A stretch of 64,000 nucleotides of DNA. Origin: a virus (Duplodnaviria > Caudoviricetes). The position numbers were made by a program, and so were the translations under genes. Shown here piece by piece: positions 1-64,000 of the stretch. The notes under the pieces were generated by a model, which was given only the letters and a program-made list of their open reading frames with translations, ran no database searches and was not told the origin of the DNA. Where the stretch lies: positions 60,567 to 124,566 of the IMG/VR virus record IMGVR_UViG_3300033066_001396; one strand, given 5' to 3'. Positions within the stretch are counted from its first letter, which is position 1; every line of letters starts with the position of its first letter.

Positions 1-2
1 TA

Positions 3-476
3 GCCGTATTATCCGAAAACAATTCCAATATGGAACATCGGGAAAATTATAGCGGCGGCTCGGGTATGTATTTAGGGGAATCCAAGTATTTCGGATGGAT
101 CATAAGAAAGCGCAGGGTGCCAACCCTTGAAGAGTTGCAAATAGCTGCAGCAGAAGGCCGAGTAAATATCCCGGACGAGGACACACCAGGCCAGGCACCC
201 GCAGACCTGGGCGGAGATATCGCAATGCTTGACTATTCAGAAAAGGCCTTTATAGTTAGGGGAGAAGGCACCAGAGCAATAAAAGACGATTTACGGGGCC
301 TCGGTGGAATGTTTAATTTTAGATTACAGGGCGGCCCTGCCTGGGTATTTAGCAAGACCAAACTGGATAAAGTAATGAATTACTTGCAAGGCCTTAAAAC
401 CCGCCAGGATGAGGTAATAGGAGCCCTTAAAGACGAATATTCCAAGATGCAGGAATTTATAGGATCAGAAGCATAG
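3..476 (+). CDS. Phage hypothetical protein, 5'-truncated by the window edge
   Basis: Frame is open from position 3. C-terminal DYSEKAFIVRGE..GGMFNFRL..GPAWVFS segment resembles a domain common in Bacteroidota phage/MGE proteins. Confidence 0.7.
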   Translation, partial: AVLSENNSNMEHRENYSGGSGMYLGESKYFGWIIRKRRVPTLEELQIAAAEGRVNIPDEDTPGQAPADLGGDIAMLDYSEKAFIVRGEGTRAIKDDLRGLGGMFNFRLQGGPAWVFSKTKLDKVMNYLQGLKTRQDEVIGALKDEYSKMQEFIGSEA

Positions 477-499
477 TTTTTTTTAGGTTCAATTTTCCA

Positions 500-537
500 G
501 GGCCGTTTTTAGAAGTAATTACGGCCCCGGTTTTTCT
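500..537 (+). terminator. Putative intrinsic terminator hairpin
   Basis: GGGCCGT (500-506) / ACGGCCC (521-527) stem followed by a T-rich tract, just after a stop codon. Confidence 0.45.
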
Positions 538-559
538 TCTCACATTAAAAGACCTTAAC

Positions 560-769
560 ATGAGTATAGACAAAACAATTCACTATATAGGGGCTCAAAT
601 TGTTGACCATATAAACAGCTTAACCCTGGGCCAGTTACGAGCCATGAAACAGGCATTAACCGAAGATATAAGCATTCCGGTACCCTGGAATAAACAAGGC
701 ACGCCGGAACTATTTAAACGTACTATTGAACTGCAATATATTAACCAACGATTAAAAAACGAATCATGA
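560..769 (+). CDS. Hypothetical protein
   Basis: ORF in a tightly packed co-directional array; ATGA overlap with the next gene. Confidence 0.65.
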   Translation: MSIDKTIHYIGAQIVDHINSLTLGQLRAMKQALTEDISIPVPWNKQGTPELFKRTIELQYINQRLKNES

Positions 770-1005
770 ATATCACATGGAAAGACAAAAAAACGCTTTT
801 CCTGGGGCGCAACGGTACATTTAAATGTACCGGGGTAATTGTTTCGGAAATAATGTACCTACCAAAAGACAAAAGCGCAAGCGCATTTAACGGGGTTGCA
901 ATAGAGCCCTTAACAAGTCTTGGGAAAATTGGCAGATGTGCTATTGATATCCCAATAGAATCAATACCGGAACTGATTGAAAACCTTAAACAATTTATAA
1001 AATGA
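766..1005 (+). CDS. Hypothetical protein
   Basis: ATGA-coupled on both sides. Confidence 0.7.
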   Translation: MNITWKDKKTLFLGRNGTFKCTGVIVSEIMYLPKDKSASAFNGVAIEPLTSLGKIGRCAIDIPIESIPELIENLKQFIK

Positions 1006-1295
1006 AAACATTAGCAGACTTTAAGCGCAGGATTAAACCAGGCGTTAAACTTCATACTATTTTCCACAGCATGGCCGGAGACATCGACAAAGGTATTCGA
1101 CCGGTTACCATTGTAAAAACCCAAAATTTTGCACTCAAAACAGAACAGCCCGATAAAACTGTCGACTCCTGGGTGAATTTTCCCAGGTCCAACGACTTCA
1201 AAATAGTAGACTGTAATACCGTTCAAATGCTGCATTTTAACCCGATCACCAAGCACACCCAAGTAATATTAACCTATAAATTTATTGAGGCATGA
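1002..1295 (+). CDS. Hypothetical protein
   Basis: ATGA-coupled ORF (MKTLADFKRRIKPG...). Confidence 0.7.
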   Translation: MKTLADFKRRIKPGVKLHTIFHSMAGDIDKGIRPVTIVKTQNFALKTEQPDKTVDSWVNFPRSNDFKIVDCNTVQMLHFNPITKHTQVILTYKFIEA

Positions 1296-1552
1296 GACAT
1301 ATATCAGCAGGGGAGGTATTCACAAAAAACTTACTTGAGCGGCTTAATTATAAAGCTTGGGAGAAAACAGGGGTTAAGGGTCAGGTTATTGTATTAAAAG
1401 ACCACAAACCAGGCTATAACTTTGCATTAAAAGAAAACCGGACAGAAATAGCACTACCAAAGGACGCCATAAATGGAAGCCCTAGCCGCTTCATCCGGGA
1501 TTTTGAGACGACAATGAACTCATTTGTTTATCAAATAAAACTAACGCCATGA
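1292..1552 (+). CDS. Hypothetical protein
   Basis: ATGA-coupled ORF. Confidence 0.65.
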   Translation: MRHISAGEVFTKNLLERLNYKAWEKTGVKGQVIVLKDHKPGYNFALKENRTEIALPKDAINGSPSRFIRDFETTMNSFVYQIKLTP

Positions 1553-1779
1553 CAATCAAGATCCAGTTAACCAAGTTAACCAACCACGTAATTACCCAAT
1601 CCATCAGCCCACCCGGCCCGGTTGAAATAGATTATATTATTGATCGTGTTGGTGAAACAGTACGTAATTATTTGCGTGCCGAGATTAAAGACGCTAAATA
1701 CGGCCAGATCGTTGACCTGGAAATAAACATTAATACCCTGGAATCCCAGGACATTAATCCAGAAGAAGAAGGCTTTTAA
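1549..1779 (+). CDS. Hypothetical protein
   Basis: ATGA-coupled ORF. Confidence 0.6.
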   Translation: MTIKIQLTKLTNHVITQSISPPGPVEIDYIIDRVGETVRNYLRAEIKDAKYGQIVDLEININTLESQDINPEEEGF

Positions 1780-1795
1780 AAATATTTCTTAACCC

Positions 1796-1849
1796 GATGG
1801 GCCGCCCATAGTAAAATCCGAATTAGATGCAATCGGCCCGTCATTTTTT
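1796..1849 (+). terminator. Putative terminator hairpin
   Basis: GATGGGCCG ... CGGCCCGTC inverted repeat followed by a T6 tract; the loop is long. Confidence 0.35.
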
Positions 1850-1985
1850 AACCTAAAAAAATGAAAATATACAGAGTCAAGGCAGGTGTTACAGAAAATT
1901 ACAAAACTGGTATGGTTTATAAGGGATATTTGGCCCACAGAACTTCTTTGTGAATTGATATTATAAACTTAAAAAACTAAAACTT

Positions 1986-2171
1986 ATGAAAACATATCTT
2001 AGTATAAGGATTGTTAAAGCGAGCAATAAAAAGAGGGCAATTGAAAAGATCCAAAACGAGGATTTTGTAGAAGATCATAAACTTTCAGACGTGGTAATCA
2101 CAGAAAATGAATTTATGAAAATATATACCAAAGCAGCAATTGTAAATCATAAAACATTTAGAAAAACTTAA
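1986..2171 (+). CDS. Hypothetical protein
   Basis: Short ORF with an A-rich leader, directly upstream of the methyltransferase. Confidence 0.55.
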   Translation: MKTYLSIRIVKASNKKRAIEKIQNEDFVEDHKLSDVVITENEFMKIYTKAAIVNHKTFRKT

Positions 2172-2175
2172 AACC

Positions 2176-3777
2176 ATGTTTGGAATTGATTTTTATCCAA
2201 CTCCTCCAGATGTCATTGATATGATGATAGACATACCAATACGGGGAAAAACGATTTTGGAGCCCTCGGCCGGGCGTGGAGATATAGTGGACTATCTGTT
2301 AGCCCAGGGAGCTAAAAACGTGCTGGCCGCAGAAATAGACCCATCACTAAGGACTATTCTAAAAACCAAAGCCGAACTTGTGGCCATAGATTTTTTGGAT
2401 CTTAAAGCGGAGCGCATTTCGCATATCGATGCTATTATCATGAATCCGCCATTTAGTCGGGCCGCTGAACATATTTTGCACGCCTGGGCAATAGCACCGC
2501 CAGGCACACAAATACGGGCATTGCTCAACATGGCAACAATTAAAAACACATATAGCCAGGCCCGAGTCGATTTAACTACAATTATAGAAGAAAACGGATC
2601 GGTTGTATCATTGGGCAATGTGTTCAATAAAGCAGACCGGCCCACAGAAGTAGAGGTAGGCCTGGTAAGACTTAAAAAACCTGGAGAATCAGCAACTCAG
2701 GAATTTGAGGGCTTTTTTATGGATGAGGATATAGAGGCCCAAGGCGACGGCCTAATGCCTTATAACGTTGTCCGGGACATTGTAAATCGATACGTAGAGG
2801 CCGTGAAAATATTTGATCTGCAACTGGAACAGGGGGTGAGACTCAACAGTATACTAAAAGGTTTTTATGGTCATGAGTTAGGATTGCAGGTAACCCAGGA
2901 AGGCCGGGCAAAATCTAAAAATGAGTTTAAAAAAGATTTACAGCGTGACGCCTGGAAGTATATTTTCGATAAACTGGATTTAAGCAAATATACTACCAGG
3001 GGAGTAATGAATGATATTAATAAATTCATTGAACAACAGACCGAAGTTCCTTTCACCATGCGAAATATATATTGGATGCTGTCAATAGTCAGAGGCACCA
3101 CCGGATCCAGAATGGATAAGGCACTGTTAGAGGTATTCGAAAAACTTATATCCATGTCCTATGATGGAGAAAACAAATACTATCCCGATGGCCGTTGGAA
3201 AACCAATAGCCACTACCTGGTAAATGAAACATTTATTATTCCACGCATGGCCGAGACCGATCGATGGCATAAGGGCAATAAAATACAGCAAAATTATGGG
3301 GGGTATTGGGATTACATTGAAGATCTTGTAAAGGCCCTTTGTTTTATCACCGGTGACAAATACGAATCCTTTGGCACACTATCAAATACCATAAGATACG
3401 AGTATAAGATTAGAACTGCCGATACTGTTAAATATGCCACGGGACGGGAATTCTATGCCGGAGCGTTGGCTATTGAAAAAGAGCTATATGAAAAGGGAAT
3501 AGCTTTTAAAACCGAGCAGTTTTTACCGGAGTATGGGCAATGGTTTACCTGGGCTTACTTTGAAGTAAAAGCATTTAAAAAGGGTACCATGCATTTTAGA
3601 TTCAAGGATAAAGAGATATGGGCAATGTTTAATAAACATATAGCCAGAATCAAAGGATACCCGTTATTCGAACACAGGCCAAAAGGGACCAGAGAACAGC
3701 AACGCACGAACAAAGAGCAGCAGATATACAAGGATCAAACTATTTTATTCAACATTAAACAAGAAGCAGCTTTATGA
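2176..3777 (+). CDS. Class I SAM-dependent (amino) DNA methyltransferase with DUF4942-like C-terminal region
   Basis: DFYPTP, motif I ILEPSAGRG, catalytic IMNPPF; C-terminal WKTNSHY / FKKGTMHFRF pattern. Confidence 0.85.
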   Translation: MFGIDFYPTPPDVIDMMIDIPIRGKTILEPSAGRGDIVDYLLAQGAKNVLAAEIDPSLRTILKTKAELVAIDFLDLKAERISHIDAIIMNPPFSRAAEHILHAWAIAPPGTQIRALLNMATIKNTYSQARVDLTTIIEENGSVVSLGNVFNKADRPTEVEVGLVRLKKPGESATQEFEGFFMDEDIEAQGDGLMPYNVVRDIVNRYVEAVKIFDLQLEQGVRLNSILKGFYGHELGLQVTQEGRAKSKNEFKKDLQRDAWKYIFDKLDLSKYTTRGVMNDINKFIEQQTEVPFTMRNIYWMLSIVRGTTGSRMDKALLEVFEKLISMSYDGENKYYPDGRWKTNSHYLVNETFIIPRMAETDRWHKGNKIQQNYGGYWDYIEDLVKALCFITGDKYESFGTLSNTIRYEYKIRTADTVKYATGREFYAGALAIEKELYEKGIAFKTEQFLPEYGQWFTWAYFEVKAFKKGTMHFRFKDKEIWAMFNKHIARIKGYPLFEHRPKGTREQQRTNKEQQIYKDQTILFNIKQEAAL

Positions 3778-4011
3778 AGTATAAATTTCGTGCAGAAGGT
3801 CGCATAGATGTGGGTCTGTGGTTGGTGGAAATGGCTATTAAAAAATACTCGGTCAACTACCTAGTCATAGAGCCATGTGACGGTATCATTTCGTTCAAAA
3901 GCCCCTATTAAAGAAATAATAAATGTCATGGAAATCATATCGGACTCTCACGTAATGATCAAAACAATACTGCCTATAAAACTATACACCGGCGAACGCC
4001 TGAGAAGATAA
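3774..4011 (+). pseudogene. Small phage gene split by a +1 frameshift (or programmed frameshift)
   Basis: MKYKFRAEG...FKSPY* (3774-3911) continues in the +1 frame as IKEIINVM..SDSHVMIKT..YTGERLRR* (stop 4009-4011). The junction is AGC CCC TAT TAA. Confidence 0.5.
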
Positions 4012-4133
4012 AAAAGGGCTCTCGGTTAACGGGAGTTAGATTTTTGGGATAGGGGCGGAGCATGGGTAAAAGTATTCATTTGATACGCCTCTTTTTTTAA
4101 AGCTTTTAATACCTTAAAAAACAAAAATGCAAA

Positions 4134-4361
4134 ATGGCAAACAAATTAACATTAGATCAACAGAGGGAAGCATTAAACAACGCATTAAAGAGCTTCAATT
4201 TTCCTGAAAAATATTTTATTCATTTGACCGCTCCAAAGTTCGTAATTGCAACATCAAATAAAAATGGCGGGATTAACACACATAGCTCTTTCATGAGCTA
4301 TGAACAGATGAACTATTTCCTTGTAGGATATAATTTAGCACTTATTAAACCTTTTAAATAA
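4134..4361 (+). CDS. Hypothetical protein
   Basis: ORF with A-rich leader in a co-directional array. Confidence 0.65.
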   Translation: MANKLTLDQQREALNNALKSFNFPEKYFIHLTAPKFVIATSNKNGGINTHSSFMSYEQMNYFLVGYNLALIKPFK

Positions 4362-4370
4362 AAAATTATC

Positions 4371-4730
4371 ATGGAAATAGAAGATGATAAGTTTTTGTCC
4401 GAAGAACAATTCGAGGCAAACAAAAAAAATATTGGAGAGGCATTAAAATTGCTCGAAGAAACAACCTACGGAGGTCAACTGAACAGTATGCTTTTTATAA
4501 GCCTAAGTACCACCGAAAAGATGTATAAAGCATCAATCCAGGGGGAATTAGCAAAGACATCAGAGGGCCAGGTTACTATATTTGGACGAGGAACAAACCA
4601 ATCGATTGAAACCCTTATTATAAATCTCATGCAAAAACATGATGGTATGTATAGAATAATTCATTCGGCATTGGCTAAATATATTGCCTATAACATAGCA
4701 ACCAATATCAAACAACGAAGAGAAAACTAA
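4371..4730 (+). CDS. Hypothetical protein
   Basis: ORF in a co-directional array. Confidence 0.65.
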   Translation: MEIEDDKFLSEEQFEANKKNIGEALKLLEETTYGGQLNSMLFISLSTTEKMYKASIQGELAKTSEGQVTIFGRGTNQSIETLIINLMQKHDGMYRIIHSALAKYIAYNIATNIKQRREN

Positions 4731-4757
4731 TTTTTTCAAATATCTAAAACCTTTTTT

Positions 4758-5684
4758 ATGAATACAATGACAGCTAGTATTAATCCGATCGCTGACCTGG
4801 TAAAAGTAACTTATCCAGGCCAAGACCCTGTCCGACGCCAATACCGTGAGGGCTACGAGCACTATATGAACATTATGCCGGTACTTGAAGACAATGATCC
4901 GGATCTGCCGCACAAAATTGATTATGCCAGAAACATTGTCCAATCCCTGGCCTCATCATTAAAACAACATATTTGGATAACTGCTAATCAGCCCAGGGAG
5001 TTTGATCGAACTATTATTGCAATAGAGCCCCGAACCATTGACAAAGAAGGCGCTGAGCTTGTTGTGGCACGATGGGGAAAAGGATTTAGCAGCCCGGTAC
5101 ATGGCCACGCCAGTGGTTACTTGCACGAAGAAATCCTTTACGGTAAGATGTTAGTAAACACCTATAAGTTAACTCCAAACTCGAATATCGTTCGTCCCTG
5201 GGCAACAGAGATCGTTGGAGAGGGCACCTTTGCCTCAGTATACAACAAAACCGACACCTCCCACCAATTTAAACGCCAGGCATTAATTCATAATTTCAGG
5301 GCCTTGACACCAGCGGCCTCACTGCATTTCCTTCCTGAACATACCAGGGATGGCCGGGACAACACCTTTGTTGTGTCAAGATTTGAGGAATGGTATGATT
5401 TGCGAGGCCATTTACAAAGAATAACCAGTCAGGAGGCCATGTATTCTGCACCTGGAACAGTAATATTAGTCCGAAGCAATAATGTGCCGGAATATGGAGA
5501 TCATTACATATACATTACAGGCGCACCAGTGCAAAAAGAACACGGCATAAGGCCCCAGGATCAACCAATAGAGGCTCCGCTTACCAAAAGAATACTTGAT
5601 GAGTATCATCCGGAGCAAGGCCTAATACTTTTAAAACTTGACAAGGAAACAACCAATCACTTTGTTAAATTTCATGGATTATGA
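4758..5684 (+). CDS. Cupin protein, cysteine-dioxygenase-like
   Basis: WGKGFSSPVHGH (WxxGxxSxxHxH) plus distal ALIHN and SLHF match the CDO-type 3-His cupin motifs. Confidence 0.7.
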   Translation: MNTMTASINPIADLVKVTYPGQDPVRRQYREGYEHYMNIMPVLEDNDPDLPHKIDYARNIVQSLASSLKQHIWITANQPREFDRTIIAIEPRTIDKEGAELVVARWGKGFSSPVHGHASGYLHEEILYGKMLVNTYKLTPNSNIVRPWATEIVGEGTFASVYNKTDTSHQFKRQALIHNFRALTPAASLHFLPEHTRDGRDNTFVVSRFEEWYDLRGHLQRITSQEAMYSAPGTVILVRSNNVPEYGDHYIYITGAPVQKEHGIRPQDQPIEAPLTKRILDEYHPEQGLILLKLDKETTNHFVKFHGL

Positions 5685-5699
5685 AAAGACATTAAAAAA

Positions 5700-5954
5700 A
5701 TGAAAGTAGTATCAATTCAAGCAGAACCACCGCTTATTGGGCATGTGTTAGCGGCTGGCGATTTCATTTCGTCAAATGTTCAAAAACCGCCATTTAAAAC
5801 TATTGTTGAAACATACACTCCTTTTGGATATGCTAATAAGGCGATGTTTCACGAGAATGAAAATGACGGATACGATTTTAAAAATGAAAAGCCAATGGTT
5901 ACACATTTTATAGATGATTTTGAAGCGGAAGTTTTATGGCGGTTACCCCAATAA
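5700..5954 (+). CDS. Hypothetical protein
   Basis: ORF between the cupin and isonitrile synthase genes. Confidence 0.6.
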   Translation: MKVVSIQAEPPLIGHVLAAGDFISSNVQKPPFKTIVETYTPFGYANKAMFHENENDGYDFKNEKPMVTHFIDDFEAEVLWRLPQ

Positions 5955-5992
5955 TTTTGGTTTTTTTCTTTTAAAAACTACTCAAATCCAAC

Positions 5993-6883
5993 ATGATAGA
6001 ACAAATCCTTAATATTTTCCAGGGATTCAGGATGACCCCCACGCCTTTAGATCAGTATGAGTCTAAGGGCAAAGAAATCCTGGGCAACAAAATTGCCGGT
6101 TATGTGTCAGATAATAAGCCCTTGCGCTTTGTGATGCTAGGCTTCCCATTCAAGTCAACCAACCACAGGGACAAGGTACTGGGATCAGATACCGACCTGG
6201 GCGAAGATCTTACAATCAAAAACTTTGCGCTTTTCAACCAACAGATACAAACATCCTATAAGCCAGGTATTGTGCTAAACATGGTATCTGACGGCTTTGT
6301 GTTTAATGATATCCTGGGAGTATCGCCGGCAGAGGTAGAAGCCTATAAAGAACAGTCGATGGATCTAACCACAGCTCACCAGGCACCGGTACAATGGTTT
6401 GATTTGCGGGATTTTTACCGGACCACATTAAGCCAGGGCCGGGAGCAACTAACGGAACATTTCGGGATTACTCCGGAGAAGCTTGAACATGAGATATTGT
6501 TTAATCCCGATGTCAACTTTCTATACCGTGGTATGATCCGGTTTATGGAAGAGGAATTGGCACCACAAAACCACCCGAGCCGAAACCAACTTCAGAAGGC
6601 TGCCAAGAAGCTAACCAGGGAAATGATGTTTAGAAACGAGGCTTATTCTAACCTGGTAAAAGAAGAGTTCAAGGACTGCATCAGGCTATCCATGCATCCC
6701 TCTGTCAATTCAGGAGCAAAGTATAGCTTCCAGCTTATCCCAGGGGCCAGACATAGTGCCTGGCACAGCTCAATAGCACTGTACAATGATGGGAGAATTG
6801 AAACAATTCACCGAAAAGACGCCGAACAAAAAGGAATGAAATTGGTTTATAAAAATAACAATCCATATAACTTTATAGAATGA
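5993..6883 (+). CDS. Isonitrile (isocyanide) synthase, PvcA/IsnA/Dit1 family
   Basis: GFPFKSTN..KVLG..TDLGE, VSDGFVF, NEAYS, IRLSMHP and SAWH motifs in family order; 296 aa. Confidence 0.85.
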   Translation: MIEQILNIFQGFRMTPTPLDQYESKGKEILGNKIAGYVSDNKPLRFVMLGFPFKSTNHRDKVLGSDTDLGEDLTIKNFALFNQQIQTSYKPGIVLNMVSDGFVFNDILGVSPAEVEAYKEQSMDLTTAHQAPVQWFDLRDFYRTTLSQGREQLTEHFGITPEKLEHEILFNPDVNFLYRGMIRFMEEELAPQNHPSRNQLQKAAKKLTREMMFRNEAYSNLVKEEFKDCIRLSMHPSVNSGAKYSFQLIPGARHSAWHSSIALYNDGRIETIHRKDAEQKGMKLVYKNNNPYNFIE

Positions 6884-7191
6884 AAATAGGGGAAGCAAAA
6901 CTGAGATACAATCATAAGGGAGAGATAGATAGCGCAACGTTCTTTCCAGTAGACGCATTTATGGTGCCACATGAAACACTCCTGGAATTATCCAATAGCC
7001 AGGATGAGGAATCTATTAAGGCGAACGCCAATATGGTACTGGCATCCTATTTCTCTAAGATTAACGATATCGAACTAGGAGACAGGGACCAGGTTGAAAT
7101 CAAAACCAAAATCATTAACTGCAACAAGCATTCCAATGGCATGATATCCCATTGTACGTTACAATTCACCTTAGAGCCCATTACAAAATGA
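6880..7191 (+). CDS. Hypothetical protein
   Basis: ATGA overlap with the upstream gene. Confidence 0.6.
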   Translation: MKIGEAKLRYNHKGEIDSATFFPVDAFMVPHETLLELSNSQDEESIKANANMVLASYFSKINDIELGDRDQVEIKTKIINCNKHSNGMISHCTLQFTLEPITK

Positions 7192-7288
7192 CAAAGATGC
7201 TGATAGACCTTATCGTCCCATGCGCAATAGCCATCCCTCTGTACTTATGGGTCCGGTCATTTATTGAAGTACTTAAAAAAGAAAGAAG

Positions 7289-7717
7289 ATGAACAACAGA
7301 TTAAAATTCCTTTTATTGATATTGCTTATTTCCTGTAACAGCAAAAAGCTAGTGGTAATTGACGGAGACAGTTATATTCTGGACGGTAATAGGATAAGGC
7401 TTATAGGAGTAGATTGCCCAGAACTTGGCCAGACGTATGGTTATGAGGCCAAAACCCATGTTTGGAATCTATTAAGGGGGGCAAGCCTAAAAGTTACATA
7501 CACGAACCAAGACCATTATGGCCGGTGGCTTGCAAATGTAAAAGTTAACGGCGCACCGCTTGACAGCATAATCGTGGTCAATGGCTGGGGATGGGCAGAC
7601 ACCTACAACCATACCTACAACCATAAAAATGAAGACCTTATGTACTATGCTAAAGCAAAGAACCGGGGATTGTGGAAATTTGATCCGATCGAACCATATA
7701 AATTCAGACGAAGATGA
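7289..7717 (+). CDS. Thermonuclease (SNase family), possible lipoprotein
   Basis: VIDGDS, IRLIGVDCPE, DHYGRWLA, RGLW motifs; N-terminal LLLILLISC lipobox-like signal. Confidence 0.9.
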   Translation: MNNRLKFLLLILLISCNSKKLVVIDGDSYILDGNRIRLIGVDCPELGQTYGYEAKTHVWNLLRGASLKVTYTNQDHYGRWLANVKVNGAPLDSIIVVNGWGWADTYNHTYNHKNEDLMYYAKAKNRGLWKFDPIEPYKFRRR

Positions 7718-7754
7718 ATTATAGACTTGCCTTATAAAAAAAAAACTCACAGTT

Positions 7755-7967
7755 ATGAAAAATACAATGTTTGCCAACTTAGATGTTTTAAAGCAGGAAG
7801 CTAAATCGTTAGTGGATGATGGTGCTAATATTGAATACACAAGGGGGGTCCTGGAGATTATAAGTTCCTTTATTAGCTATGGGGATGACTGTTGTCATGC
7901 AGATAACGCCATTGAATTAGCTAGAGAAATTGGACTTTCAAAGGAAATTATCAGCAAATTGTATTAA
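7755..7967 (+). CDS. Hypothetical protein
   Basis: ORF in array. Confidence 0.6.
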   Translation: MKNTMFANLDVLKQEAKSLVDDGANIEYTRGVLEIISSFISYGDDCCHADNAIELAREIGLSKEIISKLY

Positions 7968-7982
7968 AATACATAAATTAAA

Positions 7983-8501
7983 ATGGATAATTACGGATTT
8001 GAAGTAATTAACTTCTCCCTTAAACCATCCAGGTTTTGGGTTACTGTAGCAGGAATAAATGAGACCCCTTTTACCTTAAAAGCTGACAAAGACGATATCC
8101 TGGCCTATTTTGAGGACCAGAACATAGATGCAATACCACATCTTAAATCATTGTGCCAAGAGCAATATGTCCAGGAGTTTGTATATCCGTTCACAGCTTA
8201 CCTTTTAGAAGGGGCCGACGAAATGAAGACAAAACTATTATTGTGCGCCAAGATATTTAGAGCGATGACAGATATTAGGCCAGAATTGCAGCCTCGTGGT
8301 GACACATTTACCCTAAGATCAAATGATCATCCTAATGTGAATATATCAGGAAGAAAAGATGATGAGGGTCTTTATATTAATTCACTTGGAGATAATTACC
8401 GGGTATGGATCGATGGACAGGGTCTTAAAAGCATAGAAAGCTACCTGGGCATGTATGAGGCTTCTATTCGCGCAGCCATGCTTAAAATTGTAAATAATTA
8501 A
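7983..8501 (+). CDS. Hypothetical protein
   Basis: 172-aa ORF in array. Confidence 0.7.
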   Translation: MDNYGFEVINFSLKPSRFWVTVAGINETPFTLKADKDDILAYFEDQNIDAIPHLKSLCQEQYVQEFVYPFTAYLLEGADEMKTKLLLCAKIFRAMTDIRPELQPRGDTFTLRSNDHPNVNISGRKDDEGLYINSLGDNYRVWIDGQGLKSIESYLGMYEASIRAAMLKIVNN

Positions 8502-8556
8502 AACAGCCACCAATGTTTTAACAAAAAAAATAACACAACTAATTTATATATATAAT

Positions 8557-8564
8557 TATATTTG
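8557..8564 (+). promoter_or_regulatory. Bacteroidota sigma70-type -7 promoter element
   Basis: TATATTTG matches TAnnTTTG, in an AT-rich intergenic region upstream of ATG 8577. Confidence 0.55.
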
Positions 8565-8576
8565 TGTTCTAATAAT

Positions 8577-8933
8577 ATGAATCTTATGATATCTTACAAA
8601 GGAAACGAAGAAAAACTCCAGGAACTAAATCCGTTTTATCGATGGAAAAACCTGGACAGGAAACTGCAGTTTTCCAAAGAAACAAAGGCCTTCACCTACC
8701 AGAGAATGTATAAGCTCATACCATTCGAACGCATGGGTTACGGCGACTCAGTTTTTGTTCGACTATCTCTTATATACTGGCACAAGATAAAGAGAGAGGC
8801 CAGGCGCGATCCTAGGATAAAGATCATGTATGACAATACCGACAAAAGAAATGGCGGTGTTAGGATCTGGAATATGGTTGTGCCGACTCCCAAGCTAAAA
8901 AGACCTATAAGAGTATATAAAATAGCGGCGTAA
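8577..8933 (+). CDS. Hypothetical basic protein
   Basis: ATG at 8577 preferred over TTG 8562, which overlaps the promoter motif. Confidence 0.65.
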   Translation: MNLMISYKGNEEKLQELNPFYRWKNLDRKLQFSKETKAFTYQRMYKLIPFERMGYGDSVFVRLSLIYWHKIKREARRDPRIKIMYDNTDKRNGGVRIWNMVVPTPKLKRPIRVYKIAA

Positions 8934-8955
8934 GTAAAAAAAAATAAAAAAAAAT

Positions 8956-9258
8956 ATGGGTTATTACGGAAGATATGATGGGCCCGACGAGCCTAAACAC
9001 TTAACAATAACGGATCTGCTTTATGGCAAATTAGTGTCCATCGATACAGACGTCATGGTTAAGGTTAATCTTGAAATACAAAGAGTTGAAGAGGTGGAGC
9101 ACTCAGAACAATTAGAGAAAGGAACACCAGAAAACGACTGGTGGCCTAAAACCAAGGACTGGACCACTTTTGATGTAACTTTTACAAATGGATTTAAAAA
9201 ATCATATCCTAGCATATCTGAATTGCTTAAACAAATAAAAGTGGGGTTGATTCCTTAA
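8956..9258 (+). CDS. Hypothetical protein
   Basis: ORF with A-rich leader. Confidence 0.7.
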   Translation: MGYYGRYDGPDEPKHLTITDLLYGKLVSIDTDVMVKVNLEIQRVEEVEHSEQLEKGTPENDWWPKTKDWTTFDVTFTNGFKKSYPSISELLKQIKVGLIP

Positions 9259-9260
9259 AA

Positions 9261-9415
9261 GGAAATAAAAATGGCGTTTTGATGGCATAAATAAAGTTCT
9301 GGGCTCACTGGCGACGAGTACAAGCTATGCCTAAACAAACTATCGTGAATTTTATGTCACTTTAAGCCGACGTACAGAATGTGTGAAAGCAGCCTGACAG
9401 CCGGGAAAGACCGGC
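9261..9415 (+). ncRNA. Candidate structured RNA, tmRNA-5'-like with a terminal hairpin
   Basis: Intergenic. GGCATA/TATGCC pairing, a start-less frame ending ...VKAA-TGA, then a GCCGG-GAAAGA-CCGGC hairpin. Confidence 0.35.
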
Positions 9416-9448
9416 ATTCTTTAAATCACAAAAAAATGAAAAAATTTC

Positions 9449-10147
9449 ATGATAATTATCAAGCCGTCAATAACCGAACAAAGGGTTTTTAAGCATTGGG
9501 CAGCTCACGATACCAACAATAATTTAGCCATTAGGGAGTCTCTGTCCAAATTAGGGGTTCAATGGAGTTTGAGAAAATTGCAGCGAAAGGATTTAGGGCA
9601 CCTGAACATAATATACGCTCCCGATTGGGCTTTTAAACATGGCCTGGCAATGGGTAAGGGAACGGTGGTAGATTATAGCCTAAAAAATGTATATAAAAAC
9701 TATCTTTCTTTCATTCACAAGAAAAAGGACAATCAAAGAGCCCATGAGATCCTGGTACGCCAGCAGGCAATTTACGATGGCTATTCACCGGGCAGAATAA
9801 TATTGGTTACCGAAGATAATATAAACTATGTGGCATTTGAAGGAAACAGAAGAATGGTCGCTCTTTATGGATTGCGATGCCTGGTTGGAAAAGAAGTATT
9901 TGTGGGTTTTCATCCAAATATAACAGAAACTGGGCTGTATCAAACTGAGCCAAAAGACCTGGGACAGATTTTTCACATGGAGAATTATATCTGGCACAAC
10001 ACATCGTCCGGCCAGTGGGGAGAAGAATACGACTGGGAATCTCCTTGGAATGCTTTTTTAAATCTGCATGGTGGAGGGAGAGAGGGTTGGACTATTATAA
10101 GGTATGCCAACATTATGAATCCTTATAAGTTAGCCAGCTTTAAATGA
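9449..10147 (+). CDS. Hypothetical protein, possible ParB/Srx-like domain
   Basis: YVAFEGNRRMVAL resembles the ParB-N (D/E)GxRR motif. Confidence 0.55.
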   Translation: MIIIKPSITEQRVFKHWAAHDTNNNLAIRESLSKLGVQWSLRKLQRKDLGHLNIIYAPDWAFKHGLAMGKGTVVDYSLKNVYKNYLSFIHKKKDNQRAHEILVRQQAIYDGYSPGRIILVTEDNINYVAFEGNRRMVALYGLRCLVGKEVFVGFHPNITETGLYQTEPKDLGQIFHMENYIWHNTSSGQWGEEYDWESPWNAFLNLHGGGREGWTIIRYANIMNPYKLASFK

Positions 10148-10245
10148 CCACTTTGGGTATTGATAGCCAGCACATTGTATCATGTTTGCCTCATTACCAA
10201 GGGGAACACACTATAATAAATTTTAAAAATCTAAATAACAAATAA

Positions 10246-10539
10246 ATGAATCCATTTCAAATCATTTCGTGGTCACAAAACAATCCAGGAGCAGCGACTT
10301 TTTTAATGTCAATTATGCAACTTGAAAATGTAACAAGTGGAAGTGCTATAATTACAAAACTGGAAGAAGCAAAATCAATTCGTGGCACAAACTTATATGT
10401 GCTGTGGTCAGATTTGTGCGGTAGAGATATGACAAAGGTTGAAACTCTTTGTAAAAATTGCCCAACTGATATTTTAGAGGACGCCTGTAGTCGTCAAGAC
10501 TATTCTGGCCGTGAATTGGTTTCGGAGTTCCTAAAGTAA
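10246..10539 (+). CDS. Hypothetical protein
   Basis: NPGA..IRGTNLYVLWSDLC pattern typical of a small phage protein family. Confidence 0.7.
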   Translation: MNPFQIISWSQNNPGAATFLMSIMQLENVTSGSAIITKLEEAKSIRGTNLYVLWSDLCGRDMTKVETLCKNCPTDILEDACSRQDYSGRELVSEFLK

Positions 10540-10557
10540 AATCTAAATCACAACAAA

Positions 10558-10863
10558 ATGAAAAGTATTAAACTACCTCTTTGGTGCGCAATAGATACCA
10601 AAGGGAAGCCGATTGTATCAACTTTTGAGCGTACCCGGGGACAGGTGGCTAGAAGACTTCATATGTCTTTAACGGCAAAAAACATTGTCCGAGTATCCGT
10701 AGTTATATCCGATTACACAACCAGTAAGGCACGTACTGTCAAGCCCAAGGCCGCGTTCAAACTGGACCGGGAAGCACAAAGCCTGTATAACAAGATCATA
10801 AAGCTGTTTCCAAAGAGAAAAAAGAGAAAATATACCAGGAAAGCAAAACCAGAAACGGCATGA
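10558..10863 (+). CDS. Hypothetical basic protein
   Basis: Lys/Arg-rich ORF, ATGA-coupled. Confidence 0.65.
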   Translation: MKSIKLPLWCAIDTKGKPIVSTFERTRGQVARRLHMSLTAKNIVRVSVVISDYTTSKARTVKPKAAFKLDREAQSLYNKIIKLFPKRKKRKYTRKAKPETA

Positions 10864-11354
10864 AAGAAGAGGACTTAGTTAAGTTATTTGACTTGGCGGC
10901 AGGAGATATTATTTCGGGCCCAGGTATTGGCCGAGATCAGTTCATTGGATTGATGTACGATATAGGTGTGTTAGATAAACCGGTTGAAACCACATTTGCC
11001 TCCGAATGGCTTGCACTCTGGCCAGACAAAAGGGAACTGGAAGCGCATGGGATAAAACGTGATCCTCCGGATATATCAAAGGTAACCACTAAGCTTGTGG
11101 CTTTTATTAAGGAGTTTAAGAAAAAGACAAACATACTGGCCCCTCTGCCTAAAAAGAAATCTCTTATATTAGAGTCCACTGAAAGATACATACAGCGATT
11201 TAAGCGCGGGGAGGACGACTGGAAGTGGATCTCTGATCCGTCGAACTTTATATCTCATCCAACCAAAGGCTCAAAACTAGCTGCATATATCATGGAGAGA
11301 GCAGAACCAAAATCAGATATTGTCAATAATTCACCAGACTATAAATTTGCATAA
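10860..11354 (+). CDS. Hypothetical protein
   Basis: ATGA-coupled ORF. Confidence 0.7.
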   Translation: MKEEDLVKLFDLAAGDIISGPGIGRDQFIGLMYDIGVLDKPVETTFASEWLALWPDKRELEAHGIKRDPPDISKVTTKLVAFIKEFKKKTNILAPLPKKKSLILESTERYIQRFKRGEDDWKWISDPSNFISHPTKGSKLAAYIMERAEPKSDIVNNSPDYKFA

Positions 11355-11355
11355 A

Positions 11356-11859
11356 ATGACAACAATACTTATATTTCTTACTGCACACTGGATTGCAGAT
11401 TTTGTACTTCAAAGCCGAAGAGACGCCGAGGCAAAAAGCCACGATGTTGTTGCTCTAATTAGGCATGTTAGCAGTTACATTATTTTAATGACAACTGTTG
11501 CGCTATTTGTATTCAAAAGAGAAGAGGATGTGGTTTGTTTCTTCCTAATTACCTTTGTGGCTCACTTTATAACTGATTATTTTACAAGTAAAGGAACGGC
11601 CTATGCTTACCTTAAAACGCAGGAAGCTTTTGCTTTTAAAGCAAGTAGTTTTAGTTTAATGCCTGGAGATATTATAACCACAGAAAGTGGTATAAAGATT
11701 AGAATTTTGAGAACTACTTACATGAATGGTTATTATGATGCCATACTATTGAGAACCTATGACAAATGGAATAAGATCTTTTGGTCAATAATAGGGTTTG
11801 ATCAGCTATTGCATGTAACGCAAATATTATTAACGATACAACTACTACTACTCAAATGA
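11356..11859 (+). CDS. DUF3307-like membrane protein
   Basis: AHWIADFVLQ, HFITDY and IGFDQLLH motifs with hydrophobic helices; ATG 11356 is the likely start. Confidence 0.8.
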   Translation: MTTILIFLTAHWIADFVLQSRRDAEAKSHDVVALIRHVSSYIILMTTVALFVFKREEDVVCFFLITFVAHFITDYFTSKGTAYAYLKTQEAFAFKASSFSLMPGDIITTESGIKIRILRTTYMNGYYDAILLRTYDKWNKIFWSIIGFDQLLHVTQILLTIQLLLLK

Positions 11860-12329
11860 CATTATTAACACCAGAAAAAGCCAAGTTGCTTCTTGGTGAT
11901 CCAAACAAGGCAGAGGCAAAAAATTGCGCTCTGTGGGCAGCACCAACAAACAAGCGCATAGACAATATCCCCGTTAAAATATATATGAATAAGGCAATGA
12001 TTCCATATTGGAATACTGCTTATCTGGAAATATATGATAAGGGCGTTGGATCTTTGATAAAAACTTGGGATGGGTGTTTTAATATGAGACTTATTTACGG
12101 AACCAGACAATGGAGCTTGCATGCGTGGGGATTAGCGTTTGATATAAACGCACAAACCAATAAACAAGGAACAAAAGGAGATATGCCTAAAATAATTGTC
12201 GAAATTTTCAAAGAAAATGGTTTTGATTATGGCGGAGATTTTAAAGGAGCCAGAATTGATCCTATGCACTGGCAGTTAAAAGAAGAATTTTTAACATATT
12301 ACATAAATAAAACCCGAACATCAAAATGA
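11856..12329 (+). CDS. M15-family zinc peptidase (endolysin-like)
   Basis: GCFNMR, WSLHAWGLAFDIN (SxHxxGxAxD) and DPMHWQL motifs. Confidence 0.88.
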   Translation: MTLLTPEKAKLLLGDPNKAEAKNCALWAAPTNKRIDNIPVKIYMNKAMIPYWNTAYLEIYDKGVGSLIKTWDGCFNMRLIYGTRQWSLHAWGLAFDINAQTNKQGTKGDMPKIIVEIFKENGFDYGGDFKGARIDPMHWQLKEEFLTYYINKTRTSK

Positions 12330-13114
12330 TGATAAGACAAAGCAAGAATGTTTTTGGTTTTAATAAAGATGGAACTTTTTTTGGGGGGTGGCCTTCTATA
12401 AAAGAATGCGCAAGGAGCCTTAAAAGAGAGCCATCTACTGTGCGAGAGGCGATTAACAAAAGAAATTTTTGTAACGGATTGGTGCTTCAGTTTATACCAG
12501 AGTTCATGCCTATTGAAAAGCGAATAAGGTGCAGATCTGGTGTTCCTCCCAAAAAAAACGCCAAGGTTGTTCCAGACGAAAATACAGTTGTAGTGCCAGA
12601 TACAAATGGATATTATTATGTCACCAGAGATGGCAGGATAATTAATATGTATGGTAGAGAATTACAGCAAAAAACTACTCTTTGGTGTGAATACTTAACC
12701 GTGAATCTTCAAATAAATAAAAGAAAAACGCACAGGAGTGTTCATAGAATAGTCGCACAGGCCTTTTTGTCAAATCCAGAAAACAAATCACAAGTCAATC
12801 ATGACGATGGAAATAAAAAAAATAATAATATAAGCAACTTGGGGTGGATGACACCAAAAGAAAACATGAAACATGCTATTGATAAGGGTTTGTATAAACG
12901 ATACAATAATCAAACATACAAGGGTAAATTTGGCAAGGATCACAATAGGTCATTGGCCGTTATCTGTAAAAACACAGGTAATGTGTACGGAAGCATTTCT
13001 GAGGCGTCAAGAGAATTAAAAATTAGTATTTCAACAATTCATTATTCGATATCTAAAAAAGTTCCATTAAAAAATGGACTGGAGTTTTCTTATCACCAAA
13101 AGTTGATCAAATGA
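12326..13114 (+). CDS. HNH homing endonuclease with NUMOD-type DNA-binding repeats
   Basis: VHRIVAQAF, VNHDDGNKKNNNISNLGW; NUMOD1-like WPSIKECAR and YGSISEASREL segments. Confidence 0.88.
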   Translation: MMIRQSKNVFGFNKDGTFFGGWPSIKECARSLKREPSTVREAINKRNFCNGLVLQFIPEFMPIEKRIRCRSGVPPKKNAKVVPDENTVVVPDTNGYYYVTRDGRIINMYGRELQQKTTLWCEYLTVNLQINKRKTHRSVHRIVAQAFLSNPENKSQVNHDDGNKKNNNISNLGWMTPKENMKHAIDKGLYKRYNNQTYKGKFGKDHNRSLAVICKNTGNVYGSISEASRELKISISTIHYSISKKVPLKNGLEFSYHQKLIK

Positions 13115-13473
13115 CAGCAGCATATATTCAAGAGCGTATAAACTACTTATCCTCATACTTCCAAGAGGACTACCAGGAAGACAATATTGAAATATTGAAC
13201 GAGCGGTTCAAGAAGACATTGGTGTTCGGAGCCGAATTGCCGGCACTTTTAAAGACCGCTAGCACGTTAAGGGATCAAAGACTATCTGAATTAGTTGGGG
13301 GAGGGCATAAGATGTCTGAAGCTAAGTTGCTGGCGTATACCGAGGTGAATTTAGTTGAAGAACTTAAGTCATTACGATCAACAATCAACCAGGCCCACCG
13401 AACCCTACAGTCTCAGATATCAGTATGGAAAGAGGACTATAACAGGCATAGATTTGCTGAAAAAGGAGCATAA
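13111..13473 (+). CDS. Hypothetical coiled-coil protein
   Basis: ATGA-coupled ORF. Confidence 0.65.
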   Translation: MTAAYIQERINYLSSYFQEDYQEDNIEILNERFKKTLVFGAELPALLKTASTLRDQRLSELVGGGHKMSEAKLLAYTEVNLVEELKSLRSTINQAHRTLQSQISVWKEDYNRHRFAEKGA

Positions 13474-13502
13474 TTAGTGTTAGACAACGTAAATTATTAA
13501 TT

Positions 13503-13844
13503 ATGAGTAAAAAGTTAAAAAACAAAGAAGAAAAGGCGTTAATCCACCCACAAATGCTGATAAAAGCAATGGATGAATATGCACAAATGGTATTAAAAAA
13601 CTTGCATAAACCCCCTGTTGTGTTAGCCGAAATTAAACCTTCTGCGTGGGTCGATGTTGAAAAAAGGTTGCCTGACACATATTGTAGTGTGCTGGTATAT
13701 GACCCGAACAATCCATTTAATAGTTCAATGGACGTGGTAAGATATGATGCTTACCAAAAATGCTTTTTCTTTAGTGGTGGAGATACAATACACCCTACTC
13801 ATTGGCAACCTTTACCCGAAAAGCCGTGCGTGGATAAGATTTAA
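13503..13844 (+). CDS. DUF551-like protein
   Basis: WVDVEKRLP ... PTHWQPLPE motifs. Confidence 0.8.
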   Translation: MSKKLKNKEEKALIHPQMLIKAMDEYAQMVLKNLHKPPVVLAEIKPSAWVDVEKRLPDTYCSVLVYDPNNPFNSSMDVVRYDAYQKCFFFSGGDTIHPTHWQPLPEKPCVDKI

Positions 13845-14033
13845 GTAGTTAATAATCCGCAATCAAAAACTTCTGTAATCCTCGCTCCGTTACTGGCGTT
13901 GAAGTTGTGCATTCAGACCGCCATATTATAAAGCACATGTTATATGAAGGTGGGATTTTCACGCACTACCTCCGATTATAGCACTAAAGAAAAAAGAAAA
14001 ATGTGCGTGGGAAACAAATTAATTTAATCAAAA

Positions 14034-14579
14034 ATGGGAACAAGAAATTTAACAATGGTTATCAACCAAGAAGGAGAAAAGAAAGTAGCACAATACGGAC
14101 AATGGGATGGTTATCCCTCTGGCGTTGGCGTAGGTGTTATTAAATTCCTTAAAAACAAAGAGGTTTTTGAAAAGTTTAAAGCCAACTTATCTAAAGTAAG
14201 ATTTTTAGATGAAGAAGGCGTTGACAAGGAATTTGTTGAAAGCTACAATAAAAACGCACCACAATGGAGTAATGCGCCTGATAACAGAACCGAAGAACAA
14301 AAGCGATGGTTTTCTACTTATTGCACTCGTGATTTAGCAGAAGAAGTTTTAACCAATATTGCAAACTCTACTGATGAAGAAATTGTTTTAATAGATAGAG
14401 AAAACACCGCAAAAGGTGATGGGTGGGTAGAATATTCTTATGTGATAAACTTAAAAGAAAACACCATTGGAATTTACGGACACATAGACAAAGAACCAAT
14501 GAAAGTTTACAAACTTGATGAACTACCCGAAGAAGATGTTTTTGTTTCAGAGATAGAAGGTGTTGAAGAAGAAGATTAA
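14034..14579 (+). CDS. Conserved phage hypothetical protein (cassette gene)
   Basis: MGTR..YGQWDGYPSG ... EYSYVINL pattern. Confidence 0.8.
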   Translation: MGTRNLTMVINQEGEKKVAQYGQWDGYPSGVGVGVIKFLKNKEVFEKFKANLSKVRFLDEEGVDKEFVESYNKNAPQWSNAPDNRTEEQKRWFSTYCTRDLAEEVLTNIANSTDEEIVLIDRENTAKGDGWVEYSYVINLKENTIGIYGHIDKEPMKVYKLDELPEEDVFVSEIEGVEEED

Positions 14580-14595
14580 AAAGAAGCGTGGGCAA

Positions 14596-14826
14596 ATGAT
14601 TAGATTTCTAAATTTAAAAGACCAAATCTGCGAAGGACAAAACGACTTTGCATTTTATGATACAGTAAGCGATACTATTTGCTCATTCGGAGAACAGGGA
14701 GAACAAATATTTAGTAGTGTTGCAGAATTTCAATACGCTTACGGAAAAGAACAAGAAGGAACAACAAGACCATTAAGCAGATTTGTGTCTTTAATTCCAG
14801 AAAATTATTTTGAAAACGAGAAGTAG
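14596..14826 (+). CDS. Hypothetical protein (cassette gene)
   Basis: ATG 14596 (MIRFLNL..FAFYDTV); ends just before an attC-like site. Confidence 0.65.
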   Translation: MIRFLNLKDQICEGQNDFAFYDTVSDTICSFGEQGEQIFSSVAEFQYAYGKEQEGTTRPLSRFVSLIPENYFENEK

Positions 14827-14833
14827 TGCTTGC

Positions 14834-14964
14834 CTATAACGTATGGTGCTTGCCGAAGGGCGGATTTAGAATTACAAATGTTCAATTACTTACTTATGTC
14901 AAATAGAAATACTAATGTTCAGGGCTTGCACGTCAGCCCGCCTTTTGGCAAACACGTGTTAGGC
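14834..14964 (+). repeat. attC-like site A
   Basis: CTATAAC (14834-40) ... TTGCCGAAGGGCGG / CCGCCTTTTGGCAA inverted repeat ... GTTAGGC (14958-64). Confidence 0.7.
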
Positions 14965-16731
14965 GAAGATGCTTTTACGGTACTTTCCTTATTCGATGGA
15001 ATGTCGTGTGGCCAAATGGCTTTAAAACGTGCAGGGTTTAATATTACCAAGTATTATGCTTGTGAAATTGATAAATATGCTATACAAGTAACTCAAAAAA
15101 ACTTTCCTAATACGATTCAATTAGGAGATGTTACAAAAGTTTCGGCAAAGGATTTATCAAAAGTAAATTTGCTTATTGGTGGTAGCCCGTGCCAGGGATT
15201 TAGTTTTGCTGGTAAGCAATTAAATTTTGAAGACCCAAGAAGCAAACTGTTTTTTGAGTATGTGAGATTGCTAAATGAAATTAGAGAAATAAATCCTAAT
15301 GTACTTTTCTTACTTGAAAACGTGGTAATGAAAAAAGAGTATCAAGATATAATTTCGGAACATTTAGGCGTACAACCTATTTTGATTAATAGTTCACTTG
15401 TATCGGCTCAAAATCGCAAACGATTATACTGGACTAATATTGGTAAAATTTCACAACCAAAAGACAAAGGTATTACTTGGGGTGATGTAAGAGAACACAA
15501 TATAGAATGGGGTGCAATGTATTATACCGATAAAGCAATGGATTGGATAGGGAAACACGGAACAAGAAAAGGAAAGCCTTTGAAAATTCACGCTGATAAT
15601 GAAAAAATGCAAATGCTTGAAGCAAGTCACCACAAAAAATATAGTTCACAAAGGTTTTTTGGAATAATAGACCAACCTGCCCAAATAACTGGGCGTAGGC
15701 TTAATGAATTTGGCAAAAGAGAAGATTATAACAAAAATATCAAAACTACTCAATGTTTAGAAGTAAGAGGTGGCGATAAAGTAAATTGCCTTACAACTGT
15801 TCAAAAGGATAATGTAATTAGTGTATTACCAATAGGAAGATACCCTGATGTGTTTAAAGAATTGGAAGAGGGTAAGCATTATAGATACATTACTCCAATT
15901 GAATGTGAAAGATTGCAAACTGTACCTGATAATGAAATTATTTGTATATTTGCATTATGTTTAGACCGAGCAAAGAATTATGTAAATGCGGTAGAGCAAA
16001 ATCCCAAGTTGCTAAAACTTGCTTTGAGTGCCGAAAAAACAGAGTTGAACGAGTTTGTAAAACTTGTAATTCAAAATACATTACAAAGCAATCAACAAAC
16101 AAAGTATATTGCTCAAGTAAATGTAGATATGCAGATACAAATGCAAACAAATCAATGCACAGCAAACAATCAGAAAGACAGCAATATAATTGCAAACAAT
16201 GCGGCAAATATTGCGATGTGCAAAAATCAAAATATAGGGGCGGATTTTGTTCATCCAAATGTTTTTATAAATATAACAGAGGGGAGAATAACCCACTTTG
16301 GAATGGAGGAATTACACCAGAAAGGCAAACATTCTACAAATCAATTGAATGGAAACAAGCCGTTGCTCTTGTCTGGGAACGAGATAATGGAACTTGTCAA
16401 AGATGTAAATGCCGGAATAACAAGGGAAAAAGATATGAATTTCACATTCACCACATTATCAGTTTTAAACACAAACAGTTTAGAACTGATGTTAGCAACC
16501 TACTACTTGTTTGCAAAAAGTGCCATAATTGGATTCACTCAAAACACAACAAGTCAAAAGAGTATATCGGTTCAATTCAAAATAAATGATGGATACACAA
16601 GCATTGTAAGTAATTCTCAAAGGTACAGAATGCTTGGTAATGGTTGGACTGTTGATGTCATAAGTCATATTTTTAACCATATCAAAAAAGAAGTTTCAAG
16701 TTACGAGGGTGCTTCTTGCATTTTCGCCTAA
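14896..16731 (+). CDS. C5-cytosine DNA methyltransferase carrying a 220-codon in-frame insertion
   Basis: Motif I LSLFDGMSCG, IV GGSPCQG, VI LENV, VIII QNRKRLYW, IX ECERLQTVPD, X RYRMLGNGW. The start codon is uncertain (14830/14878/14896). Confidence 0.88.
   Translation: MSNRNTNVQGLHVSPPFGKHVLGEDAFTVLSLFDGMSCGQMALKRAGFNITKYYACEIDKYAIQVTQKNFPNTIQLGDVTKVSAKDLSKVNLLIGGSPCQGFSFAGKQLNFEDPRSKLFFEYVRLLNEIREINPNVLFLLENVVMKKEYQDIISEHLGVQPILINSSLVSAQNRKRLYWTNIGKISQPKDKGITWGDVREHNIEWGAMYYTDKAMDWIGKHGTRKGKPLKIHADNEKMQMLEASHHKKYSSQRFFGIIDQPAQITGRRLNEFGKREDYNKNIKTTQCLEVRGGDKVNCLTTVQKDNVISVLPIGRYPDVFKELEEGKHYRYITPIECERLQTVPDNEIICIFALCLDRAKNYVNAVEQNPKLLKLALSAEKTELNEFVKLVIQNTLQSNQQTKYIAQVNVDMQIQMQTNQCTANNQKDSNIIANNAANIAMCKNQNIGADFVHPNVFINITEGRITHFGMEELHQKGKHSTNQLNGNKPLLLSGNEIMELVKDVNAGITREKDMNFTFTTLSVLNTNSLELMLATYYLFAKSAIIGFTQNTTSQKSISVQFKINDGYTSIVSNSQRYRMLGNGWTVDVISHIFNHIKKEVSSYEGASCIFA
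15945..15952 (+). promoter_or_regulatory. TAnnTTTG promoter for the nested HNH gene (probably leaderless)
   Basis: TATATTTG lies 4 nt before ATG 15957, inside the insertion. Confidence 0.6.
15957..16589 (+). CDS. Zinc-finger HNH endonuclease nested out of frame in the methyltransferase
   Basis: Multiple CxxC / YCSxKC repeats, NPLWNGG, WERDNGTCQRC, HIHHI..NLLLVCKKCHNWIH. Confidence 0.9.
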   Translation: MFRPSKELCKCGRAKSQVAKTCFECRKNRVERVCKTCNSKYITKQSTNKVYCSSKCRYADTNANKSMHSKQSERQQYNCKQCGKYCDVQKSKYRGGFCSSKCFYKYNRGENNPLWNGGITPERQTFYKSIEWKQAVALVWERDNGTCQRCKCRNNKGKRYEFHIHHIISFKHKQFRTDVSNLLLVCKKCHNWIHSKHNKSKEYIGSIQNK

Positions 16732-16853
16732 CGGTAGGGCTTTGCGATGTGTGGGCATCGAAGCACAAAAGCTGAATAACCCACAAAAGCATCATAGAAG
16801 TACGATGCTGAATATTAGTACTTCTGCCACATATAGCAAAACCCCTGTTATAT
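16726..16853 (+). repeat. attC-like site B
   Basis: GCCTAAC ... GGGCTTTGCGATGTGTGG / CCACATATAGCAAAACCC ... GTTATAT. Confidence 0.72.
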
Positions 16854-16885
16854 GCTGTGCTTTCTTAGGGGTGTAAAATTTAGAT

Positions 16886-17224
16886 ATGGCAAAAACAGTC
16901 AAGTTACAAGAACTAAACAGACAATATGAATTTGTCTGTAATGAATGGGTAAGAAAATTTTGCAATAAACAGCAAATTGATTTTGATGGTTGGGTAGGTG
17001 ATGAAGTTGGTGGCATTGCTTCGTTTGCTTGTCAATATTTTTTCAATTTGTCTGATATTATTTTAGACTTAAACACAAAGCAACCAAAAGGTAATATTTT
17101 AGATTGGCAAAGTGAAGATGTTGATTTTAATATGTTCAATGAAAAACAACAACATATTAATTACAAATCTTACACAATGGGTTTAAGGCACGAACAATTA
17201 AAAAATGTAAGCAATGAAAAGTAG
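16886..17224 (+). CDS. Hypothetical protein (cassette gene)
   Basis: ORF immediately after attC-like site B. Confidence 0.75.
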   Translation: MAKTVKLQELNRQYEFVCNEWVRKFCNKQQIDFDGWVGDEVGGIASFACQYFFNLSDIILDLNTKQPKGNILDWQSEDVDFNMFNEKQQHINYKSYTMGLRHEQLKNVSNEK

Positions 17225-17537
17225 TTTAAGATTACCGATAAGGATAAAAGCAAAACACAAATTAATGAAATGGGATGTTGTATTAAACCCTGTATTCTTT
17301 ATGTATCATAATGCTTTTGAGGTAAAGGTAATTAAAGGCAGTTTGTCAAGTAGCATTTTTTGCTGTAAAATATCTGAATTTGAATATAACTGGTATGCTA
17401 AATGTCAAATATGGTTTATATGGAAAATATACTGGTGTCGTAATGTTTTTTGGCGATATGTAAGGTATCAACTTCCTTATAAAATTAGGATGTATTTTAA
17501 AACGAAACAAGCTATGTCCGATGACTTGCCATTTTAG
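17214..17537 (+). CDS. Hypothetical protein (cassette gene), ends in DDLPF
   Basis: Overlapping start; ends just before site C. Confidence 0.6.
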   Translation: MKSSLRLPIRIKAKHKLMKWDVVLNPVFFMYHNAFEVKVIKGSLSSSIFCCKISEFEYNWYAKCQIWFIWKIYWCRNVFWRYVRYQLPYKIRMYFKTKQAMSDDLPF

Positions 17538-17555
17538 AGTGCTGCACAGCATAGC

Positions 17556-17703
17556 ATATAACGGTAGGGATTTACGCTCGTTATTTTTAGCGGGATTAGA
17601 AGCAAAAACTTTAATAAACAACTAAATATAAATAAAATGAAACAGACATCAAAAAAAGCGAAAATGCCCGCTAAAAATAATGGCGTTAAATCTATTGTTA
17701 GCA
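17556..17703 (+). repeat. attC-like site C
   Basis: ATATAAC ... TTATTTTTAGCGGG / CCCGCTAAAAATAA ... GTTAGCA. Confidence 0.72.
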
Positions 17704-17924
17704 GCAGTAGCGTGTTCATAAATGACCGTTACTCTCATTTGAAATTCAAAACAATGGCAACACCAACTCAACTAACTATTGGAATGATGGTGCAGATTTG
17801 TGAAAGCAACAAACAACCATTAAGTTGGGAATGGAATGAGATAACAGTTGAGTTGCTAAATAAATTGTTGGTGATGCCATCCGATAAATACAAATGGATA
17901 CGGATACCGAGCTATTGCTGCTAA
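17637..17924 (+). CDS. Hypothetical protein (cassette gene starting inside site C)
   Basis: Its stop codon is the TAA of the terminal GCTAAC. Confidence 0.55.
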   Translation: MKQTSKKAKMPAKNNGVKSIVSSSSVFINDRYSHLKFKTMATPTQLTIGMMVQICESNKQPLSWEWNEITVELLNKLLVMPSDKYKWIRIPSYCC

Positions 17925-17942
17925 CATCTGTATTGACGCAAT

Positions 17943-18140
17943 ATGAACATACAACTACTTAGCAATAAACCAATTATATTCCGAGTAGGAAATAGACAGT
18001 TCGAATATGTAAAGCCATATTACTTAATGGAAGGATTTAGAATGATAAAAGCAGTGGTGAAAGGATCAACTCTATGTTGGAACATTGAAGGGAAAACAAT
18101 AAGTTATAATCAAATAAAAAAAACGACTAATGGCATCTGA
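17943..18140 (+). CDS. Hypothetical protein
   Basis: ORF in array. Confidence 0.6.
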   Translation: MNIQLLSNKPIIFRVGNRQFEYVKPYYLMEGFRMIKAVVKGSTLCWNIEGKTISYNQIKKTTNGI

Positions 18141-18399
18141 CGGATTGTTAAAGAGAGCAAAAAATGGTACTTGCAGAATTTGTCAACGTACACGAAGTAC
18201 AGAGAACCAGGTAAAGGCCGTTGGCGAGGTTAGGCATGGATATGCAACTGGTCATATTTGGGAGTGCATAAACACCGAAGACTGCGACAAGGCCGCAAGG
18301 GAAAGACTTGTTTCAGGCAAGGTGAGTGGTCGTGTACGTGGTAAAATAGAAAACGGATTACAGCGTGGTCGATTCACAGAATATATGATTGCAGTTTAA
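18130..18399 (+). CDS. Small Cys-containing hypothetical protein
   Basis: CRIC ... ECxxxxxC pattern. Confidence 0.6.
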   Translation: MASDGLLKRAKNGTCRICQRTRSTENQVKAVGEVRHGYATGHIWECINTEDCDKAARERLVSGKVSGRVRGKIENGLQRGRFTEYMIAV

Positions 18400-18417
18400 A
18401 TAAAATAGTTAAAGGTT

Positions 18418-18861
18418 ATGATGATACAAATATCTGAAACACACTGGATCAATCCAGATAAGATCTCCTACATAAAGCTTGACCTGATTAAAACCCCCGA
18501 CCCGGCGGTTACCCAGGCAAAATATGTTGCGGTAATGATAAACGGCAAAGACCTGATCATTGAAAAGCCAGAGGCTATAAGAATACTGCTTAAGAGCCCA
18601 GAGCAGGAGGATCAGAACGAAAGAATATTAAAGATTTCTGCACAGAAATACCAGGTACTAAAATCCTTTAAAGCGGCCAACAATGATCTCATGATAGAAG
18701 CCGGAACGGTATTGCACCGCAAGGAATTTGATGGAAAAATTCGGTGGATAGCCGAAGAAAATAGCATGATCGAATTTGACTGGCAGAACATTAATAATCC
18801 GGAATTTTTTGCACCGGCATCACCACTACGAGTATTGCCAACCCCAAATACTGATAAGTGA
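18418..18861 (+). CDS. Hypothetical protein
   Basis: N-terminal WINPDKISYI motif. Confidence 0.65.
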   Translation: MMIQISETHWINPDKISYIKLDLIKTPDPAVTQAKYVAVMINGKDLIIEKPEAIRILLKSPEQEDQNERILKISAQKYQVLKSFKAANNDLMIEAGTVLHRKEFDGKIRWIAEENSMIEFDWQNINNPEFFAPASPLRVLPTPNTDK

Positions 18862-18885
18862 AAGTTTTTTTGTTGCCTTTGGCGA

Positions 18886-19122
18886 ATGGAACCACCTAAA
18901 GTTATGACCTTCGGACTTAACGACGTAATAGTATTTGGAGGAAAGTACAAGGGGAAAACGATATCCGAAGTTCTCTGGTACGATCCCTCCTATATCGTTT
19001 GGCTAGACAGCAAGGATATAATGCATTTCGAACCGACCATATTAGAGGCGGCTAACGAGGCGGTAAGCGAAAGAAATTGCGCCTATGGCGACCCAGAAGA
19101 TTTTTTTGACCCACATTATTAA
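18886..19122 (+). CDS. DUF3820 / ExoX-C-terminal-like small protein
   Basis: FGGKYKGKTISEV..DPSYIVWL motif. Confidence 0.7.
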   Translation: MEPPKVMTFGLNDVIVFGGKYKGKTISEVLWYDPSYIVWLDSKDIMHFEPTILEAANEAVSERNCAYGDPEDFFDPHY

Positions 19123-19125
19123 ATT

Positions 19126-19401
19126 ATGGATCTTGAACAAATATTAAAAGAACTCGAAAATGATCATAGCGACTCAGTTGTATTGCTACTTCCTCGCGAT
19201 TACGATAATCTGTGTATAGAGCTAAACGAATTCTTTGATACCGTGCCTCAAACTCATATAGAAAGGAGCGAAACATTGCATGGAAATCATATAAAAATAA
19301 ACGGGCATGAGGTGCATTATTACCCATTACATTTGGAAGGTTTAAATAGGCATCAATCAAGGATAGTAAGCAAGCAATTTTTATCTACATTGAAAAAATG
19401 A
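19126..19401 (+). CDS. Hypothetical protein
   Basis: ATGA overlap with the helicase gene. Confidence 0.6.
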   Translation: MDLEQILKELENDHSDSVVLLLPRDYDNLCIELNEFFDTVPQTHIERSETLHGNHIKINGHEVHYYPLHLEGLNRHQSRIVSKQFLSTLKK

Positions 19402-20735
19402 TTCAAGACGCATTTGAAGAAGCCCTGGAGCGTATTAAAGACGCTAAAAAGGGAATTGTGGCTCCCAGCATTTTCTTTAAAAACCAAAATACCGGCATCC
19501 CTCTTTCTTTAAACAAAAGGATGAGGCTGGGAAATGGAACTTACATGGTTGTGACAGGTCCGCCAGGGACAGGGAAGACTTCGCTGGTAGACTCGGAGTT
19601 TGTGATGAACCCAATACTCGACTGTATCATTGATCCTGCCACGTATGCAAATATCTACTGCATTTATCGCAGCATGGAAAAGCCTATAATTAATAAGGTG
19701 ACAAAGTTTATAGCCTACATGCTTTATCTGGCTACCGAAGGACAGGTGATTTTGGATACAGCTACGCTATTGGGCTATCACAACAAAAAGAGAGACTTAA
19801 CCGATGAGGACATAGCATTGATTTCAGAGCTCAGGGGGCACATAAACGAAATAGCGAAACATCTTGATCTGGTATCCGGGCCAGACACACCAGAAGGAGT
19901 AAAGCAATACATTCTAAAAACACTTTACCGTCTTGGAACTTATATCCAGTCAGATTTAGAACATGTGTATATCAATGGGAAGAAAACAGAAAAAACCTTC
20001 GACCTTACCGATGAGTATGGAAGACCTTATTGCTTGCTAAGGGGAAAGACAGGGAAAGAAATCAAGGTGGGACATATGTTTAATCAATTCATCCCTACCG
20101 ATCCCAAAATGATTATAGAGCATGTTACAGACACAACAAATAAAATAAGAAAGCCGAAAGGATCAAGCGTACTGGACACATCGAATGACTACACTTTTAT
20201 TATCTCTGAATTTGTAGAACACCGGGCAATCTGCGCCATTGACATCAATCAGTTTGGAAAAGAAAGCGAAAAGGATCTAAAAGGCAAATCAGGAAATTCT
20301 TTATCCGTAGGGCTGTCCGATATAAAAGGATCCGGTGATTTTATGCAAAACGCCCAGATTGGATTAAGCATACTGGATCCTACTTATCTTGGCATAAGTC
20401 GGTGGGGGGGGGACCCAGGAGGACGATGGCCAGACATAGAAGTCGACCGATTCCATGGAACCCTTAGAATATTGCAGATATTTAAAAACTCGGATGGGCA
20501 GTCTATGTATAAAATGCCGTGTGTGATGCTTGGCGAGATGGGATACTTCCAGGAGATACCTAACCCAAGGGAGATCACCGAGAAAGATTATACGGATATC
20601 AACAATACTATTCTGAGACATCTAAACCCGTCTGCGCACAATCAGCCAATACAAATGGAGGCCTTTCAACTTCCAGATAATATGATTATTAAGAAGAGGC
20701 CTAAAACCGGTGGCAAGGAACAAGCTCCTTTTTAA
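19398..20735 (+). CDS. DnaB-like (SF4) replicative helicase
   Basis: Walker A GPPGTGKT, YRSME, INQF, LSDIKGSGDFMQNA and IFKNSDG motifs. Confidence 0.82.
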   Translation: MIQDAFEEALERIKDAKKGIVAPSIFFKNQNTGIPLSLNKRMRLGNGTYMVVTGPPGTGKTSLVDSEFVMNPILDCIIDPATYANIYCIYRSMEKPIINKVTKFIAYMLYLATEGQVILDTATLLGYHNKKRDLTDEDIALISELRGHINEIAKHLDLVSGPDTPEGVKQYILKTLYRLGTYIQSDLEHVYINGKKTEKTFDLTDEYGRPYCLLRGKTGKEIKVGHMFNQFIPTDPKMIIEHVTDTTNKIRKPKGSSVLDTSNDYTFIISEFVEHRAICAIDINQFGKESEKDLKGKSGNSLSVGLSDIKGSGDFMQNAQIGLSILDPTYLGISRWGGDPGGRWPDIEVDRFHGTLRILQIFKNSDGQSMYKMPCVMLGEMGYFQEIPNPREITEKDYTDINNTILRHLNPSAHNQPIQMEAFQLPDNMIIKKRPKTGGKEQAPF

Positions 20736-20829
20736 AAAAAATTAACTAAAAAACCAAACAAATATATATACAAAGATGTTGTATATTACACAATAGGGTT
20801 GTATCTTTAACTTTTAAAATCACAAAAAA

Positions 20830-21849
20830 ATGCCGATCTACAAAGCAGGCCAGCCGGCCCCACAATTAGGATGGAAGATATTGGTTATCTATGGTGACTA
20901 TGCCAGCAGAAAATCCAGCATAGCAACCACCGCCAAAAACTCATTACTCATAGACTTTGACGAAGGATCAAAGCGAGTGCATGATATTCTGAATAAGAAC
21001 AAGTTAGTAATAAAACACGGATGGACGGAGGTCGAGGCCTTGGCCAGGAACGGCGACTTTGACGAGTTCGACACTATTATTATTGACACGGCCAAGGTAG
21101 CTCTGGATCGTTTTCTGATGGAGGCGGTGTTAGAAGATATCCCTGGGCTGAAAGATACTAATGGCGTACCCAAGCAAGATGCTTACGCAGTCATGTATAA
21201 TCGATTCCAGGACAATTTGCTCAGCAGGATCAGAAACAAGGTGATCATTTTTGTTGCCCATGGAGACTATGACTCTGACAATAAAAAGCAAATGCCGGTG
21301 GTTTCCGGAAAAACCGGTCAGTTTATTTTGGGATTGGCTGACCAGGTTGGTTTCGTTCAGAAAGTAGGCGATAAGGTTTTTATCAACTTCGCCACATCAG
21401 GAGCCTACGTGTCCAAGGATCAAGCAGGAGTCGGCATAATAGAAGTCCCTCATTTTAGCGAGAAGTCATGGCCTACCTTCCTGCAGACTCAGGTAATTGA
21501 TAAAATAGGTTGGCAGGATGTCGTAGAGACGCCAAAAAAGAGCGTTGAAGAGCAGGGCGAGGAATTGAAAGCCTGGACAAAAAAGATTTCTGAGATCACT
21601 AATGCATCCGGCATGAATGAAGTCGTTAAAGACCTTAAGGAAGTTTCAATGACCCTGTCAAAGCCAATTGACACATTATTGAGGTCTCTGGTCAAGGAAA
21701 AAGTAAAAGCGCTTGGTCTTAAACTTAAAGGCAGGACATATGAAGATCCTGCGGCGCCGATCATCACGATAACACAGACGCCATCCGAGCCAGCAGGGGT
21801 AAAAATGACTGTCATGCAGGGTGAATTTGAACCAGACAAAAACAGTTAA
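20830..21849 (+). CDS. AAA_24 / Sak4-like ATPase (recombination/annealing)
   Basis: Degenerate Walker A YGDYASRKSS, LLIDFDEG, TIIIDT, IFVAH, ADQVG motifs. Confidence 0.8.
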   Translation: MPIYKAGQPAPQLGWKILVIYGDYASRKSSIATTAKNSLLIDFDEGSKRVHDILNKNKLVIKHGWTEVEALARNGDFDEFDTIIIDTAKVALDRFLMEAVLEDIPGLKDTNGVPKQDAYAVMYNRFQDNLLSRIRNKVIIFVAHGDYDSDNKKQMPVVSGKTGQFILGLADQVGFVQKVGDKVFINFATSGAYVSKDQAGVGIIEVPHFSEKSWPTFLQTQVIDKIGWQDVVETPKKSVEEQGEELKAWTKKISEITNASGMNEVVKDLKEVSMTLSKPIDTLLRSLVKEKVKALGLKLKGRTYEDPAAPIITITQTPSEPAGVKMTVMQGEFEPDKNS

Positions 21850-21850
21850 A

Positions 21851-22216
21851 ATGGACCTGCATTATTGTGACATCTCAAAACAGGATACCGAAACTACTCA
21901 CTACGGAATAGCAATAGACTTATGCGAGGAGACGGAGGATGGTAGGCTGTGGGTAAATAATCTGGAGTATGGAAACGGAGTAAATTTTTGCCCGTTCTGT
22001 GGATTTAAAGCTAAGGTTCCTATGGGGCCGAAAACAGGTGACTATAAAACCGACTGGGCAGAAGACCAGGCTAATAAAAGGAAATGGATTTTAATCCAAG
22101 AGATTGCCACATTCCCCTTTGCTCTTGGATTAGAGAAGGGATGGAGCAAGGTAACAGAAGAGGAGGATGAGGATAAATGGATTAAACGAAAGATGTTGAA
22201 TCAGCCAGAGAACTAA
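21851..22216 (+). CDS. Hypothetical protein with CPFCG zinc knuckle
   Basis: VNFCPFCG motif; ATG 21851. Confidence 0.65.
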   Translation: MDLHYCDISKQDTETTHYGIAIDLCEETEDGRLWVNNLEYGNGVNFCPFCGFKAKVPMGPKTGDYKTDWAEDQANKRKWILIQEIATFPFALGLEKGWSKVTEEEDEDKWIKRKMLNQPEN

Positions 22217-22260
22217 TTACAGTCTTTTTTAGATGAATTAAAGCAAAAACAATTATAGAC

Positions 22261-23016
22261 ATGGGAGAAAATACGGAAACCAGAGAAAAGAAAAAGTATT
22301 ACAACTTAGTAAGCAAGGCCGAAGATGTTGACAAGGTTAACAACCGGGTCATTGCGCGAGTTGAGAAGGTAGGCAACGAATACCAGAAGGCTGCCTGGAT
22401 AAAAAGCCTGAGTGGTTGGATTACTCATGCTGAGATAGGAGAAATCAAGTGGAAGACAAAAGCAGGTAAGGAGAAGGTAGACCCTAAGTTCGCCTTAGAA
22501 CTAAGAGACGCTAATGGTATATACCACCTTGAGTTTACGTGTAATAACACATCCTATGGCCTTATAAATAGCCTTTTAGCCGCTGATTTTACCAGGGAAA
22601 TAGAGATTGAGGGATATATCCAAAAAAGTGGATTTGTAGCGGCCTCGGCAAAGTATCCTGGCGACCAGAAGCCCATAGGCTGGAAAATACCGATTCCTTC
22701 CCTGCCAAAACCTGTCGAGTTTGAACATCCGGTAACCAAAGAAAAAGAAAAGAGCTACAAGAACGTAGAGGATTTCTGGCTCGAAGAGTTTAAGAATATT
22801 AAGTTCAAGGCTGTAATGAGCAATCTGCCGTCAAAAGAATCAGATGCGCTACGCAACCTGGAAGCCACTAAGTCAGACCTTAACCCACCGGAAAGAGAGG
22901 GCATTGACTTCAGGGCAGCCAGTAAGAATAAAGCAGAGAACACCGATAAAGACAGCTGGCCTACTACTCCGCCGCCAGTGAATGATGATGACGATTTAGA
23001 TAATTTACCTTTTTGA
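22261..23016 (+). CDS. Putative single-stranded DNA-binding protein
   Basis: Lies in the replication/recombination cluster; acidic tail NDDDDLDNLPF. Confidence 0.6.
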   Translation: MGENTETREKKKYYNLVSKAEDVDKVNNRVIARVEKVGNEYQKAAWIKSLSGWITHAEIGEIKWKTKAGKEKVDPKFALELRDANGIYHLEFTCNNTSYGLINSLLAADFTREIEIEGYIQKSGFVAASAKYPGDQKPIGWKIPIPSLPKPVEFEHPVTKEKEKSYKNVEDFWLEEFKNIKFKAVMSNLPSKESDALRNLEATKSDLNPPEREGIDFRAASKNKAENTDKDSWPTTPPPVNDDDDLDNLPF

Positions 23017-23019
23017 TGT

Positions 23020-23403
23020 ATGAAGAAGTCCGTTGTCACCGCGGCAGTTGAAAAGGAAAGGGCCAGGGGAAGGGAGAAGTATTATCGCCTGGGGTACAGA
23101 ACTCGCAAACCCACTCCAGAAAGGAAGAAAGAGATAATTGCCAAGCACCTAAAAAAGTACCCTGAGAAAAAAGCAGCCCGAATAGCTGCCCAACATATCA
23201 AGGCACCTAAAGGTAAGGAAAACCATCACTGGTCTTACAAAAAAGCACACCACAAAGATGTATTGTTTCTTACCATCAAAGAGCATTTTACTGCACATCG
23301 GTTTATGATATACGACCAGAAAAGAATGATGTACAGAACTCGTGATGGAATATTGTTAGACACCAAAGAAGCACATGAAAAGTATATAAAAAGTTTGTTT
23401 TAA
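23020..23403 (+). CDS. Basic protein with degenerate HNH-like C-terminus
   Basis: ENHHWSY..DVLFLTIKEHFTAH. Confidence 0.55.
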   Translation: MKKSVVTAAVEKERARGREKYYRLGYRTRKPTPERKKEIIAKHLKKYPEKKAARIAAQHIKAPKGKENHHWSYKKAHHKDVLFLTIKEHFTAHRFMIYDQKRMMYRTRDGILLDTKEAHEKYIKSLF

Positions 23404-23418
23404 ATTTTAAATAAAACA

Positions 23419-24201
23419 ATGTTCACGGTATCAGCAAGTAAGATCAAGACTTTCGACACTTATGCAAAAGGGTCATGGGGCGATTACGACTCTGTGGTCA
23501 TGGACATCATGGGTATAAAGAAGAAATCAGCTGCTTTGAACATTGGAAGCTGCGTGGATGCTTATATTAACGATATGCTGGCAGGAGGCGACAGCTACGA
23601 CAAACTTTCAACTAAGCTTGGATTGTTTATACATGAGGACGGCATAAAGGAATTGAATGCATGGGGCGTTGACTTTAAGAAGAAATTCCCTACGTTTACC
23701 ATACAGCCTAAAAGCACTAAAATATATACCACTAAATATGGAGACCTGGCCGTGACATTGATGAAGGATATTGTTTACCCTGGTGGAATAAAGGATGTGA
23801 AAACTTCCGCCTGGCCCTTGTCAAAGTTGGTATCCGGATATGTCAGCGACATCCAGGGGTATTTGTATCTGGATGACGAAGAATGTGATTTGATGGAGTA
23901 TGAGCACTTTAAAGTATCGCATGCAACCAACCGAGTAAAATATGAAGGAGTAGCCAGGCAGGCGGCGGCGTCACCTGGATACATAACCAATGTCATTAAT
24001 AACTTTATGGAGTTTGTGATGAAGAATGATCTAGCTGTGTACATAGACCGTCCGGAAGTGTATAAGATGGATACGATCATTTTCTCTCCGAAGCACTTTC
24101 ATAAGTCAGTGGCAGCAGTATTAAAAGAAGATCCTGGATACATTAAATGGATGAATGGAGCCGGGTACAAATTTGACCAAGAAGTAAAAGAACAATTATA
24201 A
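23419..24201 (+). CDS. PD-(D/E)XK exonuclease-like protein
   Basis: SASKI start, AALNIGS, KDIV..IKDVKTS, IQGYLYL; C-terminal DUF3820-like DPGYIKW. Confidence 0.72.
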   Translation: MFTVSASKIKTFDTYAKGSWGDYDSVVMDIMGIKKKSAALNIGSCVDAYINDMLAGGDSYDKLSTKLGLFIHEDGIKELNAWGVDFKKKFPTFTIQPKSTKIYTTKYGDLAVTLMKDIVYPGGIKDVKTSAWPLSKLVSGYVSDIQGYLYLDDEECDLMEYEHFKVSHATNRVKYEGVARQAAASPGYITNVINNFMEFVMKNDLAVYIDRPEVYKMDTIIFSPKHFHKSVAAVLKEDPGYIKWMNGAGYKFDQEVKEQL

Positions 24202-24210
24202 TTAAAATCT

Positions 24211-24287
24211 GGTGGCTGTAGTTCAGTTGGTAGAATATCAGATTGTGGTTCTGAGGGTCGAGAGTTCAAACCTCTCCAGCCACCCCA
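24211..24287 (+). tRNA. trnH: tRNA-His (GUG)
   Basis: Cloverleaf: G-1 plus GTGGCTG/CAGCCAC acceptor, TCAGA/TCTGA anticodon stem with GTG (24245-47), GAGAG-TTCAAAC-CTCTC T arm, discriminator C and encoded CCA. Confidence 0.95.
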
Positions 24288-24297
24288 AAATATTTTT

Positions 24298-24573
24298 ATG
24301 TTAAACGATTATATCCTTAGCAAAGAAGAGCAAGAAAACATCCAGGACATAGCTGAGCTTAATGCAATCTATGATCTCATGCTGGGCAAGCCTATTCCTG
24401 GTGAGTGGCTTCCCTGGGGTCCTAAAAGAGATCCTGATACCGCAGAAGATCCTGAAGTCGCCAGGAAACTATTGAATCAAATGGAAAACTTTCAAAAAAT
24501 GAGGGATCTGACACAGAAGAACGAAGAACTGAGCAAGTATGCTGAAGAAACTATCAAACAACAGTTTTCATGA
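24298..24573 (+). CDS. Hypothetical protein
   Basis: ORF after the tRNA. Confidence 0.6.
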   Translation: MLNDYILSKEEQENIQDIAELNAIYDLMLGKPIPGEWLPWGPKRDPDTAEDPEVARKLLNQMENFQKMRDLTQKNEELSKYAEETIKQQFS

Positions 24574-25367
24574 AATATCACAGCACTCTTTTTTTTAAGT
24601 ATATCTACAACATGTACGCATATGAACTGGCGTATAGGCTTGGCCAGGTTTATAAAAATAATAAAAATGAAATAGCCGTATCAGGCATGGCAGCGCAGCT
24701 TGATCTTATCCCTGCTGATCCGAATTATAGGCTTCCAGAACTGCAAAAAATTAGAGAGGATTTTAATTTAGAGATAACCTACGTTAATAGAGGCCAGGGC
24801 ACTGAGGATACTGGCTGGACCATAAGTTATGGTAATTGGCAAATTCTATTGAATGGAGTGGAGGACGATAACAAAATTTGCACGCTATTCAATGAACTAT
24901 CTGTAAAGTTCAATGTCGAGGGAATATGGGACTCTTTTGATGGAGGATACGCCGATGAATTTATAGGAATAGCCGATTTTAAAGAAGACAATATGGGATT
25001 TCCTTTCTTAGGGGTTGTCAGGCGTTACTACACCTCTTATGAGGATAGCCCGAAACAAGATGGCACAGGAATTGTTATTACTAGATCTAAAATATGTGCC
25101 GGGTTTATAATGGGATCGGTGCGTTCGGTTATTAATTCATCTTTGTTTAATTTCCATGGATCAGTTGGGGAGTTTGAGAAAGCTTATAGTGTACATATCC
25201 AAAGGCTAACATTCTCCGAGGCATGTAAGAAACTAATGCACTACTACAGAAAGAAGCATCCCGAAGACGCAGAAGGCATGGTTACATACAAGTGGGGATC
25301 ACATGAATTTAAAGAGCGTTCTTTTTACAAACAAATAGCTGATGTTTTTGAATCAAGAAGCATATGA
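24570..25367 (+). CDS. Hypothetical protein
   Basis: 265-aa ORF, ATGA-coupled. Confidence 0.7.
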   Translation: MKYHSTLFFKYIYNMYAYELAYRLGQVYKNNKNEIAVSGMAAQLDLIPADPNYRLPELQKIREDFNLEITYVNRGQGTEDTGWTISYGNWQILLNGVEDDNKICTLFNELSVKFNVEGIWDSFDGGYADEFIGIADFKEDNMGFPFLGVVRRYYTSYEDSPKQDGTGIVITRSKICAGFIMGSVRSVINSSLFNFHGSVGEFEKAYSVHIQRLTFSEACKKLMHYYRKKHPEDAEGMVTYKWGSHEFKERSFYKQIADVFESRSI

Positions 25368-25728
25368 AGATAGATGTAAAATAACTATGAAAGTCTTAAA
25401 GAAACTATACCTGTTAACCAACTATAAGCCCCTTAATCTATTGAACAAGGATAAGGAAGCTGTTAAGTTCTTTTTGCGACGCCTCCGCTACATATCCAGC
25501 GATGGGAGCGCATTTGAAAGAGCTATAAGAATATCTATCCCTAGGTCAGTAGAAGGCTTGCTAAATAACAGGCATAGTTCTTCAAGGACCATAGTAATCC
25601 AGAAGGTTAAGCCCATACCAATCGAAAAAAGTACATGCTTCTTGATAGAACTGACAGCAGAAGAATCTAACATGTTTGCAAGTCAATCTTTGCAGGATTT
25701 TATTATGATATTACCTAAATGGAACTAA
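25342..25728 (+). CDS. Hypothetical protein
   Basis: ORF in array. Confidence 0.55.
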   Translation: MFLNQEAYEDRCKITMKVLKKLYLLTNYKPLNLLNKDKEAVKFFLRRLRYISSDGSAFERAIRISIPRSVEGLLNNRHSSSRTIVIQKVKPIPIEKSTCFLIELTAEESNMFASQSLQDFIMILPKWN

Positions 25729-25729
25729 C

Positions 25730-26236
25730 ATGAGAAACATATCATTTAGTCGTAAATACCCATCGTATCATCCAAAGAAAGGGCAGCCTACGTTCTTCGT
25801 TGAGAAGATATTGAATGAATTAGATTTGTATCCCGAAGATTGGAGTATTGGCATTATAAACAATGATGCGCACCATGGGAAAAAAAGCACCACTATCCGT
25901 AAAGGACATCGATGGAAAGCCGGTGATTGGTTCCAGCCTGTGTATTGGGGGGATGATATGAATCCATCGTCTGGCCGCTCAGGGCCATATCACTCTAAAA
26001 TGGTAAAGTTTGGCGATCCGATACAGATAAAAAAGGTGTGGGATTTTGAGATTAAAGACACTATAATTCATTTGACCGGATCAGTCGTGCACGTGGACGG
26101 TTACTCGTATGATCATACGCTAAACGAAATAGCTAAAAACGACGGACTTAGTACAGACGATTTACTTCATTGGCTTAAGTTTCCTAATGATTTCGATGGT
26201 CAAATCATTTGCTGGAGCGAAAACATAAACTATTGA
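25730..26236 (+). CDS. ASCH/PUA-like domain protein
   Basis: GKKSTTIRK..RWKAGD and IAKNDGL motifs. Confidence 0.65.
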   Translation: MRNISFSRKYPSYHPKKGQPTFFVEKILNELDLYPEDWSIGIINNDAHHGKKSTTIRKGHRWKAGDWFQPVYWGDDMNPSSGRSGPYHSKMVKFGDPIQIKKVWDFEIKDTIIHLTGSVVHVDGYSYDHTLNEIAKNDGLSTDDLLHWLKFPNDFDGQIICWSENINY

Positions 26237-26240
26237 TGTG

Positions 26241-26732
26241 ATGGCAATAAGGGATGATAGGCATATGCCCTGGTTGGTTCCTGCTTTTGGTTTGCGCGAC
26301 CCCGCGCCTGCCGTAATAAGATCATCAATAACAGTAAGTCGCCTGGCCGCAAAAGACATCGTGATTAATGGGATATCTCTGAATCTAACAGGTGCAAGCG
26401 CGGAGCGATGGGATATGGATCAGCTATATGGAGAGAAGCCAAGATCTATTGTTGGATGGACACTGGAATTGGATATGATACTGGCCGAAGCTGTGCTGAA
26501 AGAAATAACTAATCCGGCAATTCGCTCATTTGTCGTTGATAGTTTTTTAAAGGCGGTAGCTATAATAGGACATTTAATGCCAAATACTTACAACGACGCA
26601 TTCAGTGACTCCATATGGGCATACAAAGAAAGAGCCCCAAAGAAACCCATTCCACCTGTAAAACAGGAAATTGAATTTGTACCACTAAAAGCAGATGAAT
26701 GGTCTAATCGAGGATATTATATAACAAAATGA
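26241..26732 (+). CDS. Hypothetical protein
   Basis: ORF in array. Confidence 0.6.
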   Translation: MAIRDDRHMPWLVPAFGLRDPAPAVIRSSITVSRLAAKDIVINGISLNLTGASAERWDMDQLYGEKPRSIVGWTLELDMILAEAVLKEITNPAIRSFVVDSFLKAVAIIGHLMPNTYNDAFSDSIWAYKERAPKKPIPPVKQEIEFVPLKADEWSNRGYYITK

Positions 26733-26938
26733 AAAAGAAATTACTGATAGGAGATAAGCTGATATGGGACCATGGTGCTGACTATGCCATCGTGTTGTTT
26801 ATAGGAAAATCAGCTGGGAATTACAAGATAGTCCATACTGATATTGATTGGAAGGGAAAAATTGTTGTAAATCAACTGCTTGTTGAAAAAAAACACATAA
26901 TGAGATACAACAAGAAAAATCTATTAAAAATGTTTTGA
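26729..26938 (+). CDS. Hypothetical protein
   Basis: ATGA-coupled ORF. Confidence 0.55.
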   Translation: MKKKLLIGDKLIWDHGADYAIVLFIGKSAGNYKIVHTDIDWKGKIVVNQLLVEKKHIMRYNKKNLLKMF

Positions 26939-26953
26939 CAACCATCACAGGTC

Positions 26954-27442
26954 ATGAATATCTATAACATCGAAAAGAAATACCTGGAACTAGCTGACGC
27001 CATCATAGATCAAGATGGTGTCCCAACACCAGAGCAGGAGACGGCACTGGCACTGAACCGGGAAGAGTTAGAGATCAAGGCCGTAAACTATGGCTATGTA
27101 ATGAAGAGAGCTCAGGACGAGGCTGACGCTATTGACCAGGAGATCAAAAGGCTCTATGAGATGAAGCAATCTCGACAAAAGCTTATCTCCCGGATAAAAG
27201 AGACGGTGGCTGAAGCCATGATCTTATATGATATCGAAAAGATTGAGATGAGAAACCTTAAGATAAGTTTCCGAGCTTCCACATCCGTAGAAATCACCGA
27301 TATCATGCAGATTCCTGATCAATATAAAAGAGAAAAGATTGAGGTAAGTATATCTAAAGCAGAGATCGGAAAAGACCTTAAAGCCGGAGTAGATGTGCCT
27401 GGTGCTTACCTATCAACAAATAAAAACATCCAGTTCAAATGA
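26954..27442 (+). CDS. Siphovirus Gp157-family protein
   Basis: MNIYNI..., AIDQEIKRL, ISFRASTSVEI, KDLKAGVDVPGA..NIQFK. Confidence 0.85.
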   Translation: MNIYNIEKKYLELADAIIDQDGVPTPEQETALALNREELEIKAVNYGYVMKRAQDEADAIDQEIKRLYEMKQSRQKLISRIKETVAEAMILYDIEKIEMRNLKISFRASTSVEITDIMQIPDQYKREKIEVSISKAEIGKDLKAGVDVPGAYLSTNKNIQFK

Positions 27443-27834
27443 CAAATAAAGAACTAAAGACAATTAATTTTGTCAAAATGCTGACCGATGAACTCAAAAT
27501 AATTGATGCTTCTATCATAAACCAAGAAGAGGAACTACAAAGTATAAAAGAATACAGAAGAAGTCTAAATGGATTATTGAGCTGTGAACCATACAAGTCT
27601 TTAATCGGAAAAACACTGTATGCCGGAACCGAAGCAGAGCCAATAGATTTTAAAATATTGCCTACGAAGCTGCGCACGGCATTTAGCAGCTTGGGATTTA
27701 ACGCATGGGGAGATGTGACACATTGTCCAGATCTAATGTTAAAGATGAGATCACTCAGAGGAATCGGTAGGGGAACTATAGTACTGTTAATCACAGAATT
27801 AGCGTCTAAAGGATTAAAGTTAAAAGATGAGTAA
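27439..27834 (+). CDS. Coiled-coil plus RNA polymerase alpha-CTD-like (HhH) domain protein
   Basis: LPTKLRTAFSSLG..WGDV..LRGIGRGTI..ELASKGLKL resembles the alpha-CTD consensus. Confidence 0.55.
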   Translation: MTNKELKTINFVKMLTDELKIIDASIINQEEELQSIKEYRRSLNGLLSCEPYKSLIGKTLYAGTEAEPIDFKILPTKLRTAFSSLGFNAWGDVTHCPDLMLKMRSLRGIGRGTIVLLITELASKGLKLKDE

Positions 27835-28081
27835 GTTTATTAAATTCATAGAGTATATTACTTTTGGGAAGACAAGCCGCTTCAGGGTTATCAATACTGT
27901 TTCCGATTATACAATAGGCTGGATAAAGTGGTATGGTCCATTCAGGAAGTATAGCTTTTTCCCTGAACCAGATATTGTATTTGATGCTGCCTGTCTTCAA
28001 TTTATTTTAACCTTCATAAACAACTTAGAAGATGAACGAAAAGCCAAAATTCAAAGTAGGAGACAAAGTAGAGATCGTTAA
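27827..28081 (+). CDS. Hypothetical protein
   Basis: IGWIKWYGPFRKYSFFP..VFDAACL phage-type motif. Confidence 0.7.
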   Translation: MSKFIKFIEYITFGKTSRFRVINTVSDYTIGWIKWYGPFRKYSFFPEPDIVFDAACLQFILTFINNLEDERKAKIQSRRQSRDR

Positions 28082-28322
28082 CTACGGCCATGCACTCCTG
28101 ACCAGCGAACCTTTTATATCAGAGACCTTTAAAGACCACTGGATAGGTGGTAATCCGGCGTATATAGACATGCACTCCTCGTTGGTAGGGCAACAAGGAA
28201 CGATTGTAGAGGTCGATAATGGCGTACTGTATGGCGATGGAAGTATTGTGTTTAGTTATGCCATTGGTGACCTGGAAAAATACTCTCCATATCATGAAGA
28301 TCAGTTAAAGCTAATTGAATAA
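28032..28322 (+). CDS. Hypothetical protein (SH3/KOW-like start)
   Basis: PKFKVGDKVEI. Confidence 0.65.
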   Translation: MNEKPKFKVGDKVEIVNYGHALLTSEPFISETFKDHWIGGNPAYIDMHSSLVGQQGTIVEVDNGVLYGDGSIVFSYAIGDLEKYSPYHEDQLKLIE

Positions 28323-28334
28323 AACAAAACAAAA

Positions 28335-28535
28335 ATGGAACATTTACATTTTATGCCGGCACTTATTTCATCAGGAATTATATCTATATCATACATGACG
28401 CAGATTCCTTACATCAATCACCAAAAAGACAAAGAATGGCAAGCCTTACAGCACAGGATATACATGTGGGCAATAGTCTTTGTCTTTACATTAATATTTG
28501 TAGCTACTAATGCCAAGGTGTTGCTTAATGTATAG
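28335..28535 (+). CDS. Small membrane protein
   Basis: Two hydrophobic segments. Confidence 0.55.
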   Translation: MEHLHFMPALISSGIISISYMTQIPYINHQKDKEWQALQHRIYMWAIVFVFTLIFVATNAKVLLNV

Positions 28536-28537
28536 GT

Positions 28538-28942
28538 ATGAATAACGATATTTTAAGGGGGTTGATTTGTCCGTATTGCGGTGGAGAGACCGTGTTTACG
28601 GATAGTGCAGAGATATATCGCGGAGTATCTTATGGGATGATTTATTTATGCCGACCATGTATGGCCTATTGCGGAGTCCACAAAGGAACAAACATGTCTC
28701 TTGGAAGGATTGCCGACAAAGACCTCAGAGAGGCTAAGAAGCAAGCGCATTACTGGTTTGATCAGATCGCCAAGACCGGGAAAAAAGGTACTAGACAGAA
28801 CGCATACAGGTGGCTGGCGTCTAAGATGGGAAAAGAAGAGGAACTAACCCATATAGGAATGTTTGACATTGATGAGTGCATGGAAGTTGTAGACATTTCA
28901 AGAAACTTTTTAGAAAACAAAACAAAAAAACAGATATTATGA
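28538..28942 (+). CDS. DUF3268-like zinc-finger protein
   Basis: CPYCG, YLCRPCMAYCGVH, AHYWFD, THIGMFD. Confidence 0.85.
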   Translation: MNNDILRGLICPYCGGETVFTDSAEIYRGVSYGMIYLCRPCMAYCGVHKGTNMSLGRIADKDLREAKKQAHYWFDQIAKTGKKGTRQNAYRWLASKMGKEEELTHIGMFDIDECMEVVDISRNFLENKTKKQIL

Positions 28943-29469
28943 CATTTAAACCAATTTTAGACAAAGTGGTATATGCTACCATTGAGAAGGCACGCGGAAC
29001 CGGGATTCATCAGTCTGAGATCGTACAATCATTGCTTCAATATGACAGTGATCTAGTGATAGAAGCCATTAAAAAGCTACTTGAAAGCGGTGCTATTTAC
29101 ATAAAAAACTTTAACGCCGACAAAGCAGATCTCGTGTATGTAGATAAAATGTGGCAAGTAAGTAAAATGCCTGATTTTGGCGCTATAAACAACCCTCCTA
29201 CAATGGTTATCTTCAACCTAAAGGAGATAGACGAAAGAGAAAAAAGACTCTCCACGCATCTTGAAAAAGTCGCCAGGCGAAATCATGATGAACAGATCAG
29301 AGTCAATGTAACCGTAGATCAATTAAATGGAAGTATTGATGATCTGAAATACAAAAATCCAACTTTTGTATTTCAGGGGTATTCAGAACGATATCTTTAC
29401 TATATAATATGGGATTCGGCTTCTCTTGGTTATGGCATTGTATCACAGTCACTAAAACCAGGGTTTTAA
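28939..29469 (+). CDS. Hypothetical protein, possible N-terminal winged helix
   Basis: ATG 28939 is ATGA-coupled; GIHQSEIV..AIKKLLESGAI. Confidence 0.6.
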   Translation: MTFKPILDKVVYATIEKARGTGIHQSEIVQSLLQYDSDLVIEAIKKLLESGAIYIKNFNADKADLVYVDKMWQVSKMPDFGAINNPPTMVIFNLKEIDEREKRLSTHLEKVARRNHDEQIRVNVTVDQLNGSIDDLKYKNPTFVFQGYSERYLYYIIWDSASLGYGIVSQSLKPGF

Positions 29470-29724
29470 GTGGACAAGGAAAGCAGATATCTTCTTCAAT
29501 TGATTGACTGTAATTGTAATGACTGCATTCATATGGAGCGTGATATTGACAAATATGAATCGTTTAATCACATGCATACAGTCAACGGGATACTCGAAAA
29601 AGGTACGTGTAGGGTGCAGTATGGAAACTGCAATAAATTAAACAAACCTGTAAGCTTCATTCCCAACACCTGTCAAATAGAAACACAGGACTGTTTTAAA
29701 CATAGAAGGGAACAAAAACTTTAA
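29470..29724 (+). CDS. Cys-rich hypothetical protein
   Basis: DCNCNDC, YGNC, PNTCQ..CF. Confidence 0.65.
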   Translation: MDKESRYLLQLIDCNCNDCIHMERDIDKYESFNHMHTVNGILEKGTCRVQYGNCNKLNKPVSFIPNTCQIETQDCFKHRREQKL

Positions 29725-29727
29725 AAT

Positions 29728-29961
29728 ATGATTAAAAAAAGGCACATGAGCGTAAACCTGGAGGGAATGCTCAGGAATTACAAGGGCAAAAAAATCAATG
29801 TCATGGAAGATGACGATGGTCGAATTCTAACCGACAAAGAAGCCAGGGCGGAAATAGCAAGACTTCAGGCATTAGGACATAAGTTAATGCCCACAAATAA
29901 GAATTGCGAAGGATTTGACCCTTTCGAAAAAGGATGTCCAGGGCACGAAGTCAAAGAATGA
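29728..29961 (+). CDS. Hypothetical protein (last + strand gene)
   Basis: CEGFD..GCPGH C-terminus. Confidence 0.7.
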   Translation: MIKKRHMSVNLEGMLRNYKGKKINVMEDDDGRILTDKEARAEIARLQALGHKLMPTNKNCEGFDPFEKGCPGHEVKE

Positions 29962-29963
29962 AG

Positions 29964-30914
29964 TTATCCGAAAATAGATCGAAACAACTTCTTAAGCCAA
30001 CCCACCTTAACAACGGGCTGTCCTCCTATCCCGGCAAATGAAGGCTGAATTAGTCCATAGCCATAAGCATTGTCAAATCCACTATTACCCAGGTCCTTTA
30101 CAGAGCCTTTGGTGATGTCCGAATAGCAGGTAAAGAAATCGGGCCTTTTGCCGTAGACAAGTCGCTCATGCTCCCCGTATAAAGCGAGCATGCCAGTCAG
30201 GTGGGGGGTGGCCTGACTGGTGCCGCTCATCATGACGCGACGACCATTGAGGCCATCGCCGACAATATCTTTTCCTGGTGCAACCACATCAATGTCGGCG
30301 CCTCGGTTGCTGAAAGAGGCTATCAATCCAAATCTATCAACAGCACCTACAGAGAATACATCATGGTATGAAGAAGGAAAGCTTACCTTATCAGCCCCCT
30401 CGTTTCCGGATGCACAGCAAAATATCACTCCGCGCTCCACACCATATTTGAGGACATCAATGAAATCACCTACATCAATACCGCTATTGAAGGCAAAACT
30501 GCAGTTGATATAAGTGCATCCTCCATCGATAAGCCATATAGCTGCATCTTTCAGGTCCTTCACCTGGCCACCGCCACTTTGATTCATGGCCTTAGCTACC
30601 CATATCTCAGAAAATGGGGTTATGGTGCGTATGATTGAGTGGACATGAGTACCGTGACCGTGAAGGTCTTTATCTATTTCACCCGTAAAGTTCTTGTATC
30701 TAAAGATAGAGGCCGGATCTTTGTGTCCCGAGTCAATAATACCTATTCGCTCGCCGGCGCCCATAAGTCCCTTTTCATGAAGCTTATTCACTCCAATCAT
30801 ATCAAAATTATAGTCGGTGTCGGCCAACATCAGATCGTCTATTTCAAGACGATCTGATACCGGGAAATAAGCGTCACCGTAGGCTTTCCTGGAAGTTGCG
30901 GTATTTGATTGCAT
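29964..30914 (-). CDS. Subtilisin-like (S8) serine protease
   Basis: Catalytic triad motifs IGIIDSG, HGHGTHV, SGTSQATPH; oxyanion CASGN. Confidence 0.93.
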   Translation of the reverse strand: MQSNTATSRKAYGDAYFPVSDRLEIDDLMLADTDYNFDMIGVNKLHEKGLMGAGERIGIIDSGHKDPASIFRYKNFTGEIDKDLHGHGTHVHSIIRTITPFSEIWVAKAMNQSGGGQVKDLKDAAIWLIDGGCTYINCSFAFNSGIDVGDFIDVLKYGVERGVIFCCASGNEGADKVSFPSSYHDVFSVGAVDRFGLIASFSNRGADIDVVAPGKDIVGDGLNGRRVMMSGTSQATPHLTGMLALYGEHERLVYGKRPDFFTCYSDITKGSVKDLGNSGFDNAYGYGLIQPSFAGIGGQPVVKVGWLKKLFRSIFG

Positions 30915-33900
30915 TTTCTATGTTTGAGGTTGATAATTTAATTCCTAGTTTATACGCGGCCAGTGCAGCTATATTAACCTGTCCGGTTTCCGAGGCTTTT
31001 ATCCCAGGATATTTGCTAAGATCGATCTTTTTTCCGTCTACCAAAAACATACTGCTAAACGGTCTGTGAAAAGCGGCATTAATTGTCTGAATATCATTAA
31101 ATCCCTGGATATTATACTGGGTGCCTATTCGAAGTAACTCATCTCGGATGTCATCTAATCTGGCATAAGCAATATCTACCCCATATTTCCCGTCATTAAG
31201 CTTGGGGCTCCCGTAGTCAGCCCAGTTGACGGCGCTGAATCGCTCTCCTTTTAATTTATCATACTCTTGCGGATTGCGCAGCTTATCGTTAACCATGATA
31301 TCGGCATCTATACTAGCGTGTCCTTGCATGAAATAGTTTAGTTGTTGCCCTGTTTGTCCTATCATCATACCATTGATAAAATGACTTTGTATAGGAGGTA
31401 TTACATCCTGTTGAATATTAACCTGGCTACGATTGGGATCGGACTTTAACCTATATCCTCGTTGCGCATCTTCAAAAGCGTTGTAGAAAGACAGCGGCAC
31501 GTTTGAAATGGCAGCAACAGGAGATGGAACAACTATATTGGAAAGCATCTTGCCTATGTCCCCTGTCTTTAATCCAACACCTCCACCACGACGGGCATCA
31601 ATAAAGTTACCAAGTGCCTGTCTCATATCTGCTGGTCCAGTATTGAATACCGTTGTCACAAGCTGTGCATAGGCCTTGGACTTGTCCTGGGTGCGTCCAA
31701 TGTTTTTTAAGGCATAAGTCATTCTGATAGGAAGACCTGCAACCCTTGTAAGAAACGCTTTTGTCGCCGGGTTGCCTTCCCCCAGCTTATACATGTCATT
31801 GACAGCCTCATCGAATAGACTGGTGTCATCATCGTCGTCGCCTCCGCCCACGGCCCTGGCCACACCTAATATGATCAGGCTGGTAGCTATAGCGCTTAGG
31901 AATAAGAAGTTCTTTCTCCTGTATATCTCATACTCCTCCATTAACCTCATGACATCTTCGACATTAGCTGCCTGGTCGTCGTTTGTTTCCTTAATGACAT
32001 CAGTATATTTTTTCTTATACCCCTTGGTAAGAGCATCGATACGAGCCAGTAGATTTATAGTTCCTATGGCCTTGTCTGCAAATACCGCAATACCGGCTCC
32101 AAATGCAAATGGACCACCGTGTAACGCCATTTTGGCAAAGTAAGCCATTATCAGGTTCATTTTATTGGGGAAGCTATGCTTGTCAGAATATGCTTTTAAG
32201 GCTGCATTGTACTTTACACTGGCAGCCTGGCCCATAGCCGACACCCAGTTTCCGAAATAAGGTATATTGCTTTTATAGTCTTTAACCTTTTGTCCTCCCT
32301 TTCCCTTAGCCCATACATAAGGTATCTCTTTACCTAAATCAAAACGGGTAAGCCGAGAAGTGCTTTCTTTACGTGCTACAATGTGTTCAGGACTTATGTA
32401 TTTGCTCATGTCACCTGACATCATTAGGCTCATCTGGATATTCATAGCCTCTGCCTCGAGTTCCCTGGAATAGCGTGCCTTTCCTATCTTTTCGGGAGTT
32501 ATCCCTGCCTTCTTGAAAAAGTATTCTGCCAGGGCGGTTGATTTGGCCATAGCCATATCATCGAGATAAGGATTTAGCAAATTGTTTATTTCCGCAACAG
32601 TAAGTCCTTTCACCTTAAGGGCCTGGCGAAGGCCATTATAAAAGCTTCGGCGTTGACCGTAGATATAAGCAACACCATCGATAGCTGAAAGCACGCCCTG
32701 TGTATATGATCTGTATAGGGCACCTACCTTCTCGGCAAATGTTTCTGCTTCACTCCAATCCTTAAACTCCCTGTGCAGTACGTTGGGATCGGTAAGGGAT
32801 CCCTGGGCATCTAGCAGCACGTGGCCTATAAATGATCTCCACTTTTTCTCTCCCATTACACTGCGTCCAGAGACCGCCATAGTATTAATGGCCGTGCCTG
32901 TGTTCTGTAATGTGTTCCATGGATTAAAAAGGAGTGACGCCAGATAAGTTCTCTGCATCTTAGTAAGTGCTTCAAGCATGGCTACCAGCTTGCTTCCATC
33001 GGATATTGACGCTATCATTAGATCACTCATCCTGCGGTTAAGCCGTTCCAATGAACGCGAGGCCCATAGCCCAAGAGGTATATTGCCACGGTAATCAAAC
33101 TTCAACTCTGGATGATCCTTTGCGATCTCATCGTATATCGACTGGGGATCTTTCATGATCTCAGCATACTCCTTCACTATCTTATTCATCTCCTCGATAT
33201 GAGATGGCTTTACCCTGACGCCAATGATGTTAGCTGTTAGTGCATCGGTTGTAGCATCCATGCCCAATCCTTTATTATGCAGGCTTAGAAGTCTATCCAT
33301 CTCATTGATACGATGCTTCCAGGGCTTGTTGTTTAATACCATCAGGCGCCTTACAGCGTCTTTAACTGTGGGTACGGTCTTTAATTTACTCCAGCTTTGT
33401 CCTATGATATCAAAGACTGATTCAAGGTTGGGCCTCTCTGACATTGATTTCGCAGTGGCCGCATCATACCCCAATTCCTTAAGCATCTCCATCACGTGTT
33501 GACGCCCCACCGGATTGTCTTTTGTATAGTTGACAAATTTGCGCCCATCTTTTATGTCATGGAATCCATTATATATAGCTACCTCTCTTCCCATGACGTC
33601 ACGGAAAGCATTATTGCCCAACGCCTTTTGATAGGCAGTAGATTTCTTGATATTGTTAATATCATTTATCAGGGCGTCGTACACCTTACTCTTATCGCCT
33701 TTGTATCCCAGGTCATCGAGTTTTTTACTTAGCACTGACTTTAAAGCCGAAGCCATATTTTCTTCTCGGGCTAATTTGTTCCAATCTACAACCCGTATGG
33801 TTTTATTACCTTTTTTGGCGTCTTTGCCAAACTCGGAATTCTTTAAAGCATCATACAGTATCTTTTTTCTTTTACTTTCAGTGATTCCTAGGTTAAAGGC

Positions 33901-34572
33901 TGCTTCATTGATCTTTTGTATCTCATGCTCAAATTTTAACCGGGTTGCTGGATCGCTGATCTTACTGCTGATGTCAGCGAGAATGGGTTTGATAGCAGCA
34001 AATAATTCATCGGTAGTCCCGGTGAAGTCAGCGCTTTTCATTGATCGATCGAGGGCTTCTGCCAGGATATCTACGGTCTTGCCGGTCTTTCCTTCTCCTA
34101 GAATAGATTTGGCGTAGTTATAAACGGCCCCCTTTATTCTTGCTGCTTCCGATTTTACGGCTGTACTGAACATTTTATTGTTAAGGACGTTCATCAACGC
34201 AATAGCTATGGACCTAGGAGAACTTACTTTTTGAAATTTAATAGTTCCATTTTTTTCAACTGTCTTCCCTATTTTAGATAGCAGCCTACCTACTTCACCT
34301 CCAATCATTTTATCCAGACTATCGGCGGTAGTCATGAATGCGGCTATGTTGTTATTTAATCCGGTGATACGGGAGTCATTCTTAATGTCCTCATAAAGAT
34401 AAGCAGCGGACTCCAAATCTATCTCAATATCTCTGTTTTTGACAATCTCATCATATACGCTCTTGAAGTCGATATCATGATCGTTGGCCGCCAGCTTAGT
34501 TATTGATTCTATAAATAGGTCCCGAAGCGCACCCAGCGTTGTCTTATCACTTCTTAAGCAGTCTAAATTCAT
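30874..34572 (-). CDS. Large virion cargo/ejection protein (1232 aa)
   Basis: Helical, with hydrophobic segments (FLFLSAIATSLIILGVA); located in the giant-protein cluster. Confidence 0.6.
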   Translation of the reverse strand: MNLDCLRSDKTTLGALRDLFIESITKLAANDHDIDFKSVYDEIVKNRDIEIDLESAAYLYEDIKNDSRITGLNNNIAAFMTTADSLDKMIGGEVGRLLSKIGKTVEKNGTIKFQKVSSPRSIAIALMNVLNNKMFSTAVKSEAARIKGAVYNYAKSILGEGKTGKTVDILAEALDRSMKSADFTGTTDELFAAIKPILADISSKISDPATRLKFEHEIQKINEAAFNLGITESKRKKILYDALKNSEFGKDAKKGNKTIRVVDWNKLAREENMASALKSVLSKKLDDLGYKGDKSKVYDALINDINNIKKSTAYQKALGNNAFRDVMGREVAIYNGFHDIKDGRKFVNYTKDNPVGRQHVMEMLKELGYDAATAKSMSERPNLESVFDIIGQSWSKLKTVPTVKDAVRRLMVLNNKPWKHRINEMDRLLSLHNKGLGMDATTDALTANIIGVRVKPSHIEEMNKIVKEYAEIMKDPQSIYDEIAKDHPELKFDYRGNIPLGLWASRSLERLNRRMSDLMIASISDGSKLVAMLEALTKMQRTYLASLLFNPWNTLQNTGTAINTMAVSGRSVMGEKKWRSFIGHVLLDAQGSLTDPNVLHREFKDWSEAETFAEKVGALYRSYTQGVLSAIDGVAYIYGQRRSFYNGLRQALKVKGLTVAEINNLLNPYLDDMAMAKSTALAEYFFKKAGITPEKIGKARYSRELEAEAMNIQMSLMMSGDMSKYISPEHIVARKESTSRLTRFDLGKEIPYVWAKGKGGQKVKDYKSNIPYFGNWVSAMGQAASVKYNAALKAYSDKHSFPNKMNLIMAYFAKMALHGGPFAFGAGIAVFADKAIGTINLLARIDALTKGYKKKYTDVIKETNDDQAANVEDVMRLMEEYEIYRRKNFLFLSAIATSLIILGVARAVGGGDDDDDTSLFDEAVNDMYKLGEGNPATKAFLTRVAGLPIRMTYALKNIGRTQDKSKAYAQLVTTVFNTGPADMRQALGNFIDARRGGGVGLKTGDIGKMLSNIVVPSPVAAISNVPLSFYNAFEDAQRGYRLKSDPNRSQVNIQQDVIPPIQSHFINGMMIGQTGQQLNYFMQGHASIDADIMVNDKLRNPQEYDKLKGERFSAVNWADYGSPKLNDGKYGVDIAYARLDDIRDELLRIGTQYNIQGFNDIQTINAAFHRPFSSMFLVDGKKIDLSKYPGIKASETGQVNIAALAAYKLGIKLSTSNIENAIKYRNFQESLR

Positions 34573-37500
34573 TTATTTGCATTTCTTTACGGCTTCTCTT
34601 ACAGCACTTACCACTTCGGCTCCCATTGTTTTGAGGTTTTTACCAGCTGCCTTGCTTACGGAGCTGTCCATCTTTCTATGCTTCCTGTCCTGCTCTTCTT
34701 CTCCCTTAACGTAGTTAACGAAGTCAGCGGTCTCCTGGTGAGTATCTTCATCGAGATCTTCATCATCAATATCTTCGTCCAGATTGTTTTTGAACTCCTC
34801 TATCTTAGATAACCGTTCCTTAAAGATAGGATCTTTTTCCTTTGTACCCATGGCCAGGGCTCGACCAAAAGCGCTTCGCTTGTCCGCCAATCCCTTTACC
34901 AGTTCAGCCCGTAAGTCCTCATAGTATTTGGTGGTGGTGTATTTGCTGCCGGATGCTTGAAGCTCAGCGATGAAATAAATGACACCATTGGTGATCGTTT
35001 CAGCATAAATACTGTCTTTGCCGGCAGGACCGTTTAGGTAGTCGGCAATAGCCATAATGAAATCTTTTGTTCGCCCACCATATTCGTTGACATAAGCATC
35101 GTGCTGAGCTTGTATGAACTGAGCGGCATGGATAACTGACCCATTGATATCCGGCACCAGGATGTTAGGATCAATACCCTCATAATGTCCGGTAATGTCT
35201 GCCTCCCGGAACTCAGTGGCTATGTTTTTATACTGAGCAAGCAAGGCACCAAGCTTATCCAGAAACTCCTTTCTGCTTTTTGCTTCTATGGGTTCAGTGA
35301 AGCTTTCGTAATACGCTTTCTTGGCCTTAAGGTCATTGATATATTTTAAGATGGCCGGTCGATTAGCTGTATCGTTTTTGTATCGGTTATCCAAGAAGGT
35401 TATCGCGGAATCTATATCTAGCCCGTTCTCCACAAGATCCCTGGTGATATTTTTATCCAGATCCGGCTTGTTGTAGGCTTCTACATATGCCTGGATTGTT
35501 CTGGCCATGGCATGAGCCTGGTAGTTGCTTACGTTCTTGTACTGCTCTTTGATCATGGCCACGATATCGTCTTTTAGCTGTATACCTTTGGCTACTGCCA
35601 GGCGGAACAGCGCATCGATCAACTTGGCTTGACGAGCGGCATTGACCCGGGGATCATTGATGGCCCCCAATATCTTCATCTCATTGAACGCATCTCTTAC
35701 CTTGGACATGGCATTGTCTACACGCTCCTTGTTGACCTGCTTACGTGTCTTATCTTCCCGGGCATCTATTTCGTCTTTGACCTGGAATTGAGGAAGTCCT
35801 TGCGATACCTCAGCCCTTAGTTCGGGTGTTATGCCTATGGAGTGTTGGATTGAAAATAAATCTCCTCTATTTTCTTTGTTAGACATTTTATTTTCAATCC
35901 ATTTTTTTACATCTGTTATGTTATTATTGGGAGAATATATTTCTTCATTGTTGTTTCTTGAATCCCTAACCATTCCATAACCCGCATCTGTTATTGTAGG
36001 ATGTATAAATCTACCTTTTGATATATCTCCTTCTTTAATTTGTATTTCAGTTATTTTCGGTTCTTGCTTAAACAAACTCTTAGCTACATTACCTACTATG
36101 CCTAAACTGCCTTCTGCTGGTGAACCATAAAAACCTTTCATGCCTTTGCCACCTACTTTTAAGTCAAGACCTCTATACATTCCTCCACCATCATTTATTA
36201 TTTTAGTGGCTAATTCTTTACCTAAATTCGCTTCAAGTTCATTTTCTTTTAAGTATTGCGTTTCCATAGGTCTATTATCTTTATGACCTACTTCTATCTT
36301 GTAATCTCCTTTATTTGTTTTTTCAGCATTAATCCAATCCACCTGCTTACTCAAATCATACCTATCATTCTGCTGCTCTCCCGTTGTCCAAGCAATCTTA
36401 TCAGCACCTTGTTTTACTGCTTCTTTAAGAGCTACTTTTAAACCTAATTTAGTCCATGCGTTTGTGTCGGTTACGAAGGGGGCTGATGGAGTTGATTTAC
36501 TTTGCAAATCAGTAATCTTAGTCTGAATTGCATATATCTGTTCTTCAAGTAGTTTATTTTCGTTCCGTATTTTATTGTAAACATCATCAGGAGTGTCTGC
36601 TGTTATTTCCCCTTTATTTTTTTTAACTGAATCTCTAAGTTTTGTTTCTTCATCCCTTAATTTACTTATTTGTTCAGTATTTGCAAAACCGCTTTTCTTC
36701 CCTTGTTGCCCCCAATCCGATTGCACTTCTTCCAAAAACAATACCTTCTTACCTTCTGCATCTACCCTTGTATTCATTCTTAAATGAACTAATATGTTGG
36801 GTTCGTCAAAATGACTTGACTTAAATTCACCCCTATTCGTCTTCTTCCTTTGCGGAACAAATGGTTGTGCTTTGGCTATTGCTTTATCTATATCTGCATC
36901 TTTAGCTACAACTTCCCCACTTGCGTTTTCAACCTCATAAACACCTTTTCTTAGATATGCTCCCCAATCTTTTGGTAAATCAGGGATTGCACCTGTTTCG
37001 GGTGCAGGCATCGTAACCAATACCTCTTTGTAGTTTTCTTTTTCTCCTTCTAATTGGTAGTTTTCAAACTTTGTATCTTTTGTTTTTGATTCTTCTTCCT
37101 TTATTTGATTGCTTAATTCTTTAATTTTATCGTTTAATTCATACTTTTTATCTCTTGATTCTTTGTAGTTTTCATCACTCCAATTATCTAAATCGGATTC
37201 TAAAATATCAAGTTCTCTTGAAGCATTTTTTTGTTCTTCTACTAATTGATAATACTTTTCAGACTTGCCACTATTCACCACTTCAACAACTTGTATTCTA
37301 TTATCTTTTAGGTATTGTTGTATATCTGCTTTAGATACCGAACCTTGCTGTTGTGCTAACCAATCTGTTAATCCTGTCCACTTAGCCTCTTCACCTTTAC
37401 CAAATTTATCAATCCATTGCTTTACAGATAATTTATCGACCTTGGTTTCTGCGAGTGTTTTTTCGAGTGGTGAATAAAACCCGTTGACTACATCAACTCC

Positions 37501-40500
37501 ATATGGAAGAGGTTTTACAGTGGCAGGGGTGCCATTGACATTAATGTTGAATTCACCTTTTTGAAGCTTAGCATCTTCCTGTGCTATTGGTTCGTCAGGG
37601 ATATCAATATCCCCGGCCACCATTTTACCTCCGAACCTTGCTTGGTTATTTAGCCTTATAGCTGGATCAATTACATATAGTAGGCCGTCCTCTCCTGTTA
37701 GAATGTTGTCCTGGTGAAGATCTCGTACAATATAGTTGTCATTATAATATGTGCCATACGCTCCTTTAAAGCCCAGCTTGTGCATATATGGAGTTGTATC
37801 ATTAAAATGAGTAGGCACTGCATTAGCTATAAATGGCTGTCTGACTATAGCCATCAAGCCACCAAGATCATTGGTGAAACCAACTAAGGTGTATTTGGTG
37901 GTTGGAAATAGATGATTATGAATAGCTATTCGGTCAAAAAAATCTAACAGGTTTCCATCTTCTTGTCCGTAAAAAGATAAATTATTAACCTTGGTAACAT
38001 ATCCGTCACCGTTAAGATGGATAGTTGATTCTGATCCGCCCTTAAAAATCTTTCCAAACTTATCTACAAGATCTTCCGGCTCTACCCAGATACCTTGAGA
38101 CTTGGCGTAGACCTCTAGTCTTTGTGATTGTTCTTTGACTCTTCTTCCCGCATTTTCTGCGCTATCCTCCCGTGCTCCTGTATCTGTCTCCCTGCTTCTT
38201 CCGCTGATAATGGATGCTGCAACATTATGGATACCGCCTTCAATCCTGCCTTGTTCTGCGCCAGGTGGAAGGCGTTTAAGGGTACTTCTTCCTGCGACGA
38301 TTTCTCTTGCATAATTGTTTACTTTGCGCAAAATTACGGATTCTTCCAGAGCATTGCTAGTGATTGGTGTGCCACTTACTAGCTGCCTGGCTACAATAGA
38401 GGTGAATTGCTTGAAAGTAAGGTTCTGTAATTCCTTGACCGGGAAGTCGGTAAGCGCTCCACCAAAGACCGATTTAATGTTTTCCCAAAGATCATGGAGC
38501 CACTGTACAAATTCTCCTTTTACACTCTTTACCAGCTTCTCTCCTTCGTCGCCGATAGCCCATGCCAGCGCCTCTTCCAATAGCGGGGCCTTGTCACCCT
38601 CATTATATTTTTTGATAAGATCAGCATAGGCACTCGTCTTGCCCTGTCCTAATAACTTGATCAGGTACGACGATTTATCTGCAAGCTTAAGCCCTCGTTG
38701 ATATACATCTGGTGCCGAGTTCTTGGTAAAGCTTATCCATACATGGCCATATTCATGTACCGGGGTATTGGCATTGATTCGATCGCCATTAATATACACC
38801 TTTCCATCATTGCCCACAAAACCGTAAACAATGCCTTTGATGGTACTGATATCTCTGCCGGCCTTATCCTTTACAGCCTGGGCATATTCTTTACCGGTAA
38901 GTACTCCACCGAAGACATTGCCCACACTTTTGTTTAGGTTATCTATTAGCTGGTTGAACGTCTTTATCCCTATCGGTGACATCTTCTCACCTACGAACAA
39001 TTTTTTTATTGCCTGGAACAAGCTTTGTTGCCCCTGTGCTTTATTGGCCTCCTCCTCTGCCCTGACCTTGGCACGATCCAGTGCATCTTTGGCATCTTTG
39101 ACTTGTTTCCTTAAATCGTTAAGCACCCTCTTTATCTCGGCTTTAGTATCTATAAATAATTTGCCCTGTGGTTTATTGCCGCCAAACATGTCGGTTTGCT
39201 CTGCCTGGTCTTTAGCTATACGCGACTCAACATCATTTAACCTTTTCTGTGCTGCCTCATAAAGTATGCGGGCTTTTTTTACATTAGGATCTTCTTTTAT
39301 CTGGAAAGGAGCTTCCTCGTTATTATTCTGTGTCGCTGGCTTCTCTTCTGCCTTGGGAACTGGTTTTGGTTCTGCTTCTTTATCATTAAGGAAATCATCG
39401 ACATTTACAGCCATGTCACCAAGATGTTTGTCGTGAAAGACAATGAATCCATCCTTGATCGATTTCTCTATCTGATTCAACAATGCTTCGGCTCCGTTAG
39501 AGGGAATGCCATCGGCCACATCTTGAAACACTATTTTTTTCTGCGCATTACTCAGTGTCACTCCATAAACGATAGGCATTGATGAGCTAGCTCCTTCAAG
39601 CCATAGCTTCTTAAACAGATCGATGACCTCCTGACTTCTGTTGGATATCAATCCCCTGTCGCGATTAGGGGTTATGCTTTTATAGTTTTGCTCCTTGAAA
39701 TTATTGGCAAGGGAATTTATGCGTGATCCGTCTTTATTGAATACTGACACATAGGTCTTGTCTCTACTCTTGAATCTTTTGATTGTATACCCAAGGGCTG
39801 CAGCCGCTTCCAATGCTTTATTGAATATAGTATTCCCTTTGGCAGTAGCTTTTCCTCTCGCTCCTTCTGCCAGAGCCTCGTAATCGTTTATGGCCTCAAC
39901 TAGGTTTTGTAAGTTTTTTTCTTTAGGCGAAAGAGCTGTTTCCTTCACTCGCTTGGCTTCGGCAGCATCTTGTTGTTCAGCAGTAAGTCCGCTAAGAGAT
40001 AGCTTACTTTCTTCATGCTTAATAATGACCGGAGGAATCTCTTTTAGCTGTTCTTCGATCTTATCAATAGCATCGTCGATGTCCTTTACCTGGGCATCTA
40101 CTTCTTCTGGGTTTTTTTCTTCTTGCTGGCTAACAACTTCTGCTTGGCGTTCTGCAGCCTCCGCCTGAGACTCAATAGTCGTTGAAGATTTGGCATTGTC
40201 GGGCTGGGCGAGTCTTGATTCGATTGCGTTGATTTCATCTTGATTTATTGGTTGTTTTGCTTTTTCTCCTTGAGGTACTGAAGCAGCATTTTCCTTCGCA
40301 CCGGGTTGAACAACGTCCTCCACTTTCGGGGTTTCGGAGGAGGTATTGGTATCTGTTTTTTCATTGTTTAATGCCTTTTCAAGTTTTTTTATTTTGAGAT
40401 CACTAGATACTTTTTGATCAGTAACATCATTATACCATATTCCATTAACCCTGACATGTTTTTCGCCTTTATACTGGACCTCAGCCGGAGGTAATAGGTG

Positions 40501-43500
40501 TTGATTGATTTCGGCAACCTTCTCTTTACTTGCCGTAATTCCTTTGCTATCTACCCACCGGTCCCCTCGTTTGGTGTAGGTTGTTTTGCCGATTGTAACT
40601 GTTTCATTACTTTTTCCATCATCTTCCTTTTGTCCGTTGTTGTCATTTTTGACATTGCTTCCCTTTTCTGTGGGGATAGCTTCTTCAATAGCTCTGATTC
40701 CTTCATCTGATTGTATTTTAGAAAATTGATCTAATACGATTTGATAGGCCAAGTTATCCGCTTGTTGCCCGGTGAACTCCTCTGTCTTAGCTACCTTTCC
40801 TCCTTCAACCTTAGAAAGAGTGACAGAGACAACGTTGCCATCCTGATCTCTTTTGATAGCGTTGTTGATATCATCAGAAACATAAATGTCGTTACCTACC
40901 TTGTAGGTGCGACTATTCATAGATTCTACATTCTTTACTTTAAGACCAAACTCATCCAAGGTCTTATCGGATAAATCATCCAGGTTACCCAGTTCATGAG
41001 TCTGGTTGTTGTTGTATTCCACCGAGACCACACCTCCTTCGGTGACCTTGACAACGCCCTCCTGACCTTTATCATTCTCTACCACGGTATTATCACCTAT
41101 GGTATCATAAAAGGTTATACGATGAGGGGCGGGAGAGTATGGAATAACATCTTTCCCTACTGCATCAGTCTTTTCCAGCACCGGCACATTGTCTGTTGAA
41201 GGCACTGTTTTCGGCACAGTCTCCGCGCTAGTTCCTGCCTGATCTGTAGACGGATTTGTTGATTTTCCGCTGTCAGTTCCGGCGTCTGTTGCGGTTCCAG
41301 GCTGTTTTGCTCCATCTGCAGAAGCTTCGCCGGGCTGAGCTGATTCAGACTTAGCTGCGTCTTCATCGGTGATATCGTTTAATTCATGGTTATCATGCGG
41401 ATTATTTCTGTCAACGGCTTCCCCCTGGCTATTGTATAGATCCCACTTCTCTGTGATTTTATTATCAATCTCGTCGGCTTTCGCCATATATTTTTCCTTG
41501 CCGGGACCAATCTCAATATTATCAGAAGCCATCCTCCACCTATCTCGCTCCGCCATCATCTTCAACAGTTCTTGTTTGTTTTTAGTGGAAAGGCGAGTAT
41601 CTGCCAGTATGCCATCAAACATCTTCTTAGAGCCAGACAGTATCCCTTTTTTTATCGTAGCCTCTCTTGCGGTCAGAGCCCCCTCTTTTTCGAGTGCGTC
41701 AATTACCTGTGTGGTTCCTTCTGGCTCGATCAGTGCTCTGATGTATCCATTCTTCCACCGGTCGCCATCCGTCTCTCCTTTTATATGAGAAAGTGCCTCA
41801 AGGCCACCTACGCTAAATAGCATGGATAAAGCGGTATTGCCTACTCGCAAAGGGTCTAGCTGCTTATCGATACCGTTTCTGGTCCAGTTGAAAGCGGCAT
41901 CCTGTCTGCTCTGCACCTCTTCCTCGATATTTTCCTGGACTCCACTTACTATATATTTCCCGTAGGCATCATAAGCTTTCCGGATGAAGGTAGGCGCTTC
42001 CATCCCGGCGCGGATAAAGCCATCTAGTTCCTGCTTAAGCCCCTTGGCCTTTAATGATTTGGCAACGGCCGTACCCATACCCGTCTCCACTCCAAATCCT
42101 TGCTCTACCAATGACTGGGCCAGGGTGATCATGCCGGCAGTGTTCCAGGCGTAATTAAATCCTTTGCCTACCTTAAGCTGGTCTTCGAAGTTCTGGTGGA
42201 ACATCATTAGCCCGCTGGAGGCGATACCTCCAAGATACTGTACCGCTGGCATCTCACCTCCTGGCACCGACGCAATGGCAGCACTGGTAGCAATTATAGG
42301 TATCATGTTAAGCGCTACCGAGGTGTTGGCGCCTATCATCTTTTTGACGTTAATATGACCACCAGTCAATCCACTATGCACTTCATATTGGCCTCTGTTT
42401 TTTTCGTAGGCGTCGGCCTTTTTCTGTATATCGTCTTCGTTGTTTACATCAATGCGCAGGTCTTTAAAATCTTTGTCCACAGCGCCCTGTATGTCTCCGT
42501 TGCCGTCTACCAGGAACTTTTGTCCATCGACATCAACATATGCATCTATTGGTGTTCCTCGATATGCAGCGGGCATAGTGGCGTCGGCCTCCGCCATCCC
42601 CCTGCTTTTTTCGTTGGCCAGGAACTTTTCGTAACTCTGTCCTTTGCCATTAAGCATATCATCAAGCGACCATGCGCTGTTCTTCCAGCCTAACACAAAT
42701 TGTTTGGCAGCTGACTTAACAAAAGACACTTCATCGCCACCCAGTAGCCCGAAGATAGGATTCTGCGCTTTTAGCGCTGGCATGGCACGATCAATGGATT
42801 GTGCTTCAGCATCTATCTTTTTGACTGCTGCTTGCGCATATTTTTCAACGCCATCGGCTAGGCTGTACCCTGTGGCTATTTGCCGAGATTGTTCGGCTAT
42901 ATGAGAAAAAATATTGTCTATCTTGGCTTTGTCCTCCTCGCTTCCGGTACTCTTGTAGTCGTCAATAGCCATATCCATCTGCCTCTTCAATTTAGCGGCT
43001 CTGTCATTCATGAGATACCTGGCATTGACATAGCTTTCTTTTCTATCCCCTCCATTAAAGGCCTTGGAACTAAGGAAAGCGGTCTGCGCACTGAGAACGG
43101 CTGGCTCTTCAGTGTACTCAGAATCCATTTTCTGCTTTATCTCTGCCTTTTTCTTTTCAACTTCTGCGGCACGATCCTGCATCAGAGAAAGGTCGAACCC
43201 GGTCATTGCACTACCGGCGCCGGCACCACCAAATACATATGATGGTTCGGTCGCTGGCTTGTAACCTGTTTCCTTTAGTCGTTCAGATTCATCGTTAAGG
43301 GATTGAAGTTCGTTTTTTATAGAGGATAGAGAACGAGGCCCAATGGAACTAGGAGTAATCTTCTTGACATTAGGCATTAAAGTGCTTAGTTCGTAATCCT
43401 TAGCTATACGATCATCTAACTCATTGAGCTTTTTGGTTTGGGCCATCTTCTCGGCGTCAGACATCGTGGATCCATGGAAGCCACCGCCCCAGTTTCCTGT

Positions 43501-43833
43501 GTTTATCTCCCTGCTCTTCCCTTTGTTTAATGAATTGGCTATGCTGGTATATTCCTGCTGCAGCTTGCTACGTTCTTCGTCAGATAATTTGTTATTCTGG
43601 ATATATTCCGGAGAGAATACCTTTAAACCAAAAGCTTTGTGTGCCGCCTCCTCTTGCTGGGGAGAATACTGCAGTCCATTGTCACGGAGCAGGCGGCGCA
43701 GAGCCTCAGTATGATTGCCACCAGCGCCCTTAAGGTATTCTGTGACATTTACGTTGGGTATATTGCCTTGCTGAGCAACGCTGGTCAGAAGGTCCGTTTG
43801 ACTGGTAATTGGATCGCCGCCTACAGGCATCAA
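34573..43833 (-). CDS. Giant polyvalent virion protein (3086 aa) with zincin metallopeptidase, kinase-like and EEVQSDW modules
   Basis: TPVHEYGHVW; GGSES..HNHLFP..RQPFI..RDLHQDNIL..VIDP; GFYSPLE..EEVQSDW..IAWTTG. Confidence 0.8.
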   Translation of the reverse strand: MMPVGGDPITSQTDLLTSVAQQGNIPNVNVTEYLKGAGGNHTEALRRLLRDNGLQYSPQQEEAAHKAFGLKVFSPEYIQNNKLSDEERSKLQQEYTSIANSLNKGKSREINTGNWGGGFHGSTMSDAEKMAQTKKLNELDDRIAKDYELSTLMPNVKKITPSSIGPRSLSSIKNELQSLNDESERLKETGYKPATEPSYVFGGAGAGSAMTGFDLSLMQDRAAEVEKKKAEIKQKMDSEYTEEPAVLSAQTAFLSSKAFNGGDRKESYVNARYLMNDRAAKLKRQMDMAIDDYKSTGSEEDKAKIDNIFSHIAEQSRQIATGYSLADGVEKYAQAAVKKIDAEAQSIDRAMPALKAQNPIFGLLGGDEVSFVKSAAKQFVLGWKNSAWSLDDMLNGKGQSYEKFLANEKSRGMAEADATMPAAYRGTPIDAYVDVDGQKFLVDGNGDIQGAVDKDFKDLRIDVNNEDDIQKKADAYEKNRGQYEVHSGLTGGHINVKKMIGANTSVALNMIPIIATSAAIASVPGGEMPAVQYLGGIASSGLMMFHQNFEDQLKVGKGFNYAWNTAGMITLAQSLVEQGFGVETGMGTAVAKSLKAKGLKQELDGFIRAGMEAPTFIRKAYDAYGKYIVSGVQENIEEEVQSRQDAAFNWTRNGIDKQLDPLRVGNTALSMLFSVGGLEALSHIKGETDGDRWKNGYIRALIEPEGTTQVIDALEKEGALTAREATIKKGILSGSKKMFDGILADTRLSTKNKQELLKMMAERDRWRMASDNIEIGPGKEKYMAKADEIDNKITEKWDLYNSQGEAVDRNNPHDNHELNDITDEDAAKSESAQPGEASADGAKQPGTATDAGTDSGKSTNPSTDQAGTSAETVPKTVPSTDNVPVLEKTDAVGKDVIPYSPAPHRITFYDTIGDNTVVENDKGQEGVVKVTEGGVVSVEYNNNQTHELGNLDDLSDKTLDEFGLKVKNVESMNSRTYKVGNDIYVSDDINNAIKRDQDGNVVSVTLSKVEGGKVAKTEEFTGQQADNLAYQIVLDQFSKIQSDEGIRAIEEAIPTEKGSNVKNDNNGQKEDDGKSNETVTIGKTTYTKRGDRWVDSKGITASKEKVAEINQHLLPPAEVQYKGEKHVRVNGIWYNDVTDQKVSSDLKIKKLEKALNNEKTDTNTSSETPKVEDVVQPGAKENAASVPQGEKAKQPINQDEINAIESRLAQPDNAKSSTTIESQAEAAERQAEVVSQQEEKNPEEVDAQVKDIDDAIDKIEEQLKEIPPVIIKHEESKLSLSGLTAEQQDAAEAKRVKETALSPKEKNLQNLVEAINDYEALAEGARGKATAKGNTIFNKALEAAAALGYTIKRFKSRDKTYVSVFNKDGSRINSLANNFKEQNYKSITPNRDRGLISNRSQEVIDLFKKLWLEGASSSMPIVYGVTLSNAQKKIVFQDVADGIPSNGAEALLNQIEKSIKDGFIVFHDKHLGDMAVNVDDFLNDKEAEPKPVPKAEEKPATQNNNEEAPFQIKEDPNVKKARILYEAAQKRLNDVESRIAKDQAEQTDMFGGNKPQGKLFIDTKAEIKRVLNDLRKQVKDAKDALDRAKVRAEEEANKAQGQQSLFQAIKKLFVGEKMSPIGIKTFNQLIDNLNKSVGNVFGGVLTGKEYAQAVKDKAGRDISTIKGIVYGFVGNDGKVYINGDRINANTPVHEYGHVWISFTKNSAPDVYQRGLKLADKSSYLIKLLGQGKTSAYADLIKKYNEGDKAPLLEEALAWAIGDEGEKLVKSVKGEFVQWLHDLWENIKSVFGGALTDFPVKELQNLTFKQFTSIVARQLVSGTPITSNALEESVILRKVNNYAREIVAGRSTLKRLPPGAEQGRIEGGIHNVAASIISGRSRETDTGAREDSAENAGRRVKEQSQRLEVYAKSQGIWVEPEDLVDKFGKIFKGGSESTIHLNGDGYVTKVNNLSFYGQEDGNLLDFFDRIAIHNHLFPTTKYTLVGFTNDLGGLMAIVRQPFIANAVPTHFNDTTPYMHKLGFKGAYGTYYNDNYIVRDLHQDNILTGEDGLLYVIDPAIRLNNQARFGGKMVAGDIDIPDEPIAQEDAKLQKGEFNINVNGTPATVKPLPYGVDVVNGFYSPLEKTLAETKVDKLSVKQWIDKFGKGEEAKWTGLTDWLAQQQGSVSKADIQQYLKDNRIQVVEVVNSGKSEKYYQLVEEQKNASRELDILESDLDNWSDENYKESRDKKYELNDKIKELSNQIKEEESKTKDTKFENYQLEGEKENYKEVLVTMPAPETGAIPDLPKDWGAYLRKGVYEVENASGEVVAKDADIDKAIAKAQPFVPQRKKTNRGEFKSSHFDEPNILVHLRMNTRVDAEGKKVLFLEEVQSDWGQQGKKSGFANTEQISKLRDEETKLRDSVKKNKGEITADTPDDVYNKIRNENKLLEEQIYAIQTKITDLQSKSTPSAPFVTDTNAWTKLGLKVALKEAVKQGADKIAWTTGEQQNDRYDLSKQVDWINAEKTNKGDYKIEVGHKDNRPMETQYLKENELEANLGKELATKIINDGGGMYRGLDLKVGGKGMKGFYGSPAEGSLGIVGNVAKSLFKQEPKITEIQIKEGDISKGRFIHPTITDAGYGMVRDSRNNNEEIYSPNNNITDVKKWIENKMSNKENRGDLFSIQHSIGITPELRAEVSQGLPQFQVKDEIDAREDKTRKQVNKERVDNAMSKVRDAFNEMKILGAINDPRVNAARQAKLIDALFRLAVAKGIQLKDDIVAMIKEQYKNVSNYQAHAMARTIQAYVEAYNKPDLDKNITRDLVENGLDIDSAITFLDNRYKNDTANRPAILKYINDLKAKKAYYESFTEPIEAKSRKEFLDKLGALLAQYKNIATEFREADITGHYEGIDPNILVPDINGSVIHAAQFIQAQHDAYVNEYGGRTKDFIMAIADYLNGPAGKDSIYAETITNGVIYFIAELQASGSKYTTTKYYEDLRAELVKGLADKRSAFGRALAMGTKEKDPIFKERLSKIEEFKNNLDEDIDDEDLDEDTHQETADFVNYVKGEEEQDRKHRKMDSSVSKAAGKNLKTMGAEVVSAVREAVKKCK

Positions 43834-46091
43834 TCAAGCTTTATTCTTTTAGGGACACCAGCATCAGTCTTCGTGGGGGTGGGCACTATTCCCGGAGCGG
43901 CCTGGACAGCCTTAGTGCTGTCTGCCGGAGCTACCGGAACCGCTGGGGCTGTCCCCGTAGCATGGTTTATCAATGAAAGCGTCATAGTCAATGCCTCTGG
44001 TATACGCCTTTCCAAAATCTCTGTTTTTACACTGTCGCTGAGCTTGGTGTATTTCTTTACGTATTCAGCACGGGTATTGGAGATGTCTTGCGCCAAGCGC
44101 TTAAGACTGTCCGGATCAGTACCCGATTTAGCGATAAGTCCTTTGACCTTATTATACAACTTGTCTTTATTGTTTCCCAACATGCCTCCGGTATGCTGTA
44201 TTGCCATATCGCGAAGTAACGGAACTATGGGGCCGGGCACTCCTAGCTTGTCTTTTTGCAGTTGAATATCCAATGGCTTGAAATAGTTGTTGTCAGCCAA
44301 TTCCTCTTGTTTGTCATGAAAGGCTTTTTGCTGATCTGGACTCATGCCATTATATATGGCCTGCACTTTTGCTGCACGTTCTTTACCAGATAATGCAGAA
44401 AGACCTTTTATTGTGGCTTCCCATTCTTTGCCTGCACCCGCCGCCTCGTACATCGCTTTTTGATCATCTTTGTTATTAAACTGATAATGCCCTATACTTA
44501 CCCATCCGTTGTCACTACCATTGACTGCATTATAGCTATCTCCTTGTCCGCTACTTTCTCCATGGCCAATGAAGTTATGAGTATCTGTTTTTAGGTCACC
44601 GGTAGGGGTAAAGTCTACTGGCTGTCCTTTTACATCAGGTTTTATGTCATCAACCTTAACCTGGAACATACGCTCCGATCCGTTACCTCCTGAAGTGGCG
44701 AATATTCCTTTTCCATCATGGCTCTCAGGATACTCCTTGCCTCCTTTATCTCTGATCACATAGTTTTTATCTCCATTGGGTTTGTTAGGGTCTACCGGTT
44801 TAATAACAAGAGTAAATCCAAGTTTTTCAAGGACCTTTGGATTATTGGTCTCCACATACCTTGCTCCATTGGACTCTGTGACATCAGCCTTTGATGCTAT
44901 CCCGTTATCCTTTAGGTATTTGGCATCATCGGAAAACATGCCACCACCTATGGTTGGCTCATTAAGTCCAGAAGTGCCGGCAATAGCTTTGTTTGATCCG
45001 GCTACCCGGTATCTTTCATAATTAATGCCAGAATTACGAAGGATTTGTTTATGTCCTTCAGGAAGATTATCCCATAAGTCCTCTGCGGTACCTATATCGT
45101 TTTTATTGGCATCCAATATCCTTGGAGTACCTTCTTCATCCAATATTATGCCGTTGTATTGCGGCCCTAGATTATACCGACCAGTCTTTAATTTATTGTA
45201 TTCCTTATCCTGGAAGGTAAGTGCTGTACGGCCTGCGCTGGGAGTGCCTTTATTAAGGCTGTCAAGATTCTGCCCACTGTTTTTCAGTTCTCGATTCATG
45301 ACGATCTCCGTGGCTATTGCCCTTAGTCCTGCATCTGAATTTGGATTGTTTGGATCTCCATATACTTTTGCCAGCCCTGTGTTTTGAGAGAAATATTTGG
45401 TAAGGTCATCTATAGCCTTCTTCCTTTCCTCTTCTATCTTGCCAGGTCCATAGATACTATTTTTGCTTTGAATAGCGAGGATACGGCCATTGTCATCACG
45501 CAACACGGTCTCGTCTTTATGTTCCCTGGTATCAAGAAACTTATTACCATAATCATTTATGCTAAGGGCATGTGATCCAAGATTAAGATCTGATGGAGTC
45601 AAGGGCTTTGTTCTATTACCGTCAGCTATTAGTTTATTGGTTGCATCGACCATGGTAGGGTCGGCGCGATCACCGAGCTTCATAATGTGATCGGTATATG
45701 CGTCGGTCATAACCTTATCTTGAATAGCCCCTCGATAGTCAGGATTGGTGGAGAGAGCAAGTTGATAATCTGTAATAGCCTGCTTCATAGCATGGGGATT
45801 ATTGCTCGCTTGCTGCATCTTCTGAGCTGACTCTTGCAACAGCCTATGCGCCACCTCAATCCCTTTTTGCTGATATGGTATATTGGGGTTTAGGCCGGTT
45901 GTGGGGTCTTTTGCAAGAAGCGCATTAAACTGATCTTGGGTATCAGATACTTCTTTCTCTGCATCCCTCTGCTGCAGTAGTTCATTTTGAAATACCTCCA
46001 TCATCATTCTTTCTCCAAAGCGACTATCATCACGCGATGGCAGCGGAATAGGAGAGAACCGGGGCAATATTTTAATAGGATCTATGGCCAT
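43830..46091 (-). CDS. Virion cargo protein with C-terminal lysozyme-like (muramidase) domain
   Basis: HGESSG..YNAVNGSDNGWVSIGHYQFN; DMAIQHTG. Confidence 0.65.
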   Translation of the reverse strand: MAIDPIKILPRFSPIPLPSRDDSRFGERMMMEVFQNELLQQRDAEKEVSDTQDQFNALLAKDPTTGLNPNIPYQQKGIEVAHRLLQESAQKMQQASNNPHAMKQAITDYQLALSTNPDYRGAIQDKVMTDAYTDHIMKLGDRADPTMVDATNKLIADGNRTKPLTPSDLNLGSHALSINDYGNKFLDTREHKDETVLRDDNGRILAIQSKNSIYGPGKIEEERKKAIDDLTKYFSQNTGLAKVYGDPNNPNSDAGLRAIATEIVMNRELKNSGQNLDSLNKGTPSAGRTALTFQDKEYNKLKTGRYNLGPQYNGIILDEEGTPRILDANKNDIGTAEDLWDNLPEGHKQILRNSGINYERYRVAGSNKAIAGTSGLNEPTIGGGMFSDDAKYLKDNGIASKADVTESNGARYVETNNPKVLEKLGFTLVIKPVDPNKPNGDKNYVIRDKGGKEYPESHDGKGIFATSGGNGSERMFQVKVDDIKPDVKGQPVDFTPTGDLKTDTHNFIGHGESSGQGDSYNAVNGSDNGWVSIGHYQFNNKDDQKAMYEAAGAGKEWEATIKGLSALSGKERAAKVQAIYNGMSPDQQKAFHDKQEELADNNYFKPLDIQLQKDKLGVPGPIVPLLRDMAIQHTGGMLGNNKDKLYNKVKGLIAKSGTDPDSLKRLAQDISNTRAEYVKKYTKLSDSVKTEILERRIPEALTMTLSLINHATGTAPAVPVAPADSTKAVQAAPGIVPTPTKTDAGVPKRIKLD

Positions 46092-46095
46092 AACT

Positions 46096-47085
46096 TTATT
46101 GTACTGTTAGGTATTTTTTCCTTCTTTTTAATATATCCTGAATGCCACCAACTTGGGATGGTAGTCCTGCAATAGGTGGTATTATACCGCTATCAAACAT
46201 TCTACTGTCTCCCCTCGGTATTTGCATGTCTAAATTCTTGTCATATGGGCTTTGGTTATCACCGCCGTAAAAATCTGAGTATTGGTTGTCTCCATACCTA
46301 ACCTTTCCGCTATTAATAGTAGGAATCCCAGCAGTATTTAATTGCATCTCCCCATATTTTGTTCTCATTGGAGTGCCATCGGGTTGTTGTCCCAATATGC
46401 CCAATGCATCATTCTGAGGATACTGTGTATTATTTCCATTTCCATTTCCATTTCCGTTGCTATTCCTAAACAACGAAAGGTAGTTAGCAAGAGCATTTAT
46501 CCCGGTACTCTTAAGCAATTTGTTTCTGTCGTATGCCGCCCATTCATTACCAACAGCTTTCTGCATCTCATTGGCGTAGTTGGTGCCCAGGGCTCCGTAG
46601 TTAGCAATCTGGGTATTGCTGTTTTGTGTCATCCTATTTTCTGCATCGGCGGTGGCGGCTCCAAACTGGTCAAGGCGTCTTTGCTTGGCCTGGAGATAAG
46701 CGTTTCTAAGCCCTATATCTCGTTTGTCTTCGTTGACTGCCAGGTTGGCTTTGGCGTTGGCCGCCTGGGCATCTGCGACAGCAATGGTGTTGGCTGCCCG
46801 GTTTAAGGGATTGCTTGCCAACACATTACTTACCACACCCCTAGTACTTCGATCGATCTGCGAATTACTATAATCTTTTAGGTATTGTGGTGTTGACTGA
46901 ACAAAGTTGTTGAGATAGGTGTCTTGGATAGGAGCCACAGCATACTTCTTGTTCTGAGCGAAATTAGAGAGGACGCCAAAAAGAGTGGCCATGCCTAGGT
47001 TTTTCTTGGCACCGGCGACTCTGGCAAATGGGTTGTCTAAAGCGTCGAATATAGCCGGGTTTTTTAAAAAGTCAAACTGTCCCAT
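46096..47085 (-). CDS. Putative virion internal/cargo protein
   Basis: Ala/Asn/Gln-rich helical protein upstream of the giant proteins. Confidence 0.55.
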   Translation of the reverse strand: MGQFDFLKNPAIFDALDNPFARVAGAKKNLGMATLFGVLSNFAQNKKYAVAPIQDTYLNNFVQSTPQYLKDYSNSQIDRSTRGVVSNVLASNPLNRAANTIAVADAQAANAKANLAVNEDKRDIGLRNAYLQAKQRRLDQFGAATADAENRMTQNSNTQIANYGALGTNYANEMQKAVGNEWAAYDRNKLLKSTGINALANYLSLFRNSNGNGNGNGNNTQYPQNDALGILGQQPDGTPMRTKYGEMQLNTAGIPTINSGKVRYGDNQYSDFYGGDNQSPYDKNLDMQIPRGDSRMFDSGIIPPIAGLPSQVGGIQDILKRRKKYLTVQ

Positions 47086-47086
47086 A

Positions 47087-47911
47087 TCAAAGATTTTCTA
47101 ATTGTTTTCTTAATAACTTATTCTTTTTAGCTACCAACTCAATAAGTCCACTAATGAACTTACCTCTTGTATGTAGGTTTTCTTTGGCTGTTTCGCTGGC
47201 AAAAGGATTGTGTTCTCCACGCTCCAAGGACCTTGGCACCGGCACATAGTCCTTTATCAGTTCAAGAAACTCCGCTGCTGTAACCTTATCCCGTCCCTTT
47301 AGTGGGTCACTCAGCTTAATTTCCTTATACGATTGCTTTGGCCCATCTTCATATTCTTTGTACACACCAGGGTTAGCCCCCAAGATTATCTTGTCGGCCT
47401 CCTCCTTGGTGATCTCCGTCTCTGTATCAGCTATCCACGAACCTACGGGTACATAGTCGGTGACCTTGTCTTTTTTCATGTCCTTGTGCTGTGCTTCAGA
47501 ATGCACATCGACAATAGAGCCCGTTGGCAACGCTATCTTTTCTCCTTTGTTGGCCTGGGTACGTATGGCTTCTTCTTTGCCTATTGGCATGATCATACCG
47601 CCGCTTTTAGCGTAATATGAAGGATCGGTGGTCTTAGTGCTTATCATATTGTCAAACATCATACGGCTATATCCTTCGCGTTCAGATTTCCTTTTAAGTC
47701 CTCCAATAAGTCCGGCGCCAAGACCTATTAATGCACCCATGGGGCCACCGGTACTTAATCCTGTCAGTGCTCCACCCATAGCCTGGCTGCCTACATTGTT
47801 GACATCTCCCATCATGAAAGCACCGCTAATAGCGCCGAGGCCTTTTGTCGTATTCCAATCTTGCCTTAGCTGTTCTTTTTTTTCTGGGGATAGCCCTTCA
47901 AATATATTCAT
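47087..47911 (-). CDS. Putative virion internal/cargo protein
   Basis: Gly-rich hydrophobic segment (GGALTG..GALIGLGAGLIGG), YAKSGG, NKGE..H motifs like crAss-type cargo proteins. Confidence 0.55.
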   Translation of the reverse strand: MNIFEGLSPEKKEQLRQDWNTTKGLGAISGAFMMGDVNNVGSQAMGGALTGLSTGGPMGALIGLGAGLIGGLKRKSEREGYSRMMFDNMISTKTTDPSYYAKSGGMIMPIGKEEAIRTQANKGEKIALPTGSIVDVHSEAQHKDMKKDKVTDYVPVGSWIADTETEITKEEADKIILGANPGVYKEYEDGPKQSYKEIKLSDPLKGRDKVTAAEFLELIKDYVPVPRSLERGEHNPFASETAKENLHTRGKFISGLIELVAKKNKLLRKQLENL

Positions 47912-47924
47912 GGTATAAAATTAA

Positions 47925-50900
47925 TCATTCTTGCCGTTCTTTTCCATATACTACACTTCTAAATAGTTTCAGTTCAATATCTGATAATTTAGGATCGTCA
48001 AAACTAAGCATATGTCTAATATAATAATCGCTCATCACACTCTTCTTTCCATCACCTCCACATACGGCATTACTTTGATCAAACTCCCGGAAGAAAGAGC
48101 AGTCGGAAGATTTTAATATCGGTGACTCCACGTTCTTTATATTGTCCTTTAACTCATTAATTCTCCATACACCACGGGTAGTTCTTTTAAGCTTACTGAC
48201 CAACCTCTCTTTCCTGATATCCTTATGGATCATACACTTGTAGTAGTCAGTATCGAGTAACTTCACTCCTGTCATCTGGTAGCTGTTGCCCCACCCTCCC
48301 TTGGTAAAGGTGATATGGCGGTTTCTTGTTCCAGTGGTTAAGTTGTTGGCAATGGTATTTATCTCTATGTAGTCAACTTGAAAGTCTACTGCATGATCCT
48401 GGGTGAGATCCAGTTTAGAACTGTGGTACCAGATAGTAAATGGATGGTATTGTCCATAAAATATCTGCTTACTGGTTTCGGAATGATGTCGCCATATGGT
48501 ATTTCCTTGAACGCTAAAGAACTTCATCCTATCATTAAAGTAGAAGTTAGGTACATAGGAATGGGCACCTATCCATTCGTGATTTTTGTAGTCATACGAT
48601 AATGTCCAGCTATTGCCTCCCTGCGCATCTCTCTTGGTTACAAGGAACCGTTCCTGCTCAGGATCATATCCCAGGCTATACCAATGACCTTCGTTCTTCT
48701 GGTCCCGGCACAGTCCGGCAGCACAGAAGTCAAGGTATCGCTGCATGAGGCTAAAGGTATTGTGATCACTTAAGACCTTTATCTCCGCGCCGGTGAACAA
48801 ACAGACGGCGGTGGATTTGGCATCAATAAAAAGAGCTCCTTGCGGTGTGACAATAATGCTGTTAGGATCTATACATCCGTAGTATCCTTCTTTAACACCT
48901 TCACCTATACGGTGAGGCTTGCCGAGAGCCCTTCCATTGCCAAGAAGATATTCTACTCCACGATAATTCACATCGCCGGCATAAGACAGTCGATACCATC
49001 CGTCAGTGGTGACAGCAAATATCTGGTTGTTCATGGTTATGAGCCGCTGTATTTGACTGCTATTGGACTGCATCTCTGCATAATCACCTTCCAAGACGTT
49101 TTTGAAGGCATTGATCTCTGTTTCTGTACGCTGTATCTGTGAATAATAGATAAGATTATTTATGCCGCTATTGGAACTCTCGGAAGTGCTGTAATCAGCT
49201 TCTTTACAGTCATCGCAGTCGCATACGTTGTATGGATCGGTCATGCCGGTAGATGAACTGACATTGCCGCCGACATTGTATTCGGTACTATATCCGGTAT
49301 ACTGGTCTTCCCACTGTCTTAAGTGTTCTAGTTGGGCGCCTCCTTCATTGTCATTTAACTGCTCCTCAAGCCCCATCATCCTATTTATCCTTGACACAGT
49401 AAACACCCATATCCATGCCAGCATCCAAATGATAAGAAACAAGGCTATACGTATCCAGAAACCCAGGATGAAGTCAAGATTGCCATGGATAGCGAATCCA
49501 TGTATTATAAAGTAAATAGGCACGCCAAGTATTATTCCTATTCGTACGACAGGTCTTAGTAGTTCGTGAAATCGTGAGGCTCGTAATATCTCCTTATACC
49601 ATCGGTTAAGAAAGCATTGCTCCCATGGTGTTCCTACTGGCACTGCGCTATCCAGATATAATTTACCCAGGTTTCTTGCATGCACTTCGCCAAGATCTTC
49701 ATCGCCTCGCTGCCTATAATGTGCATTAACCCTAGACTGAGACCAGAACCACACCAGTGTCTTTAAAACACCTGGATAATAAACACTTCCCGTTCCCTGG
49801 CCGGCTGCCGCCGCCTCGTTCAAGGTCATATTGGGATATCTGTTGGCCTTGTTCTTAGGATCTCTCAAATCACCTGATTCGGGCGGAGCCGTAGGATCAC
49901 CAAAGCCAAGGAACCTGAAAAAACCAGCCCATTTTCTAGGAGATGGTATAAATGTTGTATTGCCTACCCGGTTGCTTATATAAGATGTTCTGCGGACAGA
50001 GAAGGGACCACAAAAGGAGTCTCCCACCAATCCAGACACGTTCCTCTGTCCTTTTTTAGCGTACAATCCAAGGTCTATGTATTTGGCTCCTACAATGCTT
50101 CCATACTGGCGAGGCATCTCGCGGATAAGATATCCATATGGCGCCTGCGCATCATATACCAGCCCTGAATGAATTAAGCCGTCTGCTATAAATGATCTGT
50201 CAACCGGATGGCCTATACTTCCGGCTAACTGCATGGCTACCGATGTCTCACGAGATAAATTACATATGGGAAGATCAATCCCTCTTGCCTGGGTTATCTT
50301 GCTGTCTCCTTGTGCCTTAGTTATTCCTGTTATCTGTATAGGCGTGCCTGGGGAGAAATTATAATCATGCATGTTGACGGTCTGGCGCGTTCCTTTCTGA
50401 TCGGCCAGCCGCTCAAAAAAACCTACTCTCTTAGTTGCCTCAGCATACTGCCCATGGCGCCAGCCACTACCGGTAACATCACCGAGTTTTAGAAAGTGAG
50501 TTGCGGTCAACGGGATATGACCCAGAAGGCAGTCTGGAGAAAGGAACATGTATATGTTGGCTCCATGCGCCGCCCCCTCGTGCTCATGATCATCACCACC
50601 TCGTTGTATGTATCTGTCAATATATTCACGACTGTTGACGCCATGTTTTGGAATAGCGTGGGGGCGGCCATTGACATCACCGGCAAAGGTGTGTATGCAG
50701 ATACCTGCAGCAATAACCCTGGAGTTCATCGGATCCCGCTCCATGATACCCACCTTCCAGGGTTGTGATTCGCATAATGGTTTGCCTGTATCATCAGGAA
50801 ATACTACGTTCCTTACGCTTAGGCCAACCATGTACACAAAGCCCTCTTCTTCGTCAACTCCGTATAATTGTGACCCTTTTGCCCCTACCGATGGGCTCTC

Positions 50901-52982
50901 AAAATGGTTGATAAGAGGTATCTCAAGTAACTTTATAGGTTTACCTGCAAGTCTCTCGTATAGGTAGCCTCCTGAACAATCCAATGTCATTGGGTATGTC
51001 TCTTGGGAGTCAACCCACTTAGGCTCCAGTGGGCCTACTTTGTATATGTTGATATTGTCAAACTGCTCTCCTATGTCTCCGCTTTGGCTGAGCTGAGCGG
51101 CAGGACCACCATCAATCTTCTTGTCATTTGTTACTTTGACCTTGGTGCGATTAGGGGTAAAGACCTCTTCTTGCTTTGCCTCATTCAAAAATTTTTGAAA
51201 CACCTGCTTGAGCCCGTTGGCTGTCTGGCTACTCTTTTGATTTTTTCGGTTTTTAGAATTACCTACCGACCAGGGACCGAACAACGCAATAGAGATAGCC
51301 TTTTTTAATCCTTCTACCCATCCCTTGGGCTTTGTCTCATTACCGCATTCTAAACAATCGGCAGCGCTATCGGCGGTATCGGTATCGTCAGGAACACCAT
51401 CAGCTATATTGCTGAGAGCATCAGCAGAAGCCTTTCCAAGATCTTCACATTGGCCGGTGCCCGTTATGCATCCATCAGTATAATATCCGTCTTCCTGGAC
51501 TCTTTTGTTGTTTTTGGGGAGGTCATTGTAGTTTGAATACTCGTCTTGGTGTGTATCGTCAAAGGTGATGTGACCATTGCCTCCGGAAGTAGAGCCGCCG
51601 CCTCCGCCTCCACCACTTCCACTATCTGGAATATCTGGTGGGCCGTCGCCTATTGGAGGTCCGGGAGGCCTTCCAGCCGGGCCTGTGGGAGTCGTTGACC
51701 CACCTCCATCAGTGCCGCTTCCTGGCGTTCCGCCACCAGTAGGAGGCGTTTCGTTACCCGTTGAGCCGCCAGCATCGTTTCTTGGTTCGTTAAGTGGCGT
51801 AGATAGTTCAGTGCCGCTTCCGTCATTAAGAACACCCGCCGCTGTCTCAGTGCCGTCACAATATTGTCCAACAATAACCGGTATGTACCTTTCACCAGGT
51901 TGAAGTCCTGGATAATGATGTGCTATCTTAGCGGGTATCCTGTACAAGTCAAGGCCTACCGTCGCCCTGTTGGCTATGGCCTGTATATTTAGGTTGCGGG
52001 TTTTGCGTATCTGGCTGTAGAAAGCGCGTCCATCGTGTATTACCACTTGCCTGCCTTGCAGATAATTTACCTTTCGCGTTGTAACCTCTTCTAATGGGAT
52101 ATCTATCTCCCTGCCAGTGTCACCACGGTATTCAAAGGTGATCCCTGAGCCACCGAAGTCAAAGCGATCTAGTATCTCTGCCCTGGCTCCCGAACCAACT
52201 GATTTTATCACAACCAACTCAATGGATGAGTAGTGACAGCTAAGGCCGGTAATCCATATGCTTATATATTCATCGCTGATCTCTCCAGGCTTGTTTTTTC
52301 CACCACCCACGAATACTTCTTTGCTTATATTGAAGAAGTTAGACTTGTGGCCGTCTTTATTTATAAGGCGTAGGCAGAAACGATATTTGCCGTTACGGAG
52401 TCCGGCGCCACCGCCTTGCACATTGACGGGCCTGATAGTGGGTATACATTCACACTTAAATGTTTTGATGTCGGCGCAGGTTACTTTGGCTGCCCTGTGA
52501 CTGTCTCTTAGTTCATCAATATTGACCGTATAGAATTCGCAGTTATAGCTAAAGACTATATGCAGTTCATTGCATGTGTTCCAGAAGTTGTAATCTATGT
52601 TAATCCATTCACAATTAGAGAAGTTGAAACTGCAATTAACTGTGATTGGATCACCGGAACATGTGGATGTGCTATTTTTGTTCAGGTCGTTAAGATCATA
52701 TATCCTGCTGTATTTGTCGGCCTTACTATCATAATAGCCCAGTTCACCGGTTTTAAGCAGGACAAGGAGCCAATTGCGCGCCTCTACGTAAACGGCACCA
52801 ACGATAAGGTCAGGAATAAGTATTGGATTCCAGGTACTCCCTTCATTGACCACACCAAAGTCCTGTCCCTCGGCTGACTTGCGCACACCGTTTAACATCA
52901 TCTCATAACTATCCGGTTTCGACAGTTCTGGTATAGTGTCGTAGTCAAGACGACGGAAAGTATTGGTGATTTTATTTTTCAA
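47925..52982 (-). CDS. Tail muzzle / stabilisation protein, crAss-like (1685 aa)
   Basis: Size and position; SYEMMLNG start, GLRNGKYRF, C-terminal GYDP..RFLVTK and WTLSYDY..WIGAHSYVPNFY. Confidence 0.75.
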   Translation of the reverse strand: MKNKITNTFRRLDYDTIPELSKPDSYEMMLNGVRKSAEGQDFGVVNEGSTWNPILIPDLIVGAVYVEARNWLLVLLKTGELGYYDSKADKYSRIYDLNDLNKNSTSTCSGDPITVNCSFNFSNCEWINIDYNFWNTCNELHIVFSYNCEFYTVNIDELRDSHRAAKVTCADIKTFKCECIPTIRPVNVQGGGAGLRNGKYRFCLRLINKDGHKSNFFNISKEVFVGGGKNKPGEISDEYISIWITGLSCHYSSIELVVIKSVGSGARAEILDRFDFGGSGITFEYRGDTGREIDIPLEEVTTRKVNYLQGRQVVIHDGRAFYSQIRKTRNLNIQAIANRATVGLDLYRIPAKIAHHYPGLQPGERYIPVIVGQYCDGTETAAGVLNDGSGTELSTPLNEPRNDAGGSTGNETPPTGGGTPGSGTDGGGSTTPTGPAGRPPGPPIGDGPPDIPDSGSGGGGGGGSTSGGNGHITFDDTHQDEYSNYNDLPKNNKRVQEDGYYTDGCITGTGQCEDLGKASADALSNIADGVPDDTDTADSAADCLECGNETKPKGWVEGLKKAISIALFGPWSVGNSKNRKNQKSSQTANGLKQVFQKFLNEAKQEEVFTPNRTKVKVTNDKKIDGGPAAQLSQSGDIGEQFDNINIYKVGPLEPKWVDSQETYPMTLDCSGGYLYERLAGKPIKLLEIPLINHFESPSVGAKGSQLYGVDEEEGFVYMVGLSVRNVVFPDDTGKPLCESQPWKVGIMERDPMNSRVIAAGICIHTFAGDVNGRPHAIPKHGVNSREYIDRYIQRGGDDHEHEGAAHGANIYMFLSPDCLLGHIPLTATHFLKLGDVTGSGWRHGQYAEATKRVGFFERLADQKGTRQTVNMHDYNFSPGTPIQITGITKAQGDSKITQARGIDLPICNLSRETSVAMQLAGSIGHPVDRSFIADGLIHSGLVYDAQAPYGYLIREMPRQYGSIVGAKYIDLGLYAKKGQRNVSGLVGDSFCGPFSVRRTSYISNRVGNTTFIPSPRKWAGFFRFLGFGDPTAPPESGDLRDPKNKANRYPNMTLNEAAAAGQGTGSVYYPGVLKTLVWFWSQSRVNAHYRQRGDEDLGEVHARNLGKLYLDSAVPVGTPWEQCFLNRWYKEILRASRFHELLRPVVRIGIILGVPIYFIIHGFAIHGNLDFILGFWIRIALFLIIWMLAWIWVFTVSRINRMMGLEEQLNDNEGGAQLEHLRQWEDQYTGYSTEYNVGGNVSSSTGMTDPYNVCDCDDCKEADYSTSESSNSGINNLIYYSQIQRTETEINAFKNVLEGDYAEMQSNSSQIQRLITMNNQIFAVTTDGWYRLSYAGDVNYRGVEYLLGNGRALGKPHRIGEGVKEGYYGCIDPNSIIVTPQGALFIDAKSTAVCLFTGAEIKVLSDHNTFSLMQRYLDFCAAGLCRDQKNEGHWYSLGYDPEQERFLVTKRDAQGGNSWTLSYDYKNHEWIGAHSYVPNFYFNDRMKFFSVQGNTIWRHHSETSKQIFYGQYHPFTIWYHSSKLDLTQDHAVDFQVDYIEINTIANNLTTGTRNRHITFTKGGWGNSYQMTGVKLLDTDYYKCMIHKDIRKERLVSKLKRTTRGVWRINELKDNIKNVESPILKSSDCSFFREFDQSNAVCGGDGKKSVMSDYYIRHMLSFDDPKLSDIELKLFRSVVYGKERQE

Positions 52983-53167
52983 TTTTGATTAAACATTAGG
53001 AGATCAATACTGTCATAAAGTTTTTCTAATTTATCTTCTCGTATATATATAAGATGACGTACCAGGCATCCATTATGGACGACAAAGACTTCCTGGATAA
53101 CCATGCGGTATCGTGTGTCTGGCTTTACTGTCCAGACGTGCTTTTCTTTTGGTACGGTACGGATCAT
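52979..53167 (-). CDS. Hypothetical protein
   Basis: ATGA-coupled between ring and muzzle genes. Confidence 0.5.
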   Translation of the reverse strand: MIRTVPKEKHVWTVKPDTRYRMVIQEVFVVHNGCLVRHLIYIREDKLEKLYDSIDLLMFNQN

Positions 53168-54126
53168 TTATATACCTTAAATGTATCGTTTACATACTCG
53201 TAAAACGTCTCATCAGCATAATAATGAGGAACCTGCTTGCCAAAGAAGTTCATCCACAAAGCCTTAAATCTCTCGGGCTCCAACCTATTCAGTTTGATCT
53301 TGGCAGTATGCGCCGCTTCCTCTTTGAGTTTTTTTAACGCAAAAAAGTGACGCTCATCTGTCTCCTTTCGCTCTTTTGTCCACCGGGCATAAGCTATCCT
53401 CATATCGATAGTATAGGTCAGAGCCGTCCACACTTCCGGGATGTCTGGTATCATAAGATATCCAGAACTGTCCATCTTCCATCCATGATAAGACAAAAGA
53501 ACCTTGCAGTCTTTTACATTATTAAGTATCAGGTTAAGTCCGTCAATCTCGTAGGTCACCTCATGGCCTACATCAAGAGGTATGCAGTCTCCTATGCTTT
53601 TTTTGTCGTGGAAATTATTTACAGCCGGCCTCATAAGAGTAAACCAGGGGCAGTCACCATGGACATAAGCACCACCAACCTTACCATATGAATAAAAGCT
53701 TTTGTTGGCCTGGGTGAGGAGATATGGATTGTTGGCGAGATCCAATGGATCGACTTCATAGGTTACAATGGGCGAAGGGCAGCAACACTTTTTCTTGCTA
53801 CATGTAGGGCACGTGGCCTGGACAGTTATCTTACAGCCATCAATGTGTTTGTAGCATTTAGCTACGGACTCCCTGCTGCATTCTTTTTTGTCAGCATATC
53901 CGTATCCTGCCTGGATCACTTTCTTAAAGTTGTCCGGCAACTTGCCGACATAGTTTTTTATATGGATCAGGGCAACCGTTTTGTCAAACTGGTCCGCCGT
54001 CATCAAGCTCTTTACCTCATCATTGCCCCACTTGCGTACCTTCTTTTCTTCAAGCACAGAACTATTGCCTGAGTTCTCGCGAACATCGGATATCAATGAT
54101 TTTATGCTTTTGAATTGTGTTTTCAT
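53164..54126 (-). CDS. Tail ring/adaptor protein, crAss-like
   Basis: IKNYVGKLPDNF, LSYHG..DSSGYLMIPD..ALTY motifs. Confidence 0.7.
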   Translation of the reverse strand: MKTQFKSIKSLISDVRENSGNSSVLEEKKVRKWGNDEVKSLMTADQFDKTVALIHIKNYVGKLPDNFKKVIQAGYGYADKKECSRESVAKCYKHIDGCKITVQATCPTCSKKKCCCPSPIVTYEVDPLDLANNPYLLTQANKSFYSYGKVGGAYVHGDCPWFTLMRPAVNNFHDKKSIGDCIPLDVGHEVTYEIDGLNLILNNVKDCKVLLSYHGWKMDSSGYLMIPDIPEVWTALTYTIDMRIAYARWTKERKETDERHFFALKKLKEEAAHTAKIKLNRLEPERFKALWMNFFGKQVPHYYADETFYEYVNDTFKVYK

Positions 54127-54560
54127 TAGTCCATTGTTTCAAACCAGTTAAGATCATTGGCCTTTCTACTCTCCTTAAGCCAGGCCCAGATGCTTAATTT
54201 CCCATAGTTACTATTTCCAATGGCAGTGATGAAAGCATATACTCCTTGATTGGGAAACTGAGTATTCTCACGATGACCCTTTCGCCACACGTATTTGTAC
54301 CAGCCCTTCTCTCTGTTGATGGGAGCTACACGCAATGTACCTAACCTGAACATAAGATGAAACAGCCAGTCCACGCGGATCAAGAACTTATATACGCTCA
54401 TGAAGTAGAAGTAAAAGGCGGTACGATACTTGTAGTACGACACAGGAGTACGACCATGGTAGTTCTCTACCCCAACATATATTTCATAGAACTGCTCCAT
54501 TGTCAAGATAGAGCCCTTCTTAAAGCAATTTCGATAATAGTATTCTAGGAATATCTTCAT
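54126..54560 (-). CDS. Small basic protein, possibly IHF/HU-like as found between crAss ring genes
   Basis: FHLMFRLGTLRV..WYKYVW motif and gene position. Confidence 0.45.
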   Translation of the reverse strand: MKIFLEYYYRNCFKKGSILTMEQFYEIYVGVENYHGRTPVSYYKYRTAFYFYFMSVYKFLIRVDWLFHLMFRLGTLRVAPINREKGWYKYVWRKGHRENTQFPNQGVYAFITAIGNSNYGKLSIWAWLKESRKANDLNWFETMD

Positions 54561-55252
54561 TTCAAACTTAGGCCGGGAATATCTTTTATTCCATTATTAA
54601 ACACATCAGTATCCTTCGGTCTTGGAGCAACGAGACTTTTGTATGTCTCATCGAACATTACTTTCTCCAAATCCGAATCCATAATAAATTCCACGTCAAA
54701 AGCATTCAGGCAATGATTGACCTTGCCATTGCAGTCCGGCATCAATGCATACTCTATTGGGTCGTAGGGAATAAGGGTTTCTGTCAGAGTCCTCTTATGT
54801 ATATCATTAAGCACATAATGATGGTGCCTGTCTCCAATATTTTTAAATGTATAATAGGGTGAGTTAGCGATGTCAGCATATCTATGATTAAGCTGATCTT
54901 CGAAGTTCTCCCATGGCAGATAATCGTATTTTATCTCTCCCTGGGATGTGCCGACATAGGATATGTGGATATGCCTTATTACCGGGATCTCTGTCTTTCG
55001 GAAATAACATCCTTGAGAGGGTATGCAGGGGCACTCATTCCTGTCTGCTTTTATTAGTTTAAGACACGGTATTACTTTGAAGTTTTCGTATCCAACCTCT
55101 ATGCCAGCGCGGAGCTTCTGGCTAATGTAACTAGCTCGCACCTTGAGCATGTGCCCATATAGGTACTGTGCCGACCAATTAGTCTGGGCACTGGTATGTC
55201 CTGTGTAATCAAGCCACCCGCGAAATCCTTTGACGGTTTCTCCTATGGTCAC
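54557..55252 (-). CDS. Tail ring/adaptor protein, crAss-like
   Basis: FKVIPCLKLIKADRNECPC..FRKT..P; ends DVFNN; GTG start. Confidence 0.65.
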   Translation of the reverse strand: MTIGETVKGFRGWLDYTGHTSAQTNWSAQYLYGHMLKVRASYISQKLRAGIEVGYENFKVIPCLKLIKADRNECPCIPSQGCYFRKTEIPVIRHIHISYVGTSQGEIKYDYLPWENFEDQLNHRYADIANSPYYTFKNIGDRHHHYVLNDIHKRTLTETLIPYDPIEYALMPDCNGKVNHCLNAFDVEFIMDSDLEKVMFDETYKSLVAPRPKDTDVFNNGIKDIPGLSLK

Positions 55253-55255
55253 GCA

Positions 55256-56134
55256 TCATAACTTGGCGATTTTGTCTTTCATCTTCTGCAATTCGTTTAC
55301 GACATATGCCATAAACTTTTCCTCGGTAAACGTGAGCTTAGCGAGTCCATCACCAATCGTATATGTTTTTTGTTCGTTGACCTTAGCAAGTAACGCTTCG
55401 TTTTGAAGGGCAAGAAGATTTATAGTATGTAGATAATCGCCGGCACGTACAGTGTCAACGAAATTGGTTACCTGCGCAAGCTTGGCATTGCTCATATTGA
55501 TAATGTCCTGTAGAGTGTATCTACTGTTGGCAGTACTGTTAACGCCACGGACACTAAGAGGGAAGAATCGCTTATCGGCGAAAGGAATGTTGCCAAGCGA
55601 TAGATTGGCATATAAGATCATATCGCTGCAATCGACAGAAGATATGTTTATACTTACGCTGAGGCTTATAGGAAAATTGGAAGCCTCCAAAACCACTGCA
55701 TTAGACGCCTTCTCTGTTTTTAACAGGTTTTTCTTGACTCCATTCTCCATTACAGAGATAGAGGCATTGACCATCTTAACATGAATACTTGAAGGTAGGG
55801 TATTTATTGCCTCTGTAAAATCATAGGAAAAGGTAAATACTCCCGCAGCCGCAGACAATAGATACCATCCTTTCTCATCGCTGACCTTGTCCCAGCAACC
55901 ATTGAAGTCGGTAACCAGGAAGGCGGGGGGATTGTCTATAGCTACATCAATAGCCGTGACCTGTTGTGGGTCCGACGCCCCCTGAGCTGGCATCGTCTGA
56001 AGTAAGATAGGAATCAGTTTTTTATAGGGCATACCGTAATATATCCCTAGTTCCGGATACGGATTACCAGTATAATATACGGAGTCGTCCGGTGTCTCCA
56101 TATAGTCTTTGTTGCACTCCGCGCATTTTGCCAT
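55256..56134 (-). CDS. Structural hypothetical protein
   Basis: N-terminal CAEC..DSVYYTG..PELGI..G motif; C-terminal coiled coil. Confidence 0.6.
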   Translation of the reverse strand: MAKCAECNKDYMETPDDSVYYTGNPYPELGIYYGMPYKKLIPILLQTMPAQGASDPQQVTAIDVAIDNPPAFLVTDFNGCWDKVSDEKGWYLLSAAAGVFTFSYDFTEAINTLPSSIHVKMVNASISVMENGVKKNLLKTEKASNAVVLEASNFPISLSVSINISSVDCSDMILYANLSLGNIPFADKRFFPLSVRGVNSTANSRYTLQDIINMSNAKLAQVTNFVDTVRAGDYLHTINLLALQNEALLAKVNEQKTYTIGDGLAKLTFTEEKFMAYVVNELQKMKDKIAKL

Positions 56135-56138
56135 AGAA

Positions 56139-56146
56139 CAAAAATA
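56139..56146 (-). promoter_or_regulatory. TAnnTTTG promoter (leaderless arrangement)
   Basis: TATTTTTG on the - strand, 4 nt before ATG 56134. Confidence 0.5.
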
Positions 56147-56176
56147 ATTTATTTTATTTTAAAAAAAGCATAAATA

Positions 56177-59100
56177 TTATACCCCTCTTTCTGTTGTTAC
56201 AGAATATCCTTGAGAACCAGCAACAACATTGTAATTAACACTTACCCCAGGACCAGATGTTGATGGACAGTTGCTGCTTCCAGATTGTCCATTTATAGGG
56301 TTACCCTGGCTTGTAAAGAATGACAACGTGTCCCCAGAAGACAACCCAGAGATGGTAGTTTTAAAGGCGCAGGCCCCCACAACGCTTCCTATTGTAATAG
56401 TAGAGCCACCATTTACCGTATACTGCAATGTAGCGGTGCCTGTAACGCCAATGTCTTTAGCGTATACATCCACACTTGCCGCTACAGGACTCGTGCTCGG
56501 AGTGGGGGAGGGGGGAGGAGGGGGGAGGGAAGGGGAGGGAGGAGGAGAGAGGGAGGGAGTGACTGATGTAACGCTAATACTTGGAGTATTAGAAGCAGTG
56601 ATCGATGCACTACGAGTATTGGTCGGGGTCACAGACGGTGTGATACTAATACTTGGAGTATTAGAAGCCGTGAGAGATACGCTACGTGTATTGGTCGGGG
56701 TATTGGTTGGAGTAACGGTATTGCTAGGCGATATCGTAGGGGTTATTGAAATGCTACTAGTTTTTGTAGGGGTTACTGTTGGCGTCTTGGTATTAGTTGG
56801 AGTATTTGTAGGGGTTATTGAAATCGAACTGGTTACCGTAGGCGTTACAGTTGGGGTTTTTGTATTAGTTGGAGTGTTTGTAGGGGTTATTGAAATGCTC
56901 TTTGTAACGCTTGGCGTGGCCGTGGCGCTTATTGAGGTAGATTTAGTAATACTTGGAGTAACGGTAGCTGTAATTGAGCCAGTGACGCTAGGGGTTATGG
57001 AGGCCGTTAATGAAATACTTCCTGTAGTACTTGGGGTGATCGTAGGCGTTACGCTGGCCGTTACCGAAATACTGCCCGTGATACTTGGTGTGGCCGTTAC
57101 CGAACTGGTTACGGATGGAGTTGACGATGCATTAGGATTGCAATCCCAGGTGCCACATGTTCCTGTATTAAATATTTGAAGTCCTTCAAAGGTATCTGGG
57201 AAGTTGCCAGATCCACCACCTTCAGCAACATAGCTCCATGCTCCCGTACCGCTTCTAAAGCATGTATTTATTATTTCAGACGGGGTAAGCGTATGGTTAT
57301 ATGGTGAACCATCGCAATTTGTTCCCGTAATCTCTATATTAAATCCATAGTATGATGTAATCTCCCAATTTATACAATCACAAGTTGTAGTGCTTGTGCT
57401 TGGGGTAATTGAGATGCTGGATGTAATAGAAGGAGTATCTGAAATTGTTACGCTTATTGAACTGGTTACCGATGGCGTTACCGTAATGGAAGCAGTTACA
57501 CTTGGAGTTGTGGAACCGGTTGTACTTGGGGTGTCCGAAATACTAGATGTTACACTTGGAGTTGCTGAGGCAGAAAAAGAAGTACTTGAGGTGACGGAAG
57601 GAGTATCTGAAATGGTTACGCTTATTGAACTGGTTGTGCTAGGAGTTACCGGAGGAGTAACACTTGAAGTTAAACTAATTGAAGGTGTGACAGTACTGGT
57701 TATCGAAATGCTTTTTGTTTTGGTTGCGGTGACTGAAATACTAGATGTGACTGAAGGGGTAATGGAAATGCTCGGAGTTTCAGAAACGGTAACAGATGCG
57801 GTAGTAGAAGGCGTGACGCTAATTGTAGGGCTAGGCGTAGTGCTTATTCCTACTGTATTTGAGATACTGCTGGTTACTGAAATGCTGGGCGTTATGGATA
57901 TACTTGATGTTGCTGATACGCTTGGAGTAGATGAATAGCTATTCGATGGCGTTGCCGAAATACTTGGGGTTATAGAAATACTTATAGAAGAAGTAATTGA
58001 AATGCTCGAGGTAATCGATACGCTTGGCGTATTGGTGACACTTGGCGTGGTACTTGGGGTTACGCTTTGGGTGACACTGGGGGTGATATCAGGAGAGCAA
58101 CATGGGGCTCCTCCGTATATAGGATCATAATAGCACCTTGAATTATAATCAACAAAATCACGCTCCCATATTAAAATTCCTTGAAAATAAAGTCTTTTGT
58201 GTACCCTACTTAAAAAGCAAGTATTTTCTAAAAATGTTGAAAACAAAACCACATTTATATCATTTCCTGCAACATGTATAGGGTTTACTGTATAAGAATT
58301 GGTACCTTGAGAATTAAACACCTCCACCCTCCAAACATAATCTGTAACCACGGTAGTAAGAGGGGCACAATTACCTTCTCTAACAACTTTTGTTGCCCCT
58401 GTCATAATTGGACACATGCCAAAATTACAAACAGTATCAACTATAAAATAAGGAACACTGTACACGCAATTGTCTCTTATCTCTAATGGCCTTTCACTCT
58501 CTGGAATGGTACTACTTGAAACACTAATACTAGGTGTTTTGCTGACAGTTTTACTAACGCTTCTTGTTATGGTAGGGGTTAGGCTAATGGTAGCGGTTGG
58601 CGTTCTGCTTGGAGTAGGTGGTACGTATCCTACAGATTGGCTAATCGTAACACTAGGCGTTGTGCTTGGTATATATCCGTCAGACTGACTAACCGTAACA
58701 CTTGAAGATGTACTTTTAGAAGTAGTAATGCTTGGGGTAGGTGGAACAGATATAGACGCGCTTGTTGTTGGTGTCGTACTTGGGCTTGGCAAAGCCGCAT
58801 ATCCTTCATCAATATCGCTGGTTATTTCATTGCCATTTATATCTAAAACAACAACCAGGTAAGAATATCTTTTAAACTGAACAACATCATAATCATCATA
58901 ATACATTTGTGTGGTTGGTCCACCCATTAAGTCAAAACTATTGCTTACATCATCAAAACGATATAATTGAAAAATGTTTCCTGGAATACCACTCCACGTA
59001 ACACGTATCCGGTCTCCATATTGACCTGAACTCGCTTTAACCCCATAAGGAGTAGCGAATAGAGCAGAAGTACTTGGCGTGATTGAAACGCTAACAGAAG

Positions 59101-60535
59101 GTGTTGGGGTTTGGTGGCATGGAATACAGAACTCATACCTCCAAGATGGAGAAGGGCTAACTTCGGGGCTTATGCTTATGCTTTTCGAGACAACAATACT
59201 TCCCGAAACAACAACTGTACCAGGAACGGTATCTTTAAAATCATCGATAGCATTAATCAAAGCATCTATTTTTACCGGTTGTGGCTTTACAGCAAGACCA
59301 GCTTTAAACAATGGTGTTTTAGGCTGAACAACTCTTGGACTTGGAAGTACTGTAACAGAAATAGAGGGAGTGATCGGTATTGTGACAGAAATCGAGGGGG
59401 TATGAGTGGTCGTCACAGACGGAGTAACTTCGCCTCTTGCCTCCAATAACGACGCTTGCTCATACTTAAAAGGATAGGAACCACATATCTTTTTAAATTT
59501 AGTAATGGAGTTAGCCGTTGTTATCCTTGGATTGGCATTGGTTAATTTAGATGACAGTATAAACTCTCCATGATATATTCCACCTATAAGATTAATGGTG
59601 GCTACCTGTTGTCCTGGCTGGGTCGTATCAAGAGCATTATCATTGTCATGAAGGAAAAATGTTACATCTATATGAGCCGTTGGGTCAACCTCTATGTTGT
59701 AATCAAAAGTAACGTGCAAACCATCTTCACTTACTTTTATATTAGTTATTGATTCTTTAGGACACGACTTGGTAAATGCCATATCAGTACAACCATTACA
59801 TGTAGCTATTACTTTGTATGGTACATCTCCATTATCAGCTATGAATGATTCGTTTTTATGAGGTATAGCAGAGTAATCTCCATAACTGACAGTCAATAGC
59901 TTGCCATATTTATCGTACCACTCGTATTTAACGTTCTTAATACCAATGAATTCATAAAAATTGTTATAGTGAAGGACTCCTGTCTGGTAACCAGATGAAA
60001 AAGATGAATTTGAGAGTTTGCTTTCAGGCGTTAATAGAGTTAGTTTTACTACTTTTTCAGAAGTGTCTACGGGGTCTCCAACACAGTAAGTTATCGGAGG
60101 ATATGAACCAATATATGTACAGCCATTATAAAATATAAGTGCATATTTTAAAAAACCGATCTCAAAAGTATAACATTTAGAACCAGGGTCTGGATTTTGA
60201 TGATCAGGTGATTCTTCAATTCTATTTAGGTCTTGGAAAATGTCATTCTCTTCATATAAATTACTTACTTTAAGTTGAAATCTATCTTTATTATTAATAC
60301 GAATCGCAAGCGTTGAATTTTCTATGCTAGATAGTTCCCCTAAAGGGTTGCGAATCTCTATCCTTGATTTTAAACGTAAAAACCTCCGGCCAAGAAAATC
60401 CTCCTTTTGATCAATACTTTTTATATTAAATACAAGATATACCTCATCACAGTTACACCCTGGCACATCGGTAGTGGCTTTATAGCCTCCATCAATTTCT
60501 TCTATACTTACTTTAAAGGGGGTGCAATCTGCCAC
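56177..60535 (-). CDS. Ser/Thr/Pro-rich repeat fibre-like protein with FN3-like and Cys-rich domains (1452 aa)
   Basis: Long SITPSVT/TPTNT repeats; TPYGVKAS..IRVTWS..YDDYDV..YSYLV FN3-like domain; poly-Pro linker. Confidence 0.75.
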   Translation of the reverse strand: MADCTPFKVSIEEIDGGYKATTDVPGCNCDEVYLVFNIKSIDQKEDFLGRRFLRLKSRIEIRNPLGELSSIENSTLAIRINNKDRFQLKVSNLYEENDIFQDLNRIEESPDHQNPDPGSKCYTFEIGFLKYALIFYNGCTYIGSYPPITYCVGDPVDTSEKVVKLTLLTPESKLSNSSFSSGYQTGVLHYNNFYEFIGIKNVKYEWYDKYGKLLTVSYGDYSAIPHKNESFIADNGDVPYKVIATCNGCTDMAFTKSCPKESITNIKVSEDGLHVTFDYNIEVDPTAHIDVTFFLHDNDNALDTTQPGQQVATINLIGGIYHGEFILSSKLTNANPRITTANSITKFKKICGSYPFKYEQASLLEARGEVTPSVTTTHTPSISVTIPITPSISVTVLPSPRVVQPKTPLFKAGLAVKPQPVKIDALINAIDDFKDTVPGTVVVSGSIVVSKSISISPEVSPSPSWRYEFCIPCHQTPTPSVSVSITPSTSALFATPYGVKASSGQYGDRIRVTWSGIPGNIFQLYRFDDVSNSFDLMGGPTTQMYYDDYDVVQFKRYSYLVVVLDINGNEITSDIDEGYAALPSPSTTPTTSASISVPPTPSITTSKSTSSSVTVSQSDGYIPSTTPSVTISQSVGYVPPTPSRTPTATISLTPTITRSVSKTVSKTPSISVSSSTIPESERPLEIRDNCVYSVPYFIVDTVCNFGMCPIMTGATKVVREGNCAPLTTVVTDYVWRVEVFNSQGTNSYTVNPIHVAGNDINVVLFSTFLENTCFLSRVHKRLYFQGILIWERDFVDYNSRCYYDPIYGGAPCCSPDITPSVTQSVTPSTTPSVTNTPSVSITSSISITSSISISITPSISATPSNSYSSTPSVSATSSISITPSISVTSSISNTVGISTTPSPTISVTPSTTASVTVSETPSISITPSVTSSISVTATKTKSISITSTVTPSISLTSSVTPPVTPSTTSSISVTISDTPSVTSSTSFSASATPSVTSSISDTPSTTGSTTPSVTASITVTPSVTSSISVTISDTPSITSSISITPSTSTTTCDCINWEITSYYGFNIEITGTNCDGSPYNHTLTPSEIINTCFRSGTGAWSYVAEGGGSGNFPDTFEGLQIFNTGTCGTWDCNPNASSTPSVTSSVTATPSITGSISVTASVTPTITPSTTGSISLTASITPSVTGSITATVTPSITKSTSISATATPSVTKSISITPTNTPTNTKTPTVTPTVTSSISITPTNTPTNTKTPTVTPTKTSSISITPTISPSNTVTPTNTPTNTRSVSLTASNTPSISITPSVTPTNTRSASITASNTPSISVTSVTPSLSPPPSPSLPPPPPSPTPSTSPVAASVDVYAKDIGVTGTATLQYTVNGGSTITIGSVVGACAFKTTISGLSSGDTLSFFTSQGNPINGQSGSSNCPSTSGPGVSVNYNVVAGSQGYSVTTERGV

Positions 60536-60633
60536 TAATCACTAATGCTGACAAATGATATACGCATGTACTCTTTGTCTGCACTCACATCTGCAAGTGT
60601 TCCGGTGATCGATATCTTGTAGGCTTCTACCAT
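60535..60633 (-). CDS. Small ORF (32 aa) coupled to the 1452-aa gene
   Basis: ATG 60633 MVEAYKISITG..., TAG overlaps the GTG start of the next gene; downstream of TATATTTG (60653-60660). Confidence 0.35.
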   Translation of the reverse strand: MVEAYKISITGTLADVSADKEYMRISFVSISD

Positions 60634-60673
60634 TTTTTTGTTAGCCAAGGGTCAAATATAGCAACATTGCCGG

Positions 60674-61612
60674 TTACCAGCTAATAATAACTACTACACC
60701 GTCTCCACCTCTACCGCCAGCACCACCTCCTGTAGCACCACCACCCGTAGATCCGCCACCACCACCACCGCCGCCGCCGCCAGGGAATCCACCATTACCA
60801 CCGATTCCACCAGATCCAGCATTGGTACTGATACCATTGGTGCCACCTCCTGCACCTCCATATCCTAGCATAATACCAAGAACATTTTGCAATCCACCAG
60901 ACCCATTACCCCTGGATGCTGTTCCACCTGCAATGGTTGGAAATATCCCTGCTCCTGTTTGAGCCCCACCTGCAAAATCTGTATTGGCAGCAGCAGATGT
61001 CCCGCCACCTGCTCCCCCATTCATTTGACTTGCTGTAATTAATGTATTTGCTGATCCTGCTCCCCCACCTACAACTCCCCCTATAGCCCCTATTTTTCCA
61101 GCTATAAACTGAGTTAAACCAAAAGAGGCCCACAAGCATAATGCGATTGTAGAGATTGTTTCAGCAGCACCCGCAGCCGCCGAACCACCTGTAGATCCAG
61201 CAGTGCCACCTGTTGCGGCAGCAGCACCAGACTGCATAACTATATTTGCAGCCGTTGTGTTAGGAGCTAAAGAAATATAAGATCTTTCTCCTGCACCTCC
61301 ATTGCCTGCAACCGCTCCCGCAGCACCGCCTCGTCCTACCTGAACATATAATGGATTCGAACCAAATGATATAAGAGGAATTAACGCTCTGGCTATTGCG
61401 CCCGATCCACCACCACCTCCACCGCCCCTAACAGTACCATCGGCGCCTGACATACCACCGCCGCCGCCACCGCCACCGCCTATGACAAGCATATAAGCCA
61501 TTGTCTCGTCTGGTAAGGGATTCCATGTAGACCATGATGCTCCATTAGCATTAAATACCACTTGACGGGCTTTATATTTTCTATCTGTAGTTTCTCCTGG
61601 TTCTAAAAACAT
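60674..61612 (-). CDS. Glycine-rich tail-fibre-associated protein
   Basis: MLVIGGGGGGGG ... GGRGGDGVVVIISW; ATG 61612 is the likely start. Confidence 0.75.
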   Translation of the reverse strand: MFLEPGETTDRKYKARQVVFNANGASWSTWNPLPDETMAYMLVIGGGGGGGGGMSGADGTVRGGGGGGGSGAIARALIPLISFGSNPLYVQVGRGGAAGAVAGNGGAGERSYISLAPNTTAANIVMQSGAAAATGGTAGSTGGSAAAGAAETISTIALCLWASFGLTQFIAGKIGAIGGVVGGGAGSANTLITASQMNGGAGGGTSAAANTDFAGGAQTGAGIFPTIAGGTASRGNGSGGLQNVLGIMLGYGGAGGGTNGISTNAGSGGIGGNGGFPGGGGGGGGGGSTGGGATGGGAGGRGGDGVVVIISW

Positions 61613-61623
61613 ATTTTTTAATT

Positions 61624-62073
61624 TTAATAGTCTGTCGCCAACACAGTAACCTCCCACATGGTGTTAACTGCTGCTGCATGATGCATTGAAAATAATATTG
61701 TGTCACCTCCCGGTAGTCGTATATTCATCGGGATATCTATTGGAACTGTTCCCGTTGTTGTCTGATCTGTGGTCTGCGAGGGTAAAGCCACCTCCTGCCA
61801 AAGTCTTGTATTGGCGTTAGTTGTTGAACCAGACGTCTGGGTAGACAAATAAATCCTACCTACAGTCGCCGTGGTGGCAGTTGCCGCCGTTGTGCCGACT
61901 GGATGCAATCTAATTCTATCTATATAAGCTCCATCGGTACCCGCTGTGTAAGCAAGCAAAATATCTGTACCTATTGTACCTGTTCCATCGTTCTTGGTGT
62001 TTGCAGTTGTACCCGATACCCACGTACATCCACCCCGCTTAGGTGTTTTTCCAAATAAAGCTGTATTTGCCAT
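61624..62073 (-). CDS. Tail-fibre-associated small beta protein
   Basis: MANTALFG..TAGTDGAYIDRI..RLWQEV..ATDY. Confidence 0.65.
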   Translation of the reverse strand: MANTALFGKTPKRGGCTWVSGTTANTKNDGTGTIGTDILLAYTAGTDGAYIDRIRLHPVGTTAATATTATVGRIYLSTQTSGSTTNANTRLWQEVALPSQTTDQTTTGTVPIDIPMNIRLPGGDTILFSMHHAAAVNTMWEVTVLATDY

Positions 62074-62471
62074 TATATATATCCTCCTATTGAAATTAAA
62101 TAATGAGATTGAAATTCCATTCTTCCTAGTGTATTGTCATTTGCCCATGCTCCAGCAGACGATCCTATTGACGTACATACAAATTCCCAGTCAGAACCAG
62201 GGGGTATCGTAATTATCAAAGATCCTCCATTTGCATTTACTTTGATTAAACCACTACTATCATTGCTTATTTTATATCTATGTCCCAAAAATAGCGTAGT
62301 AGCGTCAGGTAAAACTATCGTTTGAGTAGTTGTTCCTGTAAATATTGTATGATATGGGCTTGTAACAGTAAGAGTAGTTGTTCCTGCTGCTGTTGCCACA
62401 GATTGCACACCTAAATAAATAGAAGTGAGGTCTATTTGCCGTAACTCTAGTGGATTGCTTACAGTGGTCAT
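62073..62471 (-). CDS. Tail-fibre-associated protein
   Basis: TAAGTTTLT..TGTTTQTIVLPDATTL..GHRYKISN domain. Confidence 0.65.
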   Translation of the reverse strand: MTTVSNPLELRQIDLTSIYLGVQSVATAAGTTTLTVTSPYHTIFTGTTTQTIVLPDATTLFLGHRYKISNDSSGLIKVNANGGSLIITIPPGSDWEFVCTSIGSSAGAWANDNTLGRMEFQSHYLISIGGYI

Positions 62472-62686
62472 GTTCTATAAAATATTTCTATTCTTGTCCC
62501 TGTTTTAGGGGCAAAAGCCATCGTTAAAGTAGTCCCAGACAACGTATAATGTGTTCCGCCACCTATCATCAACTGCCCTTCATAATACAACTGTTCAGAA
62601 GAAGCAATAGGCGTCGATGCTATAGTAAACGCCGTGTTAGAGCTGTTTATAGTTCCGGACGGTATTTCGTGATCGACAAAAGCCAT
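62468..62686 (-). CDS. Small fibre/baseplate-type beta domain protein
   Basis: EIPSGTINSSNTAFT..YTLSGTTLTM.FAPKTG; paralog of the C-terminal domain of the upstream gene. Confidence 0.7.
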   Translation of the reverse strand: MAFVDHEIPSGTINSSNTAFTIASTPIASSEQLYYEGQLMIGGGTHYTLSGTTLTMAFAPKTGTRIEIFYRT

Positions 62687-62690
62687 TGTA

Positions 62691-62698
62691 CAAATTTA
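62691..62698 (-). promoter_or_regulatory. TAnnTTTG promoter (leaderless arrangement)
   Basis: TAAATTTG on the - strand, 4 nt before ATG 62686. Confidence 0.5.
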
Positions 62699-62709
62699 AT
62701 CAATTAAAA

Positions 62710-63999
62710 TTAATATCTATATAAAGCTACCAACGAAGACCCTGTTTTTGGTGCAAACAACATGGTTATATTGGCTCCGGAAATAGTGTAGTCAGATCCG
62801 GTAGTCAAAAGAAGTCCATTGTAAAAAAGCCTTTCACTATTTGTAGTGGGCGTATGACTTAATGTAAAAGCTGTATTTGAACTGTCTATGCTGCCACCAG
62901 GGACTTCATATGCGAAATTAACCCCGGTTACACTTGTGGAAGGCGTAATGCTTATGCTTACACTTATTGAATTGGTTACTGAGGGGGTGGCACTTGGAGT
63001 TACTGAATTCGAACTGGTTACGGAAGGCGTTACAGTTGGGGTGATGCTTGGCGTTACAGAAATGCTTGATGTTACGGATGCCGTTACACTGGCGGTAATT
63101 GAAATTGAACTTGTGACCGAAGGCGTGATACTGGAGGTTACGGAAATGCTGGAAGTGACGCTTGCTGTTACACTTGCCGTTAATGAAATACTCGATGTTA
63201 TAGAAGGGGTAATACTTATTGAATTAGTTACGGAAGGTGTAACGCTGGCTGTGATTGAAATACTCGATGTTACCGATGGTGTTGTTGAGCCAGTAACAGA
63301 TGGTGTTACTGAAATTGAACTAGTTACCGATGGCGTGATACTGGCTGTTACTGAAATACTTGATGTAACACTTGGTGTAATACTTGAAGTTACTGAAATT
63401 GAACTGGTAACTGTCGGCGTTACTGATGCAGTCAAGCTAATCGAACTGGTTACTGAAGGGGTAATACTTATTGAACTGGTGACAGAAGGAGTGACGCTGG
63501 CCGTGATCGAAATGCTACTTGTCACTGTTGCCGTAATGCTGATAGAGCTGGTTACAGACGGGGTAATCGTAGGCGTTAAGCTGATTGAACTAGTAACTGA
63601 TGGTGTAGTGCTTGCGGTAATACTTATTGAATTGGTGACCGATGCCGTGACGCTTGCTGTGGTTGAAGGCGTCACAGAACTTGTGACCGAAATCGAATTT
63701 GTTACGGATGGTGTGGCACTAGCTGTAATACTGATCGAACTAGTTACTGATGGCGTGACACTTGAAGAAACAGAGATTGAACTGGTGACTGAAGGCGTAA
63801 CAGAAATGCTAGATGTAACAGACGCCGTGACACTTGGTGTAACGCTTGACGTTATAGATATGGAACTGGTGACCGATGCAGTTACAGATATGCTTGAAGT
63901 GACCGAAGGCGTTGTACTTCCTGTAACGCTAATTGAACTAGTTACTGATGGCGTGATACTCGAAGTTACAGATATGCTTGAAGTGACCGAAGGCGTTGT
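62710..63999 (-). CDS. Ser/Thr-rich repeat protein, 5'-truncated by the window edge
   Basis: The frame continues with S/T/V/I/P/A repeats to the window end; C-terminal EVPGGSIDSSNTAFT domain. Confidence 0.8.
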   Translation of the reverse strand, partial: TTPSVTSSISVTSSITPSVTSSISVTGSTTPSVTSSISVTASVTSSISITSSVTPSVTASVTSSISVTPSVTSSISVSSSVTPSVTSSISITASATPSVTNSISVTSSVTPSTTASVTASVTNSISITASTTPSVTSSISLTPTITPSVTSSISITATVTSSISITASVTPSVTSSISITPSVTSSISLTASVTPTVTSSISVTSSITPSVTSSISVTASITPSVTSSISVTPSVTGSTTPSVTSSISITASVTPSVTNSISITPSITSSISLTASVTASVTSSISVTSSITPSVTSSISITASVTASVTSSISVTPSITPTVTPSVTSSNSVTPSATPSVTNSISVSISITPSTSVTGVNFAYEVPGGSIDSSNTAFTLSHTPTTNSERLFYNGLLLTTGSDYTISGANITMLFAPKTGSSLVALYRY

Positions 64000-64000
64000 A
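63881..64000. repeat. Exact 36-bp direct repeat within the S/T repeat gene
   Basis: GTTACAGATATGCTTGAAGTGACCGAAGGCGTTGTA at 63881-63916 and 63965-64000. Confidence 0.85.

Follow-up and report, generated by a model that had tools for sequence, protein, structure and literature searches.

A likely integron-like cassette array of a Bacteroidota-specific family in a wastewater phage

In a phage from wastewater, a few exchangeable accessory genes, one of them for a DNA methyltransferase, stand in a short row at positions 14826-17985 of the window (the 64-kb stretch of DNA analysed here, taken from a phage record of 124.6 kb that is about 80% complete). The best reading of the row is that of a cassette array resembling an integron, with sites of a family specific to Bacteroidota and with three well-supported cassettes; the probability of this reading is put at about 0.75. 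The array is integron-like in its working, and is not an integron in the strict sense. Its general idea is not new, because integrase-less attC clusters in phages have already been published (Qi et al. 2023, PMC9892861); a description of this site family or integron-like system was not found in the literature searched. An earlier reading based on the sequence only, which had proposed an undescribed system, is supported in its observation and interpretation, with corrections. That reading had also noted that the block is more AT-rich than its neighbours, and this holds: the GC content is 0.32-0.36 over 14001-18000 and 0.38-0.40 in the neighbouring DNA. A second array in the same phage genome has two cassettes and carries an N6/N4 methyltransferase, and the two arrays share the same end sequence. 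The features of the window array are listed in Table 1.

Table 1. Features in and beside the window array (R1, covariance model built from bacterial hairpins; see text)
Feature	Position	Strand	Evidence or remark
Possible eroded older cassettes	13479..14825	+	AT-rich; membership uncertain
DUF551 gene	13503-13844	+	Pfam match; in possible eroded region
Two ORFs	14034-14579, 14597-14826	+	In possible eroded region
Orphan right-arm-like 15-mer ending in AAC; distal end of well-supported array	14826..14840	+	Sequence
Hairpin site 1	14838-14960 (AAC...GTT)	+	R1: 14834-14964, 72.7 bits, E 3e-15; folds
Cassette body, C5 cytosine DNA methyltransferase ORF 14878-16731	14958..16732	+	PF00145, E 1.6e-37
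699-nt insert within methyltransferase gene	15931..16629	+	HNH endonuclease ORF 15942-16589, other frame; PF01844
Hairpin site 2	16730-16849	+	R1: 16726-16853, 63.8 bits, E 3.6e-13
Cassette body, ORFs 16886-17224 (112 aa) and 17214-17537 (107 aa)	16847..17562	+	Arms 14/15
Hairpin site 3, divergent, AT-rich	17560-17699	+	R1: 17556-17703, 13.1 bits, E 0.3
Cassette body (cassette 4), ORF 17637-17924 (95 aa)	17697..17925	+	Arms 14/15; stop codon within TAAC
attI-like array end, no hairpin after	17926..17985	+	Overlaps start of ORF 17943-18140

The three hairpins start with TAAC, end with GTT and form long imperfect hairpins with a large loop, at exactly the coordinates given in the sequence-only reading (those of the R1 matches in Table 1). 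When the genome is scanned for hairpins anchored by TAAC...GTTA, the three window elements rank first, second and fourth, and the fold of hairpin 3 is the strongest of the three (z = -3.0). The attC-type features tested on the window sites, namely imperfect palindromes, AAC/GTT cores and inner L-type pairing, are met as judged from sequence, folds and family covariation. Adjacent hairpins within one array have little sequence in common, and an 18-nt hairpin-arm motif gave only chance matches in viral contigs, including one to a tail-fibre repeat. Start codons are located in the site loops: that of hairpin 1 contains an in-frame ATG at 14878, the probable start of the methyltransferase ORF, and that of hairpin 3 contains the start of ORF 17637-17924. 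The sites thus double as expression signals. ORFs run through the hairpins, no T-run is seen after them, and Rfam gave no match over 13000-18600.

The geometry of the closing arms is shown. The flank after each GTT pairs with the flank of the TAAC at the far end of the same block, as had been claimed, with 14 of 15 positions matched in each of the pairs 14958-14972/16718-16732, 16847-16861/17548-17562 and 17697-17711/17911-17925. Several details of the claim require correction. The right member of the middle pair, given as 9 nt (17554-62), extends to 15 nt (17548-17562); the supposed partial site at 17911-17925 is really the complete right arm of cassette 4; and each hairpin goes with the gene on its right, not on its left. 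Moreover, the closing stem is 15 bp long and contains a fixed G.T, unlike the 7-bp R boxes (RYYYAAC/GTTRRRY) invoked there. Around the cores, only AAC/GTT and an R at position 4 are conserved, and RYYY/RRRY is lost past its first base.

Read on the + strand, each window arm pair has its sole mismatch at position 11, as a G.T wobble. This wobble recurs in both cassettes of the second array, in 12 cassettes of related viral contigs (L012-L014 and L018) and in about 150 cassettes of Bacteroidota chromosomes, so that the membership test for the family, a 15-bp closing stem with a single G.T at position 11, is met in 3/3 window and 2/2 second-array cassettes. Among all GTT/AAC 15-mers with at most one mismatch in 120 bacterial loci, 160 have this G.T as their only mismatch, 11 are perfect, and every other mismatch class has 8 members or fewer. 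Pairing of the bacterial arms ends at position 15, and position 16 is T.T in 111 of 153. The 124.6-kb genome has eight GTT/AAC pairs with one mismatch or less, five of which are the cassettes, and 19 unique pairs with up to two mismatches versus about 7 in shuffled sequences; from these genome-wide counts, a chance origin of the arm pairs is rejected. The composite of a cassette's own arms and hairpin folds 8-12 kcal/mol better than the array arrangement, and in all cases computed the - strand folds less well than the + strand. The putative strand marks in this family are three fixed G.T wobbles in place of the known extrahelical bases.

The covariance model R1 was built from 44 bacterial hairpins only, without any phage site, and it matches hairpins 1 and 2 over their full length on the + strand, which shows membership of the site family, and hairpin 3 weakly. 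Elsewhere in the 64 kb it gives nothing notable, with only one extra match (10.9 bits, E about 1). R1 further matches the second array of the phage genome, as well as 13 sites of related viral contigs. In the bacterial alignment, 91% of the stem cells are paired, versus 38-52% when the partners are slid, and compensatory changes occur in 172 cells, a number reached by none of 500 shuffles. G.T is fixed at two positions of this alignment (43/44 and 37/44). A short site motif is found at at least 120 loci in genome contigs, nearly all of them from Bacteroidota, where by a rough estimate some ten would be expected by chance. In one Bacteroidota chromosome, motif matches extend across about 500 kb, as a very long array of near-identical sites. 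Most sites of the family measure 132 nt or about 195 nt, with phased repeats in the loop.

Phage and bacterial cassettes differ in the strand of their genes. Of 20 phage cassettes, 18 have their ORFs on the G.T strand; bacterial cassettes have them on the opposite strand (161 vs 12). Phage cassette genes are thus on the strand opposite to the bacterial ones, which suggests that the phage cassettes form a separate pool and are not a copied piece of a host array.

Replacement of cassettes at the cores is seen between near-identical phages. In another sample (run X20), the same phage, with 0-3 differences and a depth of about 60, covers 13000-16733 and 17922-18500, and the depth is 4 or less over 16864-17783. 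Cassettes 3 and 4 are replaced there: after AAC+G the X20 contigs enter a different hairpin arm, and they reach TAAC from a different right arm. The divergence begins within one base of AAC (16732/16733) and ends inside TAAC (17922-17925), which corresponds to G/TT on the - strand. This evidence consists of contig ends, and no contig spans the replaced block. Similarly, the viral contigs L013 and L014, with 99.6% identity over 4.5 kb, start to differ immediately after an array-end AAC, although at the distal boundary of one array their divergence begins about 20 nt before AAC. Both L013 versus L014 and the X20 joints have identical arm pairs around unrelated bodies. A further viral contig, L012, has an 82% identical homologue of window cassette 3 with an identical arm pair and with other hairpins and neighbours. 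The strict-integron test that cassette boundaries fall at G/TT is therefore met by X20 and by the left breakpoint of L013/L014, with one distal boundary about 20 nt off. This comparison of related phages had been proposed in the sequence-only reading, and its claim of excisable, shuffled cassettes is supported by family membership and by the differences at the cores. Its exchange point is corrected: on the + strand, the exchange maps to the AAC side. By the polarity of the sites, the phage genes are then antisense to those of classical cassettes.

The window cassettes nearest the 17926 end are the ones that vary in X20. This end has no hairpin and no enzyme here; in the bacterial arrays, a recombinase is found at this end. 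About 57 nt of 17926-17985 agree at about 88% identity, as judged by eye, with the stretch that follows the last AAC of the second array (genome 55744-55800), and no match to this end sequence was found in viral contigs. At the other end, the orphan arm at 14826-14840 has no upstream partner with two or fewer mismatches. Partial sites had been claimed beyond it at 13479, 13601-13628 and 13939. The strings do occur there, but the claim is not supported: 13479-14825 has only weak arm-like and hairpin-like strings, to which the family model gives at most 5.6 bits. They are eroded relics at best, and the region is the same in the variant phage of run X20. The HNH insert in the methyltransferase gene is not part of the cassette system, and in insert-free alleles of this gene (runs X4, X19 and X20) 39 different letters take its place. 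In three other metagenomes, the body 16847-17562 is covered about 5-30 times as deeply as its flanks, and its 112-aa protein has 179 metagenome homologues. The 445-aa and 262-aa proteins that flank the array gave no useful relatives; the latter is an HNH endonuclease. No near relative was found in the phage collection searched, and the similarity of hairpins or proteins did not point to a host.

None of the recombinase kinds tested for was found in the 124.6-kb record, in agreement with the claim that no integrase is present, and the strict-integron test of an IntI-type integrase is not met there. None was found in the complete genome of Polaribacter phage P12002L or in a 90%-complete relative either. 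The enzyme would thus have to come from the host or from another element, and recombination on phage DNA is not shown. In contrast, linkage to a recombinase is shown in bacteria, where in four of the five genomes checked a PF00589 tyrosine recombinase gene is situated at the AAC end of the array and shares the orientation of the cassette ORFs. In one viral contig (L163), an array is followed by a 394-aa ORF that matches the bacterial array recombinase. Of 14 viral contigs with relatives of this recombinase, 11 have no array in the retrieved DNA, and these relatives are possibly ordinary phage integrases. The array recombinases score 178-222 bits on TIGR02249, against an integron-integrase cut-off of 265, and the only one aligned (L145) has 17 residues where IntI4 has 56, so that the IntI-specific insert is missing. 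Their alignment to P. abyssi XerA is unbroken (4a8e, E 2e-35), and the 192-211 bits that they reach on the XerA model lie below its cut-off of 220; two of them have about 300 additional N-terminal residues. The proposal of a host-encoded or distant IntI-like recombinase is therefore supported, but with a bacterial enzyme family that lacks the IntI-specific insert. A single-strand transposon of the IS200/IS605 type is rejected, since the Y1 (HUH) transposase of such elements (PF01797) is absent from the genome and the arrays are tied to tyrosine recombinases.

The system resembles integrons, including sedentary chromosomal ones such as the Vibrio superintegron, in its mostly single-gene units between imperfect palindromes with AAC/GTT cores, in unit ends that pair only in the circular form, in the marking of one strand as the better folder, in a tyrosine recombinase at one end with turnover at that end, and in very long chromosomal arrays. 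It differs in its recombinase (below the integrase cut-off, without the IntI-specific insert in the one aligned, and oriented with the cassettes), in a closing stem of exactly 15 bp with a fixed G.T instead of a 7-bp R box, in sites of mostly 132 or about 195 nt with phased loop repeats, and in the position of the phage genes on the folding strand. Compared with Xer-type recombinases (XerA, XerC/D), the array enzymes share the unbroken alignment to XerA, but they fall under its cut-off and are found at the ends of cassette arrays, not in chromosome dimer resolution.

The closest published case is that of CALINs, attC clusters without integrase, in virulent phages such as P12002L (PMC9892861). 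These are also phage-borne attC-like clusters without an integrase and with DNA methyltransferases in the cargo. Similar GTT/AAC arm pairs occur in P12002L, where the gene strand likewise has G.T at position 11 and one pair is without any other mismatch; the sites of this phage are about 55 nt long, and R1 finds nothing in it at E ≤ 1. The sites were treated in that study as ordinary attC recognised by IntI1, and P12002L_attC1, the one family-type hairpin assayed, yielded no verified IntI1 recombinant. The relevant sections and supplement of PMC9892861 mention neither arms of 15 bp nor G.T marks, and neither the reversed gene strand nor a link to recombinase-ended Bacteroidota arrays.

The main rival, considered unlikely, is that the hairpins are conserved intergenic repeats and that blocks are swapped by homologous recombination among co-infecting phages, without any site-specific enzyme on phage DNA. 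A similar case would be that of the promoter/stem-loop 'mobile regulatory cassettes' of T4-type phages, in which repeated stem-loops stand between accessory genes in the plastic regions of large phages and also carry expression signals. Their exchange is attributed to homologous recombination, and unit-specific covarying arms, AAC/GTT cores or a recombinase link are not known in them. In favour of this rival are the lack of a recombinase in this phage and three relatives, the start codons in loops, and the boundary some 20 nt from AAC; identical arms around different bodies may also fit homologous exchange inside or beside the arms. However, neighbouring hairpins of one array are too dissimilar for efficient homologous exchange, the X20 breakpoints fall at the cores, in bacteria the same sites occur in arrays that have a recombinase at one end, and the perfect arm covariation with its fixed G.T would not be explained.

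A second unlikely reading takes the array for an inert piece of a chromosomal array of the host, acquired once and no longer recombining. The lack of a recombinase in the record, the eroded look of the left part and the degenerate hairpin 3 would agree with this, but the opposite gene strand, the different cassette content of near-identical phages, and the presence of two arrays with the same end sequence in one genome speak against it. Least likely of all is a purely RNA-level role of the structures, in termination, RNase processing or the translational control of each cistron, with the cassette appearance as a by-product. The G.T strand is mRNA-sense in the phages, G.U pairs are typical of RNA helices, and loops contain start codons. 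In bacterial arrays, however, the well-folding strand is antisense to the ORFs. The ORFs crossing the hairpins and the absence of a T-run and of an Rfam match also speak against this rival, and the recombinase linkage and the breakpoints at cores are not accounted for.

Under the preferred reading of an integron-like array, the mobile unit on the + strand would begin with the hairpin site, followed by GTT and a 12-nt arm, then by the gene body, and would end with the complementary arm and AA. Once circular, the cassette would join its two arms and the hairpin into a single long imperfect stem, with G.T wobbles fixed at arm position 11, directly inside AAC/GTT, and in the inner stem. The complementary strand would have A.C mismatches at these positions and a poorer fold; the G.T strand, as the better folder, is thus the likely substrate, as is the bottom strand of attC. 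This choice of strand is inferred, as is the exact position of the cut: a tyrosine recombinase of the IntI/Xer group may cut AA/C (G/TT on the other strand). Units would be inserted at the attI-like end (17926 onward) and excised by site-by-site recombination, with the enzyme supplied by the host or a co-resident element during infection; its action on phage DNA is likewise only inferred. The cargo would be accessory genes, namely the C5 methyltransferase here, the N6/N4 methyltransferase in the second array, and small unknowns, and an anti-restriction role is a plausible possibility for both methyltransferases.

A bolder reading, favoured here by a narrow margin, is that Bacteroidota and their virulent phages share a phylum-wide cassette system, parallel to integrons and missed by integron tools, with an Xer-like recombinase lacking the IntI insert and a 15-bp closing stem with fixed G.T strand marks, in which phages keep an 'inverted' cassette pool of their own, whose genes start in the loop of the site, and rely during infection on the borrowed enzyme of the host to exchange anti-defence genes, methyltransferases among them.

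In work on integrons, Bacteroidota are regarded as nearly integron-free: one complete integron has been reported (PMC9024848), and they appear among the clades 'previously found without any integrons' in a 2024 preprint (10.1101/2024.07.02.601686). With its fixed G.T marks and exact 15-bp stem, the site has a concrete, testable definition for biochemistry and for a search tool. If phages of these bacteria use the same sites, cassette capture would let virulent phages gain and lose accessory genes, those for anti-restriction included, and would connect the accessory gene pools of host and phage.

The array in this phage genome is real. The record is linear, 124.6 kb long and about 80% complete, and the window is its final 64 kb. 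Every gene of the AT-rich array region lies on the + strand. The sequence-only reading had placed three hairpins here and had noted complementarity between the ends of the gene blocks. Both claims held: the hairpins were found at those places, and in all three blocks GTT plus 12 nt at the start is answered by its reverse complement plus AAC at the finish, with 14 of 15 positions matching. Only eight pairs of this kind in the whole genome have one mismatch or none, and five of the eight are cassettes. The "partial sites" proposed farther left (13479, 13601-13628 and 13939) are not supported by the covariance model described below. The other two cassettes make up a second array; one contains a small ORF, the other an N6/N4 methyltransferase gene with its ATG inside a hairpin loop. 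At its end this array shares a sequence of ~57 nt with the window's array.

Coordinates of the array features (window positions unless marked genome)
Feature	Position	Strand	Basis or content
Hairpin 1, AAC...GTT	14838-14960	+	sequence and fold
Hairpin 2, AAC...GTT	16730-16849	+	sequence and fold
Hairpin 3, AAC...GTT	17560-17699	+	sequence and fold
Cassette block with C5 DNA methyltransferase	14958-16732	+	PF00145, E 1.6e-37
Cassette 3 block, two small ORFs	16847-17562	+	first ORF in PHROG of unknown function
Cassette 4 block, one small ORF	17697-17925	+	
Second array, two hairpins and two cassettes	genome 54246-55800 (L149 14246-15800), ~4.8-6.3 kb before window start		

The C5 methyltransferase gene has a 699-nt insert (15931-16629) between motifs IX and X; an HNH endonuclease ORF within it uses another frame, and the methyltransferase frame remains open. 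In metagenome runs X4, X19 and X20 there are alleles in which 39 other letters replace the insert, which is therefore polymorphic. The phage has several HNH genes, including a free-standing one just left of the array region (12326-13114). The hairpin loops (e.g. 14865-14930 and 16765-16825; columns 40-115 of alignment A2) contain three to four GCAC...AAA.TT-type motifs spaced by ~20-21 nt. These could be protein-binding or promoter elements.

In all five cassettes of this genome the sole mismatch between the arms, i.e. the complementary 15-mers closing each cassette, is at position 11 from GTT. It is a G on the GTT side and a T on the AAC side, so the + strand has a G.T wobble where the - strand has A.C. 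The same G.T is found in 12 more cassettes on four viral contigs, which were located through homologues of a 112-aa cassette protein.

A degenerate pattern based on the phage hairpins' 3' arm was used to scan prokaryotes, one genome per species. At least 120 loci were obtained, against a roughly estimated chance expectation of ~10 hits. Nearly all are in Bacteroidota, spanning Flavobacteriales, Chitinophagales, Cytophagales, Sphingobacteriales and Saprospiraceae, and 95 of the 120 have at least one cassette with the position-11 G.T. When GTT/AAC 15-mers that pair perfectly or with a single mismatch were surveyed in the 120 loci without preselecting the mismatch position, this G.T was the only mismatch in 160, 11 were perfect, and every other class had eight or fewer. 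Positions 4-10 and 12-15 are free to vary, yet are always paired. Pairing ends at position 15, with T.T at position 16 in 111 of 153. The closing stem is thus exactly 15 bp with a fixed G.T wobble.

Most of the bacterial sites measure 132 nt or ~195 nt. In their stems 91% of cells are paired, as compared with 38-52% with slid partners, and compensatory changes occur in 172 cells; none of 500 shuffles reached the observed values. Two more G.T pairs are fixed: the first is immediately inside AAC/GTT (43/44), the second in the inner stem (37/44). A covariance model (R1) built from 44 bacterial sites alone matches hairpins 1 and 2 at full length (E 3e-15 and 3.6e-13) and hairpin 3 weakly (E 0.3), with no notable match in the rest of the window (one at 10.9 bits, E ~1). 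It also picks up the second array, along with 13 sites from related viral contigs, in all cases on the gene strand. The phage sites are therefore members of this Bacteroidota site family.

In one Bacteroidota MAG chromosome (G007:C1:3478275-3974168; L044, L146) there are 97 same-strand motif matches, nearly all over ~500 kb and most near-identical. This is probably one chromosomal array of very large size, and ~12 kb beyond the last match there is a gene for a 368-aa tyrosine recombinase. A 2-kb contig in a Bacteroidetes MAG bin (L034), which is probably a misbinned phage fragment, carries in phage-type orientation a gene whose product is a homologue of the 112-aa protein with 91% identity.

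The bacterial cassette ORFs run opposite to the G.T strand (161 versus 12), so that the well-folding strand is the bottom strand, as in integrons. At the viral loci 18 of 20 cassettes have their longest ORF on the G.T strand. Several viral ORFs begin within a hairpin loop and continue across the 3' arm, GTT and the cassette arm; in this genome the second array's methyltransferase does so, as do the methyltransferase with its ATG at 14878 and the ORF at 17637. Stop codons frequently fall within TAAC.

A distant or host-encoded IntI-like tyrosine recombinase had been proposed. The 124.6-kb phage record has no recombinase of the tyrosine or serine type and no Y1 transposase, and there is no tyrosine recombinase in Polaribacter phage P12002L or a 90%-complete relative. 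Of the five bacterial genomes examined, four have a tyrosine recombinase gene at the array's AAC end, in the same direction as the cassette ORFs. Some viral contigs encode relatives of this recombinase; in L163 an array is followed by a same-strand 394-aa ORF matching it. The models for integron integrase and XerA give the array recombinases their highest scores, which are under both cut-offs. The one aligned to solved structures is unbroken against XerA and falls into two pieces against IntI4, with 17 residues where IntI4 has 56; the IntI-specific insert is therefore absent from it. At one bacterial locus (L144:2645-4174:+, G009) a 509-aa reverse-transcriptase ORF (RVT_1) separates the first site from the array recombinase; it may represent a group II intron of the known attC-targeting kind.

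Cassette change at the site cores, expected from the sequence-only reading, is supported by related phages, with one boundary off. Run X20, from a study other than that of the likely source sample, contains the same phage at a depth of ~60. Across 13000-16733 and 17922-18500 it shows 0-3 differences, and the depth is at most 4 over 16864-17783. The run's contigs past AAC+G enter a different family-type hairpin arm, and they reach TAAC out of a different right arm. It follows that everything from hairpin 2 through cassette 3 and hairpin 3 to the end of cassette 4 was replaced as one block. Contig ends indicate that two AAC cores bound this block, although no contig spans it, and it sits at the array end where bacteria carry the recombinase. 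The replacement is compatible with units consisting of a hairpin and the gene to its right; such units would result from a cut at AA|C, i.e. G|TT on the other strand. Two other viral contigs, L013 and L014, share 99.6% identity across 4.5 kb, and their sequences part right after an array-end AAC. Cassette 3 recurs in contig L012 with identical arms, other hairpins and other neighbours, and its depth is ~5-30 times that of its flanks in three metagenomes. Folded as a composite, a cassette's own arms and hairpin are 8-12 kcal/mol better than the in-array arrangement. Folding is better on the + strand than on the - strand.

Some observations do not fit. The otherwise 99.6% identical L013 and L014 also disagree in the final ~20 nt ahead of the first (distal) AAC of an array (5296-5325 and 5297-5326, respectively), a stretch comprising the stop-codon region and an arm-like 15-mer, which a simple AA|C cut does not predict. 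Moreover, identical arm pairs bracket unrelated bodies. Homogenisation of the sites, like that in sedentary integrons, could account for this, but exchange next to the arms is not ruled out.

Virulent phages with integrase-less attC clusters and methyltransferase cargo, including P12002L, were described by Qi et al. 2023 (PMC9892861). P12002L has similar arm pairs with the position-11 G.T, one without further mismatch, and its family-type attC1 is the one site without a verified IntI1 recombinant (PMC9892861). IntegronFinder 2.0 reported one complete integron in Bacteroidetes, a 2024 preprint lists Bacteroidota among phyla 'previously found without any integrons', and no description of this site family was found in the literature searched. 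The integron-like interpretation of the array is supported and likely correct (probability about 0.75), with its polarity corrected and with a recombinase and a site geometry that differ from those of integrons.

Follow-up and report, generated by a model that had tools for sequence, protein, structure and literature searches.

An apparently mobile, stop-avoiding HNH cassette, probably read through in frame, inside a phage C5-cytosine methyltransferase gene

How can a phage gene hold a second, complete gene in its middle and still read as one uninterrupted coding sequence? In the window (the whole 64,000-nt stretch of viral DNA analysed here), the open reading frame at 14830-16731 on the + strand is a single open frame of 633 aa, and a 660-nt insert (15931-16590) lies within it. 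The ORF is that of a phage C5-cytosine methyltransferase, and the insert separates its motifs IX and X. A complete HNH gene in a different frame fills this insert. Of the three + frames over 15928-16590, the host frame (0 stops) and the HNH frame are open, and the third is interrupted by 26 stops. The original prediction had proposed a homing element that was neither intron nor intein, either tolerated as a protein loop through in-frame read-through or skipped by ribosomal bypass.

Judged by its motifs, the host gene belongs to the C5-cytosine methyltransferases, with motifs I, IV, VI, VIII, IX, and X in one frame. The part before the insert (14956-15930, + strand; PF00145, E = 1.6e-37) carries motifs I (FDGMSCG), IV (GSPCQ), VI (ENV), VIII (QNRKR), and IX (ECERLQTVPD) and the target-recognition region. 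The part after the insert (16591-16731, + strand) runs from GYT to SNSQRYRMLGNGWTVDVISHIF, the motif X helix, and ends with the stop codon. The motifs of the part before the insert were invariant in the homologue alignment. In Pfam, PF00145 covered residues 49-368 of the host ORF, and in the genome-wide search the model was split by the insert within one frame, with positions 1-292 before it and 291-324 after it. The start is likely GTG 14956, although the mechanical ORF opens earlier, at TTG 14830; aligned homologues begin 1-8 residues ahead of VLSLFDG. The closest solved structures were the DNMT3A/3B catalytic domains, M.HaeIII, and M.HhaI, and the part after the insert aligned both with insert-free homologues and with the DNMT3A motif X helix. 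By homology, a few residues separate the insertion point from the downstream helix that makes up the DNA-side dimer interface in DNMT3A, and a 220-residue loop near such a dimer helix might harm the enzyme. A separately translated C-terminal methyltransferase fragment was also considered, and we dropped it because inspection of the 3′ junction found no in-frame ATG and no restart signal.

We set the junctions of the cassette (15931-16590, + strand; 220 host-frame codons) against empty alleles. Insert-free homologues align as ...ERLQTVPD-N/G-YT..VSNSQRY.MLGNGW, and a natural empty allele (L071) reads CCT GAT GGA TAC. Since homologues and empty alleles both read VPD-N/G-YT, the borders first proposed, in-frame GAT codons at 15928-15930 and 16588-16590 (+ strand, read from the sequence), hold, and so does the restoration of VPD-GYT on removal of a 660-nt insert between motifs IX and X. 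Within the methylase ORF, conserved residues thus flank the insertion on both sides, and close homologues lack it. The matched GAT codons are kept only in the close subclade of the window (5/26 loci). Insert length ranges from 636 to 708 nt and is divisible by three in 26/26.

The HNH homing-endonuclease gene occupies 15957-16589 on the + strand, from ATG 15957 to TGA 16587-16589, and encodes 210 aa in phase +2/-1 relative to the host frame. Its product can be assigned to the HNH endonucleases (PF01844, E = 1.3e-8) by a beta-beta-alpha-metal core signature and CxxC zinc ligands; three CxxC-type zinc-finger modules are followed by a GENNPLWNGG motif and the HNH core. PHROG HNH families also matched it, the best at 2e-18. 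In the HNH alignment, all zinc and catalytic Cys/His/Asn residues were invariant (C147, C150, H163/165/166, N181, C186, C189, H190, and H194), and conservation by codon position followed the order 2>1>3. AlphaFold modelled this frame with a mean pLDDT of 82, and the best fold match of the predicted structure was the GVE2 HNH endonuclease (5H0M). Thus, family, invariant residues, and fold all bear out the complete zinc-finger HNH gene that had been claimed in the other frame.

Is the open host frame more than chance? For this window alone, it is moderately unlikely: under synonymous resampling that preserves the HNH protein, 4.4-5.0 host-frame stops are expected, with P(0) = 0.003-0.004. This is weaker than a naive estimate for AT-rich DNA, because in this phase only NTA/NTG followed by a purine yields a stop, and because the HNH protein has few aliphatic residues. 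The case rests on the family data rather than on the single window, and the family is decisive.

We recruited an unbiased sample of 57 loci through HNH-frame peptides only. Both frames were intact in 54/57, with 7-38 stops in the third frame. Among non-identical complete copies, the host frame was open in 43/43 against 0.40 expected under a null of 5.0 stops per locus, although the loci share descent and such counts overstate the number of independent events. Stop-creating codons were absent from all 753 at-risk contexts in the family inserts (NTA/NTG before A, 0/458; NTA before G, 0/295), whereas the share of NTA/NTG was 45% where the context is safe and about 50% in the control on host exons. 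HNH third positions were close to saturation (identity 0.34-0.5). Free-standing distant HNH relatives (L060 and L061) had 6 stops in the corresponding phase. A biased check agreed: the insert as translated in the host frame recurs, at 43-100% identity, in 48 database proteins, each with PF00145. The stop-free frame of 220 codons first noticed in the window is therefore a family-wide feature, the stop-depletion test set by the original prediction came out strongly positive, and openness of the host frame is evidently kept by selection.

The frame could instead be open because the cassette is young and copied as a unit, in a methyltransferase that is dead or dispensable. Phage methyltransferases are accessory genes, and a few copies show decay, namely a nonsense codon affecting both frames in L020, a frameshift in L058, and motif X damage in L016 and L021. 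This reading is nevertheless very unlikely, since elements diverged to 41% protein identity, with synonymous sites near saturation, still have zero host-frame stops, nearly every invaded allele retains an intact, in-frame motif X, and the invaded gene is the sole PF00145 gene in the phage record. We had also considered L058 as a copy with a decayed HNH gene and a preserved host frame, and rejected it, since its single frameshift shifts both frames together.

Group I introns in phages often carry HNH genes as passengers, so the cassette might be removed from the RNA, by unrecognised self-splicing or with the help of the host, to leave a mature enzyme without the spacer. We consider this highly improbable. 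Only about 26 nt upstream and 1-30 nt downstream of the HNH ORF remain within the cassette (<60 nt in total), in agreement with the earlier remark that there is no room for an intron core. Rfam found no catalytic RNA core of group I or group II introns: no family matched in the window up to E = 1, and none reached the gathering score in 19 related loci. The RNA folds at the junctions were ordinary (z-scores from 0.1 to -1.3). A ribozyme of an undescribed kind could be absent from Rfam, but an intron needs neither a length divisible by three nor a stop-free host frame, and both are maintained here.

Ribosomes might otherwise hop from GAT 15928 to GAT 16588 in the manner of T4 gene 60 and skip the cassette. 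T4 bypass elements are associated with HNH cassettes (gene 60/mobA), and the window does have a matched GAT at both junctions. Over 26 loci, however, matched codons occurred in just 5 and a stop after the take-off codon in 0, and there was no stable or unusual take-off hairpin (junction fold z-score -1.3). The gap to be crossed would be 636-708 nt, whereas the known bypass gap is 50 nt. Moreover, avoiding stops over the whole cassette would be unnecessary if ribosomes skipped it. The bypass option of the original prediction thus found no support in the loci or the junction fold, and we give it a probability close to negligible.

What, then, would the translated spacer be? Pairwise identity was 0.53 for the HNH frame, compared with 0.345 for the host frame and 0.337 for the closed one. 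Since the conservation of the read-through peptide does not exceed that of the closed third frame, selection acts on openness only and not on the sequence of the spacer peptide. The host-frame peptide of the insert matched no Pfam or PHROG family. AlphaFold gave pLDDT values of 20-35 across its central ~100 residues; the model of the read-through protein was weak overall (mean pLDDT 54), with predicted boundary strands at 345-355 and 556-566. In 76% of loci the spacer exceeded stop-free nulls in polarity, a suggestive result at most, since the null varies with the codon usage that is assumed. Altogether, the spacer is predicted to be hydrophilic, poorly conserved, and largely disordered.

These properties bear on a further alternative, in which the spacer is translated and then removed from the protein by an atypical intein or by proteolysis. 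The data do demand translation across the cassette, and the related methyltransferases P0038 and P0039 carry true inteins, albeit at a different site. Yet Pfam found no Hint/intein domain in the host-frame peptide, and the junction residues vary between loci (N...D followed by G in the window) and do not follow the Cys/Ser...His-Asn plus Cys/Ser/Thr pattern, so the reported absence of intein termini stands. A peptide conserved at the level of a non-coding frame and predicted to be largely disordered also fits badly with a catalytic fold, and we find removal from the protein exceedingly doubtful. If the spacer were excised at the RNA or protein level by an undescribed process outside known intron and intein chemistry, which we likewise regard as highly improbable, this would be a third kind of self-removing intervening sequence.

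The reading that we favour, and consider likely, is a mobile homing cassette that avoids stops, is tolerated by in-frame read-through, and has its HNH protein made separately. The cassette would combine the zinc-finger HNH endonuclease gene with a short leader that carries an expression signal of its own, and it would have entered the motif IX-X linker in register (660 nt). In the -1 phase, a host stop can come only from an NTA/NTG codon followed by a purine. Because the cassette avoids every such combination, ribosomes on the methyltransferase mRNA would traverse it, adding a spacer of about 220 unconstrained residues. Translation would go on into the motif X helix and yield a full-length, presumably active enzyme with no splicing. 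Thus, the methyltransferase is probably translated straight through the cassette, and the protein loop first proposed gains support from homologous inserts that keep the host frame open.

In this read-through arrangement, the nuclease would be a separate product, most likely from a leaderless transcript starting at the HNH ATG. A TAnnTTTG sequence had been noted ahead of the gene, and it is present as TATATTTG at 15945-15952 (+ strand), a -7 promoter motif of the Bacteroidota type. Counted from the A of the HNH ATG, it spans -12 to -5, with 4 nt between its end and the ATG. TAnnTTTG stands at the matching position in 6/37 loci, and in the other clade an extended -10 box (TGnTAnnnT) begins exactly at -15 in 17/37; in the close relative L004, TGTATTTG replaces TAnnTTTG. 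We treat the promoter role of TAnnTTTG as putative because the motif is not enriched over the window (61 observed vs. 59 expected). A sigma-70 scan of the window gave nothing at the HNH start. The promoter-like boxes are conserved and end 4-6 nt upstream of the ATG, which suggests a leaderless HNH mRNA with these boxes as the putative promoter. We rejected a -1 frameshift that would fuse the methyltransferase N-terminus to the HNH protein, as there is no slippery heptamer; HNH-frame stops 3-54 nt upstream of the ATG in most loci also count against it.

Once made, the nuclease would presumably cut empty alleles between ...CCN GAY and GGN TAY ACN..., and repair would then copy the cassette into them. 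The distribution of the element is sporadic. The site was empty in 79/79 of the closest host relatives, and empty alleles were 72-78% identical to the host methyltransferase of the window. Elements 81-82% identical to this one sit in hosts just 31-43% identical to the window's host. Given these empty relatives and the incongruence between element and host, the cassette is evidently mobile, with a disjunct distribution and an element divergence decoupled from that of its hosts. Together with the lack of an intron family and of an intein domain, this mobility supports the homing element, neither intron nor intein, of the original prediction.

Several known systems resemble this arrangement. HNH inteins and group I introns follow a like selfish logic, as they home into a conserved gene site and spare the function of the host. 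However, they splice, whereas the present cassette has no Hint domain and no ribozyme core, holds its HNH gene in another frame, and avoids stops. T4 mobA/gene 60 is a mobile HNH cassette with which the coding gene stays functional without RNA or protein splicing. There, ribosomes hop across a 50-nt gap whose first codon is a stop, whereas the present frame is open and has no conserved bypass signals. Aeromonas phage Aeh1 mobE is a free-standing HNH homing endonuclease gene within a conserved phage gene, nrdA; in that case nrdA is split into two polypeptides, whereas here there is one continuous frame with no stop/restart signal.

The nearest precedent is the ShiLan domain, the hidden-HNH principle in mycobacteriophage methylases (Arsenault, Gosselin & Gogarten, 2025, PMC11855218; also 2023, PMC9957025). 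With this domain already published in 2025, novelty as judged in the original prediction was overestimated. For the comparison, we took the ShiLan accession from PMC10453261 and PMC3698066. In both systems, the host frame is stop-free, the insert is taken up by a zinc-finger HNH gene (about 200 aa) with the host frame at HNH frame +1, intron and intein signatures are missing, and the distribution is disjunct and horizontally transferred. The host-frame peptide folds poorly and the HNH frame well in both. Both nucleases also contain a zinc finger of the FCS type and the module GE(N/D)NP.W.GG; over 157 aa they are 23% identical (pairwise E = 2e-6; hhalign probability 84%).

The differences are equally clear. 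The host gene is a C5-cytosine methyltransferase (PF00145) here and an N6/N4 methylase (PF01555) in ShiLan; the HNH core is PF01844 here vs. PF13392; and three zinc fingers precede the HNH here, whereas ShiLan has the order finger-HNH-finger. The present cassettes start with ATG behind promoter-like boxes and occur in AT-rich genomes of Bacteroidota-type and other environmental phages, whereas ShiLan starts with GTG and occurs in GC-rich actinophages. With different HNH and methylase families, the cassette falls outside ShiLan sensu stricto. Among the top tblastn organisms listed, there were no Mycobacterium phages even at E = 10, and PMC11855218 makes no mention of cytosine methyltransferases, Bacteroidota, or promoters.

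The hidden-HNH strategy thus reaches beyond mycobacteriophage N6/N4 methylases. It also occurs in the C5-cytosine methyltransferases of environmental phages, some of them Bacteroidota-associated, as a mobile lineage that is both large and old and in which a selfish nuclease gene appears to spare the gene it occupies through stop avoidance in the host frame and not through splicing. Because these genomes are AT-rich, the evidence for selection is far stronger than in the GC-rich published case (for ShiLan alone, openness had P(0) = 0.022). For annotation, this means that gene callers merge or miss the nuclease ORF, and that databases hold distorted lengths and domain boundaries for methyltransferases. 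For the enzyme, the linker between motifs IX and X is probably a site that tolerates insertions of about 220 residues. The promoter boxes offer a testable answer, a leaderless transcript, to how a hidden nuclease could be expressed, a question left by the 2025 paper (PMC11855218).

Finally, Pacc40 gp60 is a second, independent out-of-frame nuclease-like ORF that is read through in a methylase gene (PMC11855218), with differences in its host (a helicase-methylase fusion), insertion site, ORF length (160 aa), and weaker HNH assignment. As an independent case, it argues that the design recurs. Compared with these systems, the present cassettes evidently form a separate, widespread lineage of the ShiLan-type design.

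The window makes up the second half of an IMG/VR virus record of 124.6 kb, ~80% complete. The original prediction described an insert of 660 nt (15931-16590), delimited by GAT codons, within the C5-cytosine methyltransferase gene, a single open frame of 633 codons on the + strand (14830-16731). This description was accurate, given the alignment of relatives, the divided Pfam match, and the existence of natural empty alleles. In relatives that lack the insert, from Cellulophaga, Croceibacter, and Pelagibacter phages, the sequence is ...ECERLQTVPD-N-YT..VSNSQRYKMLGNGWTVD; aligned to them, the window presented ~220 additional codons precisely between VPD and (G)YT. The PF00145 (C5-cytosine methyltransferase) match in Pfam covered the N-terminal 320 residues of the ORF; in the genome-wide search, the insert divided the model cleanly (positions 1-292 upstream and 291-324 downstream, both in one frame). 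Alleles lacking the insert and reading CCT GAT GGA TAC occur naturally (L071). Inside the insert, the HNH ORF of 210 codons runs on the + strand from ATG 15957 to TGA 16589, offset by -1 from the methyltransferase (host) frame. It encodes three zinc-finger modules of CxxC type and, after them, an HNH core, and matched PF01844 (Pfam) and PHROG HNH families, so the complete zinc-finger HNH gene in a different frame was also confirmed. Across the insert, we counted no stops in the host frame, as had been claimed, and 26 in the remaining + frame.

TTG 14830 is a mechanical start, and the real one is probably elsewhere: methyltransferase homologues open 1-8 residues ahead of VLSLFDG in the alignment, and the gene has an in-frame GTG, at 14956, that overlaps a GTTAGGC repeat. 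That repeat belongs to a 15-nt inverted repeat (14958-14972 and 16718-16732, 93% complementary) that brackets the gene, with GTTAGGC... at the start and ...GCCTAAC at the stop, matching the integron attC core-site consensus (GTTRRRY / RYYYAAC). Another repeat, TAACGGTAGGG (16729-16746), has a second copy 830 nt downstream (17559-17576). Some related phages (L075, L078) carry a tandem pair of C5 methyltransferase genes, the second recognised by a further motif IX-X block that lies ~850-930 nt downstream of the first motif X and in another frame; Croceibacter phage P2559Y likewise has two in tandem. The window also contains a free-standing HNH_3 + NUMOD1 homing-endonuclease-like gene of 262 aa (12326-13114, + strand), located 1.7 kb before the methyltransferase, which places at least two unrelated HNH genes in this phage. 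Its sole tRNA is tRNA-His (GTG) at 24212-24287, + strand.

For the window alone, synonymous resampling of the HNH gene gave 4.4-5.0 expected host-frame stops and P(0) of 0.003-0.004. The open frame is less surprising than it appears: in this phase, host-frame stops arise only where an NTA or NTG codon of the HNH gene precedes a purine, and aliphatic residues are scarce in the HNH protein. The decisive evidence against chance is comparative. The host-frame translation of the insert retrieved 48 proteins from databases; all belong to PF00145, and identities ranged from 43 to 100%. Since such a query detects open frames only, loci were gathered through HNH-frame peptides alone, yielding 57 loci: five from IMG/VR, 49 from metagenomes, and three from MAGs binned as Bacteroidetes, Bacteroidales, and Saccharibacteria. 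With an HNH identity of 41% or more, all 57 copies occupied the same C5 methyltransferase site, between motif IX and G(Y/W)T...QRY..GN. Both frames were intact in 54 of the 57, with 7-38 stops in the third frame. The other three are copies in decay or mis-assembled: L058 (2300-3500) has one frameshift displacing both frames together; L020 (1-1100) has one nonsense codon per frame, with a second C5 methyltransferase gene immediately downstream; and L031 (300-1250) has a nonsense codon in the HNH frame only, its host frame being intact. Free-standing distant HNH relatives (L060, L061) presented six stops in the same phase.

Codon statistics used 43 non-identical complete copies. All 43 kept the host frame open, as the original prediction had proposed to check, against 0.40 open frames expected under a null of 5.0 stops per locus; these loci share ancestry, so counts are not independent events. 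NTA or NTG never preceded an A-initial codon (0/458), nor did NTA precede a G-initial one (0/295); the same codons made up 45% of NTN in safe contexts and ~50% in the host-exon control. Insert lengths were 636-708 nt, multiples of three in 26/26. HNH third positions are near saturation (identity 0.34-0.5), meaning that openness was kept through long divergence.

Stop avoidance would be pointless if the insert were spliced out or hopped over. Excision from the mRNA as an intron is further opposed by the <60 nt left outside the HNH ORF, which leaves no space for an intron core as predicted, and by ordinary RNA folds at the junctions; no Rfam family matched at E ≤ 1 in the window, nor at gathering score in 19 related loci. 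Excision from the protein as an intein does not fit either: junction residues differ among loci, and Pfam detected neither a Hint nor an intein domain in the host-frame peptide, in line with the reported lack of intein termini. The suggested ribosomal bypass between matched GAT codons was not supported, as only 5/26 loci have matched codons and in 0/26 is the putative take-off codon followed by a stop. A separate C-terminal methyltransferase fragment was rejected for lack of an in-frame start, and a methyltransferase-HNH frameshift fusion was excluded by HNH-frame stops immediately before the ATG.

To see what selection acts on, we compared conservation across frames, using a single codon alignment guided by HNH. 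The HNH frame showed a normal coding pattern (position 2 > 1 > 3; mean protein identity 0.53). Identity of the host-frame peptide, or spacer, was 0.345 vs. 0.337 for the closed third frame; being conserved no better than a closed frame, the spacer is free in sequence, and selection preserves its openness only. Spacers are hydrophilic and N/Q/S/T-rich, and their polarity tends to exceed that of stop-free synonymous nulls, a test that was only suggestive. AlphaFold2 models agree with a constrained HNH and a free spacer: the HNH-frame protein (six sequences) folded confidently (mean pLDDT 82; closest solved structure, phage GVE2 HNH endonuclease 5H0M), and the read-through methyltransferase gave pLDDT 80-93 in the catalytic domain, 20-35 across the central ~100 spacer residues, and 50-78 at the spacer ends.

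Among the 80 nearest methyltransferases in IMG/VR, found by the N-terminal part, the site was empty in 79/79 with a readable C-terminus, including ones 72-79% identical to the window enzyme. The most similar elements (L004, L012; 81-82% HNH identity) sit in hosts 31-43% identical to the window's host. Such incongruence is the outcome expected from homing into diverged methyltransferase alleles. Together with family-wide openness, it supports the main interpretation originally put forward, a homing element that is neither intron nor intein, with predicted in-frame read-through.

The ~26-nt leader before the HNH ATG does not code for HNH and encodes an unconstrained peptide in the host frame, but holds position-specific signals. 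An extended -10 box (TGnTAnnnT) begins exactly at -15 in 17/37 loci, which puts the hexamer at -12 to -7, with the A of ATG at +1. In 6/37, including the window (TATATTTG, 15945-15952, + strand), positions -12 to -5 hold a Bacteroidota-type TAnnTT(T/C)G. Several other loci have a GGAG-type ribosome-binding site instead, and in L016, L021, L029, L007, and L017 this site accompanies a promoter-like box further upstream (-27 to -33). Signal type tracks two well-supported element clades, and the cassette seems to exchange its expression signals from one lineage to another. In many lineages, these positions suggest that the HNH mRNA is leaderless. In the window, the TAnnTTTG promoter originally proposed is present as a motif, but its support for a leaderless mRNA is modest, since the phage as a whole shows no enrichment for the motif, and in the close relative L004 it is mismatched.

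The closest known system is the ShiLan domain of mycobacteriophage DNA methylases, a design published in 2025. This in-frame insertion of 202 codons conceals, in the third frame, a zinc-finger HNH gene of 195 aa; it is disjunct in distribution, lacks features of introns and inteins, and was described by computational analysis only (PMC11855218, PMC9957025). Its host, ShiLan gp65 (NC_041988.1), is an N6/N4 methylase (PF01555), whereas ours is a C5-cytosine methyltransferase (PF00145), and its hidden HNH belongs to PF13392 rather than PF01844. The relative phase is the same. The two nucleases are distant (23% identity over 157 aa), with one FCS-finger/GE(N/D)NP.W.GG module in common. For ShiLan alone, P(0) for openness was 0.022. 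Cytosine methyltransferases, Bacteroidota, and promoters are absent from PMC11855218, and our literature search found no further paper on out-of-frame HNH methylase insertions. Two database methyltransferases (P0038, P0039) bear, besides the HNH cassette, a true intein that follows motif IV, near Pfam position 71 (Hint/Intein_splicing, with LAGLIDADG in one of the two); ShiLan gp65 likewise combines an intein and a hidden HNH. The window element is not a new kind but a new and widespread example of a design described only recently. To that design we add quantified stop avoidance, an unconstrained spacer peptide, an explanation from the genetic code for the phase, and a specific hypothesis of nuclease expression.
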